Positions 1 to 64,000 of a stretch of 64,000 nt of DNA are shown here, piece by piece. Location of the stretch: the IMG/VR virus record IMGVR_UViG_3300020473_000024, positions 21,012 to 85,011 of that record; one strand, 5' to 3'. Made by a program: the position numbers and the translations under genes. Every line of letters starts with the position of its first letter. Positions within the stretch are counted from its first letter, which is position 1. The stretch is from a virus. The notes under the pieces are model-generated. The model ran no database searches. It had not been told where the DNA came from and saw only the letters and a program-made list of their open reading frames with translations.

Positions 1-182
1 TCATAACAAGCCTTAGCAATCTTATTAAAATCACCAGCTGTGATGTTAAACTTCTGTTTAGCTACATCAGCAATATTTGATTGTAGATCCTTTAAGGCAT
101 CAATCTGAGTTTGAGCGTCTTTCCACTCTTTGATGTTCCCACGGAAACCTTCATCGTTTAAAATATACCCTTGAATATTCAT
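1..182 (-). CDS. Partial small DNA-binding protein (T4 DsbA/GapR-like), runs off the window edge
   Basis: GGAG RBS, ATG at 182, open to position 1; MNIQGYILNDEGFRGNIKEWKDAQTQIDALKDLQSNIADVAKQKFNITAGDFNKIAKACY helical pattern. Confidence 0.5.
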   Translation of the reverse strand, partial: MNIQGYILNDEGFRGNIKEWKDAQTQIDALKDLQSNIADVAKQKFNITAGDFNKIAKACY

Positions 183-190
183 ATCTCTCC

Positions 191-1594
191 TTACTTCTGA
201 ATGCTAGCGTCAATTTGTAGGTCTTTAGCCGCTTTAGCTGTCATCAGTTGCATAAAGTTATCGACTGTACCTAGAGCATTACCAGCTGTGCTATCTCCAC
301 CTCCAGCAAACACAGTTTGTGGAACATTGATTTGAGAAGCCGCTGAAGCCCATTCTTTGTTAATAGCTACTAGAGCTTCAAGTTTCTGAGCCAAAGCACC
401 ATCAGCCTCTAAGATTACACGTTTCTCATAAGCTTGTGCGTCAGCCGCTACTTGTACTGCTTGTGCATCAATGCGAGCTTTATCTAGATTAATCTCAGAG
501 GTTTGTTTAGCAATCTGAGCTTCTTCACGCTGACGTTCTGCTTCGATAAGAGCCAGCTGTTTGCTTGTCTCAGCATTAGTGGTTTTTTCAATCTGCTCCA
601 CTTCTGCTTTAGCTTGACGTTTAGCAATTTCTGTTTTACCAGCTTGAATAGCTAACAGACGTTGTTCTTCTTGCTCTTTACGCTCTTCACGAGCTACGAT
701 ACGACGACTAGCGGCATCTTTACGAGCTTGGATTTGTTGCTCAAACTTATCATCTGGGTCTAAGTCTTCTAAGATTGCACTACCTACTTTGATACCAAAC
801 TGCATAAAATCATGCTGTTCACGAATAGGCATACCATTCTTACCTAACACCTTCTGCATAACAATAACTTCTTGGCTAGTGTCACCTACACTTGAAGTAT
901 TTTCAGCACCTTCCGAGTTATTTGCTGTAGCATCGGAAGACACAACACCAGTGTTAATACGCTTCTTAACTTGCTCTACAACAGCACGACCTTGTGCGAT
1001 AGTATCACGGAAATCGGTCTTAAAGTTATCTCGTTCACCACCAGCATAGTATTCTTCCATCGTGTACATGTTAGCAACGCTGTCCATTGAAGCCACTACA
1101 GCTGGTTTCAGTAGTGCAGATACAAGACGCTCAGGACTACGATACATACGAGCCATTTCTAAGAAAGCTTCTTCCTCCTGAGGGATCTCAAAACGAGTGA
1201 CTTGCTTGATATGCCCTGTCCAGTTGTCTGCCATACGGACTTTGTGTGGCGCTGATACGCTACTACCATCTGCCTGTGGGTTGTTTGTATTAGAAACTGT
1301 AATAGCCCAAGGGTATTGATTACTGTAACCAAAACCTTCAAAATACCAACCTGTAGTACAAACAGCTTTCTCACTTCCGAAAACAGTCCGAACGTGTTGA
1401 CAGTTACCACCATCGTTGTACTGAAAAGCACCACCTAGTAGCATCACTGCGGATAGAATAGAGGCGATAGAAATACCAACACTCTTAATCTTTCGTTCAA
1501 TACTATTAGCTTCTGTTTTAACAAAGAAGCCTACTGCGACTGAAACTAGAAGTAACAGAACACCCAAAATACCTAAAAACATAATATCCTCCAT
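191..1594 (-). CDS. SPFH/band-7 (flotillin-like) membrane protein
   Basis: Two N-terminal TM helices, SPFH-like core, Ala/Glu coiled coil (AQAVQVAADAQAY), VPQTVF tail. Confidence 0.8.
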   Translation of the reverse strand: MEDIMFLGILGVLLLLVSVAVGFFVKTEANSIERKIKSVGISIASILSAVMLLGGAFQYNDGGNCQHVRTVFGSEKAVCTTGWYFEGFGYSNQYPWAITVSNTNNPQADGSSVSAPHKVRMADNWTGHIKQVTRFEIPQEEEAFLEMARMYRSPERLVSALLKPAVVASMDSVANMYTMEEYYAGGERDNFKTDFRDTIAQGRAVVEQVKKRINTGVVSSDATANNSEGAENTSSVGDTSQEVIVMQKVLGKNGMPIREQHDFMQFGIKVGSAILEDLDPDDKFEQQIQARKDAASRRIVAREERKEQEEQRLLAIQAGKTEIAKRQAKAEVEQIEKTTNAETSKQLALIEAERQREEAQIAKQTSEINLDKARIDAQAVQVAADAQAYEKRVILEADGALAQKLEALVAINKEWASAASQINVPQTVFAGGGDSTAGNALGTVDNFMQLMTAKAAKDLQIDASIQK

Positions 1595-1602
1595 TTTGTA
1601 TA

Positions 1603-1620
1603 AGGGGGCTTAACAGCCCC
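1603..1620 (-). terminator. Hairpin downstream of ssb
   Basis: GGGGCT-GTTA-AGCCCC inverted repeat in the intergenic gap; weak U tract. Confidence 0.45.
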
Positions 1621-1648
1621 AATAAATTCTTTTAAAATCAACTACTTA

Positions 1649-2254
1649 TCAGAAGGGAATGTCATCATCAAAGTCGCTATCTTGGTCTGGCTGATTGTTC
1701 TGACTAGCCTGAGGGCTACTACTCTGTTGCTGTTGTTGCTGTTGCTGTGGAGCTTGCTCCTGACTACTGAATAGCTCTGGAAGGGCTTCTTTACCACCAG
1801 AGGCATACTTAAATAACACTTCCTCAGCGATTTTCACAGTGTCCTTTGCCAGATCTTCTGGTTTAGCTGTTTTCTTAGCTACTGCCGCCACTAACGTTGC
1901 CGCATAGCCCATACAGCTTTGGCGCATAATCTGATCCTGATTACCACCTGACTTGCCTTGGTAGCCACCGCCTTTGCCGCCTTTGTTACCACCCCGACCT
2001 TGATAACCGCCACCGTTTCCACCAGCTTGTTTTTTCTGGACAAGCTCTGGATTGCCTACTAGGTTGCTCCAATCATCAGGGTTATAAGTGAGTTTGATTG
2101 TATCGCCATTGTCAAAGGTTTTTGGTTTTTGCTTAATACCTAAGCTGATATTATTGTGCCAGTTGCCACTATCATCTTTAATATTGAGTTTATAAAAACC
2201 TTGTGGGTTCGGCTCTAATTTAAATACCTGACCCGTTACTGTTACATTTGCCAT
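1649..2254 (-). CDS. ssb: Single-stranded DNA-binding protein
   Basis: OB-fold-sized N-terminus, Gly/Gln-rich linker, acidic C-terminus DFDDDIPF. Confidence 0.75.
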   Translation of the reverse strand: MANVTVTGQVFKLEPNPQGFYKLNIKDDSGNWHNNISLGIKQKPKTFDNGDTIKLTYNPDDWSNLVGNPELVQKKQAGGNGGGYQGRGGNKGGKGGGYQGKSGGNQDQIMRQSCMGYAATLVAAVAKKTAKPEDLAKDTVKIAEEVLFKYASGGKEALPELFSSQEQAPQQQQQQQQSSSPQASQNNQPDQDSDFDDDIPF

Positions 2255-2259
2255 ACTGA

Positions 2260-2418
2260 TTACTCTCCTTTCTCTTCTTCACGTTTCGTTTTGTTGTAAG
2301 GTCGTTTATAATTACCTCCCTTACCCTTGCCACTGTTGTTAGGATTGCCCCAACGATGAGATAAGAATACTTCTAGGAAGTCCTTTTCTCGCTGTTTCTT
2401 AGTGCTTGTATATGTCAT
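2260..2418 (-). CDS. Small basic hypothetical protein (52 aa, not in ORF track)
   Basis: GAGGAGG RBS; MTYTSTKKQREKDFLEVFLSHRWGNPNN...; directly downstream of a promoter. Confidence 0.6.
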   Translation of the reverse strand: MTYTSTKKQREKDFLEVFLSHRWGNPNNSGKGKGGNYKRPYNKTKREEEKGE

Positions 2419-2450
2419 TATACCTCCTCTGCTTCAATAAAGTGACAGGT

Positions 2451-2478
2451 AGTATACCACACAATAAACTCCTGTCAA
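2451..2478 (-). promoter_or_regulatory. Sigma70-type promoter
   Basis: TTGACA-16 nt-TATACT with TGTGG before the -10 box. Confidence 0.7.
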
Positions 2479-2492
2479 CCCCTATTTATAAA

Positions 2493-3342
2493 TTAATGGC
2501 ACTGCGCCCAGTTGCGCCCCAGCTGGTAGCCAGCGGTGAGGTCAACACGTAAGTTATAGAACTTACCTCCTTCTTCGATAGACTTAACTGCTAACTCTCC
2601 AGCTCTGCTGTAGCCACACCACCAAACTCCGTTGGCGTGTCCGATATCACTAAACACCTTCCCTGTAGATTCCTCCATCTGAGCCTTCCACTCCTCAGCT
2701 TCTTCCTCAGACTTGAATGACTTAATCTTAACGTTACGGGTGTGCTCTTCCATCTGACTTTCATCATGGTAAAATATGATAGCCTCAGCTTCAAGGTTTT
2801 CATCTCTCACCCAACGATCCCAGTAGACAGCGGCACGTTTCATACAGATAACGCCAGCTGATTGGAATAAAGTATTTACTAGGCTGTGTCTAGAACGAGC
2901 CATAAGCTTTCTTCCATCAACACCCACTATAAACTTCTTATCGTTGTCTGTCCAGTGTTTTTCTAATGCTTTCTTTAAAAGAGCAAGAGGCTTAGAAGCT
3001 TCCCAAAATGCGTTGAATACACGTTGAGCATGATCCAAACTCCATCCCATTTGTTTAGCAATCTTAGGTGGTTGAGCACCATAAGAGGAGCTATACTTTA
3101 ATACTTTAGCACTATCCCGATCCACCCCCATTTTTTCAGCATTAACAGAATGTATGTCGTGTGGCTTAGGAGATACCAGTGCTTTGGCATACTCCTTCCC
3201 GTTGTAAGGAAGACAATAGTGAGCCTCTACACGAGCTTCCAAACCATCAGCATCACAACCTATCTGAACACTACCTTTTGGAACACAGAACATGCTCCTC
3301 ATAGGCTCTCCATACAAACTCGTAACACGGGGGATATTTGCA
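2493..3342 (-). CDS. DNA polymerase family A, exon 2 (polymerase domain)
   Basis: Motifs DADGLEAR (A), AKVLKYSSSYG (B), YHDE (C); frame extends to ANIPRVTSLYGEPMR at the 3' splice site. Confidence 0.92.
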
Positions 3343-3350
3343 CTTTATAT

Positions 3351-4250
3351 TCACTCAAAGTCGCTAGCTTTGAGCCGTTCTCGTAAGCAAGAATGAAAGT
3401 ATCTCCGAGTTGTTATCTCTTGTATCTTAAGTTCTTTAGAGATGTCTCCAAGAGATTTACCCTCTAGGAACATCCTTACTATAATACAACCCAGTTCATC
3501 TTTTGTATAACCCAGATCAGTTGCTACTAGAAACCTTCTATTACCTTTGTCTAGATAACATCCTAACAACCTTCTAGCAGAGAAGTAGCCAATATTCATG
3601 GTCTTAGATATCTTCGTTAAAGTAGCACCTAAGGCATACATCTTTCTAACAACATAAGGATCTGTGTTATTGATCTCTTGATTGAATAGAGACATGTCTT
3701 GTTTGCTTATGTAGACTTTTGCAAAATGCCTGTGTCTACCAAGATCCCTAGATATTTTTGCGAAAGAGTACCCCTTTAGTGACTGCTTGTAAATAAACTC
3801 TGCAAGAAAAGAGGAATCTTTAAACCCTAGCGACTCTGCTGTCCTGTCCCTTTTTGAAGAGGAACTCTTACAGTTGGCGACATCTTTCAATGTCTCTCCA
3901 TACCTGTTAACAACCTTGTCTTGCGCCATTGTGTGCAAAGATTGATTACAGAGATTATAGTAGAGAGGGTTATTTGCGGCATCAACTTGCTCCAACAACT
4001 CCACTTCTTTTTTGGCAACAGCTTCTCTACTACCTTTAAAGAGGACTTCAACAGAGAATCTATCTCCTCTAGAGAAATCTTTAAAATACTGGACACTGGC
4101 AGAGCTAGACCAATATTCTTTATCCTCTCTGTTACACCAAATAATCTCCTCTCCCTCGATAGAGACAATATCACATTCTTGTTTCATACCTATGTAATAT
4201 TTAGGTTTCGCGTCTTCTCTTTTATTAACTAATCTGTATACAATATTCAT
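3351..4250 (-). CDS. Intron-encoded GIY-YIG homing endonuclease with C-terminal HTH repeats
   Basis: N-terminal IVY...YYIG, downstream E and YN motifs; repeated HTH-like segments; AGGAG RBS after P9. Confidence 0.8.
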   Translation of the reverse strand: MNIVYRLVNKREDAKPKYYIGMKQECDIVSIEGEEIIWCNREDKEYWSSSASVQYFKDFSRGDRFSVEVLFKGSREAVAKKEVELLEQVDAANNPLYYNLCNQSLHTMAQDKVVNRYGETLKDVANCKSSSSKRDRTAESLGFKDSSFLAEFIYKQSLKGYSFAKISRDLGRHRHFAKVYISKQDMSLFNQEINNTDPYVVRKMYALGATLTKISKTMNIGYFSARRLLGCYLDKGNRRFLVATDLGYTKDELGCIIVRMFLEGKSLGDISKELKIQEITTRRYFHSCLRERLKASDFE

Positions 4251-4329
4251 TCTTGCTCCTAACTGCTTACAGTTTCCTGTAAGAATAGACTATATCTTTG
4301 GTATATTAATAATAAACCGACTTACTATT

Positions 4330-4358
4330 ATTATACCACAGCCTGTTTCGATTGTCAA
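4330..4358 (-). promoter_or_regulatory. Consensus sigma70 promoter inside the intron ribozyme core, upstream of the endonuclease ORF
   Basis: TTGACA(4358-4353)-17 nt-TATAAT(4335-4330). Confidence 0.75.
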
Positions 4359-4563
4359 TGTTCTATAAGAACAGGAGCTTACAATCTACGCCTTACGGCT
4401 AGTCGTTGAACCTTCTCCTATTCGGAGCTTGGCGGCTGATCACCCAATCTTCTACATTTTCAGACATTCACGCCTAGGCTTATTTCATCCTTACGTTGTA
4501 GTTGTAGAAGCTCTAAGGGCTTCCCAGCAATTAAAGCTGTTTTTTACGTGAGGCTAGCAATTA

Positions 4564-6188
4564 ACCACACGGTGTTGGAAACGCGATGTGTTGCACCCGC
4601 ATGTATCCGCTGACGTAGGCAATCTACCATCATACTCCAGACGTGGATGGGCTAGGAAGCCTGTTCCATTAGGACTTAGTATGCTATTGCGTCTATGGCG
4701 GTAAGTCAACCAATGAACAATATCCTTGACATAAGCATATCTCTTACCCAACAACTCCAAGTTAGGGCAAAGCTTCTCCTTGTCGTCTCCATCAGTGTAA
4801 ATAGGCTGTGTAATAACCTTAAGGGGTCGAGAGAGATCGTGGTTTATCAGCTTATCTCTCATCTCCGCAATAGAGTTGACTTTTAAATGTTCTAATCGGA
4901 AAGGCTCTAGAGGACTATCTTTTGTCTCATCTATGTACCTCTCACAACTCTCTAGGAACTTAACACGGTCTAGTTTACGTTTCTTGCTGTCAAGAGTCAG
5001 GTCTTTATCTTTAAACGCAATAGGATTCCACCCCTGCCCTACAAGGTAAGATTTAATATCCCCTTGGTTAGCCAAGCGCATAGGCTCAGTCATAGGAGGC
5101 ATTTTCTTATCCTTAAGATCCTTTAAAGCCTGTTCCATCATCTCAGGGGGTAGAGGTTGCATTTCACCTTTCTCCCTGCTCTTCCTAATAAAATCTGGCA
5201 TGTCCTCTGGGTCAGTGATACCAGCTTGTTCACAGTATCTCTCCCCAGCCTTACTAATCGATCCATCTTGTTTAAAAGCTGTCTTAGGAGGAGCTTTAAA
5301 CTTAAGTACCTCGTTGTCCACAGGATACCCCAACTTCTCCAACCACGACCAACCATGACTACTAATCTCCCCATTGTCGGTGAAAGGTTTAGCAGGATAA
5401 CTAGGCTGTCTACTAGGAGGTAGTGGTCTAGGAGGTAATTTAGGCTCTACAACAGACTCTAATCGTTCCATTTCAGCATTAAGCCACTCCAAGTTTTCTT
5501 TGGCTAGCTGTTGGTCAAAAAAGAAGCCCTTTTCCTCACTACGTGATACTATCTCAGCAATAGCTTTTTCAACCCAATAGGCTTGATCCCAGTTCCAATT
5601 ACCTTTCTCTTGGATGAGGTATTGGTAGACTTTCTCGTTTACTTCCACATCTCGAATACAATATTCGAGCATTTCAGGGTGGTATACAGCAAACTCAGCA
5701 CCCTTGGGGTCACTGGGTGACACTAATCCCAACTCTTCGGCTTTAGCTCTCCAGTCAATCTTAGGCAATCCTAAAATCTTACCAAAGTCGTCTATTGAGT
5801 GACCCAACCTATCTGGGTTCAATGTTTTAGACAGCACAAGGGTGTCTTCAATAAAACAAGGCGATCCCTCTATTGTGTCCTCTAATGACCAATTATTAGC
5901 CTCAGCCTCTTTAGGATCACAGGTATCGGCTACTGTGAAACTAATGCCTAGTAGCTTACTACAAGCTCTTAAGTCATAGTTAATTATGTTGTGACCTATT
6001 AGGACAGAACACTTCTTCAAAAACTTGCTGAACATATTCAAAGGGAACTCACACTCAGGGTGATCCCCGAATGTGAAGATCTCCTTCGTATCAATATCTT
6101 TAGCAACAATACAGTGTATTTCTGTAATAGGATCTTCAACGTTAAGTAAGCCATTACCTTCTATATCAAATACGGCTCTTCTTCCCAT
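4564..6188 (-). CDS. DNA polymerase family A, exon 1 (3'-5' exonuclease domain); spliced product about 824 aa
   Basis: ExoI FDIEGNG, ExoII GHNIINYD, ExoIII YCIRDV; AGGAG RBS before ATG 6188. Confidence 0.92.
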
Positions 6189-6198
6189 CTCAATCTCC

Positions 6199-7836
6199 TT
6201 AAAAATCTGCTTCTGCATTCTCAAGCAAACCTGTTGTATCATTCATCTGGAATATATCAGCTATTCCTAGATAACCCCAAGGTCTGTTTTTAAGAACACT
6301 CCATCTCACTCTACCACGGCTCTTGTCTGGCATGATCTCAGGCTCTAGACCTAGTACAATCCACGATAATTGCTCCAGACCTGAAGCTCCTTTAAGATCT
6401 TCTTTTCTAACATTAACCCAGAAAGGCTCATTCTCCTTACCCTTTGGTGGTCTGAAGTCTTGAACAATATTTCGGTTAAGGTGGCTTACAGCTATAATCC
6501 CTAGGTCATGTGATGCCACATAAGCCGCAAGCTCTACCATCGTTTTCTCTAGAGCGCTACGCTCATCGTTAGTGCCAAGTCCTGTCACTAGCATAGAGAG
6601 GTGGTCTAGGATTATGAAGTCAACATTATAAAGGTAGTGGAAGTTATTAATCTTCTTCATCAAATCTTCTAGAGGAATGCTTCCAAAATGATCCAAGAAT
6701 ACAAACTTATCTTCGTCTCTACACCAATCATAAGCCTCTTTAAGCCGTTCATCATCAGCAAAGCTTTTAGGATCTTTCTTAAAGTGGTTGTAATTGACTT
6801 CTAGGTAACGAGCACCCATCCTCTGTAGTGTTTCGTCAGTCTCTTCCTCTAAGAAAATCATCCCCACCTTATGACCTTGCTCCGCTAAATGGTAGGCTAT
6901 CTCAGCTGTAGTGGTTGACTTGCCAGCACCAGAAGGAGCTGTAATAACTGTCAACTCTCTTACACGGAAGCCGTGGATCTTCTCCATAAGCCGAGGAAAT
7001 GTAGGAACATAAACACCCTCTTCTCTTTTCCGTGTAAATGCCTCAAAACCAATATCTGAGGCTGTTACTACCTTATCGGCTTGGTACTTAACCCAACCAA
7101 AAGAAAGCATCTTTGTGAGCTTTTCACTGCCTTCTTCGAGGTAAACATCGTTAGGATCTTTCTGGTTAGATTTAGTCCAATCTAAAACAACAACATCACT
7201 AGATAGGAGACTTGAGGCAACATTATCAGTACACTCCTTACCTCGGACAATGTGCTTTTTCTTCTCTCGCTCTGTTGCGGAGTCATTATCAAAAGCTAGA
7301 CGAATTTCTCCAAATTTAGATATGAAGTCCCCGTTAGCATGGATAGAATCAACTGCATTAGCCGCCCCACAATTTAATCCAACAACGTAAGGTCTCATCC
7401 CTACATATTTAGAAGTTGAATCAGCCCACTCAGCTAAAGCTTGGTAGGAGATAAGGGTGTCTTCCTCTCCTTCTACAATAATCACATTCTTCATAGGTCT
7501 GTCGTTTGTTTCAGCTAGTTGCTGACCAAACAGCTTACAGTTTACACCCACCTTACCTATAGCTGTGATATAATATCTATCCGATTTCTCTAGTGTAAGA
7601 TCTTTTTTCTTCCAACCAGACAGCTTATTCTTCTGATCGTAGTAGGGGAAGTATATTGCCTGTGGTGTCTCTCCATCCTCGGAGGATACAGACATTCTTA
7701 CATTAAATTTGGTCGTTGTTTCTTTTGAAATACCTCGGTGGGTGAGGTCTGCGATAGGTAGTTTAGATACACTTTCTACGGTTTCTTTAGTTCTTGTCAC
7801 TTTTACACTGCTTCCTTTATTCTTGAAGTACCCCAT
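6199..7836 (-). CDS. DNA primase-helicase (TOPRIM plus DnaB-like, T7 gp4 type)
   Basis: VEGEED, AFDND, KDPND TOPRIM motifs; Walker A APSGAGKS; IILDHLS; VSHLNR; KNR. Confidence 0.9.
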   Translation of the reverse strand: MGYFKNKGSSVKVTRTKETVESVSKLPIADLTHRGISKETTTKFNVRMSVSSEDGETPQAIYFPYYDQKNKLSGWKKKDLTLEKSDRYYITAIGKVGVNCKLFGQQLAETNDRPMKNVIIVEGEEDTLISYQALAEWADSTSKYVGMRPYVVGLNCGAANAVDSIHANGDFISKFGEIRLAFDNDSATEREKKKHIVRGKECTDNVASSLLSSDVVVLDWTKSNQKDPNDVYLEEGSEKLTKMLSFGWVKYQADKVVTASDIGFEAFTRKREEGVYVPTFPRLMEKIHGFRVRELTVITAPSGAGKSTTTAEIAYHLAEQGHKVGMIFLEEETDETLQRMGARYLEVNYNHFKKDPKSFADDERLKEAYDWCRDEDKFVFLDHFGSIPLEDLMKKINNFHYLYNVDFIILDHLSMLVTGLGTNDERSALEKTMVELAAYVASHDLGIIAVSHLNRNIVQDFRPPKGKENEPFWVNVRKEDLKGASGLEQLSWIVLGLEPEIMPDKSRGRVRWSVLKNRPWGYLGIADIFQMNDTTGLLENAEADF

Positions 7837-7965
7837 GTTTCTCTTTAAGCTCCTTATTGATCTCAGCCAACTCTTCTAGCGTCCTCATCTTTTCTTTTTC
7901 AATAATACGGAGATAGTCAGAGAGAACATCCTTTCTGTATTGCAACTCTTTCTTTTTGTTGTGCA

Positions 7966-8274
7966 TTAGCCATCCTCACAAAAGTAGCTTGAGTAGTCCA
8001 TCTCTTCAGCGATAAGTCGCTCTATTTCCTGTTGGTCTTCAACACAAAGTAGTGAGTAAAATGTATCCTCTTCCCATTCGGAGAAGTCCAGTTGTGTGTC
8101 ATCCTCTCGCTCGACCATAGCACTGATAAAGTCGAAGGTGATAGAACTCTCTGTCTTTAACGTTAATGTTGACTCATCAACAATAGCTGGATCAAACGAG
8201 GTTACAACAACCTCTATTTCAATACTAGAAAAGCCCTCAGTTGAAGGGCTTCCTAATTCTAAATCTAACTTCAT
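7966..8274 (-). CDS. Acidic hypothetical protein
   Basis: AGGAG RBS, co-oriented and tightly packed. Confidence 0.65.
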   Translation of the reverse strand: MKLDLELGSPSTEGFSSIEIEVVVTSFDPAIVDESTLTLKTESSITFDFISAMVEREDDTQLDFSEWEEDTFYSLLCVEDQQEIERLIAEEMDYSSYFCEDG

Positions 8275-8282
8275 AAAACTCC

Positions 8283-8669
8283 TTACTTTTCAAAACTGTG
8301 AATTAGTTCAGCTTTCTCTTTAAAGTCTTCATTAACTTCCCTTACATCTGCTCTAATGTAGACATAGAGTTTACAAAACCGTTCTGCTAATTCTTTCTCC
8401 ATATCTTCACTGTAGGAAATAGGAGTAAGGGCGTACTTACCTTTACTAACATTAACCAAGACAGCCTTACCCTTATAAAAGTAGAGATCATATCTATCCT
8501 TACTCTCCTCTTTTTGCTTAGGAGTTATCTCCGCTATCTCTTCATCGCTTAGATTCAGGTTTACAATCTCCCCTGAACTATCACGAGCCTCCACCTTGTA
8601 GTAGGTGAGTCCATCTTTTTCGTAAAGTGTCTTTATAATCTTTACAAACGTATATTCACTTTCTTTCAT
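8283..8669 (-). CDS. Hypothetical protein
   Basis: GGAG RBS before MKESE at 8669. Confidence 0.6.
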   Translation of the reverse strand: MKESEYTFVKIIKTLYEKDGLTYYKVEARDSSGEIVNLNLSDEEIAEITPKQKEESKDRYDLYFYKGKAVLVNVSKGKYALTPISYSEDMEKELAERFCKLYVYIRADVREVNEDFKEKAELIHSFEK

Positions 8670-8958
8670 CGTCTTCTCCCGAACATTGATCAATAGAATA
8701 AACACTTTCTTTTAGCTTTGTCCTTATGGTGGGAATGGCGTCTAGCTTGATCATCTCCCATTCGCTAGAATAGCCATCGATATCTCGCTCGATAACCACC
8801 TCTGCTCCTTCAAAATCAGTAATGTTAACATAGACGGATGCCTCTGTCAACCAGATCTTTTCAATATACACAAAAGCGCCTAACACACCTAACGAGAATA
8901 CGCCTAGTGTGTATAACACCCAGCTAAATAACTTTTCCACGGCACTTCTCCTTATCAA
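8656..8958 (-). CDS. Hypothetical membrane protein
   Basis: N-terminal hydrophobic helix; start uncertain. Confidence 0.55.
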   Translation of the reverse strand: MIRRSAVEKLFSWVLYTLGVFSLGVLGAFVYIEKIWLTEASVYVNITDFEGAEVVIERDIDGYSSEWEMIKLDAIPTIRTKLKESVYSIDQCSGEDDERK

Positions 8959-9106
8959 GAGCGTCTGATAAAAGGTCTACTTGCTCCTGAAGGATTTCTT
9001 TCTCGTGCTCAGACCAAGCCAGCTCTTCTTGTAAGCGAGAAATAGTCTCATCTTTGTTCTGAAGAATATCAACATACAGTTGTGTTAGATCAAAATATCT
9101 AGACAT
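8924..9106 (-). CDS. Coiled-coil hypothetical protein
   Basis: AGGAGG RBS before MSRYF. Confidence 0.6.
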   Translation of the reverse strand: MSRYFDLTQLYVDILQNKDETISRLQEELAWSEHEKEILQEQVDLLSDALDKEKCRGKVI

Positions 9107-9242
9107 AACTCCTCCTATTTGTTTATAGCCCACCCTACATCGAGCCTAGGGTAGGTGAATGTCGTCAACAAACCATAGTGTACAGAAATGCTATAATAAA
9201 TGCAACATAATAAAAGAATCTTTTTAATAATCACTCACCATC

Positions 9243-9668
9243 CTAATCGTTGCGGATTTTGTTGGCGTAATCGATTAAGTCCTCGTAGTCAACAAGCTCC
9301 TTGTATTTGTATACATTACTATGACTCTCAAGGTCTTGCTCGTACTTTAATTCTTCTGCCGCTTTTTCAATCACCTTGGCATCATGCTCGGCTAGGCTGG
9401 TTTTTGGTAGGGACACTAAGTACTCACATACGAATGTACTAAATTTAGTAGCTGAACTATCCCCGTACCACATTTCATTACGTATTTTGTTAAAAACTAC
9501 CGCCAACTCATCACGCTCGCGTTCTAACTCAGTGAGTTTACTCACTACCTCTGCATTTTTTCGCTCAAGGTCTGCGGTGCGTTGTTGGAGTTCGACTAGA
9601 CGATTGGCTACATCGTGCTCGCAGTTAATACGCAACTCATTTATCAATTCTTCCATTGTGTTAGTCAT
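9243..9668 (-). CDS. Coiled-coil hypothetical protein
   Basis: AGGAGAACACCA-ATG start. Confidence 0.65.
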   Translation of the reverse strand: MTNTMEELINELRINCEHDVANRLVELQQRTADLERKNAEVVSKLTELERERDELAVVFNKIRNEMWYGDSSATKFSTFVCEYLVSLPKTSLAEHDAKVIEKAAEELKYEQDLESHSNVYKYKELVDYEDLIDYANKIRND

Positions 9669-9829
9669 TGGTGTTCTCCTGATTTTTTATCTTGCATATC
9701 TCTAAAGCTGTCTGGTAGTCGTTTAGAGTCATATATGTAGCGCCTAACTTGTTGTCGTAGATAACCAAATCGTCACAAACACAAGTTTCAGGATGGCAGG
9801 AGCAATTATTACCCTTAACTTCGTACCTT

Positions 9830-10099
9830 TCACTCATCATCTTGCTCCTTTAGGGTATTCTTGCCCAAAATTTCATCTTTCTCAAGTTGTCTTATCGCGG
9901 TGTCAATAACACTCAACACTTGAGGTCTATAATGTATTTTTGTTAAGTATTTTACTTTTTGTCTTAACTCCTGCACAGCATCAATACGCGCTTGCTTGAT
10001 TGCGGCTAGGTGGTCTTTTAGTTCTACCATTTCTTTAACCCAATCGGCATCAACATCATGCGTCATAATAGCTACTGTATGCGTCTTAATCTTGCTCAT
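9830..10099 (-). CDS. Hypothetical protein
   Basis: GGAGAACACCA-ATG start at MSKIK. Confidence 0.6.
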   Translation of the reverse strand: MSKIKTHTVAIMTHDVDADWVKEMVELKDHLAAIKQARIDAVQELRQKVKYLTKIHYRPQVLSVIDTAIRQLEKDEILGKNTLKEQDDE

Positions 10100-10244
10100 T
10101 GGTGTTCTCCATAATCCTGATACAATCATCTAACGCTTTGTTGTATAATTTATCCCCATGCCAAACAGGATTTTTAATGCGTAGCTTGTTTATCTTCCGT
10201 TTGTAGACAAACTTGTAAACTTGTAGCAAAGTCCAGTTAATCAT
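10086..10244 (-). CDS. Small basic hypothetical protein
   Basis: GGAGAACACTG-ATG start at MINWT. Confidence 0.5.
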   Translation of the reverse strand: MINWTLLQVYKFVYKRKINKLRIKNPVWHGDKLYNKALDDCIRIMENTNEQD

Positions 10245-10575
10245 CAGTGTTCTCCTTTGGTTCGCTCGGATCACTATCTCCACAGTTTATACAACAATAA
10301 CCTCTATTATATAAATGTCCACACTTCCTACATTGATTCGGGTCTGTGTATGCACAGCCTAATTGCGCGAGTTGATCCAATTCCGCAACAAGCTCACGCA
10401 AGGCGAGGATTTCTTTTAGGTCGTCAACGTTGTGCATATCACGAACCAAATCATAGTCATGTACCATAGGCTTTTGTCTTCCATCACCACAATAGTTTAA
10501 ATTGGGTGATTCGTTGCACCATTCATAAGCACCATCAATAATCTGGCGTAGTTGTTCATCACTAAATTTACCCAT
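10237..10575 (-). CDS. Hypothetical protein with C-terminal Zn-ribbon-like Cys pairs
   Basis: CRKC...CINC. Confidence 0.6.
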   Translation of the reverse strand: MGKFSDEQLRQIIDGAYEWCNESPNLNYCGDGRQKPMVHDYDLVRDMHNVDDLKEILALRELVAELDQLAQLGCAYTDPNQCRKCGHLYNRGYCCINCGDSDPSEPKENTDD

Positions 10576-10768
10576 CTTCTACTTCCTCCAGTTCAACACA
10601 GCTATGCTTAAAGAAAATGTCCCAATACCCATCTCTATCTTTACAGACAACACAACTTTCGTCAACCCCATCCACTTCCATATAACCAGAAGCTAAGTAG
10701 AAGGATTTACGATCCTCTATCACTTCAGTTGGAGTGAAGACGTGATTTTTAATGACAAGCTGTTGCAC
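10568..10768 (-). CDS. Hypothetical protein
   Basis: Overlapping start/stop with both neighbours. Confidence 0.55.
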   Translation of the reverse strand: MQQLVIKNHVFTPTEVIEDRKSFYLASGYMEVDGVDESCVVCKDRDGYWDIFFKHSCVELEEVEDG

Positions 10769-11052
10769 TACAGTGTTCCTTGCATACTAATCTCGGTAGA
10801 GTTTACGATACGTGCAAATGTAGCTTCATTCACCCACGTATTAAGTCGAGTGCCAGAGGGTGTTGTAAACACAATACTGTATTTCTTGCGATTCAAACCC
10901 ATAATAAGTAGTATAATACACGCTGGGTAGAACAGGATTACCCACAACCCCCAGTACACCCAATGAGGGTAGTGGTTGGAACTTTCAATCATGGCTACCT
11001 GTTGAGATAGATCCACTTCGTATGAATTATCATCTAAATCTTTAATTTGCAT
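10768..11052 (-). CDS. Hypothetical membrane protein
   Basis: AGGAGG RBS; hydrophobic WVYWGLWVILFYPACIILLIMG. Confidence 0.65.
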   Translation of the reverse strand: MQIKDLDDNSYEVDLSQQVAMIESSNHYPHWVYWGLWVILFYPACIILLIMGLNRKKYSIVFTTPSGTRLNTWVNEATFARIVNSTEISMQGTL

Positions 11053-11060
11053 AAGTCCTC

Positions 11061-11312
11061 CTAAAATTCTTCATCTTTTTCAGTGTACTTGCTCTCAACG
11101 TGTTTGTCAAGATACTCTGTAATTATTTTTGCTGACTCGCTATCCCCAAGCATAGCTCGAAGGAGGTGCTTGGATAAGTAGTCACTTTCCATAATCCGTT
11201 GCAGAAGAGGGATGCAAATATCCACCTCATCCATAACACCTTGGGAGGTGTTAGCCTCTCCATAGTTTAAAATATCAGATTTTATCTCCTTTAGCCGACT
11301 CATTGTTATCAC
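11061..11312 (-). CDS. Hypothetical protein
   Basis: Packed in operon. Confidence 0.55.
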   Translation of the reverse strand: MITMSRLKEIKSDILNYGEANTSQGVMDEVDICIPLLQRIMESDYLSKHLLRAMLGDSESAKIITEYLDKHVESKYTEKDEEF

Positions 11313-11538
11313 CTCGCTTCATAAATTCCTCCAATGTCTTAAAAGCTTTCTTCCTACTCGTATCCCTCGGCTGTCTCTTCCAAGCATTGTATTGTTCTAA
11401 TGTTACACCATTTTCTGAGGCATATTCCACAATATCATGCCACTGCTTTTGGGCTTCAACAGCGCCCCCATTATCAATGTGGAGGGAATATGTAGCCATC
11501 ATCCTCTGGATCTGTCTCATAACATGTGTGCTGTGCAT
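11275..11538 (-). CDS. Hypothetical protein
   Basis: AGGAGG RBS. Confidence 0.55.
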   Translation of the reverse strand: MHSTHVMRQIQRMMATYSLHIDNGGAVEAQKQWHDIVEYASENGVTLEQYNAWKRQPRDTSRKKAFKTLEEFMKRGDNNESAKGDKI

Positions 11539-12266
11539 TCATCCTCCTTCATCACCAAGCCATCTTTTAGTAACTGCTTCGCCAATGTTTTGTAAGTGTA
11601 TTTGTCAAGAACCTGAGTATTTGCATTTCGTAGAGAGTTTTCAATCTTCTCAAGCAACTCATCTTCTTCGGTGCGGAGTGGACGAAATGATTCAGCAAGC
11701 CCACTATCGTACTCCAGTTCTGAATAATCCTTATCTCGATATATAGCTCGACAAAGAGCCTCATCATGTCCGACAATAACAACAGGGGCACCTGTATTCT
11801 TGCACTCAACCGTCGCCCCAACAGGCGGCAACTCACCGCGATTAAACCAATCTCCGTCTGGTTCTTTCGGCTTGTATCGATGGTCGGTAATGCGGAAGAT
11901 TTTGACATCATCCCAACACCAATATCCTACTTCACGAGAACCACAAATTGCCCACCTATCAGTCGAGTAGCAAAACACCGCGACCACCAAGTAATCAGGC
12001 AAATCAGGCTCTTCGCCATTAACCTGATAGTCAACACCCCACTTATAGCCGTTGCACCACCCTAGCTCTTTGGCTACTTGTTCAAATTCGGTGCGGGTGC
12101 AAAAGGTATCACCGCGATTATAAGCTGAACTGGCTTTTTGCGTCCAGTTATATTTACCGCTGTCACTTTTCCATAGGAAATCAAACCCACGAATATCAAG
12201 ATCCGCGTTGCTAGCCAACCCCTTCAAATCCTCAACCGCCTTCTCAATCTTTTCTCGTTCAGTCAT
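11517..12266 (-). CDS. Hypothetical protein with W...GELPPVG...C module
   Basis: GGAGAACACA-ATG start; 249 aa. Confidence 0.7.
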   Translation of the reverse strand: MTEREKIEKAVEDLKGLASNADLDIRGFDFLWKSDSGKYNWTQKASSAYNRGDTFCTRTEFEQVAKELGWCNGYKWGVDYQVNGEEPDLPDYLVVAVFCYSTDRWAICGSREVGYWCWDDVKIFRITDHRYKPKEPDGDWFNRGELPPVGATVECKNTGAPVVIVGHDEALCRAIYRDKDYSELEYDSGLAESFRPLRTEEDELLEKIENSLRNANTQVLDKYTYKTLAKQLLKDGLVMKEDECTAHML

Positions 12267-12276
12267 TGTGTTCTCC

Positions 12277-12657
12277 TTATAACACCAATTTACTCATTTC
12301 TGAGACAATAAACCACTTAGGTGCTACTAAGATCTGTAACCACTCAATATTAGTGATAACAATAGTAAGTCCTAAACCTATCGCCACTGCCGAAGCAAGG
12401 TTAGCCCCTAGCATATCGTCTGAGCAGTATTCTTCATGCCAACCACCTTTCTTCCAACATTTCCGTAAAATAACTCCACCCACTATAAAGAAAGGGAGAG
12501 ATAAAAGGGATAGTAGCAAACTCTCTAGCATAAACCAAGTCATAGCTTGTTGCACAACGTCTGGGATCTGTTCAACAGCCATATCTCCTGCTTTTCCCAG
12601 TCCTTCGATGATCTTTGTTAAGAATTGGTTTAAAGCTTCTTGTAATTTTTCGTTCAT
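12277..12657 (-). CDS. Membrane protein (2 TM)
   Basis: AGGAGG RBS; two hydrophobic segments. Confidence 0.7.
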   Translation of the reverse strand: MNEKLQEALNQFLTKIIEGLGKAGDMAVEQIPDVVQQAMTWFMLESLLLSLLSLPFFIVGGVILRKCWKKGGWHEEYCSDDMLGANLASAVAIGLGLTIVITNIEWLQILVAPKWFIVSEMSKLVL

Positions 12658-12666
12658 AAGTCCTCC

Positions 12667-13113
12667 TTAAAAATGGTATTCAAACTCATCTTGTAGATCT
12701 TGGTTATAAAAATTAGTTAGATCGGATCTAACTTCATTAGGATCGTAGATAGGGAGAGGGTAATCTCCCTCTCCTGTCTGGAACTGTTTTAAGTAGTTTA
12801 CCATATTACAATATTGATCTTCGTTGGTTACAAACATCCTGCTGAAATCATCTCCCTCTCTTCCAGCATTTTGAATAGCCATAACGGGGATACCTTCGAA
12901 CCACACTGTAGCTAATATCCAAACCCGTCTACCATCGTAACAATGGTTTTTAATATAGCGAATCTCTACCTTTTTGTTAGGGTCTTCGTAAACTTCCCAC
13001 TCGTAAGGGTCAAAACTATCGGGAAGGTAGCTGTAGCCATGCCCCGTGAGTACGGTGAAGTGGTGATCAATCTCTTTAGGTGGCATCTCGTACAATTCGT
13101 TAAGTGTATTCAT
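12667..13113 (-). CDS. Hypothetical protein
   Basis: AGGAG RBS before MNTLNE; follows a promoter. Confidence 0.7.
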   Translation of the reverse strand: MNTLNELYEMPPKEIDHHFTVLTGHGYSYLPDSFDPYEWEVYEDPNKKVEIRYIKNHCYDGRRVWILATVWFEGIPVMAIQNAGREGDDFSRMFVTNEDQYCNMVNYLKQFQTGEGDYPLPIYDPNEVRSDLTNFYNQDLQDEFEYHF

Positions 13114-13160
13114 AACACAATCTCCTGTATAATAAATAATCAATATGTCAATTTGCAACA

Positions 13161-13188
13161 ATAATACCACACCCTCTCAGCCTGTCAA
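13161..13188 (-). promoter_or_regulatory. Sigma70-type promoter (leftward of divergent pair)
   Basis: TTGACA-16 nt-TATTAT with TGTGG before -10. Confidence 0.7.
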
Positions 13189-13211
13189 GTAAAATTTTAT
13201 AATAAATATTG

Positions 13212-13239
13212 TTGACAATGTTCTCCTAGTGAGTATTAT
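13212..13239 (+). promoter_or_regulatory. Sigma70-type promoter (rightward of divergent pair)
   Basis: TTGACA-16 nt-TATTAT, AT-rich UP region. Confidence 0.7.
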
Positions 13240-13269
13240 ATACCTCTCGATTGTGAGACAACTTAGGAG

Positions 13270-13521
13270 ATGTACATGACTGAACAAAAACTACAAACAA
13301 TTCTATTAGCTATCCAGTGTGTTGGAGAAGGGAAAGACTTACAAGAACATATCGAACAAGTATTGGACAAACACACTGATCCAGAAGATGTAGCTGAACT
13401 GATTAATTATGTAAAACCTAAACTAGAACAAAACTTACCATTTATGATCCATCATTACTGGTCTGTTGTTTACAACACAGCTGTTGTTTGGAGAATCGAA
13501 AACTCCTCAAACCAATTCTAA
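13270..13521 (+). CDS. Hypothetical protein
   Basis: AGGAG RBS. Confidence 0.6.
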   Translation: MYMTEQKLQTILLAIQCVGEGKDLQEHIEQVLDKHTDPEDVAELINYVKPKLEQNLPFMIHHYWSVVYNTAVVWRIENSSNQF

Positions 13522-13673
13522 GACGTTTTCTCCCCTCACCCTAAGCCAACACACAGGGTGGGGGTGGATATCCTCACCACAAGCTTGTTTAACACCTTAA
13601 AATTAACTTAATGGTGTTCTGTTTGGGTAGAAAAACAAAACTAGATCCAGACAGAAAAATTATTAGAAAAAGA

Positions 13674-13806
13674 TCTTGACATAAGGATCATTTTCTGATA
13701 CCCTATTAATTATATATTATATATATATATATATATTAGATCTTTCTTTTTCTTTTATTTATTTTCTTTTTGGTACTTTTTCTTTGTTTGTTTTTCTTTT
13801 TCTTTC
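13674..13806 (+). other. Promoter plus (AT)n tract plus T-rich stretch, candidate origin/DUE
   Basis: TCTTGACA...TGATACCCTAT, then a TATATATA run, AGATCT and a poly-T-rich strand. Confidence 0.35.
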
Positions 13807-13817
13807 TAGGAGGATTT

Positions 13818-14165
13818 ATGAGTAATATTTTAAAGGCTATCTACCCACCTTTGTTGATAGCTACATTTTTCTTAGTGATGTCTTGTTTTCACTTAATATT
13901 CCTGTTTGGTTATTTTGTGATGGTGCTTGACATCTCTGCTAGATCTAAAGAATACACCTACTTGACAAGGACAGGTGATGTACGCTATGCTAAAAGAAAG
14001 ATGAGAGCCAGCTGGTGTGGTAGAACAGCGGCAGTAGCGGCTATTCCAGAGATGCGTGAGTGGTATTATCAGAAGGGTTATCGGTGGTGGCACATCCTCC
14101 CTGAAGGATTCCCTTTGGTGTTCCTAAAACCAGCTTTCTGGAAAACTGTGATTGGGATTAAGTAG
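13818..14165 (+). CDS. Membrane protein
   Basis: AGGAGG RBS before MSNIL; hydrophobic N-terminus. Confidence 0.65.
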   Translation: MSNILKAIYPPLLIATFFLVMSCFHLIFLFGYFVMVLDISARSKEYTYLTRTGDVRYAKRKMRASWCGRTAAVAAIPEMREWYYQKGYRWWHILPEGFPLVFLKPAFWKTVIGIK

Positions 14166-14176
14166 GAGATATAATT

Positions 14177-14947
14177 ATGCAATATAGTGGTATAAAAATT
14201 CATGTACCAACACCAGAAATCAGCGAGTTGGTGCAACAGAAGTTGTTTGAGGAAGGGTGTCGGTGGTACACTGGAGGCGGTGTGAAACATACTTGCTCAC
14301 ATTATCTAATTGTTGATAGTTCTTACACCATCTTTCATTGTGGTGATGACAGGGAGTTTTTTCTTAATAAATCAGAAGAAAAGCAAGTACACTACCTTCA
14401 AGTGTTGACAGGAGATGACGCTGGAGAATTGTTTACCTATGTAGGTGAGGGTAGGGTTTACTATTATCTAGGCGACTATGCTTATTGGGTAGGTGGAGGA
14501 GAACTTAGAAACACTCACTGGGGCGGCATCCATCGTTTCAGTCAGGTAGAGGCATATCTAATAGATGTTAACGAAAACAGAATAACTGAGGAGGATAGTT
14601 GTATGGGAAGTGAGGTTAATGAAATGCCTGAATTAGAGGCTGGTAAACATGTTGTTAAAATTAGATATAGTTACGAAGATGACGGTAGATTTTACTTGGT
14701 ATTAGAGAACAAAATGGGACAACTTTATGGTAAAGTAATTAATTCTCAGGAGGACTGGACAAGTAATCTTTTTGGTAATGGTTTAATTCTAGAAGTTCAT
14801 TCACTGCCCTTATCAGGCTATAATTCTTTCAAGCCAAACAGTTATAACGAATCCACCCTAATCTGGCAACGAAATCCTAATGCAAAGCGTAAGGCTGAGA
14901 TTGAGAAACAGATCGAGGAATTACAGAAAGAATTGGAGAGTTTATGA
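14177..14947 (+). CDS. Hypothetical protein
   Basis: AGGAG RBS; 256 aa. Confidence 0.65.
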   Translation: MQYSGIKIHVPTPEISELVQQKLFEEGCRWYTGGGVKHTCSHYLIVDSSYTIFHCGDDREFFLNKSEEKQVHYLQVLTGDDAGELFTYVGEGRVYYYLGDYAYWVGGGELRNTHWGGIHRFSQVEAYLIDVNENRITEEDSCMGSEVNEMPELEAGKHVVKIRYSYEDDGRFYLVLENKMGQLYGKVINSQEDWTSNLFGNGLILEVHSLPLSGYNSFKPNSYNESTLIWQRNPNAKRKAEIEKQIEELQKELESL

Positions 14948-16611
14948 GTGAGTTGATTAATCCTTTCGAGTACCCACCTACAGCACAACAAATCGATTGT
15001 GTTAATAAGGTGCTGGGTAATCGAGTGGTAAAAATAGACGCGATCGCTGGTTCTGGAAAAACTAGCTCCCTTGAGTTGGTTGCTCATAACTTAAAACAAA
15101 AGAGTCTCTACCTTACATTCTCCAAAGTTTTGGTTGAAGAGGCTAAAGATAGATTCCCACCTTGGGTGGAGTGCCGTACTATTCACTCTTTAGCTTTTCG
15201 GGCTGAGGGGAGGTTCTATTCTCATAAGCTTAATCGTCCTGACGGGAAGTATAAAAATGTTGCCGCTACAGGCAAGGAGATTGCTGATTTCTTTAAAATG
15301 CGCCCTGTCATGGTGGAAGAAGGGATCATTCTGAGCACAGCGTGGTTAGGTCTTATGGTGAAAAAGACTCTTGCTAAATATGAAGCGAGTGCTGATGAGT
15401 ACATCTTAGATAAACACCTCCCTAAAAAGGATATTCAGGATAAGCTCAATACAGTGAAAGCGAAGGTTAAAAATAAAGAGAGTTTGGATATCTTTACAAA
15501 GATACATGACGGTATTTTGAAGTATGCTGGACAGTTATGGGAGGAGCGTATAAATCCTGATAGTGACGTGCTTATCACGCATGACACTTACGTTAAGATG
15601 TTTGCTCTAACACAACCTTATCTAGATTATGATGTTATTTACATTGATGAGGCTCAGGATGTGTCTGAGGTTATGCTGTCTATCGTCAAGAATCAAGATC
15701 ATGCTAAACTGGTCTTTGTAGGAGATAGAGACCAGAACATCTACTCTTGGAGGCATAGTATTAATGCTATGGCTGAAGTGGATTGTGTTCATGGGGAACT
15801 CACACAGTCATTCCGATATGGCAAAGAACTTGCTGATATTGCCAGTAAAATTCTCGGTGGTAGAGAAGTGAAAGGGTTTGATAAGGTAGACACTAAAGTT
15901 GATTTTAGTGGCTTGATTAAGAACGATAAGTACACCAAAATCTTTAGAACCAATGGTGCTCTTCTATCTTCGGCTCTAAAGCTAATCCAAGAAGGAAAGC
16001 GTTTGAACATAGAAACAGACCTCGGTGAGTTTATCGTTATGTTGAAGTCGGCTAAGGCTTTATTCAAAGGAAAGCTCAATCAAGTTAAACATGAGGAGAT
16101 CCTGCCTTATTTGAGCTGGGCTGAGTTTGTAGAAGAGGCTGAAAATGATCCCTCGCTAGAGCGTATTGCGTCTATTGTTGAAGCCAACAAAGCAGACCAC
16201 TACTTAGCTGTCCTCCGTAAACATAAGAATGTCACAAATCCTGACATTATTTTTGTAACAGCGCACAAAGCAAAAGGGCGAGAGTTTTCCAACGTCATAC
16301 TAGCAGAAGATTTTAACGATGGGTATGAGGATGGTGTTTATAAGGGCTTATCTGAGGAAGAGAAACGTCTACTCTACGTAGCGGCAACACGCGCCATTGA
16401 TAATCTTGAGTACAATGAAGCTGTGGCTAACATCATAGCTGGTATTGAGACAGAGGCTAGTAAAATGTCTCATAATACGCTTCCCGTAGGTATTACAGTA
16501 ACGCCAGTGAGTAATTATGACTGGAATCCTTTTAAACTACCTCATCCTAAGGGTGAGATGGCTCAGGATGCTATGGAGAGAGCTTTTTCGGAAGAAGAAT
16601 CATTTTTATAA
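14944..16611 (+). CDS. SF1 (UvrD/Rep-like) DNA helicase
   Basis: AIAGSGKT, YIDEAQD, VGDRDQNIY, SFR, TAHKAKGREF, LLYVAATRA. Confidence 0.9.
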   Translation: MSELINPFEYPPTAQQIDCVNKVLGNRVVKIDAIAGSGKTSSLELVAHNLKQKSLYLTFSKVLVEEAKDRFPPWVECRTIHSLAFRAEGRFYSHKLNRPDGKYKNVAATGKEIADFFKMRPVMVEEGIILSTAWLGLMVKKTLAKYEASADEYILDKHLPKKDIQDKLNTVKAKVKNKESLDIFTKIHDGILKYAGQLWEERINPDSDVLITHDTYVKMFALTQPYLDYDVIYIDEAQDVSEVMLSIVKNQDHAKLVFVGDRDQNIYSWRHSINAMAEVDCVHGELTQSFRYGKELADIASKILGGREVKGFDKVDTKVDFSGLIKNDKYTKIFRTNGALLSSALKLIQEGKRLNIETDLGEFIVMLKSAKALFKGKLNQVKHEEILPYLSWAEFVEEAENDPSLERIASIVEANKADHYLAVLRKHKNVTNPDIIFVTAHKAKGREFSNVILAEDFNDGYEDGVYKGLSEEEKRLLYVAATRAIDNLEYNEAVANIIAGIETEASKMSHNTLPVGITVTPVSNYDWNPFKLPHPKGEMAQDAMERAFSEEESFL

Positions 16612-16640
16612 CCCTGCACATAATCTTAGGTAGGTGTTTT

Positions 16641-16841
16641 ATGAAAATTATAGATGTTCTTTTAGCTGTGTTCTTTGGTCTTGATGGTGCAGAAGATGTG
16701 GTAACTGCATTGGAATCAGATCCAACCACTGCTTTCATTGATAATAATGTTAATTTATGTGAAAATATTCAAATAGATCTTGACACCGAGTGTTTGTTTG
16801 AATATGATAACTACTCTATTAACTGTGAGGAGGAATTATGA
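16641..16841 (+). CDS. Small acidic hypothetical protein with hydrophobic N-terminus
   Basis: AGGTG RBS. Confidence 0.5.
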   Translation: MKIIDVLLAVFFGLDGAEDVVTALESDPTTAFIDNNVNLCENIQIDLDTECLFEYDNYSINCEEEL

Positions 16842-17287
16842 GCGATAATACAATTATGTTAATTTTTATAGGGATTTGGGCTGTTAACTTCCTAATCCCT
16901 ACTCTAGTGTTTTTAGGAGAAGCTTGGATCAGTTACACTTTCCGAAAAGAAAAAGGAGATCTGTTTACTAAGATCCAGAAATTAAAATATAACTTTGTGA
17001 GACCGAGGTTTTTTGATAAAGGGGATGCAGGGTTTAGCTGGTTTTTGTTTGACGGAGTTCTAGGCGTTATCTTAATGGCGTTTGCAGGGGGTATTACAGC
17101 AAAAGCTGGTTTCGGATGGATTCTTGTGATAGTTATGCTTGTTGGTATTATCTATATCCCACGCTTTTTGGTTGACATCACTAAATCTCTTGCCTATAAT
17201 CGTAAGACAGGCGAGGCTGAACGCCTAGACAAGTTACAGAAAGAGATTGAAGAAATTAAGGCTCGACAAAATGAACGGAGTTATTAA
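16838..17287 (+). CDS. Membrane protein (3 TM)
   Basis: GAGGAGG RBS; three hydrophobic segments, coiled-coil tail. Confidence 0.7.
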   Translation: MSDNTIMLIFIGIWAVNFLIPTLVFLGEAWISYTFRKEKGDLFTKIQKLKYNFVRPRFFDKGDAGFSWFLFDGVLGVILMAFAGGITAKAGFGWILVIVMLVGIIYIPRFLVDITKSLAYNRKTGEAERLDKLQKEIEEIKARQNERSY

Positions 17288-17427
17288 AACTAGTTTAGCA
17301 TTTCTTGGAGGAGCTGTTGTGATATACAGCTTCTATTTATTCTTTAAAATTGTATTGCCTTTCTTACTAATCACTGGTACAGTGGGGTTGATTGGCTACA
17401 CGTATTTCAAATACTGGAGGAAATAAT

Positions 17428-18738
17428 ATGGAACTTAAGATGGGAGATTTTATTCGTACATACAAGAAGAGTTACGAAGAAGTGGAGAGCTTCTGGAAAG
17501 CTATTCAAGAAGCTGGTTGTGAGCGAGGTGAAGGGATGGAAGAACTTGAATACTTCGATGATTATGGAGACATCCTCGTATGGGATGACGATAATACAAC
17601 CTATTTTATTGATCAAGACTGTAGAACAGGTCATCGTTATCGTGATGTAACAGATGAGTTCTTTTCAGAAGAAAATACCACCAACTCTGACCATGAGGAC
17701 ATGCGTGTAGTGGTTTACTACACAGATGGGTCTAGCTACACTAACAAGCAAGTGGAAGAGGTAGACGTAGACCAGAGTAAGATGTTTATTAAAATCGCTC
17801 CTCAGGGATCTCTTCTAAGCACTGAGAAACTAGAGGCTGGTGTACAGCTACACAAAAGCATTCAAGAGCTGAGTAAGACTGTTGAGATTGACTTAGAACA
17901 TGTTGCTGGTTACTGCGTTATGCGTAAGAAGAGTAAAAATGACATGTGGGCTAAATCCTTCTTTCCATTAAAACCTACTTTCAGTGTAGAGGCTAGTGTA
18001 TCTGGTTTGAAAGAGAATAAAGACAAACCTTATATGTTCACTGGGCTTAACAGTGTTTTAGGATTTCCTAAACACGAGCTTCAAGTAATTGGTTCTGGTG
18101 GAGAAGGGAAGAGTCTTATTGATGAAGCCCTTCTATTAGAAGGTGTGGCTTTCCAAACTTTGATGGATTTAATCAGCAACCCTTCCAATTCTACGGGAGC
18201 TGGATCTGGATTTAGCCCTAACCTTACGTTAGATAACTATGTTCCAAAGGAAGAGGACATTGTTATTAACGATAAGCTAACTATGGTTGAATATAAAAAG
18301 TGGTGGAAGGTTTGCTTGGATAACGGGTTCACACCAATGTTTAATGAAATCCCTTCTACTAAGAAAAAGTTTGAGGTTACTTGCCTGAGAGGAGGTAAGA
18401 TCATGAGTTCAGAGATGAGATATCATACCACCCATCGTGATGTAACACATCTGTTTACAGGGGATTCTGGAGAGGTAGGCACAGATGAAGGTGTAAAAGC
18501 AACAGCTGGTTACACTTTGGCTGATGGCTCAGATAGTGGTGAGTATTATATCGGTGATAAGTTTATTGTCATTGATTCCAGCACCTTCAGCCTACAAAGT
18601 GTTGTCTCTTTATATGGAGATGATAGATCTAGTTGTCCTTTATTCAAACTAGAGGAAGGTCATACAGACCACGACTGTTGTAATGGAGATTTAGGGGCTT
18701 ATGAAGCATGGGAAAACCTAATCCCTCTCACAAAGTAA
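17428..18738 (+). CDS. Multi-module hypothetical protein
   Basis: GGAGG RBS before MELKM; long ORF. Confidence 0.7.
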   Translation: MELKMGDFIRTYKKSYEEVESFWKAIQEAGCERGEGMEELEYFDDYGDILVWDDDNTTYFIDQDCRTGHRYRDVTDEFFSEENTTNSDHEDMRVVVYYTDGSSYTNKQVEEVDVDQSKMFIKIAPQGSLLSTEKLEAGVQLHKSIQELSKTVEIDLEHVAGYCVMRKKSKNDMWAKSFFPLKPTFSVEASVSGLKENKDKPYMFTGLNSVLGFPKHELQVIGSGGEGKSLIDEALLLEGVAFQTLMDLISNPSNSTGAGSGFSPNLTLDNYVPKEEDIVINDKLTMVEYKKWWKVCLDNGFTPMFNEIPSTKKKFEVTCLRGGKIMSSEMRYHTTHRDVTHLFTGDSGEVGTDEGVKATAGYTLADGSDSGEYYIGDKFIVIDSSTFSLQSVVSLYGDDRSSCPLFKLEEGHTDHDCCNGDLGAYEAWENLIPLTK

Positions 18739-18754
18739 ATAAGATCTAAATAAT

Positions 18755-18788
18755 AAGCTCATGTCTCTTGACATGGGCTTTTTCTTTA
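18755..18788 (+). terminator. Rho-independent terminator
   Basis: AAGCTCATGTC-TCTT-GACATGGGCTT followed by a T run. Confidence 0.7.
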
Positions 18789-18913
18789 TGTATGCTTTGT
18801 GTATATTAATCATCTAGGAGAATACAATGATACAATTTAGTAAAAGATTTTTACCATCTGAAGATATGTTTGTCAAACAGAGTGTTGGGATTAAATAATC
18901 AGAGGAATAAACT

Positions 18914-19387
18914 ATGAAAGAATATAGTTATGAGATGAGTAAGTATTTACCTGACGATTGTATTATTCGAGCATATTATTCGTCACAGATTAATACGAAT
19001 AAAAAGATAGGAAAGGCTAAAGACTTAGTACGTTGCGGATTAACTTCGTTCAAGATAGTAGATGACAGATTCTCCAACTATAGCAGAGATACAGGTGAAT
19101 CTTGGTATGACAACTTTGAAAAACCTCCTGTCGGGGAAATCTGTGAAGCGTATGTTGATGATGAATGGCAACAGGTTAAAATCATCCAGCACGATGGTGA
19201 GAATGTTGTATTCTCAGTTGACGGTAGAGATGGTGTTGAGTACAGAACATTGGGTTCATTGTTGTTATATCGTCCTGAATCTAAGGATCTATTTACAAGT
19301 TTGCACGATATGTTGGGACAAGAAGGTGTTGAAAATGTGGACATATTGGCTAACAAGATCAACAAGTTGGTCAAGCGGTATTATTAA
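18914..19387 (+). CDS. Hypothetical protein with W...PPVG...CE module
   Basis: GAGGA RBS; motif shared with 11517..12266. Confidence 0.65.
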   Translation: MKEYSYEMSKYLPDDCIIRAYYSSQINTNKKIGKAKDLVRCGLTSFKIVDDRFSNYSRDTGESWYDNFEKPPVGEICEAYVDDEWQQVKIIQHDGENVVFSVDGRDGVEYRTLGSLLLYRPESKDLFTSLHDMLGQEGVENVDILANKINKLVKRYY

Positions 19388-19419
19388 GGAAAAATTACTC
19401 TAACTGTGGGAGGTAGTAT

Positions 19420-19641
19420 ATGACTAAAGTGATCAAAGTAGACTTTTTAAACAAATGTAGAGAAGGAGAATATGAGTATTCCCGTTATCTCTGCCACGTA
19501 TGTGACAATCGCTATGAATATGACAGTCGTACCGACAAACCAGAGGATAAGATGCCCTACGTTAAGGTGCAACTACCTAAGCTGGGTAAGACAGTTAATA
19601 TTTGTAAGTGCTGTGCTAACACACTCCACAGTTTATTCTAA
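19420..19641 (+). CDS. Small Zn-finger-like protein
   Basis: CHVC...CKCC; GGAGG RBS. Confidence 0.6.
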   Translation: MTKVIKVDFLNKCREGEYEYSRYLCHVCDNRYEYDSRTDKPEDKMPYVKVQLPKLGKTVNICKCCANTLHSLF

Positions 19642-19652
19642 CATCCTTTTAC

Positions 19653-19684
19653 AAAGCCCTCTGAATTATCCAAGAGGGCTTTTT
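19653..19684 (+). terminator. Rho-independent terminator
   Basis: AAAGCCCTCT...AGAGGGCTTTTT. Confidence 0.7.
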
Positions 19685-19786
19685 AGATCCAATTCGATTT
19701 CTCATTTCAAATAACCTCAAAAATATATAGAAATTTTAGATCTAAACGGTTTTTTCATTTCAAAAAATTTCAAATTTTTATAGAAT
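19681..19786 (+). repeat. Imperfect direct repeat, 2 copies, period about 53 bp
   Basis: TTTTAGATC...TCATTTCAAA...TCAAA...TATAGAA starting at 19681 and 19734. Confidence 0.6.
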
Positions 19787-20135
19787 TTTCGCATCATTTG
19801 GTAAAAATGATCGAGGGGGGAGAGGGTGTAATGTTATAATGTAACGATCTAGAAATTACAGGCAGGGGTGGTGTTTATCTTCTACGGGATTCAGTAGCCT
19901 TAACCTTCTATAAACAATTATAGAAAACATGGAACACAAAAGCAAGCCCTTTTTAAAATAAATTTTAAATTATTTTTGGTACAATAATTGCTACGCATAC
20001 GCGCGTTAAACAAAGGGTATATATATTCCTAAAAGGAATATGTTTATAACAAATAAAATTAAAATTATTGCTTGATCTTTTCTGTGGGGTTGCTATTCTT
20101 TCGGACGTGTTCAACAAAACGTGAATAGGTGACTT

Positions 20136-20444
20136 ATGAAAACACACAAGAATAAGCAAGGCTTCACAGTTGTATCAGACGGACGTAGCAAGAGAGCAGG
20201 ACGACCCCCTACAAAGTCTGAAGCGGCTTTACGCCACGTTAAGAAAATGTACGCTAACAAAGAATTTACAAGTGAAGATTTTATAAAGTCTTACCGCTTG
20301 CAACTACAGCAAGGGAAGACGCCTATTAATGTTCAAGCAGGAATGCTACTACGTAGCCTTGCCAAACGTGGGGATCTTGTCTGTCTAGGTATTAAAGAAA
20401 CAACTAAACGCGGTAACAATCCAAAAATCTATAAATTAACTTAA
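20136..20444 (+). CDS. Basic putative DNA-binding protein
   Basis: KRAGRPP; wHTH-like LRSLAKRGDL; AGGTGA RBS. Confidence 0.6.
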   Translation: MKTHKNKQGFTVVSDGRSKRAGRPPTKSEAALRHVKKMYANKEFTSEDFIKSYRLQLQQGKTPINVQAGMLLRSLAKRGDLVCLGIKETTKRGNNPKIYKLT

Positions 20445-20451
20445 TTGTAGG

Positions 20452-20480
20452 TTGACAGCATAACGTTGTATCGCTACGCT
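20452..20480 (+). promoter_or_regulatory. Sigma70-type early promoter
   Basis: TTGACA-17 nt-TACGCT. Confidence 0.55.
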
Positions 20481-20511
20481 CTCACAATAATTTTAATTGA
20501 ATAGGTGATTT

Positions 20512-20832
20512 ATGAATAACTTAAACATCAGTACGGGTGAAGTTAGTTTCTACGGTTTCATGTGCGGCTATCTCGACCGCACCGAAAACAGCGACACAGA
20601 TCAAAGTGTAGAAATATATCACGATGGTTTATTTCATGTGCGTATGTTTGATAATAAAGCGCCCAATGCTGGACGTGGCAAGGGTTTTAACGCTGGGTTG
20701 GACTGTGGCGCGTTTTGGCTATCATTCGAGCGTCTAACCGATGCGCGAAAACTATATCGAAAACTACGTACTTGCGTTAAACGTAACAATGATTATACTA
20801 GTATTTTAGCGTTTGATAACGGGGAGGTATAA
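20512..20832 (+). CDS. Hypothetical early protein
   Basis: TGAATAGGTGATTT-ATG. Confidence 0.65.
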   Translation: MNNLNISTGEVSFYGFMCGYLDRTENSDTDQSVEIYHDGLFHVRMFDNKAPNAGRGKGFNAGLDCGAFWLSFERLTDARKLYRKLRTCVKRNNDYTSILAFDNGEV

Positions 20833-20836
20833 GACA

Positions 20837-21208
20837 ATGATGACGTTACAAGAGGCTTACACAAAACAATCTGAGCTAGAAGATCAGATCAAAGAGTTAC
20901 AATCAGATCTATCTGATATGAAAAACAACCCTCAACTGTGGTGGGATCTAGATGGTCAATATAATGATATGCTAGATGATTGTCATGATCCTGTAGAAAT
21001 AGCAGGTATTGAATTTTCACCAAGCCAGATTTTAGCAGAGTGTGATCCGACTGCTTACCGTTGTTGTTTTTCAGACTATTGTTCCGACTATGACGTATAT
21101 TCAATGCCTGAGTATCAAGATCGTGAAAGTGAACTAGAAGATCTAGAATCCGAGCTAGAAGAGCTAGAAGAAGAGATCGACGAACTAGAATCTGAAGAAG
21201 AGGCATAA
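20837..21208 (+). CDS. Highly acidic protein (possible DNA mimic)
   Basis: GGAGG RBS; D/E-rich, C-terminal ESELEDLESELEELEEEIDELESEEEA. Confidence 0.65.
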   Translation: MMTLQEAYTKQSELEDQIKELQSDLSDMKNNPQLWWDLDGQYNDMLDDCHDPVEIAGIEFSPSQILAECDPTAYRCCFSDYCSDYDVYSMPEYQDRESELEDLESELEELEEEIDELESEEEA

Positions 21209-21213
21209 CAACT

Positions 21214-21375
21214 ATGATGTACACTAAAAACCAGATCATCTCTATTGGTGGGATAGAGTTTAAAATAATTGGTTTTGTAAATAGCCATACACTAGAGGTG
21301 GTTAGCACTGATCCAGTACCTAAGGGATTTAAACCTAAGCCTCAAACTATAGATATAAGTCAGATCGATAAGTAG
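21214..21375 (+). CDS. Small hypothetical protein (53 aa, not in ORF track)
   Basis: GAGG RBS; MMYTKNQIISIGGIEFKIIG... Confidence 0.5.
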   Translation: MMYTKNQIISIGGIEFKIIGFVNSHTLEVVSTDPVPKGFKPKPQTIDISQIDK

Positions 21376-21390
21376 TTTTAATAAAAGGGT

Positions 21391-21419
21391 TTGACAGGCT
21401 CAAGCCCTTTGTTTAAGAT
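21391..21419 (+). promoter_or_regulatory. Sigma70-type early promoter
   Basis: TTGACA-17 nt-TAAGAT. Confidence 0.6.
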
Positions 21420-21459
21420 TATTTTAGTATTAAGGTAAACAACCAATAAAGGTGACATT

Positions 21460-21873
21460 ATGAACAAGCAAGATCAGCAAGTGCAGGATTATTTGGATAA
21501 AATAGGGGTAAAATTCACTTGTGTTTATCAAGGACAGATTATAAAACACGACTGGAACGATCAAAAAGTCAACAGTTATAGGGTGACATTCGGTGAATAT
21601 TTTTATTCATTCTATCAAGGGTTAGGGATAAAAGAAGAGCCAACAGCGGCTAGTGTCCTGTATTGTCTACTATTTGATATTCTTATCGCTGATTACTCAG
21701 TACAGGAATACTTAGATGAGTTTGAAGGCGTAGACGAATACGATCTAACAGTAGCAAGGCAAGAAGAGATAAAAGCATTGATTGAACAATGCGGGGACTA
21801 CCGACTATGTTTAACTGACACTTTCACAACTGATCAGATCGATTATCTACGTGAATTATTAGAGGACTATTAA
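21460..21873 (+). CDS. Acidic hypothetical early protein
   Basis: AGGTGA RBS. Confidence 0.65.
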   Translation: MNKQDQQVQDYLDKIGVKFTCVYQGQIIKHDWNDQKVNSYRVTFGEYFYSFYQGLGIKEEPTAASVLYCLLFDILIADYSVQEYLDEFEGVDEYDLTVARQEEIKALIEQCGDYRLCLTDTFTTDQIDYLRELLEDY

Positions 21874-21874
21874 G

Positions 21875-22153
21875 ATGCAAATAACACAGATGATTAACAG
21901 CAACGGCAATCCAGCGGCTAACCAATTTGTAATAAATACGGATAAAGGGCAATACTTTCAAAGCTATGACACGTTAATAGCTTTTAAGCCTCGCACAGGT
22001 GACACGCCTATTATTACAAGCAGTTGGGATCATTCAGCTTCAACACTGAAGCATTTAAAGCTATTTCTAGGAACTAGCTTAAGTAAGAAGGAATTACAAA
22101 AGCGGATTAAATCAGGCGCTTTAATTCTCGACAATGATCTTAAGGTGGAATAA
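21875..22153 (+). CDS. Hypothetical early protein
   Basis: NQF...FQSY.TLIA...S..T.KHL pattern typical of small phage proteins. Confidence 0.65.
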   Translation: MQITQMINSNGNPAANQFVINTDKGQYFQSYDTLIAFKPRTGDTPIITSSWDHSASTLKHLKLFLGTSLSKKELQKRIKSGALILDNDLKVE

Positions 22154-22410
22154 TGTTTAATTTATTCAAAAGTAAGCCAAATACTAGCCAAGTAGAACGC
22201 AAGTTACAGAGTCAAGAACTCATGCGTAGTAAGCTAGCTATAACACTAATTGAGCTTGAAGCGGTTGCCAGTAATGATCTAATTGATGATCTGATGAAGT
22301 GTTTAGACATTGTTGGTAATAGCAAGCTGAAACACGGATCTTTTATTTGTGGCGGTTATAATATCGTTGTAAATGAAAATTCAATCAATATCGTTAAAAT
22401 GACAAATTAG
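22153..22410 (+). CDS. Hypothetical early protein
   Basis: TAATG coupling with upstream gene. Confidence 0.6.
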   Translation: MFNLFKSKPNTSQVERKLQSQELMRSKLAITLIELEAVASNDLIDDLMKCLDIVGNSKLKHGSFICGGYNIVVNENSINIVKMTN

Positions 22411-22419
22411 GGTGATACA

Positions 22420-22539
22420 ATGAAAAGAGAAATTTTACACGGTAAAAACTCACGCTTAAGCAAAGCAGAGCGCAAGCGCATCAAACAACTACGCCAGCAA
22501 CGCCAAGCCCCACGGGGTAAACAATGGCAAACTCAATAA
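22420..22539 (+). CDS. Small basic peptide (39 aa, not in ORF track)
   Basis: GGGTGA RBS; MKREILHGKNSRLSKAERKRIKQLRQQRQAPRGKQWQTQ. Confidence 0.55.
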   Translation: MKREILHGKNSRLSKAERKRIKQLRQQRQAPRGKQWQTQ

Positions 22540-22554
22540 TATATGTATATATAT

Positions 22555-22577
22555 AAGCCCCTTAATTGGGGCTTTTT
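22555..22577 (+). terminator. Rho-independent terminator
   Basis: AAGCCCC-TTAATT-GGGGCTTTTT. Confidence 0.75.
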
Positions 22578-22879
22578 AGTGCCTACCAGCTTATATTCCT
22601 TTTTAATATAAATACCCCAAAATATAAACTAAAATAGTCTTATACAGGGGTTGACAAATTCAGCATTGAGAGATCTCCCCCTACCCTATACAATGCCCCC
22701 ACTAAAGATTAAAACCGCTTAGAATGCGTTTGAGAGCGTTTTAGAGCTATATTAGTAAAAGTTATAAAAATAACCGGTTTATTCTTTTTAATTTTAAAAT
22801 AATTGCATTATCCCCTTGCATTATTCGATCACCCTACCTATACTTAGCCTACATTCATTAAATAAGTAAGGTAAACATC

Positions 22880-23170
22880 ATGGCTAAAGCAATACAGGCT
22901 CATTTCGGGACAGTTTCTAACGGACTAGGCGTTGAATGGGCTCTACGTGCGGATGGACAATGGTTTTCACGTTATCAAAACAACACACCGTATGGTGTAC
23001 AATGGAGCAAATGGGCAAAGGATGATCCAACGTGGGAAACTGGCGGAACTAACGCTTATTCAGGTGAACGGTTTGAATATGACGAGCCTCGGATTGCTTG
23101 CGGCTTTTCTTCACCGTGCGAGCGTATAGACGATGATTTAATCCCGCGTTGGAGATTGCCTAACGATTGA
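22880..23170 (+). CDS. Trp-rich hypothetical early protein
   Basis: AAGGT RBS; promoter-like TTGCAT-17 nt-TATACT upstream; hairpin at about 23207-23228 downstream. Confidence 0.65.
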   Translation: MAKAIQAHFGTVSNGLGVEWALRADGQWFSRYQNNTPYGVQWSKWAKDDPTWETGGTNAYSGERFEYDEPRIACGFSSPCERIDDDLIPRWRLPND

Positions 23171-23803
23171 TAACAATCCAACCGATTAGACATAACATCA
23201 AATCACAGGGGCGCATTAAGCGCCCTTTGTCGTTGGTGAAGCGAAAGAAAAACAAAAAGAATAAGCGCAACCAATATCACTCCATGTCTTTATAGCCTCT
23301 CATAGCCCTTCTAAGGGCTTTATTTTTGTGTCCTAGTGCAATCATATAGCCTACTCATTTTACGCCTAGATAATGCGATTCTGTTGATTAAATAGGCGTA
23401 AAATATATATATATACATATGTTATAGGCTTTATGTGAGAGATACTGAGGACTACGGGCGAATGTATGTCGAACAATTCTTTAATATTAAAATAATTCTA
23501 GTAAGTTTAAGATTAAAGAAAGTGTTCCACATGGAACATTCTTTTAATATTAAATCAATCAATATATTTAATATTAATCGATAAAATAAGTTAGCCGATA
23601 TGACCACCACAAGTGGGAATTTGTGCTAACAGTTGGTTAAATTGACTAATTTAATCAGAGCAAAACAAGCGAATAATTGAGCCTTGATTGCGTATAATAA
23701 GCATTATGTTAAATTTAATATTAAAGCCTTGATATTTTGGAATTATTGAGGTTTGACGCAGGACAGAAGGGGACTGTGTTAAACACCTCCCACGCCCCTA
23801 CCT

Positions 23804-23893
23804 AGATATTTATTTCTCAAGGAGGAGATATTTATTTCTCAAGGAGGAGATATTTATTTCTCAAGGAGGAGATATTTTTACAAAGAGAGGATA
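23804..23893 (+). repeat. Tandem repeat, 22 bp x3 plus a degenerate fourth copy
   Basis: AGATATTTATTTCTCAAGGAGG exact at 23804, 23826 and 23848. Confidence 0.9.
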
Positions 23894-24548
23894 AGCTCTA
23901 GGAGAGCCTATAACAGCTCGGATATTTTAGGATAGGTGGTAGGAGGATATTTTAATATTAAGCTCTTAGGGAGCTGTACAGAGCATCTGAGGTGAATATC
24001 TTAGGGTATGTGTTGGTTTGTTTGTAGAAGAGGGGAATAAAACAGGAAAAACAGGGATATTCTGTAAACAGAATGAGGGATATTTTGGTATGTGATATTT
24101 TAGTGGAGCGCCATGTATCATGGCTACTCCAGAGAATATAGAGTCCCTGATATTTCAGTGTTTGTTTTTACTTCTGTTTTCACTGTTAAGAACAGTGGTT
24201 TGTATTGGTATTTCCGATTATAACATTTTATTAACAATTAAAGAAAACACGACACTTACAATTTTTACATGTCTTCATAGATTTACTATCTTCTTTTGTT
24301 AAAGATTTTATCTTCCCAGAGGGTTTTAACTCCTCTTTTGTTTGTGGTGTAAGACAGCGGTAGCAGATTAACATATCAACTCTCCTCTATCAACTCATAT
24401 ACTCTGTCTAGCACTTCCTGATTATCCTCTTGCTCATCCAAAGAAACACCTTCTATCCAGCTCCACTCAATCCCACCTCCCCCAATTTTAAGGAAGTGGT
24501 GTTGTAGGATGTGTTTTAATATATCTGTGTCTGTCATGTTTATTCTCC

Positions 24549-24839
24549 TTAAAACAGTTTAATACTATCAGCCAATCGTTTAAGTTGGTCTTCCCCTTGT
24601 GTATAGAATCTCTGTTTAATCAGATAGCACAACTCAATCTCATCTTCTGGAGATAACCCCTCAAACACCTTCTTTGGATATAAATGTTCTCCTTTGTTGT
24701 CAATGAGGGCAACAATACCGTCAGGGAGGCAAGGATTCTCCAATGAATATCGTTCATAAGTATTATCACGATCTATCGAAGTTAGCTTCTCTACAATTGT
24801 GTCAGGATGATTTATCAGACGTATTAAATGTTCTCTCAT
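24549..24839 (-). CDS. Hypothetical protein
   Basis: ORF with upstream AGGA. Confidence 0.55.
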   Translation of the reverse strand: MREHLIRLINHPDTIVEKLTSIDRDNTYERYSLENPCLPDGIVALIDNKGEHLYPKKVFEGLSPEDEIELCYLIKQRFYTQGEDQLKRLADSIKLF

Positions 24840-24909
24840 AATTATTTATATCCTTTTATAATGTTAATTCACATTGTTGTGTTGATATATTGACAATATA
24901 GTGTTTATT

Positions 24910-25203
24910 TCACCAGTTATATTTAACCCAGTTTTTACACCAACCATCAGAATCGGTTATTACAGACAGGGTTAGACAGCTCCTCGCTACATTCCCATAC
25001 CCTGCTTCACCAACATCTCCTACTCTTCTATTCAGGTAAGCATAACCTTCGTACAAGTCAGAGTTTTCCACTTCTTTCATTTTCATAGATGACTCAGTTA
25101 ATTTAACACAAGCAACAACATCTTGTCTAGACTTATCTCCAATCTGCCTCGCATGATGACATGTCAGGCATCTTTGATTAACAGGGTTATGCTTCATAAT
25201 CAT
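24910..25203 (-). CDS. Cys-containing hypothetical protein
   Basis: CLTCHH...C...WC. Confidence 0.55.
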   Translation of the reverse strand: MIMKHNPVNQRCLTCHHARQIGDKSRQDVVACVKLTESSMKMKEVENSDLYEGYAYLNRRVGDVGEAGYGNVARSCLTLSVITDSDGWCKNWVKYNW

Positions 25204-25385
25204 TGTCCCCGACCAATTTTAGCTTCAAACTCTTGTTGAGTATCTTTTACATAAACCCAATCCCCGTTTGAAAAGTGAATCTTACTACTATCCTCGTTAA
25301 TTAAGATCAAAGTTACCCCTTTGGTGTTAACCAAAGCTTTTGTCCCACTATCTCGCATAGTTAATTCTATAAACACTATTACCTC

Positions 25386-25619
25386 CTAATAAAATGTATT
25401 TCTCTGGTTATCCCACATAGGGTTAGAATAAGGATAGACCTGTGGATTGATCATAGGACTAGCTTCTCTTGTTCGCTTTAAATCATCAACACCCTTCTTA
25501 TCTTTTCCTGCTCCATTAAAAGAAGAGAGGAGTGCTACGGCTTCATCCAAACTCTCACACTCCACTGTCATTTCTTTTGATACATCTCCTGCATATTCGC
25601 TAATAGTTAACTTAATCAT
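25386..25619 (-). CDS. Hypothetical protein
   Basis: GGAGG RBS. Confidence 0.55.
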   Translation of the reverse strand: MIKLTISEYAGDVSKEMTVECESLDEAVALLSSFNGAGKDKKGVDDLKRTREASPMINPQVYPYSNPMWDNQRNTFY

Positions 25620-25831
25620 AACGTAAATTCCTCCATTCGTCTAAGTGCTTTCTCTACACGTTCTTTCTGTTCCTCATAAGTTAGTTCGCCATTCCCTTCT
25701 CTATGTGCTCTACTCCAGTTACAGATAAGATTAACAGCTTCCTGCATCTTAGGATTGTTGCATGTAATAGAATACATTTGTATTGTGTGGAAGAAACCAT
25801 GTATGATATTTAATTGCTCTCTTTCAGTCAT
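25616..25831 (-). CDS. Hypothetical protein
   Basis: GAGGAG RBS. Confidence 0.6.
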   Translation of the reverse strand: MTEREQLNIIHGFFHTIQMYSITCNNPKMQEAVNLICNWSRAHREGNGELTYEEQKERVEKALRRMEEFTL

Positions 25832-25862
25832 TATAACTCCTCTGGTTGTTTGAATAAAGGTG

Positions 25863-26219
25863 TTAAGATCCTCTCGATGCTATTTCTGTGAATTGTGAAG
25901 GAGAGTTGTACGTGTAGCCTTCTTCGAAATAGCGCATCGCACAGTCACTCCCGTAACTATATTTTTCGTCATCATACCAAACTTTAGATCCGTAGTGAGT
26001 CTCGCCATAGTATTTAGCCCAGTCGGGTGCTCCACTCCAATCAACCAGAGAATGTGACTGAGCTTTTTGATTAGGTATATTGATTAGCTCTTCCTTATTG
26101 CGTTTTTCGTTATTAAAGAACGCATCTGTCAAAGCCAACACTTCTGCTAGCGTAGCATCTTGAATTTCGATGCTGTCAACATACCCATCACCTAAATCAC
26201 TTGTTAATGTAATTTTCAT
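25863..26219 (-). CDS. Hypothetical protein (DWS.APDWA module)
   Basis: GGAG RBS. Confidence 0.6.
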   Translation of the reverse strand: MKITLTSDLGDGYVDSIEIQDATLAEVLALTDAFFNNEKRNKEELINIPNQKAQSHSLVDWSGAPDWAKYYGETHYGSKVWYDDEKYSYGSDCAMRYFEEGYTYNSPSQFTEIASRGS

Positions 26220-26223
26220 AATG

Positions 26224-26763
26224 TTATTCTCCCAGTTGCTTCTTAATTTGTTCAGCCTGTTCTGGCGTTACTTCTAGTGTTAGCGTCACTTTCTCAGGCT
26301 TACGTTCAAATAATACAGTTCCATCACGATCGATAACTTTCATTATATCCCACTCTGATTGATTGAAGTGGGTTAAGTCATCTTCGATTTCGCACAGCTT
26401 GAAGCGAGTAAACAAGCTGAAATCTCTTGAGCCTAGTACATCACCCATGAGTTTACGACTAATCCGAGAATTACGGTGATGCAATCTTACGCCATCCCAT
26501 TTGCGCTTCTTCAAATCACTCTTACTAAATTGCTTTTGTGCCATTCCAATCTTCTCCTTAAATTGTTGCTTGGTGAGCTTAACCGAATTAGTATTCTCAC
26601 AATAACAAGTCCAGAAATAACCAAGCGCTGGGCTATATTTTAAGTATGTATCACTACTAGCCCACTCATACTGGATGTCACTTACAGAATAATTCTCCCA
26701 GATATAGTCCAGCATTTCTTGATCAAAATCATCTGTGTAAAAACTTTCATTAAAGTGATTCAT
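26224..26763 (-). CDS. Hypothetical protein
   Basis: AGGAG RBS. Confidence 0.65.
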   Translation of the reverse strand: MNHFNESFYTDDFDQEMLDYIWENYSVSDIQYEWASSDTYLKYSPALGYFWTCYCENTNSVKLTKQQFKEKIGMAQKQFSKSDLKKRKWDGVRLHHRNSRISRKLMGDVLGSRDFSLFTRFKLCEIEDDLTHFNQSEWDIMKVIDRDGTVLFERKPEKVTLTLEVTPEQAEQIKKQLGE

Positions 26764-26900
26764 AATTTCTCCTTATTCATTAGACATAACCCACTGTTGC
26801 CACAGCAAGACTAACAGAATCACACCACAAAGTAAAGACATTTTGATAAGTGGTATGAGAAAAATCTGGATAGCTAAATATAATACATATTCTGTCATAC

Positions 26901-27152
26901 TTACCTCTTAGTTCCACATGTATCCGCTAATTTCCTATAGTGTGTTAATAACTCCTCTTCCAACCTTTTCATAGCAACAGCTTTATTTCTGTGCTGACTA
27001 CGACTACTATCTTCTTTTACCTCTATCCCTGTCGGTATGTGGATGATATGAACTCCTTTTGCCATGTGAAAACCAAAAGAGCCAGAATAGAGTGCCCTCC
27101 TGTCATAGGAGAATATTCTAATATCATCTATGTTTATGACTGACTCAGACAT
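26901..27152 (-). CDS. Stand-alone class-I release-factor domain-3 homologue lacking GGQ
   Basis: GVHIIHIPTGIEVKEDSSRSQHRNKAVAMKRL matches the RF1/RF2 pattern HxPTG...RSQHxNKxxA; GGQ position reads FGF. Confidence 0.7.
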   Translation of the reverse strand: MSESVINIDDIRIFSYDRRALYSGSFGFHMAKGVHIIHIPTGIEVKEDSSRSQHRNKAVAMKRLEEELLTHYRKLADTCGTKR

Positions 27153-27472
27153 AATAACCTCTTCTGTTCTTTAATAGCCTCTTCTTCTCGAACATCTGTT
27201 TTGTCTGTATACTGGATATATGCCAACCTACTATCTCCATGTCCACAACAAGCATTCATTATCTCTTTATCTCCATCATTAACAAGAGTGCCTAAACAGC
27301 CATCATGCCCTTCTGGTGTTGGAAACTTTAGACATTCTCTACAGCGTAACCGTTGACCACCGCTGGCTAATAAAGGAGTCCATAACTTCTCACCTGTCTC
27401 TGTTAGTATCCAATACCCATCTTCATAGTGGATAGGATGCCCTAATGTGAACGCTCTCACTGTCATAATCAC
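27134..27472 (-). CDS. Cys/His-rich metal-binding hypothetical protein
   Basis: CREC...GHDGCLG...NACCGHG. Confidence 0.65.
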   Translation of the reverse strand: MIMTVRAFTLGHPIHYEDGYWILTETGEKLWTPLLASGGQRLRCRECLKFPTPEGHDGCLGTLVNDGDKEIMNACCGHGDSRLAYIQYTDKTDVREEEAIKEQKRLLCLSQS

Positions 27473-27681
27473 TCCTTACTAAAATTGCTTTTTAGAACCC
27501 ATTCTCCATTGTTCATATTAAACTTCATACCTGTGCTTGGGTCAATAGCAGACCATGAGAGATTGCCTCCTAGAGTTTCTAAATATTGTAGCAGTCCTTC
27601 GGCTTCTTCTGCTGTAACTCTCTCTGCTGTCAACCTCATTGGCTTATACACGAATAGCGTTATATTCATACTACTCACCAT
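27469..27681 (-). CDS. Hypothetical protein
   Basis: Packed in operon. Confidence 0.5.
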   Translation of the reverse strand: MVSSMNITLFVYKPMRLTAERVTAEEAEGLLQYLETLGGNLSWSAIDPSTGMKFNMNNGEWVLKSNFSKE

Positions 27682-27682
27682 C

Positions 27683-28432
27683 CTACTGTCTATAGTCGGT
27701 TAGTGTAAACAGCTTTTCAGTCGCTTTCTTAGCACCTGTATTTTTGGTTAGGCTGGAGTTAACATCTTTCTCCCACACACATACAAAATCATCGGGTGCA
27801 TTATATTCACTGACAAATATTGTGTGACCTTCTGCGTGTTTTTCTCGACACCACTGCCAGAACTCATCATGGTTGAATTTGGTTCTAGCTTCTCTATACT
27901 CTTTCGTTCCGTAGTACGGAATATCACAATACACTAAACTATTTGGTGGTAACTCTAAGTCTAAATAATTACTATGGCAGAATTTAACCCCCTGTAAATT
28001 GACAGATTGTTTAACTACATTTTTATAAGCTTCGTTAGGATAATCTCTAACTTTACCTTGCTTAGTTGTAACAACACCAGCGTAACCACCGTCAAAAAAT
28101 CTACCATTGTAGCTACCATTCACACCAATATAGCCAGTCAGGTACGGTTCTGATATATCACCTTTATAGTACATCTGTCTATGTTTATCATAAGTCGGTT
28201 TATCTATATGTTCTGGTGGAATCCACCCCTTAGATAACGCATCAAGCATAGCGATAACATAGTAATTGATATCAGCCCCAATCCGCTTACCTTCAACCTT
28301 GTCAATGACGTTCGCACCACCAACAAACGGCTCAACGTACCACTGGTCAGGCTTCCGATCTTTTAAAATAATCGGCAAAATGTGTTTTGCGTGTCTAGAT
28401 TTACTCCCCATGTATTTCATATTATTCACCAT
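27683..28432 (-). CDS. Dam-family (D12 class) DNA adenine methyltransferase
   Basis: KYMGSK, YVEPFVGG, catalytic motif variant DIPY, VSEY. Confidence 0.85.
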   Translation of the reverse strand: MVNNMKYMGSKSRHAKHILPIILKDRKPDQWYVEPFVGGANVIDKVEGKRIGADINYYVIAMLDALSKGWIPPEHIDKPTYDKHRQMYYKGDISEPYLTGYIGVNGSYNGRFFDGGYAGVVTTKQGKVRDYPNEAYKNVVKQSVNLQGVKFCHSNYLDLELPPNSLVYCDIPYYGTKEYREARTKFNHDEFWQWCREKHAEGHTIFVSEYNAPDDFVCVWEKDVNSSLTKNTGAKKATEKLFTLTDYRQ

Positions 28433-28823
28433 ACTTCTGTTTTAGTCGTTCGTATTGTTCGCGTTCGTATTGTTCACGCTTTTGTTTATATTCTTCCTCA
28501 CGCTTTAGCATAAGTTGTTCTTTTGACTTGCGTTCTTCTTCGTGTTCCCGTTTCTTTTCTTGGTAATACGATTCCATAGCTTCTTCTGAAACTAGGTGTT
28601 CAATAGGGATCATAATCGTTTGACTCTCGCCCTCATACCAAGGCTCTGAAAAATATGCACCAAATTCATAATCACCACACTCTGGATCAATATCGGAATC
28701 TGGGTACATAAATTCGTAATTATTCAATTTGGGGTATATATCTTTAATACGTTTAGCTAAACGCTCCCCACGTTCACTGATTACGGTTAATTGCTGTTTA
28801 AGTAATTCTGTATCAATATTCAT
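28422..28823 (-). CDS. Hypothetical protein with charged C-terminal coiled coil
   Basis: GGAGG RBS before MNIDT. Confidence 0.6.
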   Translation of the reverse strand: MNIDTELLKQQLTVISERGERLAKRIKDIYPKLNNYEFMYPDSDIDPECGDYEFGAYFSEPWYEGESQTIMIPIEHLVSEEAMESYYQEKKREHEEERKSKEQLMLKREEEYKQKREQYEREQYERLKQKYGE

Positions 28824-28902
28824 TTTATTCCTCCATATCAACAATAACTCTGTCTGGAACTCCCTTCAAAGTCTCCCTAATATCCTCATAAATCCCACCC
28901 TC

Positions 28903-29139
28903 TCACATCTCTAACCTGCATTGAAAGTCTCCGTGACGTTTTAACTGCTCAACAGTTCTATATCCGCTTTGAACCCAAGAGCACCCGCCCCATACAGGAT
29001 CTTTTTGCCAGATAAATAAACTTTCATTAAAATACTTACCATCAGCATAGTAGACTACTTTATCGGGTACATTGTCCCAACGTCTCGATTCTTCGTACTC
29101 TTTAGACGCTTGGAATAATTCTCTAAGCCCCATTATCAA
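28903..29139 (-). CDS. Hypothetical protein
   Basis: AGGAG RBS. Confidence 0.55.
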   Translation of the reverse strand: MIMGLRELFQASKEYEESRRWDNVPDKVVYYADGKYFNESLFIWQKDPVWGGCSWVQSGYRTVEQLKRHGDFQCRLEM

Positions 29140-29650
29140 TCTCCTTGATTAATTTTTCAATAAACCTTTTCCTCTCTTCGTATAGGTGTAGGTTGTTTTC
29201 TTCCTCTACAGCCTTTACCAACAAACCTAAATCTATGTTGTTATATCTCAAAGCGGATAATGCCGCTATTGCTTCATTGGCTGTTGAGGCTAGCCAGTTC
29301 TTTTCTTCTTCTTGGAGCAAATCTTTGAAGTAGCTATAAACCTCCTCCTCTTCACTCTCTAAAATATGGACAGGTATTTTCAGACTAGCCTCTTCAGTAA
29401 AGTCCTCCCACGGCATGGTGTAAACCCAATCAGCTACAATAATACCACCATCTTCTTGATCTGGATAAAACTCAAAACTAAGTGATCCGTTAATGAAAGC
29501 GTAACAGTCAAACCCAGATAAATATAAGTCAGTGTCTTGTTGTACCTGTCTTAGTATATCCCCGACTTCATTAATTTTGTATACAATATCTTCTTTACAC
29601 TTTGCATAAGATTTTAATGTTTCTCTGATATTCATATTAACCTCACTCAA
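29123..29650 (-). CDS. Acidic hypothetical protein
   Basis: GAGG RBS. Confidence 0.6.
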   Translation of the reverse strand: MSEVNMNIRETLKSYAKCKEDIVYKINEVGDILRQVQQDTDLYLSGFDCYAFINGSLSFEFYPDQEDGGIIVADWVYTMPWEDFTEEASLKIPVHILESEEEEVYSYFKDLLQEEEKNWLASTANEAIAALSALRYNNIDLGLLVKAVEEENNLHLYEERKRFIEKLIKEIDNGA

Positions 29651-29918
29651 TATTGATTAGGTCTTTTTTAAGAAACTTACCAACCCTACTACTTTTAAGT
29701 TTAGCTCCTCCTTCCTCCCACACCCAAAATAGGCAATACATTATACCGAACCACACTAGAGCCAAAAGAGGTGTAACAAAACATATAGTTAGGTATACTA
29801 CCTCCAATACATTGATAGATAATTTATCATGGTTATTCCAGAAAGATAATTTCCAACCAATATAAAAAACACAGGTTATATTTAATAAAATCCACAACAC
29901 CAAGAAAAACTTTAACAT
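29643..29918 (-). CDS. Membrane protein (2 TM)
   Basis: GGAGG RBS; two hydrophobic helices, basic tail. Confidence 0.6.
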   Translation of the reverse strand: MLKFFLVLWILLNITCVFYIGWKLSFWNNHDKLSINVLEVVYLTICFVTPLLALVWFGIMYCLFWVWEEGGAKLKSSRVGKFLKKDLINIE

Positions 29919-31291
29919 ATCTCCTCCATCTTATCAGCTGATTCCTTGTCGAATCTAAAGTATTTAAAGATAGGGAAATGCAAACTATACTTAGGCTCAC
30001 CTTCTTTAGCATTTTTATTAGAAGATACGCCATTACATTCCCCTGCTACAATCATTCCTTCTAGCTCGCCCTTTTCAGCCATAACCATTAACAACTCTCT
30101 ATCATGTTCATGTCTTTCATCTAAAGGGATTCTTAGCTTTGTTTTAGCATCAGTATCCTTATCTTTAAATCCAGAGCCACAGTCAGTTCGTAGCATACCA
30201 CACTCGCTCTCTAGAATCAACCCTCCTAACTTATTAGGATTTTTCTTATGAGGATAGTAGCCTACAACACGTAGTGCGAAATCAATCACAGCTTTAAATT
30301 TAACTTGGTGTTTACTCCGTGTGTCCTCCCAAGGAGCATTTGAGTTTTTAAGAACAATACCTTCAAACCCTTCATCAATGTAAGAGATAGATAACTCTTT
30401 TGCTTCTTCAATACTGCTTACTTCGTGGGTCTCAATACTAGAGATAGAATCACTGCCTATAGAACTCACAATACTTTGTGACAAAGCAAATCGCTCGTGA
30501 TAAGGAACTCCCGAAAAACCTCTGAAGTAGTCTTCATAGTCGATAGCATCCCATACAACAAACTGGATGTTCTTTTCCTCTTCTTCTGATAGAGTGCCTT
30601 TTAAAGCCTTACCTACAATACCATTACCTGTCTGACGGATCTCTTCTCTATCTCCATCTACATAAATAAGCTCTCCATCAATTACAGTATCTGTCCCTAT
30701 CATACTTAGTTGTTTGCATAAGCTAGGCAGTTCAAACACATTGGCATTCCTACTATAAATGGTCACTTCTCCATCTTTAATCACAGCAATACCTCTTACA
30801 CCGTCAGCTTTCTTCTGTGCAATAGCTGGAAATTTAATATTCTTGATATTAGCTGGTTTACTAGGTCTGGCTAACATTTTAGGAATAGTCGAAATACAGC
30901 CCTCCCAAACACTGTTTGCTGTGCTTTCACTACAACCCACCTCTAAGTCTCTTAGGAGCACACGTCTGTACACTTCCTTATCTTCTAAGGAGAGTTGGCT
31001 AAATACCACTTCTACAAAGTCCGAGGCGGCATGACCTCGTAACTTTTGTTCACACAATACCTTGTTGGTTTCCTTAAGGGCTTCCTCTAGAGAAATACTA
31101 CCACTTTGCGGTGTCGGGGAAAGCCAGTCTTGGTTTATTTTTCTAATGTTAAAAGTGTAGCTCACCTTGTCATAAGCCATCTGGAAAACAAGCTTAAGAG
31201 TATAGTTATGTTTATTGCTATTCAAAATAGCTTCTTTTTCAGTCTTTTTAGTGGTAGCGCTAAGTTTATTTAATACATCTAATGTGTTCAT
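29912..31291 (-). CDS. ATP-dependent DNA ligase
   Basis: Motif I KADGVR, DGEL, VWD, EGIVLK, KFK, FPIFKYFRFDK. Confidence 0.93.
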   Translation of the reverse strand: MNTLDVLNKLSATTKKTEKEAILNSNKHNYTLKLVFQMAYDKVSYTFNIRKINQDWLSPTPQSGSISLEEALKETNKVLCEQKLRGHAASDFVEVVFSQLSLEDKEVYRRVLLRDLEVGCSESTANSVWEGCISTIPKMLARPSKPANIKNIKFPAIAQKKADGVRGIAVIKDGEVTIYSRNANVFELPSLCKQLSMIGTDTVIDGELIYVDGDREEIRQTGNGIVGKALKGTLSEEEEKNIQFVVWDAIDYEDYFRGFSGVPYHERFALSQSIVSSIGSDSISSIETHEVSSIEEAKELSISYIDEGFEGIVLKNSNAPWEDTRSKHQVKFKAVIDFALRVVGYYPHKKNPNKLGGLILESECGMLRTDCGSGFKDKDTDAKTKLRIPLDERHEHDRELLMVMAEKGELEGMIVAGECNGVSSNKNAKEGEPKYSLHFPIFKYFRFDKESADKMEEIC

Positions 31292-31572
31292 TTACTCTCC
31301 TTCCAATTAAGGTATAGCTCTTCAAATTCATCGAAAGATACTAAGCTCTTCCTGTCTCTAGAATCCATATATTCTGTCTGACAGTAAAAGTATGTTTTCC
31401 CAGCTTTACCACTCAGGTTAATGTTTGTAACGTAATAAGGTCTCCATCCTCGAATAGGCTTAGGGCTGAAAGCCTCTAAACCCATATCATCAAACATCTC
31501 CCTTACTTGGGTAATTTGTTTTTGCTCTAAAGGCGCTAAATCTATAGCTACTTTGTGGTTAAATGTTGCCAT
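31288..31572 (-). CDS. Hypothetical protein
   Basis: AGGAG RBS before MATFN. Confidence 0.55.
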   Translation of the reverse strand: MATFNHKVAIDLAPLEQKQITQVREMFDDMGLEAFSPKPIRGWRPYYVTNINLSGKAGKTYFYCQTEYMDSRDRKSLVSFDEFEELYLNWKESK

Positions 31573-32107
31573 ACTGCTCCTTAGCATTATAAAATCTTGG
31601 AAAAGCTATACCAGTGCCGTAGGTGTAAAGGATTCCCGATGGTGTTTCTCTAAACCCATAGCTCCCTAGCTCAATACCGCAAGGGGTTTCTAAATCAATC
31701 CCTTCTAGTGTATCTACTAGTCTAGTACCTCTCACACCTAACTGAGACATAACTCTCTGGGCTATAAGAGCCATCTGCTCTGGATTTTTTTCACTTAAAA
31801 CGCTGATAATCTCTAGTTTTAGAAATACCAAGCAAGAATCTTTATTGAGCAAAGGCTCAGGGCGGTAGCAAGGAGCTAAGGACTGGTAGTTACCAAAACC
31901 AAGCTGGTCTTCTTCTAACATCTGGATAAAGCTCTGCTCTGAGCTGGCACAATAGACTAATTCAGGGGAGTGGTGTAGATCAGGAATACCTTCTGGCTTG
32001 GTATGTTCAGAATATTTTTTCTTTATCACATGGGGAACGTCCACAGGGACAAAACCCTCTAATTGGTAAAGCTCTTTAGCTCTACATAAGTCTTCTAAGC
32101 CTATCAT
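31559..32107 (-). CDS. Minimal class-II aminoacyl-tRNA synthetase-like catalytic protein
   Basis: SSEQSF, motif-2-like PCYRPE...FLKLE, ELGSYG, motif-3-like GTGIAFPR; no anticodon-binding domain. Confidence 0.65.
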   Translation of the reverse strand: MIGLEDLCRAKELYQLEGFVPVDVPHVIKKKYSEHTKPEGIPDLHHSPELVYCASSEQSFIQMLEEDQLGFGNYQSLAPCYRPEPLLNKDSCLVFLKLEIISVLSEKNPEQMALIAQRVMSQLGVRGTRLVDTLEGIDLETPCGIELGSYGFRETPSGILYTYGTGIAFPRFYNAKEQYGNI

Positions 32108-32352
32108 TGTCTCACTCCACTTTTAAAAGCTCTTTTGGTGATATCGCTCATAAGCTGTAAGTCCTCTAGCTCCATATTAAAATTATTTTGGACATAGCTC
32201 TCTACAGCACCTAACAGATCAGATAGCTCAACTAGTTCCATGACTTTACTACCTTGGGAATGAGCATCTAACCACTCTTTATACTCTTCTATGATTTTAC
32301 TAGGCTCTCCTAACTCACCTTTCGGTATGTTTGTTAAATGATACCCAGCCAT
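32104..32352 (-). CDS. MazG/PRA-PH-like all-alpha NTP pyrophosphohydrolase
   Basis: IIEEYKE...ELSDLL (EExxE...ExxD). Confidence 0.6.
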   Translation of the reverse strand: MAGYHLTNIPKGELGEPSKIIEEYKEWLDAHSQGSKVMELVELSDLLGAVESYVQNNFNMELEDLQLMSDITKRAFKSGVRQ

Positions 32353-32353
32353 A

Positions 32354-32554
32354 TTACCTCCTATCGATTTTATCTTTCATAAAGGTATCTGTTAATCGGA
32401 TAATTAGATATACCACAGCTAACCATACCATGTGGAATGGGAATAAAATAAATAGAGGTATTTGCCTAATCTCAGGGAAATCAGAATACTTTAGTTCCCA
32501 GACAATAACGAAAAACCCTGCGATTAAATAAGCTAACAAAAGTATGTACTCAAT
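32354..32554 (-). CDS. Small membrane protein
   Basis: AGGAGG RBS before MIEY; two hydrophobic segments. Confidence 0.55.
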   Translation of the reverse strand: MEYILLLAYLIAGFFVIVWELKYSDFPEIRQIPLFILFPFHMVWLAVVYLIIRLTDTFMKDKIDRR

Positions 32555-32744
32555 CATCCTTCCTCCTTGGTGAAAACACCAGCTGACAATCTTTTTCTTC
32601 AACGACTAAAGACTGGCACTCATTGTCTAACAATGGTTGGCAAACAAGCTTATCTTTAGCACTTTGTGTTACAACAGCATAACGGAGGGGCGAATCAAGC
32701 CCCTCCTTGTTAATGTACACTAATGAGTTCTTAGGATATGCCAT
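32550..32744 (-). CDS. Hypothetical protein
   Basis: Start MAYPK right after the NAMPT-like stop. Confidence 0.5.
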   Translation of the reverse strand: MAYPKNSLVYINKEGLDSPLRYAVVTQSAKDKLVCQPLLDNECQSLVVEEKDCQLVFSPRRKDD

Positions 32745-32745
32745 A

Positions 32746-34377
32746 TTACCCCCAAAGACGTTCTCGAATCTCTTGGAAAGATTGTGTGTTAAAAAGCTCC
32801 CCATCTTTAAAGACTGTCTTCAGAAGCCCTTGTTGCTCTTGCTCTCGTGTTTGTTGATCGAAAAGGGCAATATTCCCATTCTCGTCATAATCTACACGGA
32901 GTAAACCTTTAGCAGACTTTTTAGTACCATCGTCTGTAGCAGGATCTTTAAACAGCTCGTGGGATTGTCCATTCACCTCTGCGTAGGTTGCCTTTACTGC
33001 CATACCAAGAGTATCACGGGTCATGTACTGCATCGTAAAACTACCCACACCAAACACTACATTTGTAGAGGCAAAGCCTTTATCGGCTAATCGCTCACAA
33101 ATCTGCTGGATACGTTCATAGTTCATACTATCCCCGTAGATAAGACCTACACGCTCGTGCAGTACACGATAGCCTTGCTCAGTCTCAGTACCACCGAAGA
33201 TGTCCCACAACACTTCGATTGCACCTTTCACTTCGTGCTCTGCTAACTCTTTTCCAAGAACAGCCTTACCTCTGAAGTTGTTAAGTTCAAACCACTGTCC
33301 GTCTATCTTCACAGCCTCAGGCATCTTAAGAACGTTATTATTGTAGTGATACAAAGCCAAGTCTGCTTCAGTAAATTCCTTGTCACTTGTTGTGTAGCCA
33401 GTAACAATCTTAACAGGATCACCACTATCGGGACGAAATACTGTCTTAGCAATACCCAACTCATTTGGAATACGGTTAAGGATATCCTGTTTCAATTCAA
33501 CTACATACTCAGTTAATACCTTCCAAAAATCAAAAGTGTCTGAGATAACTGATACAATACCCGTAGGGTAGTCTTCTGTAATCCACTTACGCAACATTTC
33601 CAGTTCGCCTCGTACAGCAATACCTGTTGAAGCTAGACTGTGTTCACTCGCTGGAACAGAGGTTGAAATAAATTCATTACTCCAGTGTGATTTATAGTAG
33701 TTAGCAATAAACTGATTAGCTGGAACTGTGTCACTACCATTACTAGATAGTAAGAATGCACTACTACTCTTAGCGGAATCTTGACGGTTAGACATCCCAC
33801 GGAAGCTAAAGTCGTGTAGCTGAAACTCTGTACCGTCAGTAGAGCCTGTTGTGTGAACAGCACACTTATTAACAAGCTTACGGTAGTACCAGATTAAGGT
33901 TGCTACCGTCTGTGCTTTCCAAGTCTCACAGCTCATAATAGTTTCGACAAAGTTGGTCAACCAAGCGAACTGTGGGATAGTGTTCTGAATTGTGTAAGTA
34001 GGCACTTTAATAGGTACTACCATACCTTCTGGTAAAGCCTTAACTTCCAAAGGTAGATAACCTAGGCGGTGTAGCTCTCGGAAGTGTTCTGTCTTCTCGT
34101 AAGGCATACCATAAACGTCTTTGTAAAAACCTTGCAAGTATCCTACAGCACTATCTTCAGGCATATTGAAGAAAGTGACTGACATTTCTGTTAGGAAAAA
34201 ATCAATAAGCGTGTGTTGCAAGCCGTACACAACGTAGACACCTTCTTTCTCTATCTCTGGGATAGGTAGCCACTTCTCACTACGAGGGGTCATGTTAGAA
34301 TAGATCAAGGTTGTTCCATTCTCCATAAAACCTTTATGAGATAGTTTGTAGCTGTCGGTTTGAATCATACCGTTCAT
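32746..34377 (-). CDS. Nicotinamide phosphoribosyltransferase-like protein (NAMPT/NadV family; probable NARP1 Namat)
   Basis: TDSYKLSH, LHDFSFRG, VPASEHS, SDTFDFW, RPDSGDP, LIYGDS, KKSAKG; GGAGG RBS before MNG. Confidence 0.9.
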   Translation of the reverse strand: MNGMIQTDSYKLSHKGFMENGTTLIYSNMTPRSEKWLPIPEIEKEGVYVVYGLQHTLIDFFLTEMSVTFFNMPEDSAVGYLQGFYKDVYGMPYEKTEHFRELHRLGYLPLEVKALPEGMVVPIKVPTYTIQNTIPQFAWLTNFVETIMSCETWKAQTVATLIWYYRKLVNKCAVHTTGSTDGTEFQLHDFSFRGMSNRQDSAKSSSAFLLSSNGSDTVPANQFIANYYKSHWSNEFISTSVPASEHSLASTGIAVRGELEMLRKWITEDYPTGIVSVISDTFDFWKVLTEYVVELKQDILNRIPNELGIAKTVFRPDSGDPVKIVTGYTTSDKEFTEADLALYHYNNNVLKMPEAVKIDGQWFELNNFRGKAVLGKELAEHEVKGAIEVLWDIFGGTETEQGYRVLHERVGLIYGDSMNYERIQQICERLADKGFASTNVVFGVGSFTMQYMTRDTLGMAVKATYAEVNGQSHELFKDPATDDGTKKSAKGLLRVDYDENGNIALFDQQTREQEQQGLLKTVFKDGELFNTQSFQEIRERLWG

Positions 34378-34378
34378 G

Positions 34379-35248
34379 TTATTCTCCTCCATTAAAATCA
34401 TCGATATCTTTTAGGCTAATATAATTAGCCACTGTTTGTTCACAATATATATTGTCTACCAAACCTTTGAAGATGTCAAGACCTTTTGAAAAGATTCCGT
34501 GTGTTACGTATAAAGAAACAGAGTTAGCTCCAGCCTCTTTAAGGGCTTCAGCACATTTCAAAAAGGTCATACCTCCATCACAGATATCATCGGTAATCAA
34601 AATATCTTTCCCCAATACAATCTCAGGACTCTCAAGCTTGAATCCAGTGATCCAGCCCGTAGAAACATCCCGTTCTTTCTCACAAAAAGTAACAGGCACT
34701 TGGAACACAAAACCGTTCTGAAGTGTTTTATCTACAGCTCCTTTATCTGGTGCTACAAACAAACAACTTTCTTTTTTAATCAAGTCAGAAAGACTTTCAT
34801 TTCTACGGCAAGTATTAAGTAGACAGTCATATTGGCTAATCTCCTCAATCATATTCCTGACCATCACATCTTCTTTAACCACATCGCTATGAAGATCTTT
34901 GCACAGTATTTTATCAAAACTCGTTGTCCAAAGACACTGAATAAACACTTGTAAAGGGGCTACCATCCCTTCTTCAAAAGGTCGATCTGCCCTAGCATGA
35001 GGAAAGTAAGGTAGGTTAAGCTTTCGCTCCACAGTGGAAGATATATTAGCCTTTACAAGAATTTCATCTACCACTTCGATTATATTGGAGTAGCTTGCTA
35101 CTGGTGTATCTGGGGAGATGGTGAGGCAAACATAATTCTCCAGATTTTCTAAAGCTTCCTTATCGATCTGGATATTAAAACCACCGTCACTGAACTCTAT
35201 AAATTTAGTGGAGATTTCTTTATTATCCCCTATAACCTGAATAGTCAT
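34379..35248 (-). CDS. Ribose-phosphate pyrophosphokinase-like protein (probable NARP1 Adps)
   Basis: FSDG, PYFPHARADR, DLHS, APDKGA, DDICDGGMTF, VTHGIFSKG. Confidence 0.9.
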   Translation of the reverse strand: MTIQVIGDNKEISTKFIEFSDGGFNIQIDKEALENLENYVCLTISPDTPVASYSNIIEVVDEILVKANISSTVERKLNLPYFPHARADRPFEEGMVAPLQVFIQCLWTTSFDKILCKDLHSDVVKEDVMVRNMIEEISQYDCLLNTCRRNESLSDLIKKESCLFVAPDKGAVDKTLQNGFVFQVPVTFCEKERDVSTGWITGFKLESPEIVLGKDILITDDICDGGMTFLKCAEALKEAGANSVSLYVTHGIFSKGLDIFKGLVDNIYCEQTVANYISLKDIDDFNGGE

Positions 35249-35781
35249 ACATCCTCCAATTTGAGTTTCTTAATAACCTCTTCTCTTTGCCAAGGCAGAT
35301 ACAAATTATACCAAGGCACTGAATATTGTTTAGCTAGTTGAACAGCTGTATTAGTTCCACCCTCTACTCCATCTTTAGTGGGAGGAGACCAGCATATTAA
35401 CACACGAGAAGGTGTTTGTAAATCATCTCCTAGCACTTGGTAGACATTACGAGCGTGAAACTTTAAAAAAGTTCCCTTTAAATTATCCCCTAAAGGGTGT
35501 ACGCTCCTAGCAATATAGATAGCTTCTTCGTAGTTATCGAAAGTAGAAGGATCTACATGGAATCTATCTACACTGAAGCCATTAAAACCTACCCAAGGGA
35601 GGTAAGACCTAAAACTTTGCTCAGATATACCACCTTCTTCGAAAGCTAAGTCGCTCCCATCAGCGCTACCGCTTCTACCCTTATAGCCCCATCGAGCAAG
35701 CTGTACAGCTATCTTTGTTTGTAATTCCATGATCTCTGGTGGAGTTTTTCTACTGCCTACTCCAGTGTAAAATAAATCCAT
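35245..35781 (-). CDS. SLOG/DprA-like nucleotide-binding protein
   Basis: YTGVGSRKTP, RSGSADGSD.AFE, ARN..QVLG, GGT. Confidence 0.7.
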   Translation of the reverse strand: MDLFYTGVGSRKTPPEIMELQTKIAVQLARWGYKGRSGSADGSDLAFEEGGISEQSFRSYLPWVGFNGFSVDRFHVDPSTFDNYEEAIYIARSVHPLGDNLKGTFLKFHARNVYQVLGDDLQTPSRVLICWSPPTKDGVEGGTNTAVQLAKQYSVPWYNLYLPWQREEVIKKLKLEDV

Positions 35782-35789
35782 ACCACCTC

Positions 35790-36380
35790 CTAAACTATCC
35801 ACATCAACCTAGAGGTAAGCCCCATGTTATTCTGGTCAAATTCAAACCAGCTGTAGGCAACACTGTTTGCTGTCGGCTCTAAACTTATATCACCACTTTC
35901 GTCAATAACCCCTTTAGGGCAACTGACTCTGAACCCGAACTGATACATGGACTTAAGATCCCACTCTTTAGAGTCAAATTTACTAGCCCTTCCATTACTC
36001 TCTATTGTGGTCATCCTATTAAACATAAGTAGATTTGAGCACAAGCTAAGGGCTTTGTCCACAAACTCTTTCGTTAGCTTAAAAGGTGGGTTAAAGATAA
36101 TGCACTCAACATCCTCTGGTATATCTTCCAATTCCAGAAAATTCGTCACCTTATCCAGCTTACCTGTATAATCTACCAAATCATACCTGTACACTTTCTT
36201 CCCTTTACTCTCTAAGAAATCGGAGATAGCTCCCAGACCATCACAAGGGTCTAGAAAGACATCAAACTGGTCTATAACTGATCGGTATTGTTCGTAGAAG
36301 GATTCTAAAGCAACAGGAGGGGTGATATAAAGATCGTCCCCTCCTTTGCTCACATCCCTCTTTGTGTTAGGGCTTGCCAT
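35790..36380 (-). CDS. Putative N6-adenine DNA methyltransferase
   Basis: YITP, LDPCDGLG (motif I), NPPF (motif IV). Confidence 0.75.
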   Translation of the reverse strand: MASPNTKRDVSKGGDDLYITPPVALESFYEQYRSVIDQFDVFLDPCDGLGAISDFLESKGKKVYRYDLVDYTGKLDKVTNFLELEDIPEDVECIIFNPPFKLTKEFVDKALSLCSNLLMFNRMTTIESNGRASKFDSKEWDLKSMYQFGFRVSCPKGVIDESGDISLEPTANSVAYSWFEFDQNNMGLTSRLMWIV

Positions 36381-36793
36381 TAGTGGAGCTGACCTCCTCC
36401 ATTACCGTTAGGCGTGATGGCTTGCTCCAACTCTGCCAGAAGGTCATCAATAGGCGACTTAATAGCCTCCACTTGAGCGTTAGCTTCAGATGTTAAATCA
36501 ATAGCGTAGTCAAGCTTCTTCGCAGGATCAGTAAGATCTAGCGCGAGTGTGCAGTTAATTACAACAACACCCTCCTCCACATCTTCTTCAATAACATCGA
36601 AAATGAAGTGAATACCCCGAAAGTAAGGCAAGCTCTCACTTTGTTGAAGAGTGTCTTTAGCTACGCTTTCAACCACCTCGGTGAGTTCAGAGAAGCTCAC
36701 AGGGCGCTGTGACTCAGTGCGGTTGGAGTTGATTACTTCAACAGCCTTCTGGACTGAACGGCGATCATATACTACTAAAAATTTCTTAAACAT
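36380..36793 (-). CDS. Hypothetical protein
   Basis: AGGAG RBS. Confidence 0.6.
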   Translation of the reverse strand: MFKKFLVVYDRRSVQKAVEVINSNRTESQRPVSFSELTEVVESVAKDTLQQSESLPYFRGIHFIFDVIEEDVEEGVVVINCTLALDLTDPAKKLDYAIDLTSEANAQVEAIKSPIDDLLAELEQAITPNGNGGGQLH

Positions 36794-36802
36794 AATATCT
36801 CC

Positions 36803-37747
36803 TTAAAATTCTACGTTATATTTACCTACTTGGATAATATTCGGGATATCCAATAAATCCCACATGCGAACAACCTGAGGTCGATCATCAAACAAAGCAA
36901 TAACATTATACTTGCCACGAACTTGGTTGTCAAATAATTCATACTTAATAATGTCATCTTTTCGACTGTCTTTGGGAGATCGTTGGTAAAGATCCCATTT
37001 AATACCCAGCCGAGCTAAATCGTCTGTGATAATGTTGTCCTCAATCCACTGTGCAGAGGAATCGTAGCAGACTCCATCCCTGCCAGAAAAGAATGTAATA
37101 TGTCCCGTCTTAAGTGCTAGAGCACTCACCATATCGATGACCTCTTGGCGGGGCTTATCTAAATGAACTTTATCCCAATCAAAAGGTTTCCGAACACCAG
37201 TCATATCCGCAACAGTGCCATCTAAGTCCACGATGATAGTATCCTCTAGGAATAGACAATCTTCGTAGGGCTTGATTTTATTTCCACCAATAGTACCAAA
37301 TTGTTGCATAAAACGCTTGTATTGACTCCAAAGAAGACTTTCTGGTAAACCGCCCTCACGCTGTGCATTCCGTTTGACAAGTGTTTCCCAGCTTTCTTGG
37401 AAATATTTATACTCCACTTCATAGCCGTTCTCTTCAGCCCAACTCTCCCATTTACCTCGGATGGCTGGGCTGAGGTTCGTGTCAGAAATAATAATGTTAT
37501 GCTGTAGTACAGAGGCATCAAAAGCCTTTTGATCGACCACTTTTGTAACACGTTTTTCATTACTATTGTTGAACTTGTACTTTGTCCAATCCCGAACACC
37601 ATTGTTAAACAAAGCAAAGCGAATATCATCACGGTTGAGATTGACCCACTTAGGGTCTCCTTGCAGGGCTTGTTCTAAGATATACTCTTCAGCCCATTTT
37701 GTCTTACCAGAGCTGGACGCTCCTACAGTCATAATTAATTTAAGCAT
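36803..37747 (-). CDS. pseT: Polynucleotide 5'-kinase/3'-phosphatase (T4 PseT-like)
   Basis: GASSSGKT, NRDDIR, DTNL kinase; DLDGT, SGR, FDDR HAD phosphatase. Confidence 0.9.
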   Translation of the reverse strand: MLKLIMTVGASSSGKTKWAEEYILEQALQGDPKWVNLNRDDIRFALFNNGVRDWTKYKFNNSNEKRVTKVVDQKAFDASVLQHNIIISDTNLSPAIRGKWESWAEENGYEVEYKYFQESWETLVKRNAQREGGLPESLLWSQYKRFMQQFGTIGGNKIKPYEDCLFLEDTIIVDLDGTVADMTGVRKPFDWDKVHLDKPRQEVIDMVSALALKTGHITFFSGRDGVCYDSSAQWIEDNIITDDLARLGIKWDLYQRSPKDSRKDDIIKYELFDNQVRGKYNVIALFDDRPQVVRMWDLLDIPNIIQVGKYNVEF

Positions 37748-39042
37748 TAACTAGAATCCTCCATATCAACGTTGTTTTCTCTATAAATGCCCTCCAAAAT
37801 TTTAAAAGGGATAGACTTATTCTTATAGAACTTCGGCACTAACGTCTCTCCATCTACACGAATCACAACACCCTCGCTAATGTGGGATGGGTCTCGATAG
37901 TCCTCACAAAGGTTATCTTCACGCTCTGTTAATACGTCTACCACATTCATTAAACTGTCAGAGTCTCCTCGGTAAACAAAAGGCTCTACTAGATCAAGAG
38001 TAGATTCAATACCACGGTCTTCACACCAACGTTTGAATTGACTTTGTGTTAAATCAATTTCTGTGCCATCGATGGACGTGATTGTCACACGATAAGCATA
38101 AAACTTATACTCATCTGGGAGGCAGTTATAAGTGTAAGTAATCTCTTTACCATACTTCTTAGTGAACTGCTTATCCTTTAGTTTAGTTACGTCATGCGTA
38201 CCCATAATAGGTTTACCATTAGCAAAGCCTACAATCTCTCCATACACAGTAACACCTCGGTTAAGGAAGGGTTTTAGTTGCTCTAAAATCTCAAAGCGGA
38301 AGCCTTCATTACCGTGAAATCCTTCTTTATCTTTTTGAGAATTTTTAAGAACAACCCTGCGTGTCCCTGCTACATAATCCCACTCCTGAGTCTCGAAAAT
38401 AGGAACAACCTTATTTACAAGACGTTTCCACCAAGGTAATTCTTTCTCAACTAAGGTGTGGCTATAACGAGCCGATGTTCCATGACCTTTTGCTTGAATA
38501 CTAATAATAGAGCCAGCTGGAATGCGATCAACATGATACTTGAATTGATCAGTATCAACGTGTTGATGAAATAAAGGTGTTTCTTGCTTCTTACGCGCTT
38601 TTGTCCTTTGATTTGCTTGGGCTTTTTTAGTGCGAGGGTTGATATACTTCTGAGCAATAGGCACTCCATTTAGTTCTTCAAACATCATGCCTAACTCTAA
38701 CTTACTGATATCATACCCTGTAAAATGGAAGGACTCTAACCCAGCAAAGTAACCACACGACTTAACACCTAAGAAAGGTTGTGCGCGTACCCTGCGGTTA
38801 TCTTCAAAGAATCCCTTAGCCTTTGGGTTTTTGTTGTTTTCACTGTTACGATACAGCCCATTATCACTAACATAATCGTGAGATAGTTGAGTCTCAGCTG
38901 GGAAGTACACACCTAAGTCTCCCTCTTTAGCTGTCTTGGATACGATAACAGGCTCACCAAGTACATAAGCTACTTGGATGTTATCTGCTTTTTCAATCTG
39001 TTCTGTTTTTGCAATCTTAGCAATAATACCACAGTAGTTCAT
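37747..39042 (-). CDS. RNA ligase (DRB0094/Rnl5-like)
   Basis: N-terminal ADNIQ...GVYF domain; KGHGTS, YGEIVG, EGVVIR, KNKS; AGGAGG RBS before MNYCG. Confidence 0.8.
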   Translation of the reverse strand: MNYCGIIAKIAKTEQIEKADNIQVAYVLGEPVIVSKTAKEGDLGVYFPAETQLSHDYVSDNGLYRNSENNKNPKAKGFFEDNRRVRAQPFLGVKSCGYFAGLESFHFTGYDISKLELGMMFEELNGVPIAQKYINPRTKKAQANQRTKARKKQETPLFHQHVDTDQFKYHVDRIPAGSIISIQAKGHGTSARYSHTLVEKELPWWKRLVNKVVPIFETQEWDYVAGTRRVVLKNSQKDKEGFHGNEGFRFEILEQLKPFLNRGVTVYGEIVGFANGKPIMGTHDVTKLKDKQFTKKYGKEITYTYNCLPDEYKFYAYRVTITSIDGTEIDLTQSQFKRWCEDRGIESTLDLVEPFVYRGDSDSLMNVVDVLTEREDNLCEDYRDPSHISEGVVIRVDGETLVPKFYKNKSIPFKILEGIYRENNVDMEDSS

Positions 39043-39071
39043 TAAAATACCTCCTAAATTTAGACAATAAA

Positions 39072-39101
39072 AAGCCATGTACCCAAAAGGATACACGGCT
39101 T
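39072..39101 (-). terminator. Terminator hairpin after clpP-like gene
   Basis: AAGCCGTGTATCC-TTTT-GGGTACATGGCTTTT. Confidence 0.6.
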
Positions 39102-39112
39102 AACTAGGATTG

Positions 39113-39718
39113 TCAACTATTATTTTCTTTTAATTCCTCAGAATCAGATTCTTCTAAGGAGTTCAGCTTATTACGCTTCTCAAGCCTTTCAACGATTTCC
39201 TCAGCGTCCATCCACATATCATGTCCATCTAACACTTTGTCAATCTCTTCTAGTGTTAAAAAGTTATGGTAGTAGTCAAGGTAGCATTTACGTAAGTGTT
39301 TACGAGAGAAGTCTACTTGTTTATTTAGTTTAGCGCTACTATCTAAGACTCCATAAGTGCTCTCATGTATCATAAGAGAGCTATTAGGGGCTATAACATG
39401 CTGATCTGCCTGTAAGAATAAAGCCCCTGCCGCAGAATAAGCATTACCTTCTAAATATCCTACTGTGGTTGCCTCTGTACCCCGTATGTTATTAATTAAT
39501 TGGATAAGAGTATCTAAACGACCTCCTCCAGAGTTGATGTGCATCTTAATAACATCGTTAGGGGTGGCATTTCGATAAATAGTGAAGTCTTCTCTGTATT
39601 CAGAAGGACTTCCTATATCCCCGTCATACTCAACACTGTAAAGGAAAGCATAAGGCGTTTTATTGATTCTTTTAGCCTCTTGTACGCCTAAGGATAAAAT
39701 ATCCTCCAATTCTTCCAT
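39113..39718 (-). CDS. clpP: ClpP-like protease subunit
   Basis: INSGGG, AYSAA (catalytic Ser), LMIH, DMW. Confidence 0.8.
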   Translation of the reverse strand: MEELEDILSLGVQEAKRINKTPYAFLYSVEYDGDIGSPSEYREDFTIYRNATPNDVIKMHINSGGGRLDTLIQLINNIRGTEATTVGYLEGNAYSAAGALFLQADQHVIAPNSSLMIHESTYGVLDSSAKLNKQVDFSRKHLRKCYLDYYHNFLTLEEIDKVLDGHDMWMDAEEIVERLEKRNKLNSLEESDSEELKENNS

Positions 39719-40476
39719 CAGTCCTCCATATAAATATCTGTTATAAACTTAGATAAATCACTACGCATGTTATGACTACTATCCATTTCAATATAACCCA
39801 CTGTGTCTCTATATTTACTGAACCTCACACCGTGGTCTTCGTAAGTCACCCTATGCACTAAGTCAGCAAGACCATCTTTTCTGTGTGATACTGAGTACCT
39901 TTGTCGAGAATCACCAACAACAACAACCTTACTACCAACACCAGCCCTTTCCATACATAGCTTGAGAGTTTGAGGAGACATTGTTTGTGCCTCTTCGATT
40001 ATAATAAGTGTGTCATCTATCGTGCTACCTAAGAGGTAGTTCGGGACGTCTATTACTATGTTAAAGTTAGACATATCATTTTCCAACTTGTTTGCTGGCA
40101 TAAACTGAAGGAACAGTTTTTTCATACTTTCAATATGAGCTGTAAGTTTATCTTTTTTATCCCCTGACAAGAACCCAATCTTATCGTCCCCAGCTTCGGT
40201 AGGGTTCTTAATAAGCATCACCTTTCTATAAACCCCTTCCTTATAATCACACAGGGCTTTATAGATAACCGTACTACTTTTACCACAACCACTAGGGGCA
40301 TTAACTATAACAAGCTCTTTATCATTGATAGCTTCCACAATATCTTGTTGCCGACCTTCAGGGCAATACCAAGATAAATCCCAACCTGTGTTCTTACTTA
40401 AGTCTCTCAACTGACCCTCTGCCTCTTTTCTCTTTTGAGTTCTTTTCCTATTTCTACCACCGCTAGGTTTACCCAT
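39718..40476 (-). CDS. phoH: PhoH-like ATPase
   Basis: APSGCGKS, IGFLSG, IIEEAQ, VVGDSRQ, RS. Confidence 0.85.
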   Translation of the reverse strand: MGKPSGGRNRKRTQKRKEAEGQLRDLSKNTGWDLSWYCPEGRQQDIVEAINDKELVIVNAPSGCGKSSTVIYKALCDYKEGVYRKVMLIKNPTEAGDDKIGFLSGDKKDKLTAHIESMKKLFLQFMPANKLENDMSNFNIVIDVPNYLLGSTIDDTLIIIEEAQTMSPQTLKLCMERAGVGSKVVVVGDSRQRYSVSHRKDGLADLVHRVTYEDHGVRFSKYRDTVGYIEMDSSHNMRSDLSKFITDIYMED

Positions 40477-40483
40477 AAGTCTC

Positions 40484-41059
40484 CTAAATATCTAAGAAAG
40501 TAGTGCGTTTACGCAACCAACCATATAAGAAGTGTTCATTTTTCTGATTATCTTCTACCAGACTTAAATAATACTCACCCTGTACAGAGTTTAACAGGTT
40601 AAATAAGATCTTCTCTCCTTCTTGGCTACCTCTTGATTCCAAGAAGTAAGTAAGGGATGCTTTTGTTCGACTCCCCATAACACCATCTACAACAATATCG
40701 GGATAGTCTCTCTCCTGTCTGTTAAGACCATTTAAACACCTTTGGAGCATCTTAACAGCTGTAGGTGTCCCACAGTTAACCCCAGTATCAAATACTTCTT
40801 TAGTAATAAGTCGAGAGTGAGGGAGGAGTAGGTCGAGATTAGGTTTATAAAAATAAACAGATACATAAATATCTCTAGCTGTAGATAAAGGCAAATCTTT
40901 CATACGCCCTGTGTAACCATACTGCCTTGCGGTTCTTTCGGTTATACCATACTTCGTAGCCCCTCCTGAATCTAAGGGGTCATTAGAATACAAGCCCTCT
41001 TTGTCGATAGTTTCATTTACGAAAAGTTGGACAAACTTAGGGGAACTTTTATAAGACAT
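40484..41059 (-). CDS. Endolysin, glycoside hydrolase family 108 with peptidoglycan-binding domain
   Basis: EGLYSNDPLDSGGATKYGIT, FDTGVNCG, DGVMG..T, FLYGW; AGGAG RBS before MSYKS. Confidence 0.88.
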   Translation of the reverse strand: MSYKSSPKFVQLFVNETIDKEGLYSNDPLDSGGATKYGITERTARQYGYTGRMKDLPLSTARDIYVSVYFYKPNLDLLLPHSRLITKEVFDTGVNCGTPTAVKMLQRCLNGLNRQERDYPDIVVDGVMGSRTKASLTYFLESRGSQEGEKILFNLLNSVQGEYYLSLVEDNQKNEHFLYGWLRKRTTFLDI

Positions 41060-41105
41060 ATCTTCTCCTGTGAGGTGGATTATACCAGTATAAGTATAAG
41101 AAGAG

Positions 41106-41182
41106 TGGTGGGTCGAGAGGGATTTGAACCCCCGATCCACTCGTTAAAAGCGAGTTGCCTTACCAGACTTGGCTATCGACCC
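41106..41182 (-). tRNA. tRNA-Lys(TTT)
   Basis: Cloverleaf, ACTCG-CTTTTAA-CGAGT, encoded CCA. Confidence 0.93.
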
Positions 41183-41187
41183 TGATT

Positions 41188-41262
41188 TGGAGCTTGCTGG
41201 GGGTTACGATCCCCCGACCTCTGCTTGGAAGGCAGATATTTTACCAATTAAACTAAGCAAGC
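41188..41262 (-). tRNA. tRNA-Gly(TCC), atypical T-loop ATCGTAA
   Basis: GCTTGCT/AGCAAGC acceptor, TCTGC-CTTCCAA-GCAGA, U73, CCA. Confidence 0.85.
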
Positions 41263-41267
41263 CAATG

Positions 41268-41344
41268 TGGTGCGCCAAGGCGGTTATGATCCGCTCCTAC
41301 TCCTAGTTATGAGCTAGTTGCTTTCCCGATTAAGCTATTGGCGC
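41268..41344 (-). tRNA. tRNA with CAT anticodon (elongator Met or Ile2), atypical T-loop ATCATAA
   Basis: GCGCCAA/TTGGCGC acceptor, CTAG-CTCATAA-CTAG, CCA. Confidence 0.8.
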
Positions 41345-41349
41345 GAAAA

Positions 41350-41425
41350 TGGTAGTGGTGGCAGGAATCGAACCTGCGACACGTAGATTATCGGTCTACT
41401 GTTCTACCAGCTGAACTACACCACT
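41350..41425 (-). tRNA. tRNA-Ile(GAT) with C33
   Basis: GTAGA-CCGATAA-TCTAC, TTCGATT, CCA. Confidence 0.88.
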
Positions 41426-41429
41426 GGAT

Positions 41430-41506
41430 TGGCTGAGGTGGAGGGATTCGAACCCCCGACCATCTGCTTAGAAGGCAGATGCTCTATCCAACTGAGCTAC
41501 ACCCCA
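41430..41506 (-). tRNA. tRNA-Arg(TCT)
   Basis: TCTGC-CTTCTAA-GCAGA, A20, CCA; starts immediately after the upstream stop codon. Confidence 0.93.
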
Positions 41507-42916
41507 TTAAACTAAAAATACTGGATCATACCGAGAATCTAGAACAGTTTCGTACATGATATCCAAAGGACTCACCACCTTAGAAGATAACACTGATCTC
41601 ATAATAGATGGGCTAAATCCACTTACTAAAGCTGTACCATTATCTTGCTTCTGGACAGGGTAGTTCTCTTGTCGAGAGCAGACATTCCAGAAAATTAAGT
41701 CAGGTCTTTTATAACCAGCTTTCTCAAACATCTTATCAATAGTGGCGAAGTTAGTCATCCCACCACAAGCACAATCAAATTCCATGTCACTGATGATCAT
41801 AATCTTATTAGGAAGTTCACTTTGGTCTAAACCATGCTTTACAGCCGATTCCAGTACAAGTTGAAATACAGCGATCAAGTTTGTATTGAAACCCCAATCC
41901 GAGTTGTATAGAGATCGAAGTTTACTATATAGCTTATCTCCTTTAACATTCTGTAAAGAAGGTCTTTCAGAGAAAGTAATAAACTTATTGTTAAACTTAC
42001 CTTCGATACGTTCTGATAGATAAAGACCTAAGCTAACAGCAACATCCATAGCCGTTGTACTACCACTAACTTTGATGTGCATACTCCCAGAGGTGTCAAC
42101 CACAGGAAGAATGCTAAAACTCTCTCCTTCAAAGTAATCTGGAAGGGCTTCCCACTGTTCGTTCGCGGCTGTTGTATTACCACCTTCTCGCATACTTTTA
42201 ATAATATCGTAAGGATATACCGCCCCAGCGTTAATCTTAGCCTCACCTTTACTAAGCTTATCTAAGTAGCTTCTGTAACGATTCTCATCATTACGTAAGA
42301 AAGATTTTTGATATCGAGCCGAAGCTACTGAAGGTACATGCTCATAGTTGATCTTGTCAAACTCTTTAGCACACATTTTTTGTTCCACAGTATCGCTCAA
42401 GCTAGACAGCATCTTACGGTACTCTTTTGAGCGAAGCCCCATGTGTTTACGTAGCAGTACAGCATAATCTCGTTTAGCTGACTTCTCACGAGGACACCAT
42501 TTAGCGGCTAGCGCACTACCTTCTTTAAGCTTTGAGGCATAAAAAGAAAGCATAGCCTCTTCTAAATCCGTACCAACAAACGTAAACAGATTATCATAGC
42601 GAGTCAACTCAACAACCTTGTCAAAAAGTTCTGTAGTGTTAAGGTCTTCTGTCAACTCTGGTAGAAGTTTAACAAGGTCTTTAAAAATTTGTCTTTCACC
42701 AGCTCCTTGGCGCACATCACCAGCCCATAAAAGAATACGGGTGGCTAATCCTTTATCCTCATTCCAAGCTCGTACAAACTTGTGATCGATATTCTTACCG
42801 CGAGAAGCCCCGATAGTAGCGAATAGATCTAAATTAGCGTCTAAGCTCGAAGAATTAGTGATAGCCCCGTTTTCAGTACGAGACATACCTGTTTGCATAG
42901 CATCAAATAATTCCAT
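41507..42916 (-). CDS. TROVE/Ro60-like helical domain plus vWA protein (DUF2828-type), 469 aa
   Basis: TENGA, DVRQGAGER, LAAKWCPRE, VPSVA; MIDAS DTSGSM, T, SDMEFD, FWNV, SGFS; AGGAGG RBS before ATG 42916. Confidence 0.8.
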   Translation of the reverse strand: MELFDAMQTGMSRTENGAITNSSSLDANLDLFATIGASRGKNIDHKFVRAWNEDKGLATRILLWAGDVRQGAGERQIFKDLVKLLPELTEDLNTTELFDKVVELTRYDNLFTFVGTDLEEAMLSFYASKLKEGSALAAKWCPREKSAKRDYAVLLRKHMGLRSKEYRKMLSSLSDTVEQKMCAKEFDKINYEHVPSVASARYQKSFLRNDENRYRSYLDKLSKGEAKINAGAVYPYDIIKSMREGGNTTAANEQWEALPDYFEGESFSILPVVDTSGSMHIKVSGSTTAMDVAVSLGLYLSERIEGKFNNKFITFSERPSLQNVKGDKLYSKLRSLYNSDWGFNTNLIAVFQLVLESAVKHGLDQSELPNKIMIISDMEFDCACGGMTNFATIDKMFEKAGYKRPDLIFWNVCSRQENYPVQKQDNGTALVSGFSPSIMRSVLSSKVVSPLDIMYETVLDSRYDPVFLV

Positions 42917-42932
42917 AAATCCTCCTAAATTC

Positions 42933-42982
42933 TGAATGTGTTTTGCTTCCATATCGCGGATTTGTTTTGCTGTATACATTCA
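42933..42982 (-). ncRNA. UACAGCAA module 1 (stem-loop directly upstream of the vWA gene RBS)
   Basis: TGAATGT/ACATTCA stem, TACAGCAA, inner TCC-GCGATAT-GGA. Confidence 0.6.
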
Positions 42983-42994
42983 TCCAATTAAAAC

Positions 42995-43048
42995 AGTGTT
43001 GCTTTTTCTTTTTATCCCATAAAAGTATAAAGTTGCTGTAACAACACT
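42995..43048 (-). ncRNA. UACAGCAAC module 2
   Basis: AGTGTTGT/GCAACACT stem, TACAGCAAC, inner CTTTT-ATGGGAT-AAAAAG. Confidence 0.65.
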
Positions 43049-43054
43049 TCAGAC

Positions 43055-43113
43055 AGGATGCTATACATAGTTTGATTAAAAGTCAAATTGTGTAAAGTTG
43101 CTGTAAGCATCCT
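43055..43113 (-). ncRNA. UACAGCAAC module 3 with a tRNA-Lys(UUU)-like anticodon stem-loop
   Basis: AGGATGCT/AGCATCCT stem, TACAGCAAC, inner TTTGA-CTTTTAA-TCAAA. Confidence 0.7.
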
Positions 43114-43202
43114 CTCGGAAAAGCTGTTAAGCCTAACACTGAAAAGTTGAGGTGAACCACATCCCTCTTACCCCGTGGTAACATCGGGTTTTAAATATAT
43201 TG

Positions 43203-43317
43203 TTGAGGGGGCTGGATTCGAACCAGCGACCAACGGCTTATCATGCGAGTATAGTTGCTGTAATTATACTTAACAGTATAAATATTACGTTGCTCTACCA
43301 AACTGAGCTACCCCTCA
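43203..43317 (-). ncRNA. tRNA-Ile(GAT)-like RNA with 41-nt UACAGCAAC insert in the anticodon stem (module 4)
   Basis: TGAGGGG/CCCCTCA acceptor, GCTC-AGTTTGGTA-GAGC D arm, GCTGG-TTCGAAT-CCAGC T arm; ACG[insert 43287-43247]GC-ATGATAA-GCCGT; no encoded CCA. Confidence 0.8.
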
Positions 43318-43324
43318 AAAATAT

Positions 43325-43507
43325 ACCCTACACTAACGCAGTAGGCTCGGAATGTTTGGTAACAGAGCTAACCATTCTTAGCTCCGCATGGGTGTAGCTA
43401 TTAGGCTACTGCCGCCATGTGGTATGTACTATCGTTTGCATTTATAACGATTAGTCATAGTTGCTGTAGGGACGACGACCCCCACCGATGTCTTCTCAGA
43501 ACATCGA
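43325..43507 (-). ncRNA. Module 5: UACAGCAAC RNA carrying a tmRNA-like tag reading frame
   Basis: ATAAAT|GCA AAC GAT AGT ACA TAC CAC ATG GCG GCA GTA GCC TAA TAG; stops in hairpin GTAGC-CTAATA-GCTAC; downstream pseudoknot GGAGCTAA/TTAGCTCT plus GAATG/CATTC. Confidence 0.65.
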
Positions 43508-43512
43508 GAAAT

Positions 43513-43540
43513 ATACTAACATACTAAATTTATTTGTCAA
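43513..43540 (-). promoter_or_regulatory. Sigma70-type promoter driving the RNA array, vWA gene and tRNA cluster
   Basis: TTGACA-16 nt-TAGTAT with TG extension. Confidence 0.6.
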
Positions 43541-43560
43541 TACATTTTTCGATATTTTTA

Positions 43561-43713
43561 GAAGCTGGAGCTTCACTGAGATACAGGCTCTCCACTCCGT
43601 AACTTTCCTGTATTGCTTCATTAAACCCTATAAACACGCATTATAGGTTGCGGTAGGACTTTTATATCCCGACCCTGCGTATCGGTTTGAGGTATCCGCT
43701 AGTGGATAACTTC
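43561..43713 (-). ncRNA. Unknown structured RNA, about 150 nt
   Basis: Ends GAAGTT/AGCTTC pair; hairpins TATCC/GGATA, CCTATAA/TTATAGG, ATACAGG/CCTGTAT; no ORF; own promoter. Confidence 0.5.
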
Positions 43714-43722
43714 AATACATCT

Positions 43723-43750
43723 ATTTTACCACAACATCACTAGTTGTCAA
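43723..43750 (-). promoter_or_regulatory. Sigma70-type promoter
   Basis: TTGACA-16 nt-TAAAAT with TGTGG before -10. Confidence 0.7.
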
Positions 43751-43760
43751 CCACTTTTTG

Positions 43761-43952
43761 CTAAAAAGTTAAAGTTGCTTGCTTACCTTGTTTCCGAAGT
43801 CGATAGAGTCGCTTCATTTCTTTGTAAAACAAACGCTGACAGCTATCCAACTCTACTGTACCGTTAAGATCAGCTGTGTATTTAACAACAGGTTGTGTTT
43901 TGGTATAAGAGTGAGCTAATTTACGTAATTCACGCGCTTTCTTCCCGTTCAT
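43761..43952 (-). CDS. Small basic hypothetical protein
   Basis: MNGKKARELRK...; TAATG coupling. Confidence 0.6.
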   Translation of the reverse strand: MNGKKARELRKLAHSYTKTQPVVKYTADLNGTVELDSCQRLFYKEMKRLYRLRKQGKQATLTF

Positions 43953-44446
43953 TAACCAAGCTCCTTGAGGTGGTTGATAACAATCATGTCATACTCACCT
44001 TCATCTAAAGGGTTTGCTACTAAGACTTCTTCCAGATCCGAAAAGGTTAGGTCAAACTTCTCGCAAACAGTTCCCATAAAGAATCCTGAAAACTCCGAGG
44101 AGTTAGCCTCTGCTACAGATTTTATCTGGGCTGTTAAGAGGCAACCTTTAAGCACCTCAACCAAATCTTCTTTGGTGACAGAGTTTGACTCAGCCTTGAC
44201 ATCTAGAACAGCGTTAAAAACAATTTCAAGAGCGTCTTGAGAGCCACCCACCTCCTCTTCAAGTTCTTCAAAGAAACTACGAGGATTGTCTGAGAATCCT
44301 TTCTCTTTACGACCCAACATTAGCCCACAAACAGCTGTGGCTAAGTCATTGTAAGCTGATCGAAAACTATCATATTCAAAAGGAGTAGAAAAACATTCCA
44401 TCACTAATTTAAGATCTTTAGCATACTTGTTTAAAATAGTGCTCAT
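43952..44446 (-). CDS. Acidic hypothetical protein
   Basis: Packed in operon; N-terminus resembles 44448..44711. Confidence 0.65.
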   Translation of the reverse strand: MSTILNKYAKDLKLVMECFSTPFEYDSFRSAYNDLATAVCGLMLGRKEKGFSDNPRSFFEELEEEVGGSQDALEIVFNAVLDVKAESNSVTKEDLVEVLKGCLLTAQIKSVAEANSSEFSGFFMGTVCEKFDLTFSDLEEVLVANPLDEGEYDMIVINHLKELG

Positions 44447-44447
44447 A

Positions 44448-44711
44448 TTACACCACCGTTTCTGTGATTAACTTGTATAGGTTTCCGATATTTGGCTCAC
44501 CATAAACTTCTTTAACAGCTTCAACCACTGGCTCTAACACCGTGTTACCAAAACTATTTTCATCACTAACAACGTCTTTAGCAAGGAGATAACCAAAAGC
44601 ACTTGCCTGTAGATTATCGTAAGCTACTGAGAAATCGGTGATATCTTCAACACTTCCGATGCTCATTAACAATTTCATTGTCTCGATGTAAGATTTAACA
44701 TTAGTATCCAT
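44448..44711 (-). CDS. Hypothetical protein
   Basis: GGAGG RBS. Confidence 0.6.
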   Translation of the reverse strand: MDTNVKSYIETMKLLMSIGSVEDITDFSVAYDNLQASAFGYLLAKDVVSDENSFGNTVLEPVVEAVKEVYGEPNIGNLYKLITETVV

Positions 44712-45270
44712 TTAACTTGTCCTCCAGTTGTTTAATAAGTTTTTTGACTCCAATGTTCGTATCCACTTTAAAGTCAAATGTCTCGAATGTCAAGAGATAT
44801 TTTTTAAGCCACTCTTTAAATTCAGCCGCCTTCATCTCTTTAGCTGACTCTTCGATAGTTGCCATGTCAGGTAAGTTAGGTACATCCTTCAGGCTTTCCT
44901 CTTTGTCAACAACAACCATATTACCACAATCTTCTTCACTGTCAATAGTTTTTTCAAAATTTTCTTTCTTTACAACTTCCAATGTGACAGGAGAGAAGAA
45001 AGAGTTCTCACCAATATCTTGTTTCAACTTGTTGATGGTCTTTTCCATGTCAACTTTAACACCACTTTGTCCATGCTGGTATAAGGCATACATCAGATGC
45101 TCAATACCGTTATAGGTGTCATACTCTCCACCAACATAGTAAATCTTAGGGTAATAGTGGTTTGTACGAGGCAGATTACCAACACTACCAATCAAAACAC
45201 GATCAAAGTATTTATCCGCTTCAAACACCATTTCTAACAAACTTTTCATATTCAAAACTAATTTTTCCAT
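44701..45270 (-). CDS. Hypothetical protein
   Basis: AGGAGG RBS; promoter-like TTGACA...TAACCT upstream. Confidence 0.7.
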   Translation of the reverse strand: MEKLVLNMKSLLEMVFEADKYFDRVLIGSVGNLPRTNHYYPKIYYVGGEYDTYNGIEHLMYALYQHGQSGVKVDMEKTINKLKQDIGENSFFSPVTLEVVKKENFEKTIDSEEDCGNMVVVDKEESLKDVPNLPDMATIEESAKEMKAAEFKEWLKKYLLTFETFDFKVDTNIGVKKLIKQLEDKLNGY

Positions 45271-45381
45271 ATATCCTCCTTAAGTTAAGTCTACAAAAGG
45301 TTACTCCATAAGTAACAAACTGTCAACCCCCTGTAACCAAATATAGTGACATCTGGGATTGTAACCTTATTTAATTACATG

Positions 45382-45670
45382 TCTTGACAAGACAAAAGAC
45401 ATGATACCCTATAGATCTAATAGTCTATTAGCATATAAATATACTAATATCCTATAAGATCTATAAAACAAACAATATATAGATCTAATAATCTATTAAT
45501 ATCTATCTGTATAAATAAATTTATACATCTATCTATTAATATCTTATAAGATCTATATAATAGATATTGATTTTAACATGTGTTTTTTGTTCTGTCAAGT
45601 GTTTTATGAAAAATTTTTATGAATTGTTTGTTTGACTTGTTGGTTTTGTTCTGTTATGTTGTGTTGTTAC
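45382..45670 (+). other. Promoter-like box plus AT-rich AGATCT repeats plus T-rich stretch, candidate origin
   Basis: TCTTGACA...TGATACCCTAT then four AGATCT-centred units and TCTATTA repeats. Confidence 0.4.
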
Positions 45671-45686
45671 AACTGATTGAGGAGGA

Positions 45687-46679
45687 ATGAGTATGGAATT
45701 TTTAGCTAAGTTTGTACATGGAAGTCATCTTTACAAACTAAACACACCTGCATCTGACACCGATTTTAAAGGTGTCCATGTACCTAGTCTTGACGACCTG
45801 TTGTTGTGTGATGCCACCCATCACATTAACTTGGGTACGGACAAGAAAAGTGGGAGTAAAAATACAAAAGACGATGTTGATTTTGAAAGTTATTCTATCC
45901 ACAAGTGGGTAGACCTACTATCCAAAGGAGAGATGGTGTGTTTTGACATGTTGTTTGCTCCAGAGGATTGTGTGGAGTATTACCACAAAGGTGAGGTGAC
46001 GACAGACCCAGCCCTGTTGGAAAGAAATCCTGTGTGGATTATCCGAAACCGTTATAAGGATTTGTTTGTGCATTCAGATATGAAGGCTTACCTAGGCTAT
46101 TGCCGTAGACAAGCTAGTAAGTATGGTATCAAAGGAAGTCGATTGCACAGCCTTTTTGAGATCCAAGGTGTGTTAGAAAACCTAGATATCCGCAGGAAAG
46201 ATAGATTATACAATTACGTAGAGAAACTACCTACTAATGAATATTTGAAATTAGAGGACGACCACTACGAGGTGTTGGGTAAGAAACACCAACTAACAAC
46301 CTATATGGAAGAGTTTTGTGATAGAATTACTGCGGAGATCAACAAATATGGTAATCGGGCTGTCCAAGCGGAAAAGAACGAAGGTGTTGATTGGAAGGCG
46401 GTTAGCCACGCTTTTCGTGCAGGGTATCAGATCCAGAGTATGCTCTATACAGGAGAGATGTTTGTTGTACTACCTGACGAGATTAGAAAGTATGTCTTAA
46501 AACTTAAAAAAGGGGAATTGGATTGGACAACAGAAGTAAAACCTAATCTGGAGAAACTTATGAACATAGTGGAGTTAATCGCTAGAGAAAATCCCTTAGA
46601 TCTTCCAGAGAAACCAGATAAAGGGGTTATTCAAGAAAAACTTCTAGAGATCTTGAAAGATTTTAACAATATCTCTTGA
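45687..46679 (+). CDS. Pol-beta-superfamily nucleotidyltransferase (T4 NrdC.11/RlaP-like)
   Basis: HGSHLYKLNTPASDTDFKG (GS...DxD), DWKAVSHAFR. Confidence 0.8.
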   Translation: MSMEFLAKFVHGSHLYKLNTPASDTDFKGVHVPSLDDLLLCDATHHINLGTDKKSGSKNTKDDVDFESYSIHKWVDLLSKGEMVCFDMLFAPEDCVEYYHKGEVTTDPALLERNPVWIIRNRYKDLFVHSDMKAYLGYCRRQASKYGIKGSRLHSLFEIQGVLENLDIRRKDRLYNYVEKLPTNEYLKLEDDHYEVLGKKHQLTTYMEEFCDRITAEINKYGNRAVQAEKNEGVDWKAVSHAFRAGYQIQSMLYTGEMFVVLPDEIRKYVLKLKKGELDWTTEVKPNLEKLMNIVELIARENPLDLPEKPDKGVIQEKLLEILKDFNNIS

Positions 46680-46740
46680 CAAATACGCTTATCATGCTAT
46701 AATACTACTATAGATAAATAAATCAACTTAAGGAAGGGGA

Positions 46741-46953
46741 ATGTGTAGATGTCGAGCTTGCAATCGTGAATTAGATTTAGAGACTCTTGTAGCACACAAA
46801 CCTGACGGATCTTTAGAGGATTTATGTTCAGTTTGTAGAAATAAGAGCAACAGTGAATATAACATCCTCTTTGATCATGAGTACGGGCAGTCATCAATTA
46901 CTGGTGATGCCCCTACTCCGTCAAGTAACTACTACTACGAATTACACGATTAA
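46741..46953 (+). CDS. Small Zn-ribbon protein
   Basis: CRAC...CSVC; promoter TTGACA-16 nt-TATAAT upstream. Confidence 0.65.
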   Translation: MCRCRACNRELDLETLVAHKPDGSLEDLCSVCRNKSNSEYNILFDHEYGQSSITGDAPTPSSNYYYELHD

Positions 46954-46984
46954 TAAAATAAAACAAATTAATATTAAATAATTC

Positions 46985-47013
46985 TTGACAATAGAAGAAA
47001 TACGTGTTATAAT
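46985..47013 (+). promoter_or_regulatory. Consensus sigma70 promoter upstream of sRNA, tRNAs and terminase
   Basis: TTGACA-17 nt-TATAAT. Confidence 0.8.
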
Positions 47014-47064
47014 AAACTACGTTTATAACATAATGGAATAAGCGTGTCTAGGCACGTTTAGTAT

Positions 47065-47126
47065 TAGTTTGTTGTCCTGTGTCCTCCTCCAACGCAGGAG
47101 CGCCTTGCTTCGGCAGGGCGCAACTA
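47065..47126 (+). ncRNA. Candidate small RNA with CCUCCUCC loop
   Basis: TCCTGTGT-CCTCCTCCA-ACGCAGGA plus GCGCCTTGC-TTCG-GCAGGGCGC, closed by TAGTT/AACTA. Confidence 0.5.
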
Positions 47127-47137
47127 CTTAATTCAAT

Positions 47138-47214
47138 AGCGGAGTGGAGAAGTTTGGTATCTCGCCAGACTCATTATCTGGAGGTCGGGTGTTCGAATCA
47201 CCCCTCCGCAACCA
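47138..47214 (+). tRNA. Initiator-like tRNA-fMet(CAT) with U37
   Basis: Unpaired A1:A72, A11-U24, CCAGA-CTCATTA-TCTGG, CCA. Confidence 0.85.
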
Positions 47215-47218
47215 ATCA

Positions 47219-47295
47219 CTCTGTGTAGCTCAGTTTGGGAGAGCATATGCTTTGGGAGCATAGGGTCAGAGGTTCAAGTCCTTTCACAGAGACCA
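47219..47295 (+). tRNA. tRNA-Pro(TGG)
   Basis: TATGC-TTTGGGA-GCATA, C1-G72, CCA. Confidence 0.93.
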
Positions 47296-47299
47296 ATTC

Positions 47300-47375
47300 G
47301 GGGAATTAGCTCAGTGGTCAGAGCGTCTGCCTGTTAAGCAGAGGGTCACTGGTTCAAATCCAGTATTCCCCTCCA
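47300..47375 (+). tRNA. tRNA-Asn(GTT)
   Basis: TCTGC-CTGTTAA-GCAGA, CCA; discriminator U. Confidence 0.88.
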
Positions 47376-47400
47376 ATTAATTTAATATTAGGAGGTTGTT

Positions 47401-47745
47401 ATGTCTAGATTTCGAAAAGGGAAGAGTGGCAACCCTAAAGGAAGACCTAAAGGAAGTCTTAATAAAGATAACCCACAGACAAAACTTAAACAAGCACTTT
47501 CAAATGGTTATGATATTAAAAAGCTAAAAGCTTTAATATTAGAATATATCTCAGACGAAAATACTAAAATGAGTCCTAAGGATATTAAAGACCTTTTGAA
47601 ATTAGCCTTAGATGCAGAAATTAAATTGCTTAGAATAGCTTTCGATCAAGACGAAAAATCAAAGCCACTTAGTGAACATGAAGAAGACTTAGATTTTGAC
47701 GATGATGATGATGATGTTCCAGAGGTGAGTTTGAAAGCTCGTTAG
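47401..47745 (+). CDS. Putative terminase small subunit
   Basis: FRKGKSGNPKGRPKG motif; directly upstream of TerL. Confidence 0.65.
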   Translation: MSRFRKGKSGNPKGRPKGSLNKDNPQTKLKQALSNGYDIKKLKALILEYISDENTKMSPKDIKDLLKLALDAEIKLLRIAFDQDEKSKPLSEHEEDLDFDDDDDDVPEVSLKAR

Positions 47746-47754
47746 GAGGTATGA

Positions 47755-49281
47755 TTGAGTAAGAAAGAAAAATCAGTTATTGCTCCTCAAAAAGGGTCTC
47801 AGGAACTAGCTATGAATATCAAAGCCGACCTCATAATCTATGGGGGTGCGGCTGGGTCAGGAAAGTCTCATTTAATGTTAATGAAATCCTTGCCTTATAT
47901 AAATGATCCTAACTACAATGCTTCTTACTTCCGTAGAAACACTAAACAGCTTACTCAGCAAGGTGGTTTGATTAGTGAAGCTAAGAAGATGTACAGACCT
48001 TTCAAACCTAAGTGGCATGGCACAGATAAACAGTTTACTTTTAAATCTGGTGCTACGATAGCATTCAATCACCTTGAGCACGAGAAGCACAAAGAGTCTT
48101 ACCAAGGGGGGCAGTTATCCGCTGTCTTTTTTGATGAACTTACACACTTCTCAGAAGGTCAATTTACCTATCTACTCTCTCGTTTACGTTCTGACGCAGA
48201 TGTAGATGGTTTTGCTTTTGCATCTTGTAACCCTAAGCATGATAGCTGGGTTGTAAAGTGGGTAGAGTGGTGGTTAGATGAAGAGGGCTACCCCGATAAA
48301 GAGAAACAAGGTGTAGTCAGATACTACTATCTTATTGATGAAGTTCCTGTTTTCGCTGACACAGCGGAAGAGCTAAAAGAACTCTATCCTGACAAAGCTA
48401 GGGTATACAATCCTGTTGAAGATACTTACGTGGAAGTTGAACCTAAAACATTTACTTTCATAGCTGGTACAATATTTGATAACCCTATTCTTATTAAAAA
48501 CAACCCAAGATATTTGGCTGAACTTAACTCTTTACCACGAGTGGAGAGAGCACAGCTACTAGATGGTTGTTGGTATGCTATACCAGAGGCTTCGGGCTAC
48601 TTCAAAAGAGATTGGCTACGAAAAGCCAGTTGCCCTCCTTTAGGGTGTAGAGAGGTAAGAGCTTGGGATAAGGCTTCAACAGAGCCTAGTGAGGTAAATC
48701 GCTATCCCGATTTTACAGCATCGATTAAAATGCTTAAAGACAAAAATGATGAGTATTACATTCTAGGTGATTACTGTCCTACTAACTTCGATAAAAAAGA
48801 ACCTGATATAAAAGGTCGTTTTAGGAGAAGATCTGGTGACAGGGATAATATAATTCTTGCTCAAGCAAAACATGATGGTGAGGATTGTATCATAGTGATG
48901 CCTCAAGATGCTGGTCAAGCTGGAGCTACAGAGTTCCAAGAAAGTAGTAAGAAACTTATAAATGAAGGGTTTGTTGTAAAGAAAGACCCTACTCCTACAC
49001 AAAGAAGTAAGTTAAATAGGTTTACTCCTTTCGCCAGTGCTTGTGAGAATGGTCTCGTTCATATAATCGAGAGTAGCTTTCCTGATAAGAGAACTTTAGA
49101 GTATTTCTATAAAGAGCTTGAGATGTTTGATGGAGAACGGTCTAGCTCAAGCAGGAAAGATGATGTTGTTGACTGTACAGCCTCGGCATTTAATTACTTG
49201 GCTCGCCAAAAGGTTTTGCCGAAATTCGGGCTAGGTAGTACCAGAACAAGTACAAAAATTTCTAGTTTAAAAAGAACTTAA
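47755..49281 (+). CDS. terL: Terminase large subunit
   Basis: YGGAAGSGKS, FFDELTHF, SCNP, nuclease RAWD...KDDVVD. Confidence 0.93.
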   Translation: MSKKEKSVIAPQKGSQELAMNIKADLIIYGGAAGSGKSHLMLMKSLPYINDPNYNASYFRRNTKQLTQQGGLISEAKKMYRPFKPKWHGTDKQFTFKSGATIAFNHLEHEKHKESYQGGQLSAVFFDELTHFSEGQFTYLLSRLRSDADVDGFAFASCNPKHDSWVVKWVEWWLDEEGYPDKEKQGVVRYYYLIDEVPVFADTAEELKELYPDKARVYNPVEDTYVEVEPKTFTFIAGTIFDNPILIKNNPRYLAELNSLPRVERAQLLDGCWYAIPEASGYFKRDWLRKASCPPLGCREVRAWDKASTEPSEVNRYPDFTASIKMLKDKNDEYYILGDYCPTNFDKKEPDIKGRFRRRSGDRDNIILAQAKHDGEDCIIVMPQDAGQAGATEFQESSKKLINEGFVVKKDPTPTQRSKLNRFTPFASACENGLVHIIESSFPDKRTLEYFYKELEMFDGERSSSSRKDDVVDCTASAFNYLARQKVLPKFGLGSTRTSTKISSLKRT

Positions 49282-49293
49282 TGAGAGGAAAAT

Positions 49294-50757
49294 ATGGCAG
49301 ATAAAACCAATGTTCTCTCAGACACAAATTTAAACCCACCTACTTCTAGGATGCGTTTATCTGCTATGACTCTTCCGAGTTTGAAGATCAACAGTGGACA
49401 GATTTACGAAGAAGCCCGAAGAGAGCTTCGCTATCCAGAGTGTATCCCTATCTATAAAGAGATGTCGTTAGAGCCAGTAATAGCCTCTGCAACCTCTCTT
49501 ATTGAGATTTTGATATCAAGGGCTAAATGGGAAGTAAAAACCCCTAAGGACGCTCCTAAAGAGGAAAAGGATAGAGCTGAGTTCATTAGCTACTGCCTTG
49601 ATAATATGGAACGGGATTGGTCGGAATACATTATTGAAATTCTAGGCTATATCACATGGGGTTTCCAGTGCGCTGAGAAAATTTACAGCAAGGTAGAGAA
49701 AGGTGAGTATAAAGGTAAACTAGCCATATCTGACCTTAGATTTGTTTCTCCAGAAACGATCAGTAAATGGTTGTATTTTGTAGATTCAGGAAGGCTAGCA
49801 GGGTTTAGACAAGACTTTTCTAGAATATCTTCTGATTTCTCAACCGCCAGAACTCTAGGAGAAAAACAGGGAGCTTTCCGTGATATCCCTCGTAAAAAGT
49901 TTATGTTATTCAGGTACAATGCGAGGTTAGATAACCCACAAGGTAATAGCCCTTTAAAGAGTTGTTACGTTCCTTGGAAACATAAGATAGCGGCTGAGGA
50001 TTTTGAACTCATAGCTCTACAAAGAAATTATGGCGGCATCCCTAAGTTGGGTGTTGACGCAGATTTCTTGGCTAAAGCCAGTGATGAGGAGTCTAACGAG
50101 TATAGCGTACTTCAAGAGATGAAACGCCAAGCGGCTGACTTTACAGCTGGGGAACAGGCATACGTTATGATGCCTATTGCTTATGATGATAATGGTAAAC
50201 AACTGTTCACGTATGACCTTCTTAACTCCGAAGGAAGCACTAATAAAGACAGTGATACTATAATCGTTCGTAACGAAAATAAAATGCTAATGGCTTTCTT
50301 GGCTGATGTTCTTAAGTTAGGAACAGAGAGTCATGGTAGTTATGCTTTAGCAGATAGTAAGACTAACTTACTAGCTATGGGTGTTGAACATCACTTGAGT
50401 TTAATCCAGTCAGTCCTAAATAAAGACATGATTAGACAACTATATGCTATCAATGGTTGGGAATACAACAGTAAAACATCTGCAAGATTACAGTATGGTG
50501 ATTTAGAGAAACCTGATTTGGAAGCTCTTGGTAAATACATCCAACGTGTAGTTAGTGTAGGTGCTGTAAGAGCTAACAAAGAGTTAGAGAGAAAGCTTTT
50601 AGACGATGTGGGTATCGAGACTGTTGAAGACGAAGATCTCGACTTAATCGAAACACAAAGCAACTCTAGAGCTGGAGAATCTGATGGCACTTCTGGAACA
50701 GGAGATAGCCAAAGCGGTGGCTCTAATTCTGACAACAATGCTGATAATGCAGACTAG
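49294..50757 (+). CDS. Portal protein
   Basis: Position after TerL; NPQGNSPLKSCYVPW; 487 aa. Confidence 0.85.
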   Translation: MADKTNVLSDTNLNPPTSRMRLSAMTLPSLKINSGQIYEEARRELRYPECIPIYKEMSLEPVIASATSLIEILISRAKWEVKTPKDAPKEEKDRAEFISYCLDNMERDWSEYIIEILGYITWGFQCAEKIYSKVEKGEYKGKLAISDLRFVSPETISKWLYFVDSGRLAGFRQDFSRISSDFSTARTLGEKQGAFRDIPRKKFMLFRYNARLDNPQGNSPLKSCYVPWKHKIAAEDFELIALQRNYGGIPKLGVDADFLAKASDEESNEYSVLQEMKRQAADFTAGEQAYVMMPIAYDDNGKQLFTYDLLNSEGSTNKDSDTIIVRNENKMLMAFLADVLKLGTESHGSYALADSKTNLLAMGVEHHLSLIQSVLNKDMIRQLYAINGWEYNSKTSARLQYGDLEKPDLEALGKYIQRVVSVGAVRANKELERKLLDDVGIETVEDEDLDLIETQSNSRAGESDGTSGTGDSQSGGSNSDNNADNAD

Positions 50758-50765
50758 GAGATCAA

Positions 50766-52046
50766 ATGGCACATGAAGTACCAAGAATCTCTCGTGAAAT
50801 GGTTTTTAACACACCTCACCTGATCGCTCAAGATCAGTTTTCAAGTGTTATCAACTACCTCGAAGATCGTCCTAATGGTCTTATGACCAAGGAAGAACTT
50901 TCTCTTGCGAGAGACTTACGGGAAGAAAAGAAAAAGTTAAATCTAGGTGAGACTGACGTAGCCGTTATTGAGGTTAGCGGAGCACTTACTTATAGAGAGA
51001 CTCTATTTGGTGCGCTTTGTGGGATGTCTTCTTACGAAGGTATCCTATCTCAAATGAGAAAAGCGGCTAAAGAAGGTTATGAAGTAGTTGTTCTTAATGT
51101 AGATTCAGGTGGGGGACAGGCTTATCGAGCTTTTGAAACCGCACAAGATCTTCGTAGAATAGCTGATGAAAATAATATTAAGCTTATTGCTTATGTTGAT
51201 GGTATTTCCGCTTCTGCGGCATACGCACTTTCCGTCTCTGCTGATGAGATTATTATAAATCCTTATGCAGAAGTCGGGAGTATCGGGGTATTGACTAGGT
51301 TAGTTAACACCTCGGAGATGGAGAAAAAGGAAGGTATTGAGACTACTTATGTTTATGCTGGTGGTCAGAAAATTCCTTTTGACGCTGAGGGCAAATGGAC
51401 TGAGAGTTTCTTAAAAGACCTCCAGCAAAAGGTGGACAATCTCTACGCAGATTTTGTTAGCCACGTAGCTGAACTAAGAGGTGTTTCAGAGGAATCAGTA
51501 AGATCCACCGAAGCTAAGATGTTTGGTAGTAAGGAAGCTCTAGAACTTTCTCTAGCCGATAAAGTTATGGGTGGAGATGAGTTTGCTAATTACCTAGCTG
51601 ACTTAGTTAACGGAACAGAAGATACCAAGCCTATGAATACAACTGACACTACTAAAGAGGAACAAATGTCGGATAATACAGAAAAACCAAGCGTGGACAT
51701 GAGCGAATTTGAAAAACTTCAAGCTCAGATGGCGCAAATGGCAGAGCAAAATGAGGCTCTTGCCGCAGAACTTAATAAGAACAAACTAGGTAAAGTTGAA
51801 GAAGCTCTAGCTGAGTTCTCTTTTATCGAGAACGGTTCTGAATTAGCACAAATCCTTTTCGGAATGAAATCAGAAGACAAAGACGTTGTAATGAGTGTTT
51901 TACAAAAAGCACAGACAGCTCTAGAAGCTACTACAACTGAGTCTCTCACCACTGATGAAGAGCCTGAAGAGCCTTTAAGCGTAAAAGCAGGAAGTAAAGA
52001 AGCTACTCGCGCTTACCTTGAACAGTTAACAAATAAAGCTAAGTAA
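50766..52046 (+). CDS. S49 prohead protease with C-terminal scaffold region
   Basis: DSGGG, SASAAY, VGSIGV, GGQK; acidic coiled-coil C-terminus. Confidence 0.88.
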   Translation: MAHEVPRISREMVFNTPHLIAQDQFSSVINYLEDRPNGLMTKEELSLARDLREEKKKLNLGETDVAVIEVSGALTYRETLFGALCGMSSYEGILSQMRKAAKEGYEVVVLNVDSGGGQAYRAFETAQDLRRIADENNIKLIAYVDGISASAAYALSVSADEIIINPYAEVGSIGVLTRLVNTSEMEKKEGIETTYVYAGGQKIPFDAEGKWTESFLKDLQQKVDNLYADFVSHVAELRGVSEESVRSTEAKMFGSKEALELSLADKVMGGDEFANYLADLVNGTEDTKPMNTTDTTKEEQMSDNTEKPSVDMSEFEKLQAQMAQMAEQNEALAAELNKNKLGKVEEALAEFSFIENGSELAQILFGMKSEDKDVVMSVLQKAQTALEATTTESLTTDEEPEEPLSVKAGSKEATRAYLEQLTNKAK

Positions 52047-52058
52047 TAGGAGATACTA

Positions 52059-52454
52059 ATGCCAGTAACAGCTTTTGAACCAAAGCGTTTGAGTGATCTT
52101 TTGAAGTTCACCGAGGAAGACGCACTTGATAAAGGTTATATCCTTGACTTCGTTACTGTTAATGAGTCTGCCGCTACTGACTATGAAATTGGTATGTTGG
52201 TAGGTCAAGTAACAGCTAACAGTAAATACAAAATCTCTGATCCGAATGCTACGGACGGTTCAGAAGATATCGCTTTTGTTGTGCTTGAGAACATCTCTGT
52301 TCCAGCCACAACTGACACTCAAGTAAAAGTGCTTGTTCGTGGTAAAGCTACTGTAGCTGATGATGCTCTTGTTCTAGGTGATCACACCTTGGCAGATGCA
52401 ACAGCGGCTCTTAACGCTATGAACCCACCAGTCCTTGTTGACGAACAAGTATAA
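52059..52454 (+). CDS. Head decoration protein
   Basis: Between protease and MCP; DPNATDGSE motif. Confidence 0.8.
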   Translation: MPVTAFEPKRLSDLLKFTEEDALDKGYILDFVTVNESAATDYEIGMLVGQVTANSKYKISDPNATDGSEDIAFVVLENISVPATTDTQVKVLVRGKATVADDALVLGDHTLADATAALNAMNPPVLVDEQV

Positions 52455-52468
52455 GGAGAACTTAAATA

Positions 52469-53497
52469 ATGTCTCAAGTAGAAAACTTTGATTATAATGA
52501 TTACACAGATGAGATGATCAACATTCCTAACCAGTGGAACTTGATCAACCAGCTGGGGATCTTCACTGAAGAGGGTGTTACCACTAAGACTGTTCAGTTC
52601 GATGAAACCAGTATGACTCTTGTGTTAATCGAAGATAAGCCTCGTGGTAAACGCGATCAGGTTAACAAAGAACAGTACAGCAAATTGCACACTGTAGGTA
52701 TCCCTCACTTCCCGTTTGATGATGTGATTCGTCCACAAGACGTTATTGGTCGCAGACGTGCTGGTACTAAGGATCAGCCTGACAACGTAGCAAATGTACG
52801 TGCTAAGAAAATGATCCGTATGCGTAGATCATGGTCTGCTACTATCGAGTACGCTCGTATGCAAGCAATCATGGGTAACGTTTACAACCCTAACGGAACT
52901 AACGATGTACAGTCTTGGTTCACTGAGATGGATGTTACACAGAACACTGTTGACTTCGACTTTGGTGATAATGCGGCTGACTTAGTTGAGAAGATTGAAG
53001 AAGGTTTTGCTTTCTCTCAAGACAATCTATTGTCTGGTGAAATTGCTACAGACTTTATCGCAATCTGTTCTCCACAGTTCTTCTCTGCGTTGATCAAGCA
53101 CCCTTCAATCAAGGAAGCTTATAAATACTACAGCTCAAGCCAAGAGCCTCTGCGTAATCGCTTGACAAGTGGTATTGATGGACGTTTCCGTGAGTTCGAT
53201 TATGGTGGTGTTCGTTTCATCGAGTACCGTGGCAGTTACCCTGACAAATCAGGTAATAACCAGCCAATCGTACCAGCTGGGGATGCTTACCTATTACCAT
53301 TAGGTACTACTGACACCTTTATGACCTACTATGCTCCACCAGAGCGTTTTGGTTATGAGCATACAATGGGTGAATCTCAGTATATGTGGGAATGGGTCGG
53401 TGAACGTGGTCATCAAATCGATCTAGAGAGTGAGAGTAACTTCTTGAACGTAAACCGTAGACCACAATGCGTTGTTCGTTTATTCTCTTCTACCTAA
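52469..53497 (+). CDS. Major capsid protein (lambda gpE-like)
   Basis: 342 aa; IPHFP.DD.I.P.D, EYARMQA, ESNFL...RP. Confidence 0.9.
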   Translation: MSQVENFDYNDYTDEMINIPNQWNLINQLGIFTEEGVTTKTVQFDETSMTLVLIEDKPRGKRDQVNKEQYSKLHTVGIPHFPFDDVIRPQDVIGRRRAGTKDQPDNVANVRAKKMIRMRRSWSATIEYARMQAIMGNVYNPNGTNDVQSWFTEMDVTQNTVDFDFGDNAADLVEKIEEGFAFSQDNLLSGEIATDFIAICSPQFFSALIKHPSIKEAYKYYSSSQEPLRNRLTSGIDGRFREFDYGGVRFIEYRGSYPDKSGNNQPIVPAGDAYLLPLGTTDTFMTYYAPPERFGYEHTMGESQYMWEWVGERGHQIDLESESNFLNVNRRPQCVVRLFSST

Positions 53498-53508
53498 TCA
53501 ACTAATAT

Positions 53509-53550
53509 AAGGAGAGGAGGGATGGGATAAGCCCTCCCTCCTATATTTTT
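53509..53550 (+). terminator. Hairpin terminator after MCP
   Basis: AGGAG.GGAGGG...CCCTCC.TCCT then TATTTTT. Confidence 0.55.
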
Positions 53551-53551
53551 A

Positions 53552-54088
53552 ATGATAGACTTTACAAAGAATAACTCTCATTTATGGCAGATCCTTCAAA
53601 GCTTTCCTATATATTGGACTCTTTTAGGGAAAAGCTACAGAGCTTACGATAGGGACACTATCAATTTAAATGACCCTATGTATTATAAAATCGAGTTCCC
53701 TACAGATAGAAATGTAATACTCTACATGCGGCAACTTGATACACAAGAACAACTACTTACCTACCGTGTACTAATCGGAGGTAGTGATAGTGGAGGGGAA
53801 GTAGACCCCGTAACTATCTTTAATAATAACACTTTTTTCCAATCTTCTAAACCCTCTGGATTAACAATAACTAAGGATGTAACACTTGCTGGTCAACAGA
53901 CAGAAGTTGATTATGCGGTTGTGTATGGTTCAGATATCTCAGGTAGTAGATCATCTGGAGGTCTGAGTCTAGATGGTTTTCCTAGAATCTATGAAGCTGG
54001 TCATCCGCCTGTTTATGTAGAAATTAATACAGATCAGGACGCATCCGACCAAAATTATAGATTAGAATTTCAATGGGTGGAGGCATAA
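53552..54088 (+). CDS. Putative structural protein
   Basis: In head-neck operon. Confidence 0.55.
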   Translation: MIDFTKNNSHLWQILQSFPIYWTLLGKSYRAYDRDTINLNDPMYYKIEFPTDRNVILYMRQLDTQEQLLTYRVLIGGSDSGGEVDPVTIFNNNTFFQSSKPSGLTITKDVTLAGQQTEVDYAVVYGSDISGSRSSGGLSLDGFPRIYEAGHPPVYVEINTDQDASDQNYRLEFQWVEA

Positions 54089-54549
54089 TGCTAGATATTG
54101 ATTTATCCAACCCGACAAATAAAGTAAGAGCTATTATAGGTGACTGGGATACGCAGTATATAACAGATGCCAACATTGATTACTTACTACAAGAGAATAA
54201 CAATGACATTCTCTTAGCGGCTGATGAAGCCCTTTCTTTAATTTTAAGTAACGTTGCCATGTACTCCAGAGAGGAAGTAGGTGACGTTAGAATTTACTGG
54301 AACGAAGTTTACAACCAGTTAAAAGATAGAAAAGATAGTCTTAAAAAAGACGTTCTTTACTCTAAATCTAAAAATTTATTTACTTTCGGAGGTACTACAA
54401 AATCAGAGGTTAGGCGAGTTAATCGTTCCCCTGAATCAACAAAAGTATCTTTAACAAACCATGAGTTTGAAGGACTCCTTAAACGTATGCGTTGCCTACC
54501 TACGGATGAGCCTTATAAGCTCTGCTGGGGCGATGGCTATGTCTATTGA
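54088..54549 (+). CDS. Head-tail adaptor protein
   Basis: KVRAIIGD...ITDANIDYLL; GGAGG RBS before MLDID. Confidence 0.65.
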   Translation: MLDIDLSNPTNKVRAIIGDWDTQYITDANIDYLLQENNNDILLAADEALSLILSNVAMYSREEVGDVRIYWNEVYNQLKDRKDSLKKDVLYSKSKNLFTFGGTTKSEVRRVNRSPESTKVSLTNHEFEGLLKRMRCLPTDEPYKLCWGDGYVY

Positions 54550-55027
54550 GATAGTTAGAAAGACAAGAAACTTAGAGAAACTAATTGACAGAATACAGAA
54601 AACAAGAGGTAAGACTGTAGAGACAGGCTACTTCCAAGAGCAGGGCGTACACTCGGAGTATGGGATTCCTTATGGAAGACTAATGCAAATACACGAGTTT
54701 GGTATGTTTGGTTTACCAGAACGTCCTGTACAGCTCCCTACACAGAGATATATGAAAAACACATACTCTGGCTGGGCTATAAACATAAAACGCTACCTAC
54801 AAGGCACTGTGAAGCTGGAAAATGCGCTCTTTGATATAGGGGATAGAGCTTCTTCTTATGCTAAGGGTGTTTTTGGAGATCCTTTCAAGTTAGAGCCTAA
54901 TGCTCAATCAACTGTTGAAGAAAAAGGAAGTAATACGCCTCTTGTAGACACTGGAGAACTAAGAGATAAGTGGGCTTTTAGAACCTCTTATTCTGGAATA
55001 ATTACCAACTCAAGTTATGGAGGGTAG
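54540..55027 (+). CDS. Neck/tail-completion protein
   Basis: HEFG...PERP, PNAQST, PLVDTGEL. Confidence 0.7.
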
Positions 55028-55405
55028 ATGTACACAAGATTATTAACCACCCATACCTTAGAGTTTATACGTAAAGCCACAGATGGTGGATATAATGATG
55101 ATGGGGACTGGGTGGAAGGAACGGCTCAACCCCCATTCGAAGAAAAAGGTAGTTTGCAACCATTCCAAAAAGGTAAATCTAAAGTAGATCTACCAAAAGG
55201 TGTAACAGCAAAAGATGTAAGGTTATTTTACACCAAAGCTGATTTGCTTATTGCTGATGAATACTTAGACCAAGAGGCTGATAAAACAACTATTGAAGGA
55301 ATACCGTACCAAGTCTGGCATATTGAGCCTTGGAAGGGGTATGGGCTAAGGTCAGGGCATAATAAAGTCTTTCTAGTCAGGGAGGATAAAATGAATGGCT
55401 CTTAA
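55028..55405 (+). CDS. Head closure protein
   Basis: G.Y...G.WVEG...SLQP pattern, position. Confidence 0.6.
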   Translation: MYTRLLTTHTLEFIRKATDGGYNDDGDWVEGTAQPPFEEKGSLQPFQKGKSKVDLPKGVTAKDVRLFYTKADLLIADEYLDQEADKTTIEGIPYQVWHIEPWKGYGLRSGHNKVFLVREDKMNGS

Positions 55406-55985
55406 TATTAACGCTTTACAAACAGCTTTTGTAAGGACATTGAATGAGCTTGTAGGAAAGGATGCCGATCCTAGTAGACAGTTATTTACCTCTCCAGTTA
55501 TAAAAGCTAGGAAAGGTGGTGTTAGACCCGACTACCCTTATGTTGTTGTTGATAAAGCTTCTTTCACCAACTATGGGCTTAATGGTGTTTACTCTGAAGG
55601 TTTTAATGAAGACGGTTACTTTGAAAGGAAGACAAATTATAAAGTGCCTATTGTACTAGTTGTACACGGGGGTACTGATGATGATGTTCAAATGATAGCC
55701 CAAGAAATACGCGATACTCTTAACAGAGAGTATGGTAGACAAAAACTTTATGAAGAATTTGATGCTGGATTACTTTACATATCAGCTCCCTCGTTTTCTT
55801 CTGCTTTCCTAAACACAGACTACGAAGAAGTCAGTAGGATGGTTGTGGAACTTTCAATAACGGATGTCTTCATTGAAGATAATCCTAACATTCCGTCAAC
55901 AGATGTTATAGAAGACATCTCTGTGGATGGTGTCGTGGAGGATAATGATCAGTCCTCTGATGAAATAAATATAGATATCCCTTAA
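55395..55985 (+). CDS. Tail terminator/neck protein
   Basis: RPDYPY; immediately before sheath. Confidence 0.6.
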   Translation: MALNINALQTAFVRTLNELVGKDADPSRQLFTSPVIKARKGGVRPDYPYVVVDKASFTNYGLNGVYSEGFNEDGYFERKTNYKVPIVLVVHGGTDDDVQMIAQEIRDTLNREYGRQKLYEEFDAGLLYISAPSFSSAFLNTDYEEVSRMVVELSITDVFIEDNPNIPSTDVIEDISVDGVVEDNDQSSDEINIDIP

Positions 55986-55996
55986 GGAGATTATTA

Positions 55997-57100
55997 ATGG
56001 CATATAGACCTATTGTTGAGGTTGATATCACATTACAGGCATCGGGAATTACCGCACAAGGTTTTGGTACTCCGTTGTTTATTGCTGATATTGACACTGA
56101 CACCTCTCCTGATCCTTTGGGTTCAGGTGTTAGGGTAAAAACCTATTCAGATTTAGAAGAAGTAGAGGCTGATTTCGCAACTACTGATAATGCTTATAAA
56201 GCGGCTCAAGCTTTTTTCAGCTACACGCCTCGCTTACCACAGATTAAGATTGGTTATCGAGATATCGGAACAGCTGATGAAACAGTCACAGAAGCTCTCT
56301 CGGCTATTAGAGCAGATGATAGTGACTTCTACTTTGTCACAGCCGAGACTCACGATTCCGCAGAAATTGAAGAATTAGCTACAGCGGTAGAGGCGAGTAT
56401 AGGCTTTTATTTCTTCTCCTATGGAGAGTCGGATGCACTTACTGTGTATGATGAAGGTGTCTCCACAGACGCTTTAGCACTAGTGAAAGAAGGCAACTTC
56501 TTAAGAACTAAAGGTTTCTTCCATCACGAAGCAGATACTATCTTCCCTGAGTGTGATTTTATTGCTCGTAATGCAACATACTTAGCTGGTAGTGTATCTT
56601 GGGCTAACTTACAATTATCTGTGTCAGCCTCCCAAGACCCTGCAACAGGTAAGCCTCTCACTACTACTCAGAAAGGCTATTTAGAAGACAGAGATGCAAC
56701 TTACACTGAGCGTGTATTTGGTCAGACTATTGTAACTCGTAACTCGTTCACTGCTTCTGGTGTTCATCACATTGATGATATCCACGGCTCAGACGCTTTA
56801 CAAGAAGACCTTAATGTTGAACTGGCTGGACTATTGCTAAGACAACAGGGTGGTAAGATCCCTTATACAAATACAGGTATCACCCAAATTTACAACATTG
56901 TAGATAACGTACTTAATAGATACTCTTCTAATCCACGTAATTTTATTAATAATAATTACGTATTGGATTTTAAAATGGCTAATCAAGTTCCTGTTGCTGA
57001 CAAAGAAGCAAGAGTTTACCGTTCAGGTACTTTCAGAGCAGAGCTTCAAGGAGCTATTGAAGGTGCTAGTATCAGCGGTACAGTTACAGTACAACTATAA
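55997..57100 (+). CDS. Tail sheath protein (DUF3383-like)
   Basis: GFGTPLF, KIPYTNTG, LQGAI. Confidence 0.85.
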   Translation: MAYRPIVEVDITLQASGITAQGFGTPLFIADIDTDTSPDPLGSGVRVKTYSDLEEVEADFATTDNAYKAAQAFFSYTPRLPQIKIGYRDIGTADETVTEALSAIRADDSDFYFVTAETHDSAEIEELATAVEASIGFYFFSYGESDALTVYDEGVSTDALALVKEGNFLRTKGFFHHEADTIFPECDFIARNATYLAGSVSWANLQLSVSASQDPATGKPLTTTQKGYLEDRDATYTERVFGQTIVTRNSFTASGVHHIDDIHGSDALQEDLNVELAGLLLRQQGGKIPYTNTGITQIYNIVDNVLNRYSSNPRNFINNNYVLDFKMANQVPVADKEARVYRSGTFRAELQGAIEGASISGTVTVQL

Positions 57101-57111
57101 GGAGATAAGAT

Positions 57112-57627
57112 ATGGCACAAACTTTAACTGACTTTTCTCCCCAACAGGTAGGTATTGTATGGGGTGGTATTCCTTTCGTTGGTTTTGCAGAAGATACTTT
57201 TGTAACAGTATCGCGTAACACAGATAACACCACTGCTTCGGTAGGTGCAGACGGTAGTGTTGGTATTACTAGAAATGCTGACAAGACAGGCACTATTGAG
57301 GTTACTTTGATGCAGACTTCAGAGACTCATCGTATTCTCTCTGCTATTCAACTTACCCAAGACCAGACAGATCAGCTTTATCGAGCCAACATGTCTGTAA
57401 CCGATACTTCGGGTGGCTTTATTGCTAAGATGTTCAATGTACACATTCAGACTCCACCTGAGGTTAGCTTAGGTAGTGATCAGAACCCAAAAACTTGGAC
57501 ATTTTATGCAGAACGAGTTGACTATGCAGATGTTCCTGCTGGATTCGCGCAAGCGGCTGGAGAAGCTAGCAAAATTGATGATGCTATCTCAGGCATCCAG
57601 ACAATTAGTGATAGTTTATTTGGCTAA
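57112..57627 (+). CDS. Tail tube protein
   Basis: GFAEDTFV, VGADG, GTIEVTLMQTS. Confidence 0.85.
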   Translation: MAQTLTDFSPQQVGIVWGGIPFVGFAEDTFVTVSRNTDNTTASVGADGSVGITRNADKTGTIEVTLMQTSETHRILSAIQLTQDQTDQLYRANMSVTDTSGGFIAKMFNVHIQTPPEVSLGSDQNPKTWTFYAERVDYADVPAGFAQAAGEASKIDDAISGIQTISDSLFG

Positions 57628-57664
57628 AAGTCCTTGACAATAATAAATTTAATGTTATAATAAT

Positions 57665-57700
57665 AGGCACATTCCTTCACTGGAGTGTGCCTTTATTTTT
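57665..57700 (+). terminator. Hairpin terminator, preceded by a TTGACA...TATAAT promoter-like box
   Basis: AGGCACATTCC-TTCACT-GGAGTGTGCCT then a T run. Confidence 0.55.
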
Positions 57701-57714
57701 ACACGGAGGATAAT

Positions 57715-58179
57715 ATGAGTTTTAATCTAGAAAAGTTATACAGAAAAACAAACATTAATAATAAAGAATACACTATCAAGTTACTAAAAGCATTACCAGC
57801 TTTACGTATGGGTAAAACCTTGATGTCGGTTGTGCTCCCTGCTGTAGGTGGGACTATCGATGGACTGCGGGATGATGGCTATGGCTCTACTCCTAAGACG
57901 TTCACCGAACTAGCTTTAGTTTTATGTGACCAACTCGGAGATATCGAACTAGATGAGCTAGCACAAGACCTTTTAGGGGGTATGCTGTGTAACGGTATTG
58001 AAGTAACCAACATTGATGACCATTTTCAGGGTGAGATTGATGTCCTTGTTGAATTGTTAGCTTTTGCTTTGAAGGAGAACTTCGGTAAGCTTTTTATGGG
58101 AAAGGGTTTGTTAGCCCAATTCCAGAAAGTAACGGAGGGTCTGATGGGCGGTGGATCACAAGAGTCAGAAGAGAGCTAG
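57715..58179 (+). CDS. Tail assembly chaperone
   Basis: GGAGG RBS before MSFNL; between tube and tape measure genes. Confidence 0.75.
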   Translation: MSFNLEKLYRKTNINNKEYTIKLLKALPALRMGKTLMSVVLPAVGGTIDGLRDDGYGSTPKTFTELALVLCDQLGDIELDELAQDLLGGMLCNGIEVTNIDDHFQGEIDVLVELLAFALKENFGKLFMGKGLLAQFQKVTEGLMGGGSQESEES

Positions 58180-58400
58180 AAAAACAGAAACCTCTCGATG
58201 ATGACCTATGGATGTTTTATTACGTTTATGGTAGCGACCACAACAAGGAGAGTTTAGATACACTGATGTATGGAATGACTCTCTCTGATTTTTTCACCCA
58301 CAGAACTTACATAGAAATTCAACACGAACTTGAACGGGCTATGGAAAAAGATAGTAAAGAGCAGGCAGATAGGGAGAGAAATAGTGGCAAACAACGTTGA
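58098..58400 (+). CDS. -1 frameshift extension of tail assembly chaperone (G-T type)
   Basis: G GGA AAG slippery site at 58098-58104; -1 frame open through ORF 58212..58400. Confidence 0.75.
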   Translation, partial: GKGFVSPIPESNGGSDGRWITRVRRELEKQKPLDDDLWMFYYVYGSDHNKESLDTLMYGMTLSDFFTHRTYIEIQHELERAMEKDSKEQADRERNSGKQR

Positions 58401-60714
58401 AGATTTCCTGATTAGGTTTGTCTTCGAGGATAAGCAAGCTGTTAAACAGCTGAAGTCAATATCGAGTAAGTATGATAACCTCACGACTCGATCCAAAAAA
58501 CATGCCAAGCAAGAAAGACAAGCCTCTAAGAAAAAACAATCTGATAATAAGAAAGAAATTGATCAGATTAAGAAGAAAAAGAATCTCTTAAGGGATCAGA
58601 TAAGAATAGCCGAGAAGCTTGGCATAAACACTAAAGGTTTTAAGCAAACGCTTTCAAGAGCTAGGAAAGAGACCACTCTAGACAGTCGTAGGTTAGAACT
58701 TCAAGAGCTTATTTCTAAAGAGCGTCTAGACCAGCAAGCTAGAGCTATGAAACAGCTTGAGATTGAGAAAAGAGCCACCCTAGAAAAACAAAAGCAAATG
58801 GAGTTGGCACGTAGAGAGAAAATAGACTTCCAAAAAGCTTCTAAAATGGATAGGTTTTCTGGTAGTAAGGCTTTCAGAGACCTTAACTCTATGAACCAAT
58901 CAGCGGCAACAGACCTCTACAGGAAAGCGCAAAAAGCTTTAAACAGAGAGACTTACGCTGGGGAAAGGCAATTCAGAGAATATGAGAGAGAGCTTAGACG
59001 TACAGCCGCAGGAATGAGGAAGGCGCGTAGAGATGCTATTAACCTCACCACTGCTCAACAAGGCTTAAAAGATAGTGTTAGAAACTCTATAAGAGCCTAT
59101 GCTTCATTGTTTGCTTTGATGGAAGGCACTACAGCGATTAACCGAGTAGGTCAGGACTTCGAAGGTATGAGAGCTTCTATGCTAGCATCTTCTGGGGGAG
59201 CTGTCCAAGCTGGTAAGGACTTAGCTTTTGTTAGAGGAGAGGCTGTTAGATTAGGTCTTGATTTAAGAGACGCTACAGACAACTTTGTTAAGTTCCAGTT
59301 TGCCGCAAAAGAAACTATGTCGCAAGCAGACACGAGAGCTTTGTTTACAGGTTTCTCAGAATTTGCAACCGCACTTCAATTAACTCCAGCACGTTACGAA
59401 AAAGCTTTGACAGCATTACAACAGATGATGAACAAAGAGCAAGTAATGGCTGAAGAATTGAAAAACCAATTAGGTGAACAAGCCGCTGGTTCAATTCAAG
59501 TGTTTGCAAGAGCTTTGAATGTTTCCACTAGGGAATTATTTGCCATGATGGAACGTGGTGAGCTAATGGCTAGTGAAGTATTACCTATGGTGGCTAAAGA
59601 GTTTTCTAGAACAGCACGAGAAGGTGGTGCATTAGCAAAAGCTATAGAAACAGCTCGAATACAGCAAAGACGTTTCACCACAGGTGCTCAAGAATCAGCT
59701 GACGTTATATTCCAAGGTGGCTTTGGAGAAGGTATCTCTAATATGTTCAAAGAGCTTACTGACTCTTTGGGTGAGTCCACCAAAGGGATGGAAGGCTTAG
59801 GCAAGGTGTATAAACTTTTCTTTGATCTAGTTACACAAGGGGCTAAAATAGCCATCCCTATCCTAGATAGCCTTTTCTTTGTTTTAGGTGAAATAAGTGA
59901 TGTACTGAATGCTATCTTTGTTAATGACTCAACTGTCACTTTAGCGGGTATTGCCGCTGTTACTCTAGCAATAAAAAATCTAGACAGAGTGTTTAAGAGT
60001 TTGTACGCGAGGTTATTCCTTACCTTAGGTATTCTTGATGAGATATTTTCATTCTTTGTTGCTGGAAGAATAGGTGTTTTAGAAAAACTAATGGGTACGG
60101 ATGTTGCATTAGGAGACACTGCCTTTTTCCAAAGTTTGAAGGATTGGTTTGAGGGTGGTGAGGATGCTACCCTACTCGAAAAACTCTTGAAAGGATTTGC
60201 TGGATTAGCTACAGCGTATGGAATATGGAAAGGCAGTATGTGGGGTTTACAAAAAGCCGCAACAGCCGCTTCTAAAGCGTTGTGGAATGTTGCCACTGGA
60301 GGTATGTCTGGCGGTAGAGGCACTAAAGGTGGAAAAGGTGGAGCTACTAGGACACCTAAAGGCACTAGAGTATTACCTAAAGCCGCCTTAGCTACTACGG
60401 GTCTTGTGGGTGGCATTGGAGCGGCTCTGTGGTTTATGCACGAACAGAATGTCGGCAGGATACAGAAAGGCGAGTCGTTAGTTGGAAAATATAGCTCTAC
60501 TAAGGAGCTTCTACCAAGGTATGACTCAGAAGCTTTAAAAAGAGACATAGAAAATGCCCGTAGGTTGCGTAATGAACGTATGAACGGGGGTGGTGGTATC
60601 CAGAGACAAGAGAATCATTTCAATATCAAGTCAGATAGTCCAGAGGAAGTTAGGAGAGAAGTGCAAAGCTACCTTGAAGACACTTGGCTACAAAATACCG
60701 TAGGAGGTAGTTAA
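58384..60714 (+). CDS. Tape measure protein
   Basis: ALQQMMNK..VMAEELKNQLGE tape-measure motif; long helical protein; GTG start after GGGAG. Confidence 0.88.
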   Translation: MANNVEDFLIRFVFEDKQAVKQLKSISSKYDNLTTRSKKHAKQERQASKKKQSDNKKEIDQIKKKKNLLRDQIRIAEKLGINTKGFKQTLSRARKETTLDSRRLELQELISKERLDQQARAMKQLEIEKRATLEKQKQMELARREKIDFQKASKMDRFSGSKAFRDLNSMNQSAATDLYRKAQKALNRETYAGERQFREYERELRRTAAGMRKARRDAINLTTAQQGLKDSVRNSIRAYASLFALMEGTTAINRVGQDFEGMRASMLASSGGAVQAGKDLAFVRGEAVRLGLDLRDATDNFVKFQFAAKETMSQADTRALFTGFSEFATALQLTPARYEKALTALQQMMNKEQVMAEELKNQLGEQAAGSIQVFARALNVSTRELFAMMERGELMASEVLPMVAKEFSRTAREGGALAKAIETARIQQRRFTTGAQESADVIFQGGFGEGISNMFKELTDSLGESTKGMEGLGKVYKLFFDLVTQGAKIAIPILDSLFFVLGEISDVLNAIFVNDSTVTLAGIAAVTLAIKNLDRVFKSLYARLFLTLGILDEIFSFFVAGRIGVLEKLMGTDVALGDTAFFQSLKDWFEGGEDATLLEKLLKGFAGLATAYGIWKGSMWGLQKAATAASKALWNVATGGMSGGRGTKGGKGGATRTPKGTRVLPKAALATTGLVGGIGAALWFMHEQNVGRIQKGESLVGKYSSTKELLPRYDSEALKRDIENARRLRNERMNGGGGIQRQENHFNIKSDSPEEVRREVQSYLEDTWLQNTVGGS

Positions 60715-61311
60715 ATGTCGGTGTTCTATATAGATACGTCTGAGGGTATTCTAGAGCTAACCTCTACTACAGAGGTACAAGTTTTGGAATCATCCTCTCC
60801 AACAAGGCATCCTCTTGAAGATGGAGAGTCGGCAGTAGACAATGTAGTTAATCAGAACTCCACAGTAAAGTTTTCTGGTGTCCTTAGTAATATAAGCTCT
60901 GTTTCCAAGACAACCTCGGTGACTAGTCTCTCCTCTGAGGAAGATGACAGGGATACCACTGTTGAAGGTGTTTTAAGTTCTCTACGTAAAGTACGAAAGA
61001 ACAAGGAACGTTTTACTGTGTACTATGATGAGAGGCTACCCCCTGCTGACAACTGTGTTATAACTTCTCTTAACATCACCACTAACAAGGAGTATTACCT
61101 CTCTTATAGAGTGGAACTAGAGTTTGAACAGCTTAGGGTAGTAGCTAGGGCAGAGACCACAGTTACAAGAGACGACCAAGCTTCCCCTGATGACTCTCAG
61201 AACAAAACTTCTTCAGACGGTAGTAATACAGAGGATCAAGAGCCTTCTGAAAGCTTATTCTTAGGGGCTGGTACTGCCGTAAGTGAATTTATAGGTTTGC
61301 AGGAGGATTAA
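60715..61311 (+). CDS. Baseplate/tube initiator (Dit-like)
   Basis: TRHPLEDG...DNV; follows TMP. Confidence 0.65.
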   Translation: MSVFYIDTSEGILELTSTTEVQVLESSSPTRHPLEDGESAVDNVVNQNSTVKFSGVLSNISSVSKTTSVTSLSSEEDDRDTTVEGVLSSLRKVRKNKERFTVYYDERLPPADNCVITSLNITTNKEYYLSYRVELEFEQLRVVARAETTVTRDDQASPDDSQNKTSSDGSNTEDQEPSESLFLGAGTAVSEFIGLQED

Positions 61312-61673
61312 TGGCTAATAATATTAAAGTTCCTGATAGTGCTTGGCACGAACAAGCTATTATTGTGTCTGGCACTGTTATCAGGCTTGTTTTTAAATTC
61401 AATACAGCCGATCAAAGTTGGTATATAGATATCTTAGATAACTCTGGTAATGGCATTCTGTATGGATTGAAAGTGATGCCTAATCAAAACCTAACAGGAC
61501 GACATAACACTCTTCAAAACCTACCAGAGGGTAATTTGTGGTGCGTAAGAGTTAAGAACGATTTCTCCCCTGTCGGGAGAGATAATTTGGGAATAGGGAA
61601 GACATACAACCTAATTTGGTACAGTAGTGCCGAAGAAGAGGAGTTAAATATAGATGGAAGAGTTCAGCTATAA
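61311..61673 (+). CDS. Baseplate protein
   Basis: FN...W.IDI pattern, position. Confidence 0.6.
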   Translation: MANNIKVPDSAWHEQAIIVSGTVIRLVFKFNTADQSWYIDILDNSGNGILYGLKVMPNQNLTGRHNTLQNLPEGNLWCVRVKNDFSPVGRDNLGIGKTYNLIWYSSAEEEELNIDGRVQL

Positions 61674-62661
61674 TAGGAAATATGAGCTTATTGTGAGCAA
61701 GCCTATTGAGGATATCTCTGTTGACCCTGCTAATCCTTATAGAAACACCCCTCTAGAGAACGAGAGTATTGTTTTTAAAAGTACAGATAACTACCAGAAA
61801 ATAAATAGGTTACAGAATGTAATTATTGACTCCCTTCATTTTACTGCGGATATAGAAACAAGTAGTAAGACTTCTGGGTCTAAAGGTAACACAGCAACAA
61901 TCAAGATATTTAATCTGTCGAATGAAAGCAGAAGCATTGTTGAGAATGTTAACAATTATGTTGTCTTGAACGCTGGGTATGAATCTGATGGAGATAGCCT
62001 CCCTATTGTGTTTTCAGGACAAGTCCAAAAAGCTTACTCAGAGAGGCAGGGTAGCGATTTTGTCACCATACTGGTATGTAAGGATGGGTACACCCCATCA
62101 AACTCTGTAAGGCTCTCATACAGGGCTAATAGAGGCAAAACTTATGCAGACGTTATCAGAGATTTCGCAGAGGAATGGAGAAAGAACGGGGTAGCATATA
62201 CTTCTGACTCACTCGTATTGGACGAACCCACTGTTATAGCTCCTGTTGTCGAAGCTACTGCACAAAACACCGTACTAGAAAGAGGGTATATCTTCTCTGG
62301 TTTTTTAAGAAAAGCTATGGACGAAGTTACAGAGATGTTTAATCTTGTTTGGTATATCGAGAACAATACTCTTTATGTTCACCCTAAATTTTATAAGAAG
62401 ATGATAGGTGAAGTGGTGGTTAATAGTGGTAGTATTATTTCTATCCAAAGCTCTCAAGATAACTCGAAAACAACTTCATCCAACTCTGAAAAGAAAGGAG
62501 TGCGGTTAAAATTATTCTTAGATGGTAGAATTAAATCATATAAAAGAATAAAGATAGAGGATACTGATAAGGCTGGTACTTATAGGATATCCTCTGTTAG
62601 CCATAGACTCCAATATGAGGGAAGTGAATGGTATACAATAGTCGAAGCAGAAGGGGGTTAG
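61654..62661 (+). CDS. Baseplate hub protein
   Basis: ATIKIFNLS, LNAGY, FSG, C.DG. Confidence 0.75.
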   Translation: MEEFSYNRKYELIVSKPIEDISVDPANPYRNTPLENESIVFKSTDNYQKINRLQNVIIDSLHFTADIETSSKTSGSKGNTATIKIFNLSNESRSIVENVNNYVVLNAGYESDGDSLPIVFSGQVQKAYSERQGSDFVTILVCKDGYTPSNSVRLSYRANRGKTYADVIRDFAEEWRKNGVAYTSDSLVLDEPTVIAPVVEATAQNTVLERGYIFSGFLRKAMDEVTEMFNLVWYIENNTLYVHPKFYKKMIGEVVVNSGSIISIQSSQDNSKTTSSNSEKKGVRLKLFLDGRIKSYKRIKIEDTDKAGTYRISSVSHRLQYEGSEWYTIVEAEGG

Positions 62662-62662
62662 A

Positions 62663-63367
62663 ATGCAGTTTACTTTGTTTGATACAATACAAAGCCATAT
62701 AACCGACTTAAAACGTGGGATAAACACTAACACTATTGCTATTGTAGAATCCTATGATCCTGACGAAAACACTGTAGATGTTTATCCAGCTGTTTATAGG
62801 ACAGATGAAGATGGTGTTTTAATTAAAGACGAACTACTTGAAAGAGTTCCTGTACAAAGAGTAGGCACTAACGAGATAAGCATTAATTATCCTTTGAAAA
62901 AAGGAGATGAAGTTATCTTAGTGGTATGTCAACAAGATATTGAAGGTTGGCTAACCTCAGACAAAGAGTTTATAAAACCGAAAACCTTGCGGAGATTTAA
63001 TATCAATGATTGTGTTGCTATACCAAGGGTTACAAAATACTCTAAATCACCTATTAAAAATCCTGACAACTTAGAGATTTACCGTAAAGAGTCAGTTATT
63101 AGTATCGATCCTGATGAGAATATAACATTAGAGACTAAAGCTGGTAATAAAATATTGGTTAACTCTGATGGTAGTGTTGATATACAGGTGTTTGATAAAT
63201 TCTCTGTCAGTAATGATACGGGGGAATTAATTAACTGGATAAAGAATTTAATGGAAATATTAGAACAGACAACAGTGAATACATACTACGGGCAGAGTCC
63301 TCTTAATTCTGCTAGTGAGATTGCAAGCCTGAGGTCTGATCTAGAAACTATGCTCAAAGGAGGTTAG
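62663..63367 (+). CDS. Baseplate central spike (gpV/gp138-like)
   Basis: OB-fold N-terminus, PLKKGDEV, RRFNINDCVAIP. Confidence 0.8.
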   Translation: MQFTLFDTIQSHITDLKRGINTNTIAIVESYDPDENTVDVYPAVYRTDEDGVLIKDELLERVPVQRVGTNEISINYPLKKGDEVILVVCQQDIEGWLTSDKEFIKPKTLRRFNINDCVAIPRVTKYSKSPIKNPDNLEIYRKESVISIDPDENITLETKAGNKILVNSDGSVDIQVFDKFSVSNDTGELINWIKNLMEILEQTTVNTYYGQSPLNSASEIASLRSDLETMLKGG

Positions 63368-63559
63368 ATGTCTTTAGACGCATCCAGACTCGCTAATGCA
63401 ATAAAAACAGCGGTAGATAGTATAGATGTTAGTAGTGGAGAAATTGACAATACAGAGGCTATCGAAGCTCTAGCTAATGCAATTATAGAAGAAATCACAT
63501 CTAATGCAGAGGTTGTTGTATCTAGCGGAAGTAGTGCAGGGACTTATCAGGTAAGCTAA
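63368..63559 (+). CDS. Small baseplate-associated protein
   Basis: GGAGG RBS; follows spike. Confidence 0.55.
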   Translation: MSLDASRLANAIKTAVDSIDVSSGEIDNTEAIEALANAIIEEITSNAEVVVSSGSSAGTYQVS

Positions 63560-63921
63560 TGAATGATTTAAAATTAAACCCAGATGGTGATCTGGAATTT
63601 GTAGGAGGGGACTTGGAGCTTCTTAACGATGAGTCGGAAGTAAGTAGACAGTCCTTGCAAATTGAACTTAAAACTTTCAGAGGGGAGTGGTTTTTAGATG
63701 TGTCCTTAGGAATCCCTTACCTGAAAAGCATTCTTAAGAAAGGTGTCAGCAAGTCTTTTGTTGATAATATTTTTATAGATAAAGTTAGAAACGGTTATGG
63801 TATTGAATCTTTAATCTCTTTCGAATCGGAGATAACATCAAACAGGCGCTATGTTATCAGACAGTTGAAGGCAAAATCTATCACGGGAGAGATAATCAGT
63901 GTTTCTAATGTTATCATTTAG
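63559..63921 (+). CDS. Baseplate wedge/sheath initiator (gp25-like)
   Basis: GEWFLD...GIPY. Confidence 0.75.
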   Translation: MNDLKLNPDGDLEFVGGDLELLNDESEVSRQSLQIELKTFRGEWFLDVSLGIPYLKSILKKGVSKSFVDNIFIDKVRNGYGIESLISFESEITSNRRYVIRQLKAKSITGEIISVSNVII

Positions 63922-63930
63922 GAGAATTAA

Positions 63931-64000
63931 ATGCCAGTAACAAAAAATGGTTTTGATATCAGGAGACTACCAGAGATAAGGGAATCAACAAGATCTGACC
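63931..64000 (+). CDS. Partial probable baseplate J-like protein
   Basis: AGGAG RBS, MPVTKNGFDIRRLPEIR..., position after gp25-like gene; truncated by window. Confidence 0.55.
   Translation, partial: MPVTKNGFDIRRLPEIRESTRSD

What the first reader, a model, noticed from the sequence alone, without database searches (positions are those of the whole stretch)
43325..43485. tmRNA-like tag reading frame ANDSTYHMAAVA** without a tRNA-like domain, fused to the UACAGCAAC handle
Seen: ATAAAT|GCA AAC GAT AGT ACA TAC CAC ATG GCG GCA GTA GCC TAA TAG (43439-43398). The frame has an upstream stop and no start codon before GCA. The stops sit in hairpin GTAGC-CTAATA-GCTAC, followed by a potential H-type pseudoknot. 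The resume region forms the loop of a long hairpin (ATCGTT-ATAAATGCA-AACGAT). Known: this matches the tmRNA mRNA-like domain (AUAAAU/AUAACU-type resume context, tag ANDENYALAA in gammaproteobacteria, stops in helix 5, pk2 downstream). I find no alanyl-accepting TLD with G3.U70 nearby. Inference: a stand-alone tag module acting in trans, a decoy for tmRNA-cleaving toxins or tmRNA-binding factors, or a repurposed tmRNA remnant. The phage also encodes a ClpP-like protease 4 kb away.
Basis: partly seen in the sequence, partly recalled or inferred. Interest (0 to 1): 0.88.

Follow-up and report, generated by a model that had tools for sequence, protein, structure and literature searches.

The report
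Orphan tmRNA tag module in phage RNA
A marine phage makes a small RNA that carries the message part of a bacterial ribosome-rescue RNA (tmRNA) without its tRNA-like part, joined to a motif shared by neighbouring RNAs beside a Ro60-like protein gene, a combination I did not find described.

Summary
On the minus strand, 43439-43398 reads ANDSTYHMAAVA plus two stops. There is no start codon, and an in-frame UGA lies upstream.

The 16 bases around the first codon match Rfam's permuted-tmRNA consensus 16 of 16. The stops sit in a helix-5-like hairpin. Real alphaproteobacterial tmRNAs carry near-identical tags, such as ANDNHRMAAVA and ANDNKYPMQAVA. A sequence model built from 11 real tmRNA message domains scores the window at 31 bits.

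No tmRNA tRNA-like domain exists in the 85-kb phage genome. The adjacent tRNA-like gene is a tRNA-Ile(GAU) with a 41-nt insert.

The frame lies in a discrete RNA of about 190 nt (43505-43318). A sigma-70-like promoter sits upstream, and a 199-nt metatranscriptome contig has the same ends. Three population variants keep the peptide; the only two changes in the frame are synonymous.

The RNA opens with the hairpin-plus-ACAGCAAC platform shared by four neighbouring RNAs upstream of a DUF2828/vWA gene that resembles Ro60. Compensatory changes support the shared stem across 36 of 99 sources searched.

Best reading (0.45): a Y-RNA-like RNA whose cargo mimics the tmRNA message domain. Function is unproven. 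Rivals are a relic of a phage tmRNA, or a trans-acting coding piece.

The parts
43513..43540 (-). sigma-70-like promoter (TTGACA, 16 nt, TAGTAT, with a TG extension) for unit A
   Evidence: 10 of 12 hexamer matches. The -10 element ends 8 nt before the end of the RNA contig at 43505.
43318..43505 (-). Unit A: a discrete sRNA of about 190 nt that carries the handle and the tmRNA-like message domain
   Evidence: metatranscriptome run X5 holds a 199-nt contig covering 43310-43505 (depth 15.9); fold z-score -2.66. The 3' end is inferred from the 5' end of the tRNA-like gene at 43317.
43486..43506 (-). 5' closing hairpin (6 bp) with loop UCUGAGAAG. I read it as a circularly permuted form of the module stem plus its CUG tail.
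   Evidence: The same CUGNNAAG loop occurs in the insert of the tRNA-like gene (43275-43270 region) and in the KVP40 pseudo-tRNAs. The permutation itself is my inference.
43466..43485 (-). Second hairpin (G-run paired with UCCCUAC) that takes in the first three bases of the handle
   Evidence: MFE. In variant X6, changes at 43483 and 43466 keep the pairing, and two 1-nt deletions (43477, 43473) fall in the loop.
43460..43468 (-). UACAGCAAC handle, copy 1
   Evidence: Variant X6 has U at 43466.
43440..43445 (-). Resume context AUAAAU just before the first codon
   Evidence: identical to the Rfam tmRNA_permuted consensus. Unchanged in variants X3, X5 and X6.
43398..43439 (-). Tag frame ANDSTYHMAAVA followed by UAA UAG
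   Evidence: Similar real tags. Only two changes in X6, both synonymous (43422, 43404).
43394..43409 (-). Helix-5-like hairpin holding the stops
   Evidence: aligned to the helix after the tag in Rfam RF00023. Partly present in the centroid fold.
43350..43391 (-). 7-bp hairpin (43384-43365) with possible pseudoknot partners at 43391-43388 or 43354-43350
   Evidence: The hairpin is in both the MFE and the centroid. The pseudoknot pairing is read only and was not tested.
43318..43345 (-). Terminal 5-bp hairpin followed by a U-rich tail, directly before the tRNA-like gene
   Evidence: It does not meet the terminator criteria.
43203..43317 (-). tRNA-Ile(GAU)-like gene with a 41-nt handle module (43287-43247) in the 5' strand of the anticodon stem. 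It holds handle copy 2 (43262-43254), has A3-U70, and is not a tmRNA tRNA-like domain.
   Evidence: Rfam tRNA 49.2 bits. ARAGORN calls tRNA-Ile(gat) once the insert is removed in a script. A compensatory U-A to C-G change at 43280/43265 occurs in X6.
42930..43112 (-). Three small handle modules (43112-43052, 43047-42992, 42981-42930)
   Evidence: Model R1 scores them at 48.9, 47.2 and 25.9 bits.
41507..42916 (-). DUF2828 + DUF7788 (vWA) protein, 469 aa, a likely distant Ro60/TROVE relative and the presumed partner of the handle RNAs
   Evidence: Pfam and PHROG phrog_850 'RNA-binding protein'. Top PDB profile hits are TROVE-domain proteins at E 0.012. Nearest other named Atlas clusters are TROVE + vWA_Ro60 (26 of 30).

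Best explanation
The frame is the mRNA-like domain of an alphaproteobacterial-type tmRNA: resume context, proteolysis-type tag, and a double stop in a helix-5-like hairpin followed by a further hairpin. It is carried without any tmRNA tRNA-like domain inside a discrete early phage sRNA of about 190 nt (43505 to 43318, minus strand).

That sRNA begins with the same platform found in four neighbouring RNAs of the operon of a Ro60-like DUF2828/vWA protein: a closing hairpin plus a single-stranded (U)ACAGCAAC. I therefore read it as a Y-RNA-like RNA whose variable cargo is a mimic of the tmRNA message domain, probably descended from a phage-borne tmRNA. This parallels the YrlA Y RNAs, whose cargo mimics tRNA.

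It cannot tag proteins by itself. It most likely presents the message domain to factors that recognise it, such as SmpB, protein S1, RNase R or a tmRNA-cutting nuclease. It would either titrate them or tether them to the Ro-like protein and the adjacent RNA-repair enzymes.

Shown: the sequence features, the similarity to real tmRNAs, presence as a discrete contig in an RNA library, conservation in close variants, and the covarying handle family. Inferred: binding by the DUF2828 protein, descent from a tmRNA, and the mimic or decoy action.
For: Similarity to tmRNA:
- 16 of 16 identity to the Rfam permuted-tmRNA consensus around the resume codon, with the stops aligned to the helix after the tag.
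- The site is the best tmRNA_permuted hit in the genome (15.9 bits, E 0.016).
- 31.0 bits against a sequence model of 11 real message domains.
- 80% identity over 49 nt to the tmRNA of an alphaproteobacterial MAG (E 3e-6 per genome).
- Real tags ANDNHRMAAVA, ANDNDRLAAVA, ANDNNRLAAVA and ANDNKYPMQAVA.

No tRNA-like domain:
- ARAGORN finds 0 tmRNA in the window and in the genome.
- RF00023 hits only tRNAs.
- The genome T-arm scan found 9 hairpins: 7 are T-arms of the tRNAs and of the tRNA-like gene, 1 is the anticodon arm of tRNA-Lys, and 1 is a weak orphan.
- The neighbouring tRNA-like gene is tRNA-Ile(GAU) once its insert is removed.

Expression and conservation:
- A promoter lies at 43540-43513.
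- An RNA-library contig covers 43310-43505.
- In X6 the frame shows only 2 changes, both synonymous, and the resume context is unchanged in 3 of 3 variants.

Handle family:
- 47 hits at E <= 0.01 in 36 of 99 sources, and 47 of 47 lie on the strand of the DUF2828 gene.
- 98.8% of cells are paired, and 5 of 6 pairs show changes on both sides.
- Cargo elsewhere includes permuted tRNA-like modules of the YrlA kind (L080, L093).

Context:
- Ro60-likeness of the protein.
- Complete tmRNAs lie beside the same gene in 2 of 147 related loci (L059, L084).
Against: - No experiment or co-variation links unit A to the DUF2828 protein.
- Model R1 of the small modules does not hit unit A. Its membership rests on the 9-mer and on my reading of a permuted hairpin.
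- Variant X6 changes the handle's C to U at 43466.
- No other orphan message domain turned up. In one search, 0 of the 97 DUF2828 loci searched had one at E < 1e-3; L059, which did score, is a complete tmRNA. In one search, a regex found 0 of 147 apart from L059. So the design is a singleton, and no relative more than about 4% diverged was available.
- Two synonymous changes are weak evidence (chance 0.04 for any change, 0.11 for transitions).
- The frame is no more conserved at the base level than the rest of unit A: 2 changes in 42 nt against 9 in 188 nt.
- The Rfam scores are far below the gathering score (15.9 and 11.6 bits against 47).
- The RNA evidence is one assembled contig from one run, and DNA carry-over cannot be excluded.
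- The Ro60 relationship rests on weak profile and language-model hits.
Confidence: 0.45

Rival explanations
1. It is a relic. An ancestor carried a complete tmRNA next to the handle-RNA array, as L059 and L084 do now. Rearrangement removed the tRNA-like domain and pseudoknot 1, and the remaining message domain is carried along in an RNA whose function lies elsewhere.
For: Complete tmRNAs lie beside the same gene in 2 of 147 loci. Only 21 nt separate the handle from the resume context, leaving no room for pseudoknot 1. The design is a singleton. The frame is no more conserved at the base level than the rest of the RNA.
Against: The frame is intact, with a perfect 16-nt resume context, two stops and the hairpin after the tag. 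Both changes in X6 are synonymous. The element sits in a compact, promoter-driven RNA. A second phage family, the Ackermannviridae, keeps an orphan message-domain-like block as the most conserved part of a variable non-coding stretch (91 of 100 invariant columns; the tag is identical in 4 of 4).
Confidence: 0.2
2. It is a trans-acting coding piece. In a host with a two-piece tmRNA, the phage RNA pairs with the host acceptor piece, or is bridged by the Ro-like protein to the handle-bearing tRNA. It then supplies a different tag, possibly one read by the phage ClpP-like protease.
For: The tag and resume context are of the alphaproteobacterial two-piece type. Marine phages are reported to carry two-piece tmRNAs (PMC9004378, passages read). 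A 5' G-run lies 44 nt before the resume codon. A ClpP-like gene lies at 39113-39718.
Against: I saw no D-loop-like element, P2 strand or pseudoknot 1. The G-run is held in a local hairpin that the X5 and X6 changes preserve, while the would-be acceptor strand loses two bases in X6 and changes at 43483. The host is unknown, so pairing with its acceptor piece could not be tested.
Confidence: 0.1
3. It is a non-canonical one-piece tmRNA. The 5' UGGGGG (43484-43479) pairs with the 3' acceptor strand of the downstream tRNA-like gene (43210-43204). That would give a G3.U70 pair and an A73 discriminator, with the message domain between the two strands.
For: This alternative pairing gives 6 of 7 pairs, including G.U at position 3 (read). 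The distance from the resume codon to the 3' end is 236 nt.
Against: The tRNA-like gene's own 5' strand pairs 7 of 7 and is part of a full cloverleaf (Rfam tRNA 49.2 bits; tRNA-Ile by ARAGORN). The G-to-A change at 43483 in X5 and X6 breaks pair 2 of the alternative stem while improving the local hairpin. The RNA contig ends at 43310, not at 43203.
Confidence: 0.04
4. It is a chance resemblance in the variable region of a structured phage RNA.
For: All curated Rfam scores are below the gathering score. My own model was trained on tmRNAs that were fetched with patterns taken from the window.
Against: About 1.5e-4 occurrences of the 16-mer are expected in the genome. The AND start, the MAAVA end and the double stop in a hairpin are shared with real tmRNAs. 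The regex control found only one other frame of this type in 147 loci on both strands, and that one was a true tmRNA.
Confidence: 0.06

Closest known systems
Coding piece of two-piece (permuted) tmRNA, Rfam RF04321, alphaproteobacterial type
   Same: Resume context, an Ala-Asn-Asp start, an ...AAVA end, stop(s) in the hairpin after the tag, and a hairpin or pseudoknot downstream.
   Different: It has no 5' acceptor strand that survives the variant data, and I saw no D-loop-like element, P2 or pseudoknot 1. No acceptor piece exists in the genome. It scores 15.9 bits against a gathering score of 47. It carries a 5' hairpin-plus-ACAGCAAC platform that tmRNAs lack.
Bacterial and phage Y RNAs (YrlA, Rfam RF02553) bound by Ro60/Rsr (Chen et al. 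2014, PMC4201824, passages read)
   Same: It is encoded on the same strand next to a Ro60-like gene. It is modular, with a protein-binding part plus a part that mimics a translation RNA. Sister loci carry permuted tRNA-like modules.
   Different: The protein is DUF2828/DUF7788, not a Pfam TROVE member. The handle is ACAGCAA plus a 6-bp stem plus a UG tail, not the motif described for YrlA. The cargo mimics the tmRNA message domain, not tRNA. The YrlA model scores only 15 bits on the neighbouring tRNA-like gene.
CDS-less (tRNA-like-domain-only) tmRNA of mycobacteriophage DS6A, reported to inhibit host tmRNA in E. coli (passage in PMC11915505)
   Same: A phage carries only half of a tmRNA.
   Different: It is the mirror image. 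DS6A keeps the tRNA-like half and lacks the tag, whereas here the tag half is kept and the tRNA-like half is missing.
Complete phage-encoded two-piece tmRNAs (phage Melnitz and pelagimyophages, PMC9004378; L059 here)
   Same: A marine phage setting, an alphaproteobacterial-type tag, and a position downstream of an early-type promoter.
   Different: Those are complete and are called by ARAGORN (L059: 90.9 bits). This one is not.

Membership tests
tmRNA (RF00023 / RF04321) | tRNA-like domain: acceptor stem with G3.U70, a T-arm, and an alanine-accepting 3' end | tested here: not met
   ARAGORN calls no tmRNA in the window or the genome. RF00023 hits only tRNAs. The adjacent tRNA-like gene has A3-U70 and is tRNA-Ile(GAU). 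No usable orphan T-arm was found.
tmRNA (RF00023 / RF04321) | Resume context followed by a start-less tag frame that begins with an Ala codon and ends in hydrophobic residues | tested here: met
   Real tags of the same type appear.
tmRNA (RF00023 / RF04321) | Stop codon(s) within the helix after the tag (helix 5) | tested here: met
   Hairpin 43409-43394, aligned to that helix. It is supported by a fold prediction only.
tmRNA (RF00023 / RF04321) | Pseudoknot 1 and helix P2 between the 5' end and the resume codon | tested here: inconclusive
   Only 21 nt lie between the handle and the resume context. The one hairpin there is lost in X6. No formal pseudoknot search was run.
tmRNA (RF00023 / RF04321) | Score at or above the Rfam gathering score (47 bits) | tested here: not met
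   11.6 bits (RF00023) and 15.9 bits (RF04321).
Y RNA / YrlA (RF02553) | Encoded beside, and on the strand of, a Ro60 (TROVE + vWA) gene | tested here: inconclusive
   Same strand and same operon. The protein is DUF2828 + DUF7788. TROVE likeness rests only on a PDB profile hit at E 0.012 and Atlas features at 0.92.
Y RNA / YrlA (RF02553) | Match to the YrlA covariance model, including its tRNA-like module | tested here: not met
   Unit A gets no YrlA hit. A 15-bit partial hit falls on the neighbouring tRNA-like gene (gathering score 69).
ACAGCAA-handle modules of DUF2828 loci (model R1, made here) | 6-bp closing stem, N(U)ACAGCAA just 3' of its 5' strand, and a UG tail after its 3' strand | tested here: inconclusive
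   R1 hits three small modules in the window but not unit A. Unit A has the 9-mer and a hairpin with a CUGNNAAG loop that I read as the permuted stem. An 18-nt hairpin is interposed between them.

The most novel reading that the evidence does not exclude
Unit A is a phage-supplied replacement coding piece. It takes over the host's trans-translation by assembling with a tRNA-like partner, so that stalled host or phage chains receive a phage-specified ANDSTYHMAAVA tag routed to the phage ClpP-like protease. The partner would be either the acceptor piece of a two-piece host tmRNA, or the handle-bearing tRNA held alongside it on the Ro60-like protein. Together with the conserved orphan message-domain block of Vi01-like phages, this would define a class of split tmRNAs in phages, assembled through a protein or through the host.
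Probability: 0.08. Interest if true: 0.95.

Novelty: new variant of a known kind. Interest (0 to 1): 0.72.

Why it matters
tmRNA is known as a whole molecule, as two pieces, or as a tag-less form that keeps only the tRNA-like half. That last form occurs in organelles and in phage DS6A. I found no description of a message-domain-only form, though my searches were aimed at phage tmRNAs and not at that question.

If the module is functional, phages can deploy half of the ribosome-rescue RNA as a mimic or as a re-programmed template. It would also extend the Y-RNA principle, in which a Ro-type protein pairs with an RNA that imitates a translation RNA, from tRNA mimicry to tmRNA mimicry. And it would give a testable handle on an uncharacterised protein family (DUF2828) that sits among phage RNA-repair genes.

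The parallel orphan block in Vi01-like phages of enterobacteria offers a tractable laboratory system.

Tried and rejected
**Close relatives.** A protein-based search with the DUF2828 protein gave 67 viral and 80 metagenome loci (80 of 156 were kept). All were about 39-51% identical, so none was close enough to test the frame. nhmmer with unit A against the 147 loci found nothing better than E 0.93, and that hit was coding sequence. blastn of 42900-43800 against the phage collection matched only the tRNA-like gene, in 32 records.

**Handle plus resume pattern in viral contigs.** ARAGORN called 38 of them tmRNAs, in which ACAGCAA happens to precede the resume codon. The rest looked like coding or chance matches and were not examined one by one. 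None showed the window's layout.

**Host search.** The window's message domain was searched in 401 genomes of the class and 201 of the order of MAG G001. Only G001 matched at E <= 0.001. In the order, 7 of 201 matched at E <= 0.01, and 6 of those matched only 18-23 nt around the resume context. No host was identified.

**Alternative acceptor pairing (UGGGGG with the tRNA-like 3' strand).** Considered and set aside because of the variant at 43483.

**A short frame inside the tRNA insert.** The frame GCA ACU AUA CUC GCA UGA UAA was considered as a mini-tag. I rejected it because the homologous KVP40 inserts have no such frame.

**Dictyostelium Class I RNA.** The small modules give sub-threshold hits only (24.7 and 21.0 bits). 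None of 20 loci reaches the gathering score. This is kept as a lead, not a finding.

**Sequencing runs.** Parts of the stretch without cover in the RNA run (43055-43305), the small-share runs X7-X14, and the absence of words in X15-X22 are not evidence of anything. No silent control stretch could be laid because the cap was one call.

**Supplements.** Supplementary files of papers were closed. The Melnitz paper's table of phage tmRNAs and the supplementary Y-RNA lists of Chen et al. 2014 may bear on novelty, and I did not see them.

**Recalled, not from any call.** That S1, SmpB and RNase R bind tmRNA, and that MazF-type toxins cut it.
Full report
**1. What is there**

Read on the minus strand, 43439-43398 is GCA AAC GAU AGU ACA UAC CAC AUG GCG GCA GUA GCC UAA UAG, which gives ANDSTYHMAAVA**. 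Upstream in frame lie AAU, AUA, GUU, AUC, CUA and then UGA (43457-43455). The frame therefore has no start codon and a stop before it.

The last tag codons, the stops and the following bases form a 5-bp hairpin (43409-43394). A 7-bp hairpin (43384-43365) follows. Its loop could pair with flanking bases. A 5-bp hairpin and a U-rich tail then run up to a tRNA-like gene that starts at 43317.

The 193-nt stretch folds better than all of 200 shuffles (z -2.66). No ORF of 30 aa or more covers the frame on this strand. ARAGORN sees 8 tRNAs and no tmRNA in the window.

**2. Is it tmRNA-like beyond chance?**

Curated models say weakly yes. RF00023 aligns 43446-43390 to its resume, tag and helix positions 86-140 (11.6 bits). 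RF04321 (permuted tmRNA) aligns 43459-43401 (15.9 bits). Both are far below the gathering score of 47.

Even so, across the whole 85-kb genome this site is the top RF04321 hit, with a per-genome E of 0.016. The 16 bases at 43445-43430 equal the model consensus at every position. About 1.5e-4 such matches are expected in the genome.

A degenerate pattern scan of 185,579 species genomes returned 16 stretches, 5 of them tmRNAs called by ARAGORN:
- Rickettsiaceae MAGs: ANDNHRMAAVA, ANDNDRLAAVA, ANDNNRLAAVA
- an alphaproteobacterial MAG: ANDNKYPMQAVA
- a gammaproteobacterial MAG: ANDSNRYAYAVA**

. The window's tag is an ordinary member of this class.

The alphaproteobacterial MAG's tmRNA is 80% identical to the window over 49 nt (E 3e-6 for that genome). 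A sequence-only model built from 11 real message domains, without the window, scores the window at 31.0 bits. In that search of 100 sources it came second only to a training sequence. The training set had been fetched with patterns derived from the window, so I treat that E-value as inflated and rely on the curated-model results.

As a crude control I applied a regex for AN[DE]-initiated frames of 7-30 residues ending in three A/L/V residues to 147 loci on both strands. It found 65 AN[DE] frames, of which 1 qualified, and that one was a true tmRNA.

**3. No tRNA-like domain**

- RF00023 over the genome hits only three tRNAs.
- ARAGORN finds no tmRNA in the genome.
- A scan for T-arm-like hairpins found 9. 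Seven are the T-arms of the tRNAs and of the tRNA-like gene. One is the anticodon arm of tRNA-Lys. One is a weak orphan at genome 9935-9951 with no acceptor-like continuation.
- No SmpB gene is present.

The tRNA-like gene (43317-43203; Rfam tRNA 49.2 bits) has A3-U70. Following a sibling note, I removed 43287-43247 in a script, and ARAGORN then called tRNA-Ile(GAU).

An alternative pairing of 43484-43479 with the 3' acceptor strand would create G3.U70. However, variants X5 and X6 change 43483 in a way that breaks that stem while improving a local hairpin.

**4. Transcription and population variants**

A promoter-like site (TTGACA, 16 nt, TAGTAT, with TG) lies at 43540-43513. A marine metatranscriptome run (X5) holds a 199-nt contig covering 43310-43505 at depth 15.9. 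A second contig over 42880-43050 has depth 3.85.

The contig's ends coincide with the predicted start and with the tRNA 5' end plus 7 nt. Contigs cannot prove ends or strand, and DNA carry-over is possible.

DNA contigs from other samples give three variants:
- X3 has 3 substitutions and 1 indel over 43367-43620.
- X6 has 12 substitutions and 5 indels over 43212-43620.

All three variants keep the peptide and the resume context. In X6 the frame carries two changes, UAC to UAU (43422) and GCC to GCU (43404), and both are synonymous. The chance of that is 0.04 for random changes and 0.11 for transitions.

The hairpin that displays the resume codon is disrupted in X6 by two substitutions and two insertions. 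What is kept is therefore sequence, not that structure.

**5. The setting: a handle-RNA array beside a Ro60-like gene**

UACAGCAAC occurs 4 times in the window, all on the minus strand within 43032-43468. A fifth copy, ending in A instead of C, lies at 42967-42975 (sibling note; module hit).

The gene that follows (true start 42916, preceded by AGGAGG) encodes a 469-aa protein with these features:
- DUF2828 + DUF7788, and PHROG 'RNA-binding protein'
- DUF7788 and DUF2828 in 36 of 36 aligned homologues, and VWA_2 in 13 of 36
- best PDB profile hits are two TROVE-domain proteins (E 0.012, over the vWA metal site)
- once its own families are excluded, 26 of the 30 nearest named Atlas clusters are TROVE + vWA_Ro60 (score 0.92)

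Around it lie PNKP, an RNA ligase, a ClpP-like protein, PhoH, an RlaP nucleotidyltransferase and two tRNA clusters.

In 147 related loci the small modules recur. Each has a 6-bp stem, then N(U)ACAGCAA, a variable loop, the 3' stem strand and a UG tail. My model R1 finds 47 at E <= 0.01 in 36 of 99 sources, all 47 on the gene's strand. Of the cells, 98.8% are paired. Five of 6 pairs show changes on both sides, and 0 of 500 shuffles reach the covariation score. That alignment was fitted to the model.

Cargo varies between loci. There are short A/U-rich loops, complex hairpins, and, in L080 and L093, permuted tRNA-like modules built like YrlA Y RNAs.

In the window and in KVP40-type vibriophages the platform is instead inserted into a tRNA. 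KVP40 also has a DUF2828 ORF. In the window's insert, X6 shows a U-A to C-G double change at 43280/43265, and X3 shows the G.U intermediate.

Unit A begins with a hairpin whose loop (CUGAGAAG) matches the CUGNNAAG loops of those inserts. A second hairpin follows, then the handle, then the message domain.

**6. Related phages with whole tmRNAs**

ARAGORN finds complete tmRNAs within 2-2.5 kb of the DUF2828 gene in 2 of 147 loci:
- L059: permuted, tag AANDAFYGETRLAA, RF04321 at 90.9 bits
- L084: standard, RF00023 at 87 bits

. A paper on phage Melnitz reports two-piece tmRNAs mostly in marine phages (PMC9004378, passages). Descent of unit A's cargo from such a gene is therefore plausible, but it is inferred.

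**7. Mechanism**

The best-supported reading is a Y-RNA-like RNA whose cargo imitates the tmRNA message domain. The Ro-like protein would bind the platform. The cargo would engage factors that recognise the message domain, either titrating them or bringing them to the repair enzymes.

A reported precedent for a half-tmRNA in a phage is the tag-less DS6A RNA, which inhibits host tmRNA (PMC11915505, passage). That case is the mirror image of this one.

I put this reading at 0.45. The rivals are:
- a relic (0.20)
- a trans-acting coding piece (0.10)
- chance (0.06)
- a cis non-canonical tmRNA (0.04)

The remainder is unassigned.

**8. Novelty**

Full-text searches found nothing on the following:
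- DUF2828 function: 5 papers mention it, all in plant or genome-survey contexts.
- An orphan message domain: the search on phage and two-piece tmRNA listed 12 papers, and tmRNA with Ackermannviridae listed 10 of 20. The two I opened cite tmRNA only through the ARAGORN reference.

I file the finding as a new variant of known kinds: part tmRNA, part Y-RNA-like RNA.

Noticed in passing
L288 (Salmonella phage Vi01) about 2996-3051; also L306, L307, L308 at 901-951: Ackermannviridae carry a conserved orphan block that looks like a tmRNA message domain. The tag ANDNTFLAVA* is identical in all 4 phages fetched. It lies in a variable, largely unannotated stretch before the tRNA cluster and is the most conserved 100 columns there (91 invariant). 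In Menlow the hairpin after the tag shows compensatory changes. ARAGORN calls no tmRNA, Rfam gives only 21.3 bits, and Vi01 has no DUF2828 gene. It is the best phage-collection match of the window's message domain (75-77% over 51-55 nt, 88 records).
   Followed up: partly
window 43112-43052 and 43047-42992 (minus strand): The small handle modules resemble Rfam RF01414, the Dictyostelium Class I RNAs. They share a 6-bp terminal stem starting with G, UUACAGCAA right after it, a CUG end, and a length of about 55-60 nt. The hits are sub-threshold (24.7 and 21.0 bits against a gathering score of 41.5), and none of 20 related loci reaches the threshold. The Class I paper (PMC7919456, passages) states that these RNAs are unique to dictyostelids. 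DUF2828 occurs in plants according to the papers listed. Whether dictyostelids have it was not tested.
   Followed up: partly
L001 (Vibrio phage KVP40) 700-812, 823-946, 2497-2612: The annotated 'tRNA-Pseudo-3/4/5' genes of KVP40 are tRNA-like genes. Each has an insert of about 40-50 nt in the anticodon arm holding a hairpin with a CUGAYAAG loop and a GCA-containing single strand. This is like the window's tRNA-Ile insert. KVP40 also encodes a 479-aa DUF2828 ORF about 8-12 kb away.
   Followed up: partly
L080 about 985-1120 and 1560-1700; L093 about 350-470: These are long handle RNAs whose cargo is a circularly permuted tRNA-like domain (T-arm, closed acceptor stem, D-arm) enclosed by the handle stem. 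This is the YrlA architecture.
   Followed up: no
window 43723-43750 and 43561-43713 (minus strand): A second, stronger promoter-like site (11 of 12 matches) lies upstream of another ORF-free stretch of about 150 nt. A sibling note flagged it as a separate ncRNA.
   Followed up: no
window 39113-39718 (minus strand): A 201-aa ClpP-like protein (Pfam CLP_protease, E 4.3e-10) lies among the RNA-repair genes. It is distinct from the S49 prohead-protease-like gene at 50766-52046.
   Followed up: no
L059 2139-2270: A handle RNA of about 125 nt is closed by GGAUCG/CGAUCC plus UG and carries complex hairpin cargo. It sits directly before a tRNA-Met, in a phage contig that also carries a complete permuted tmRNA 1.9 kb upstream.
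   Followed up: no
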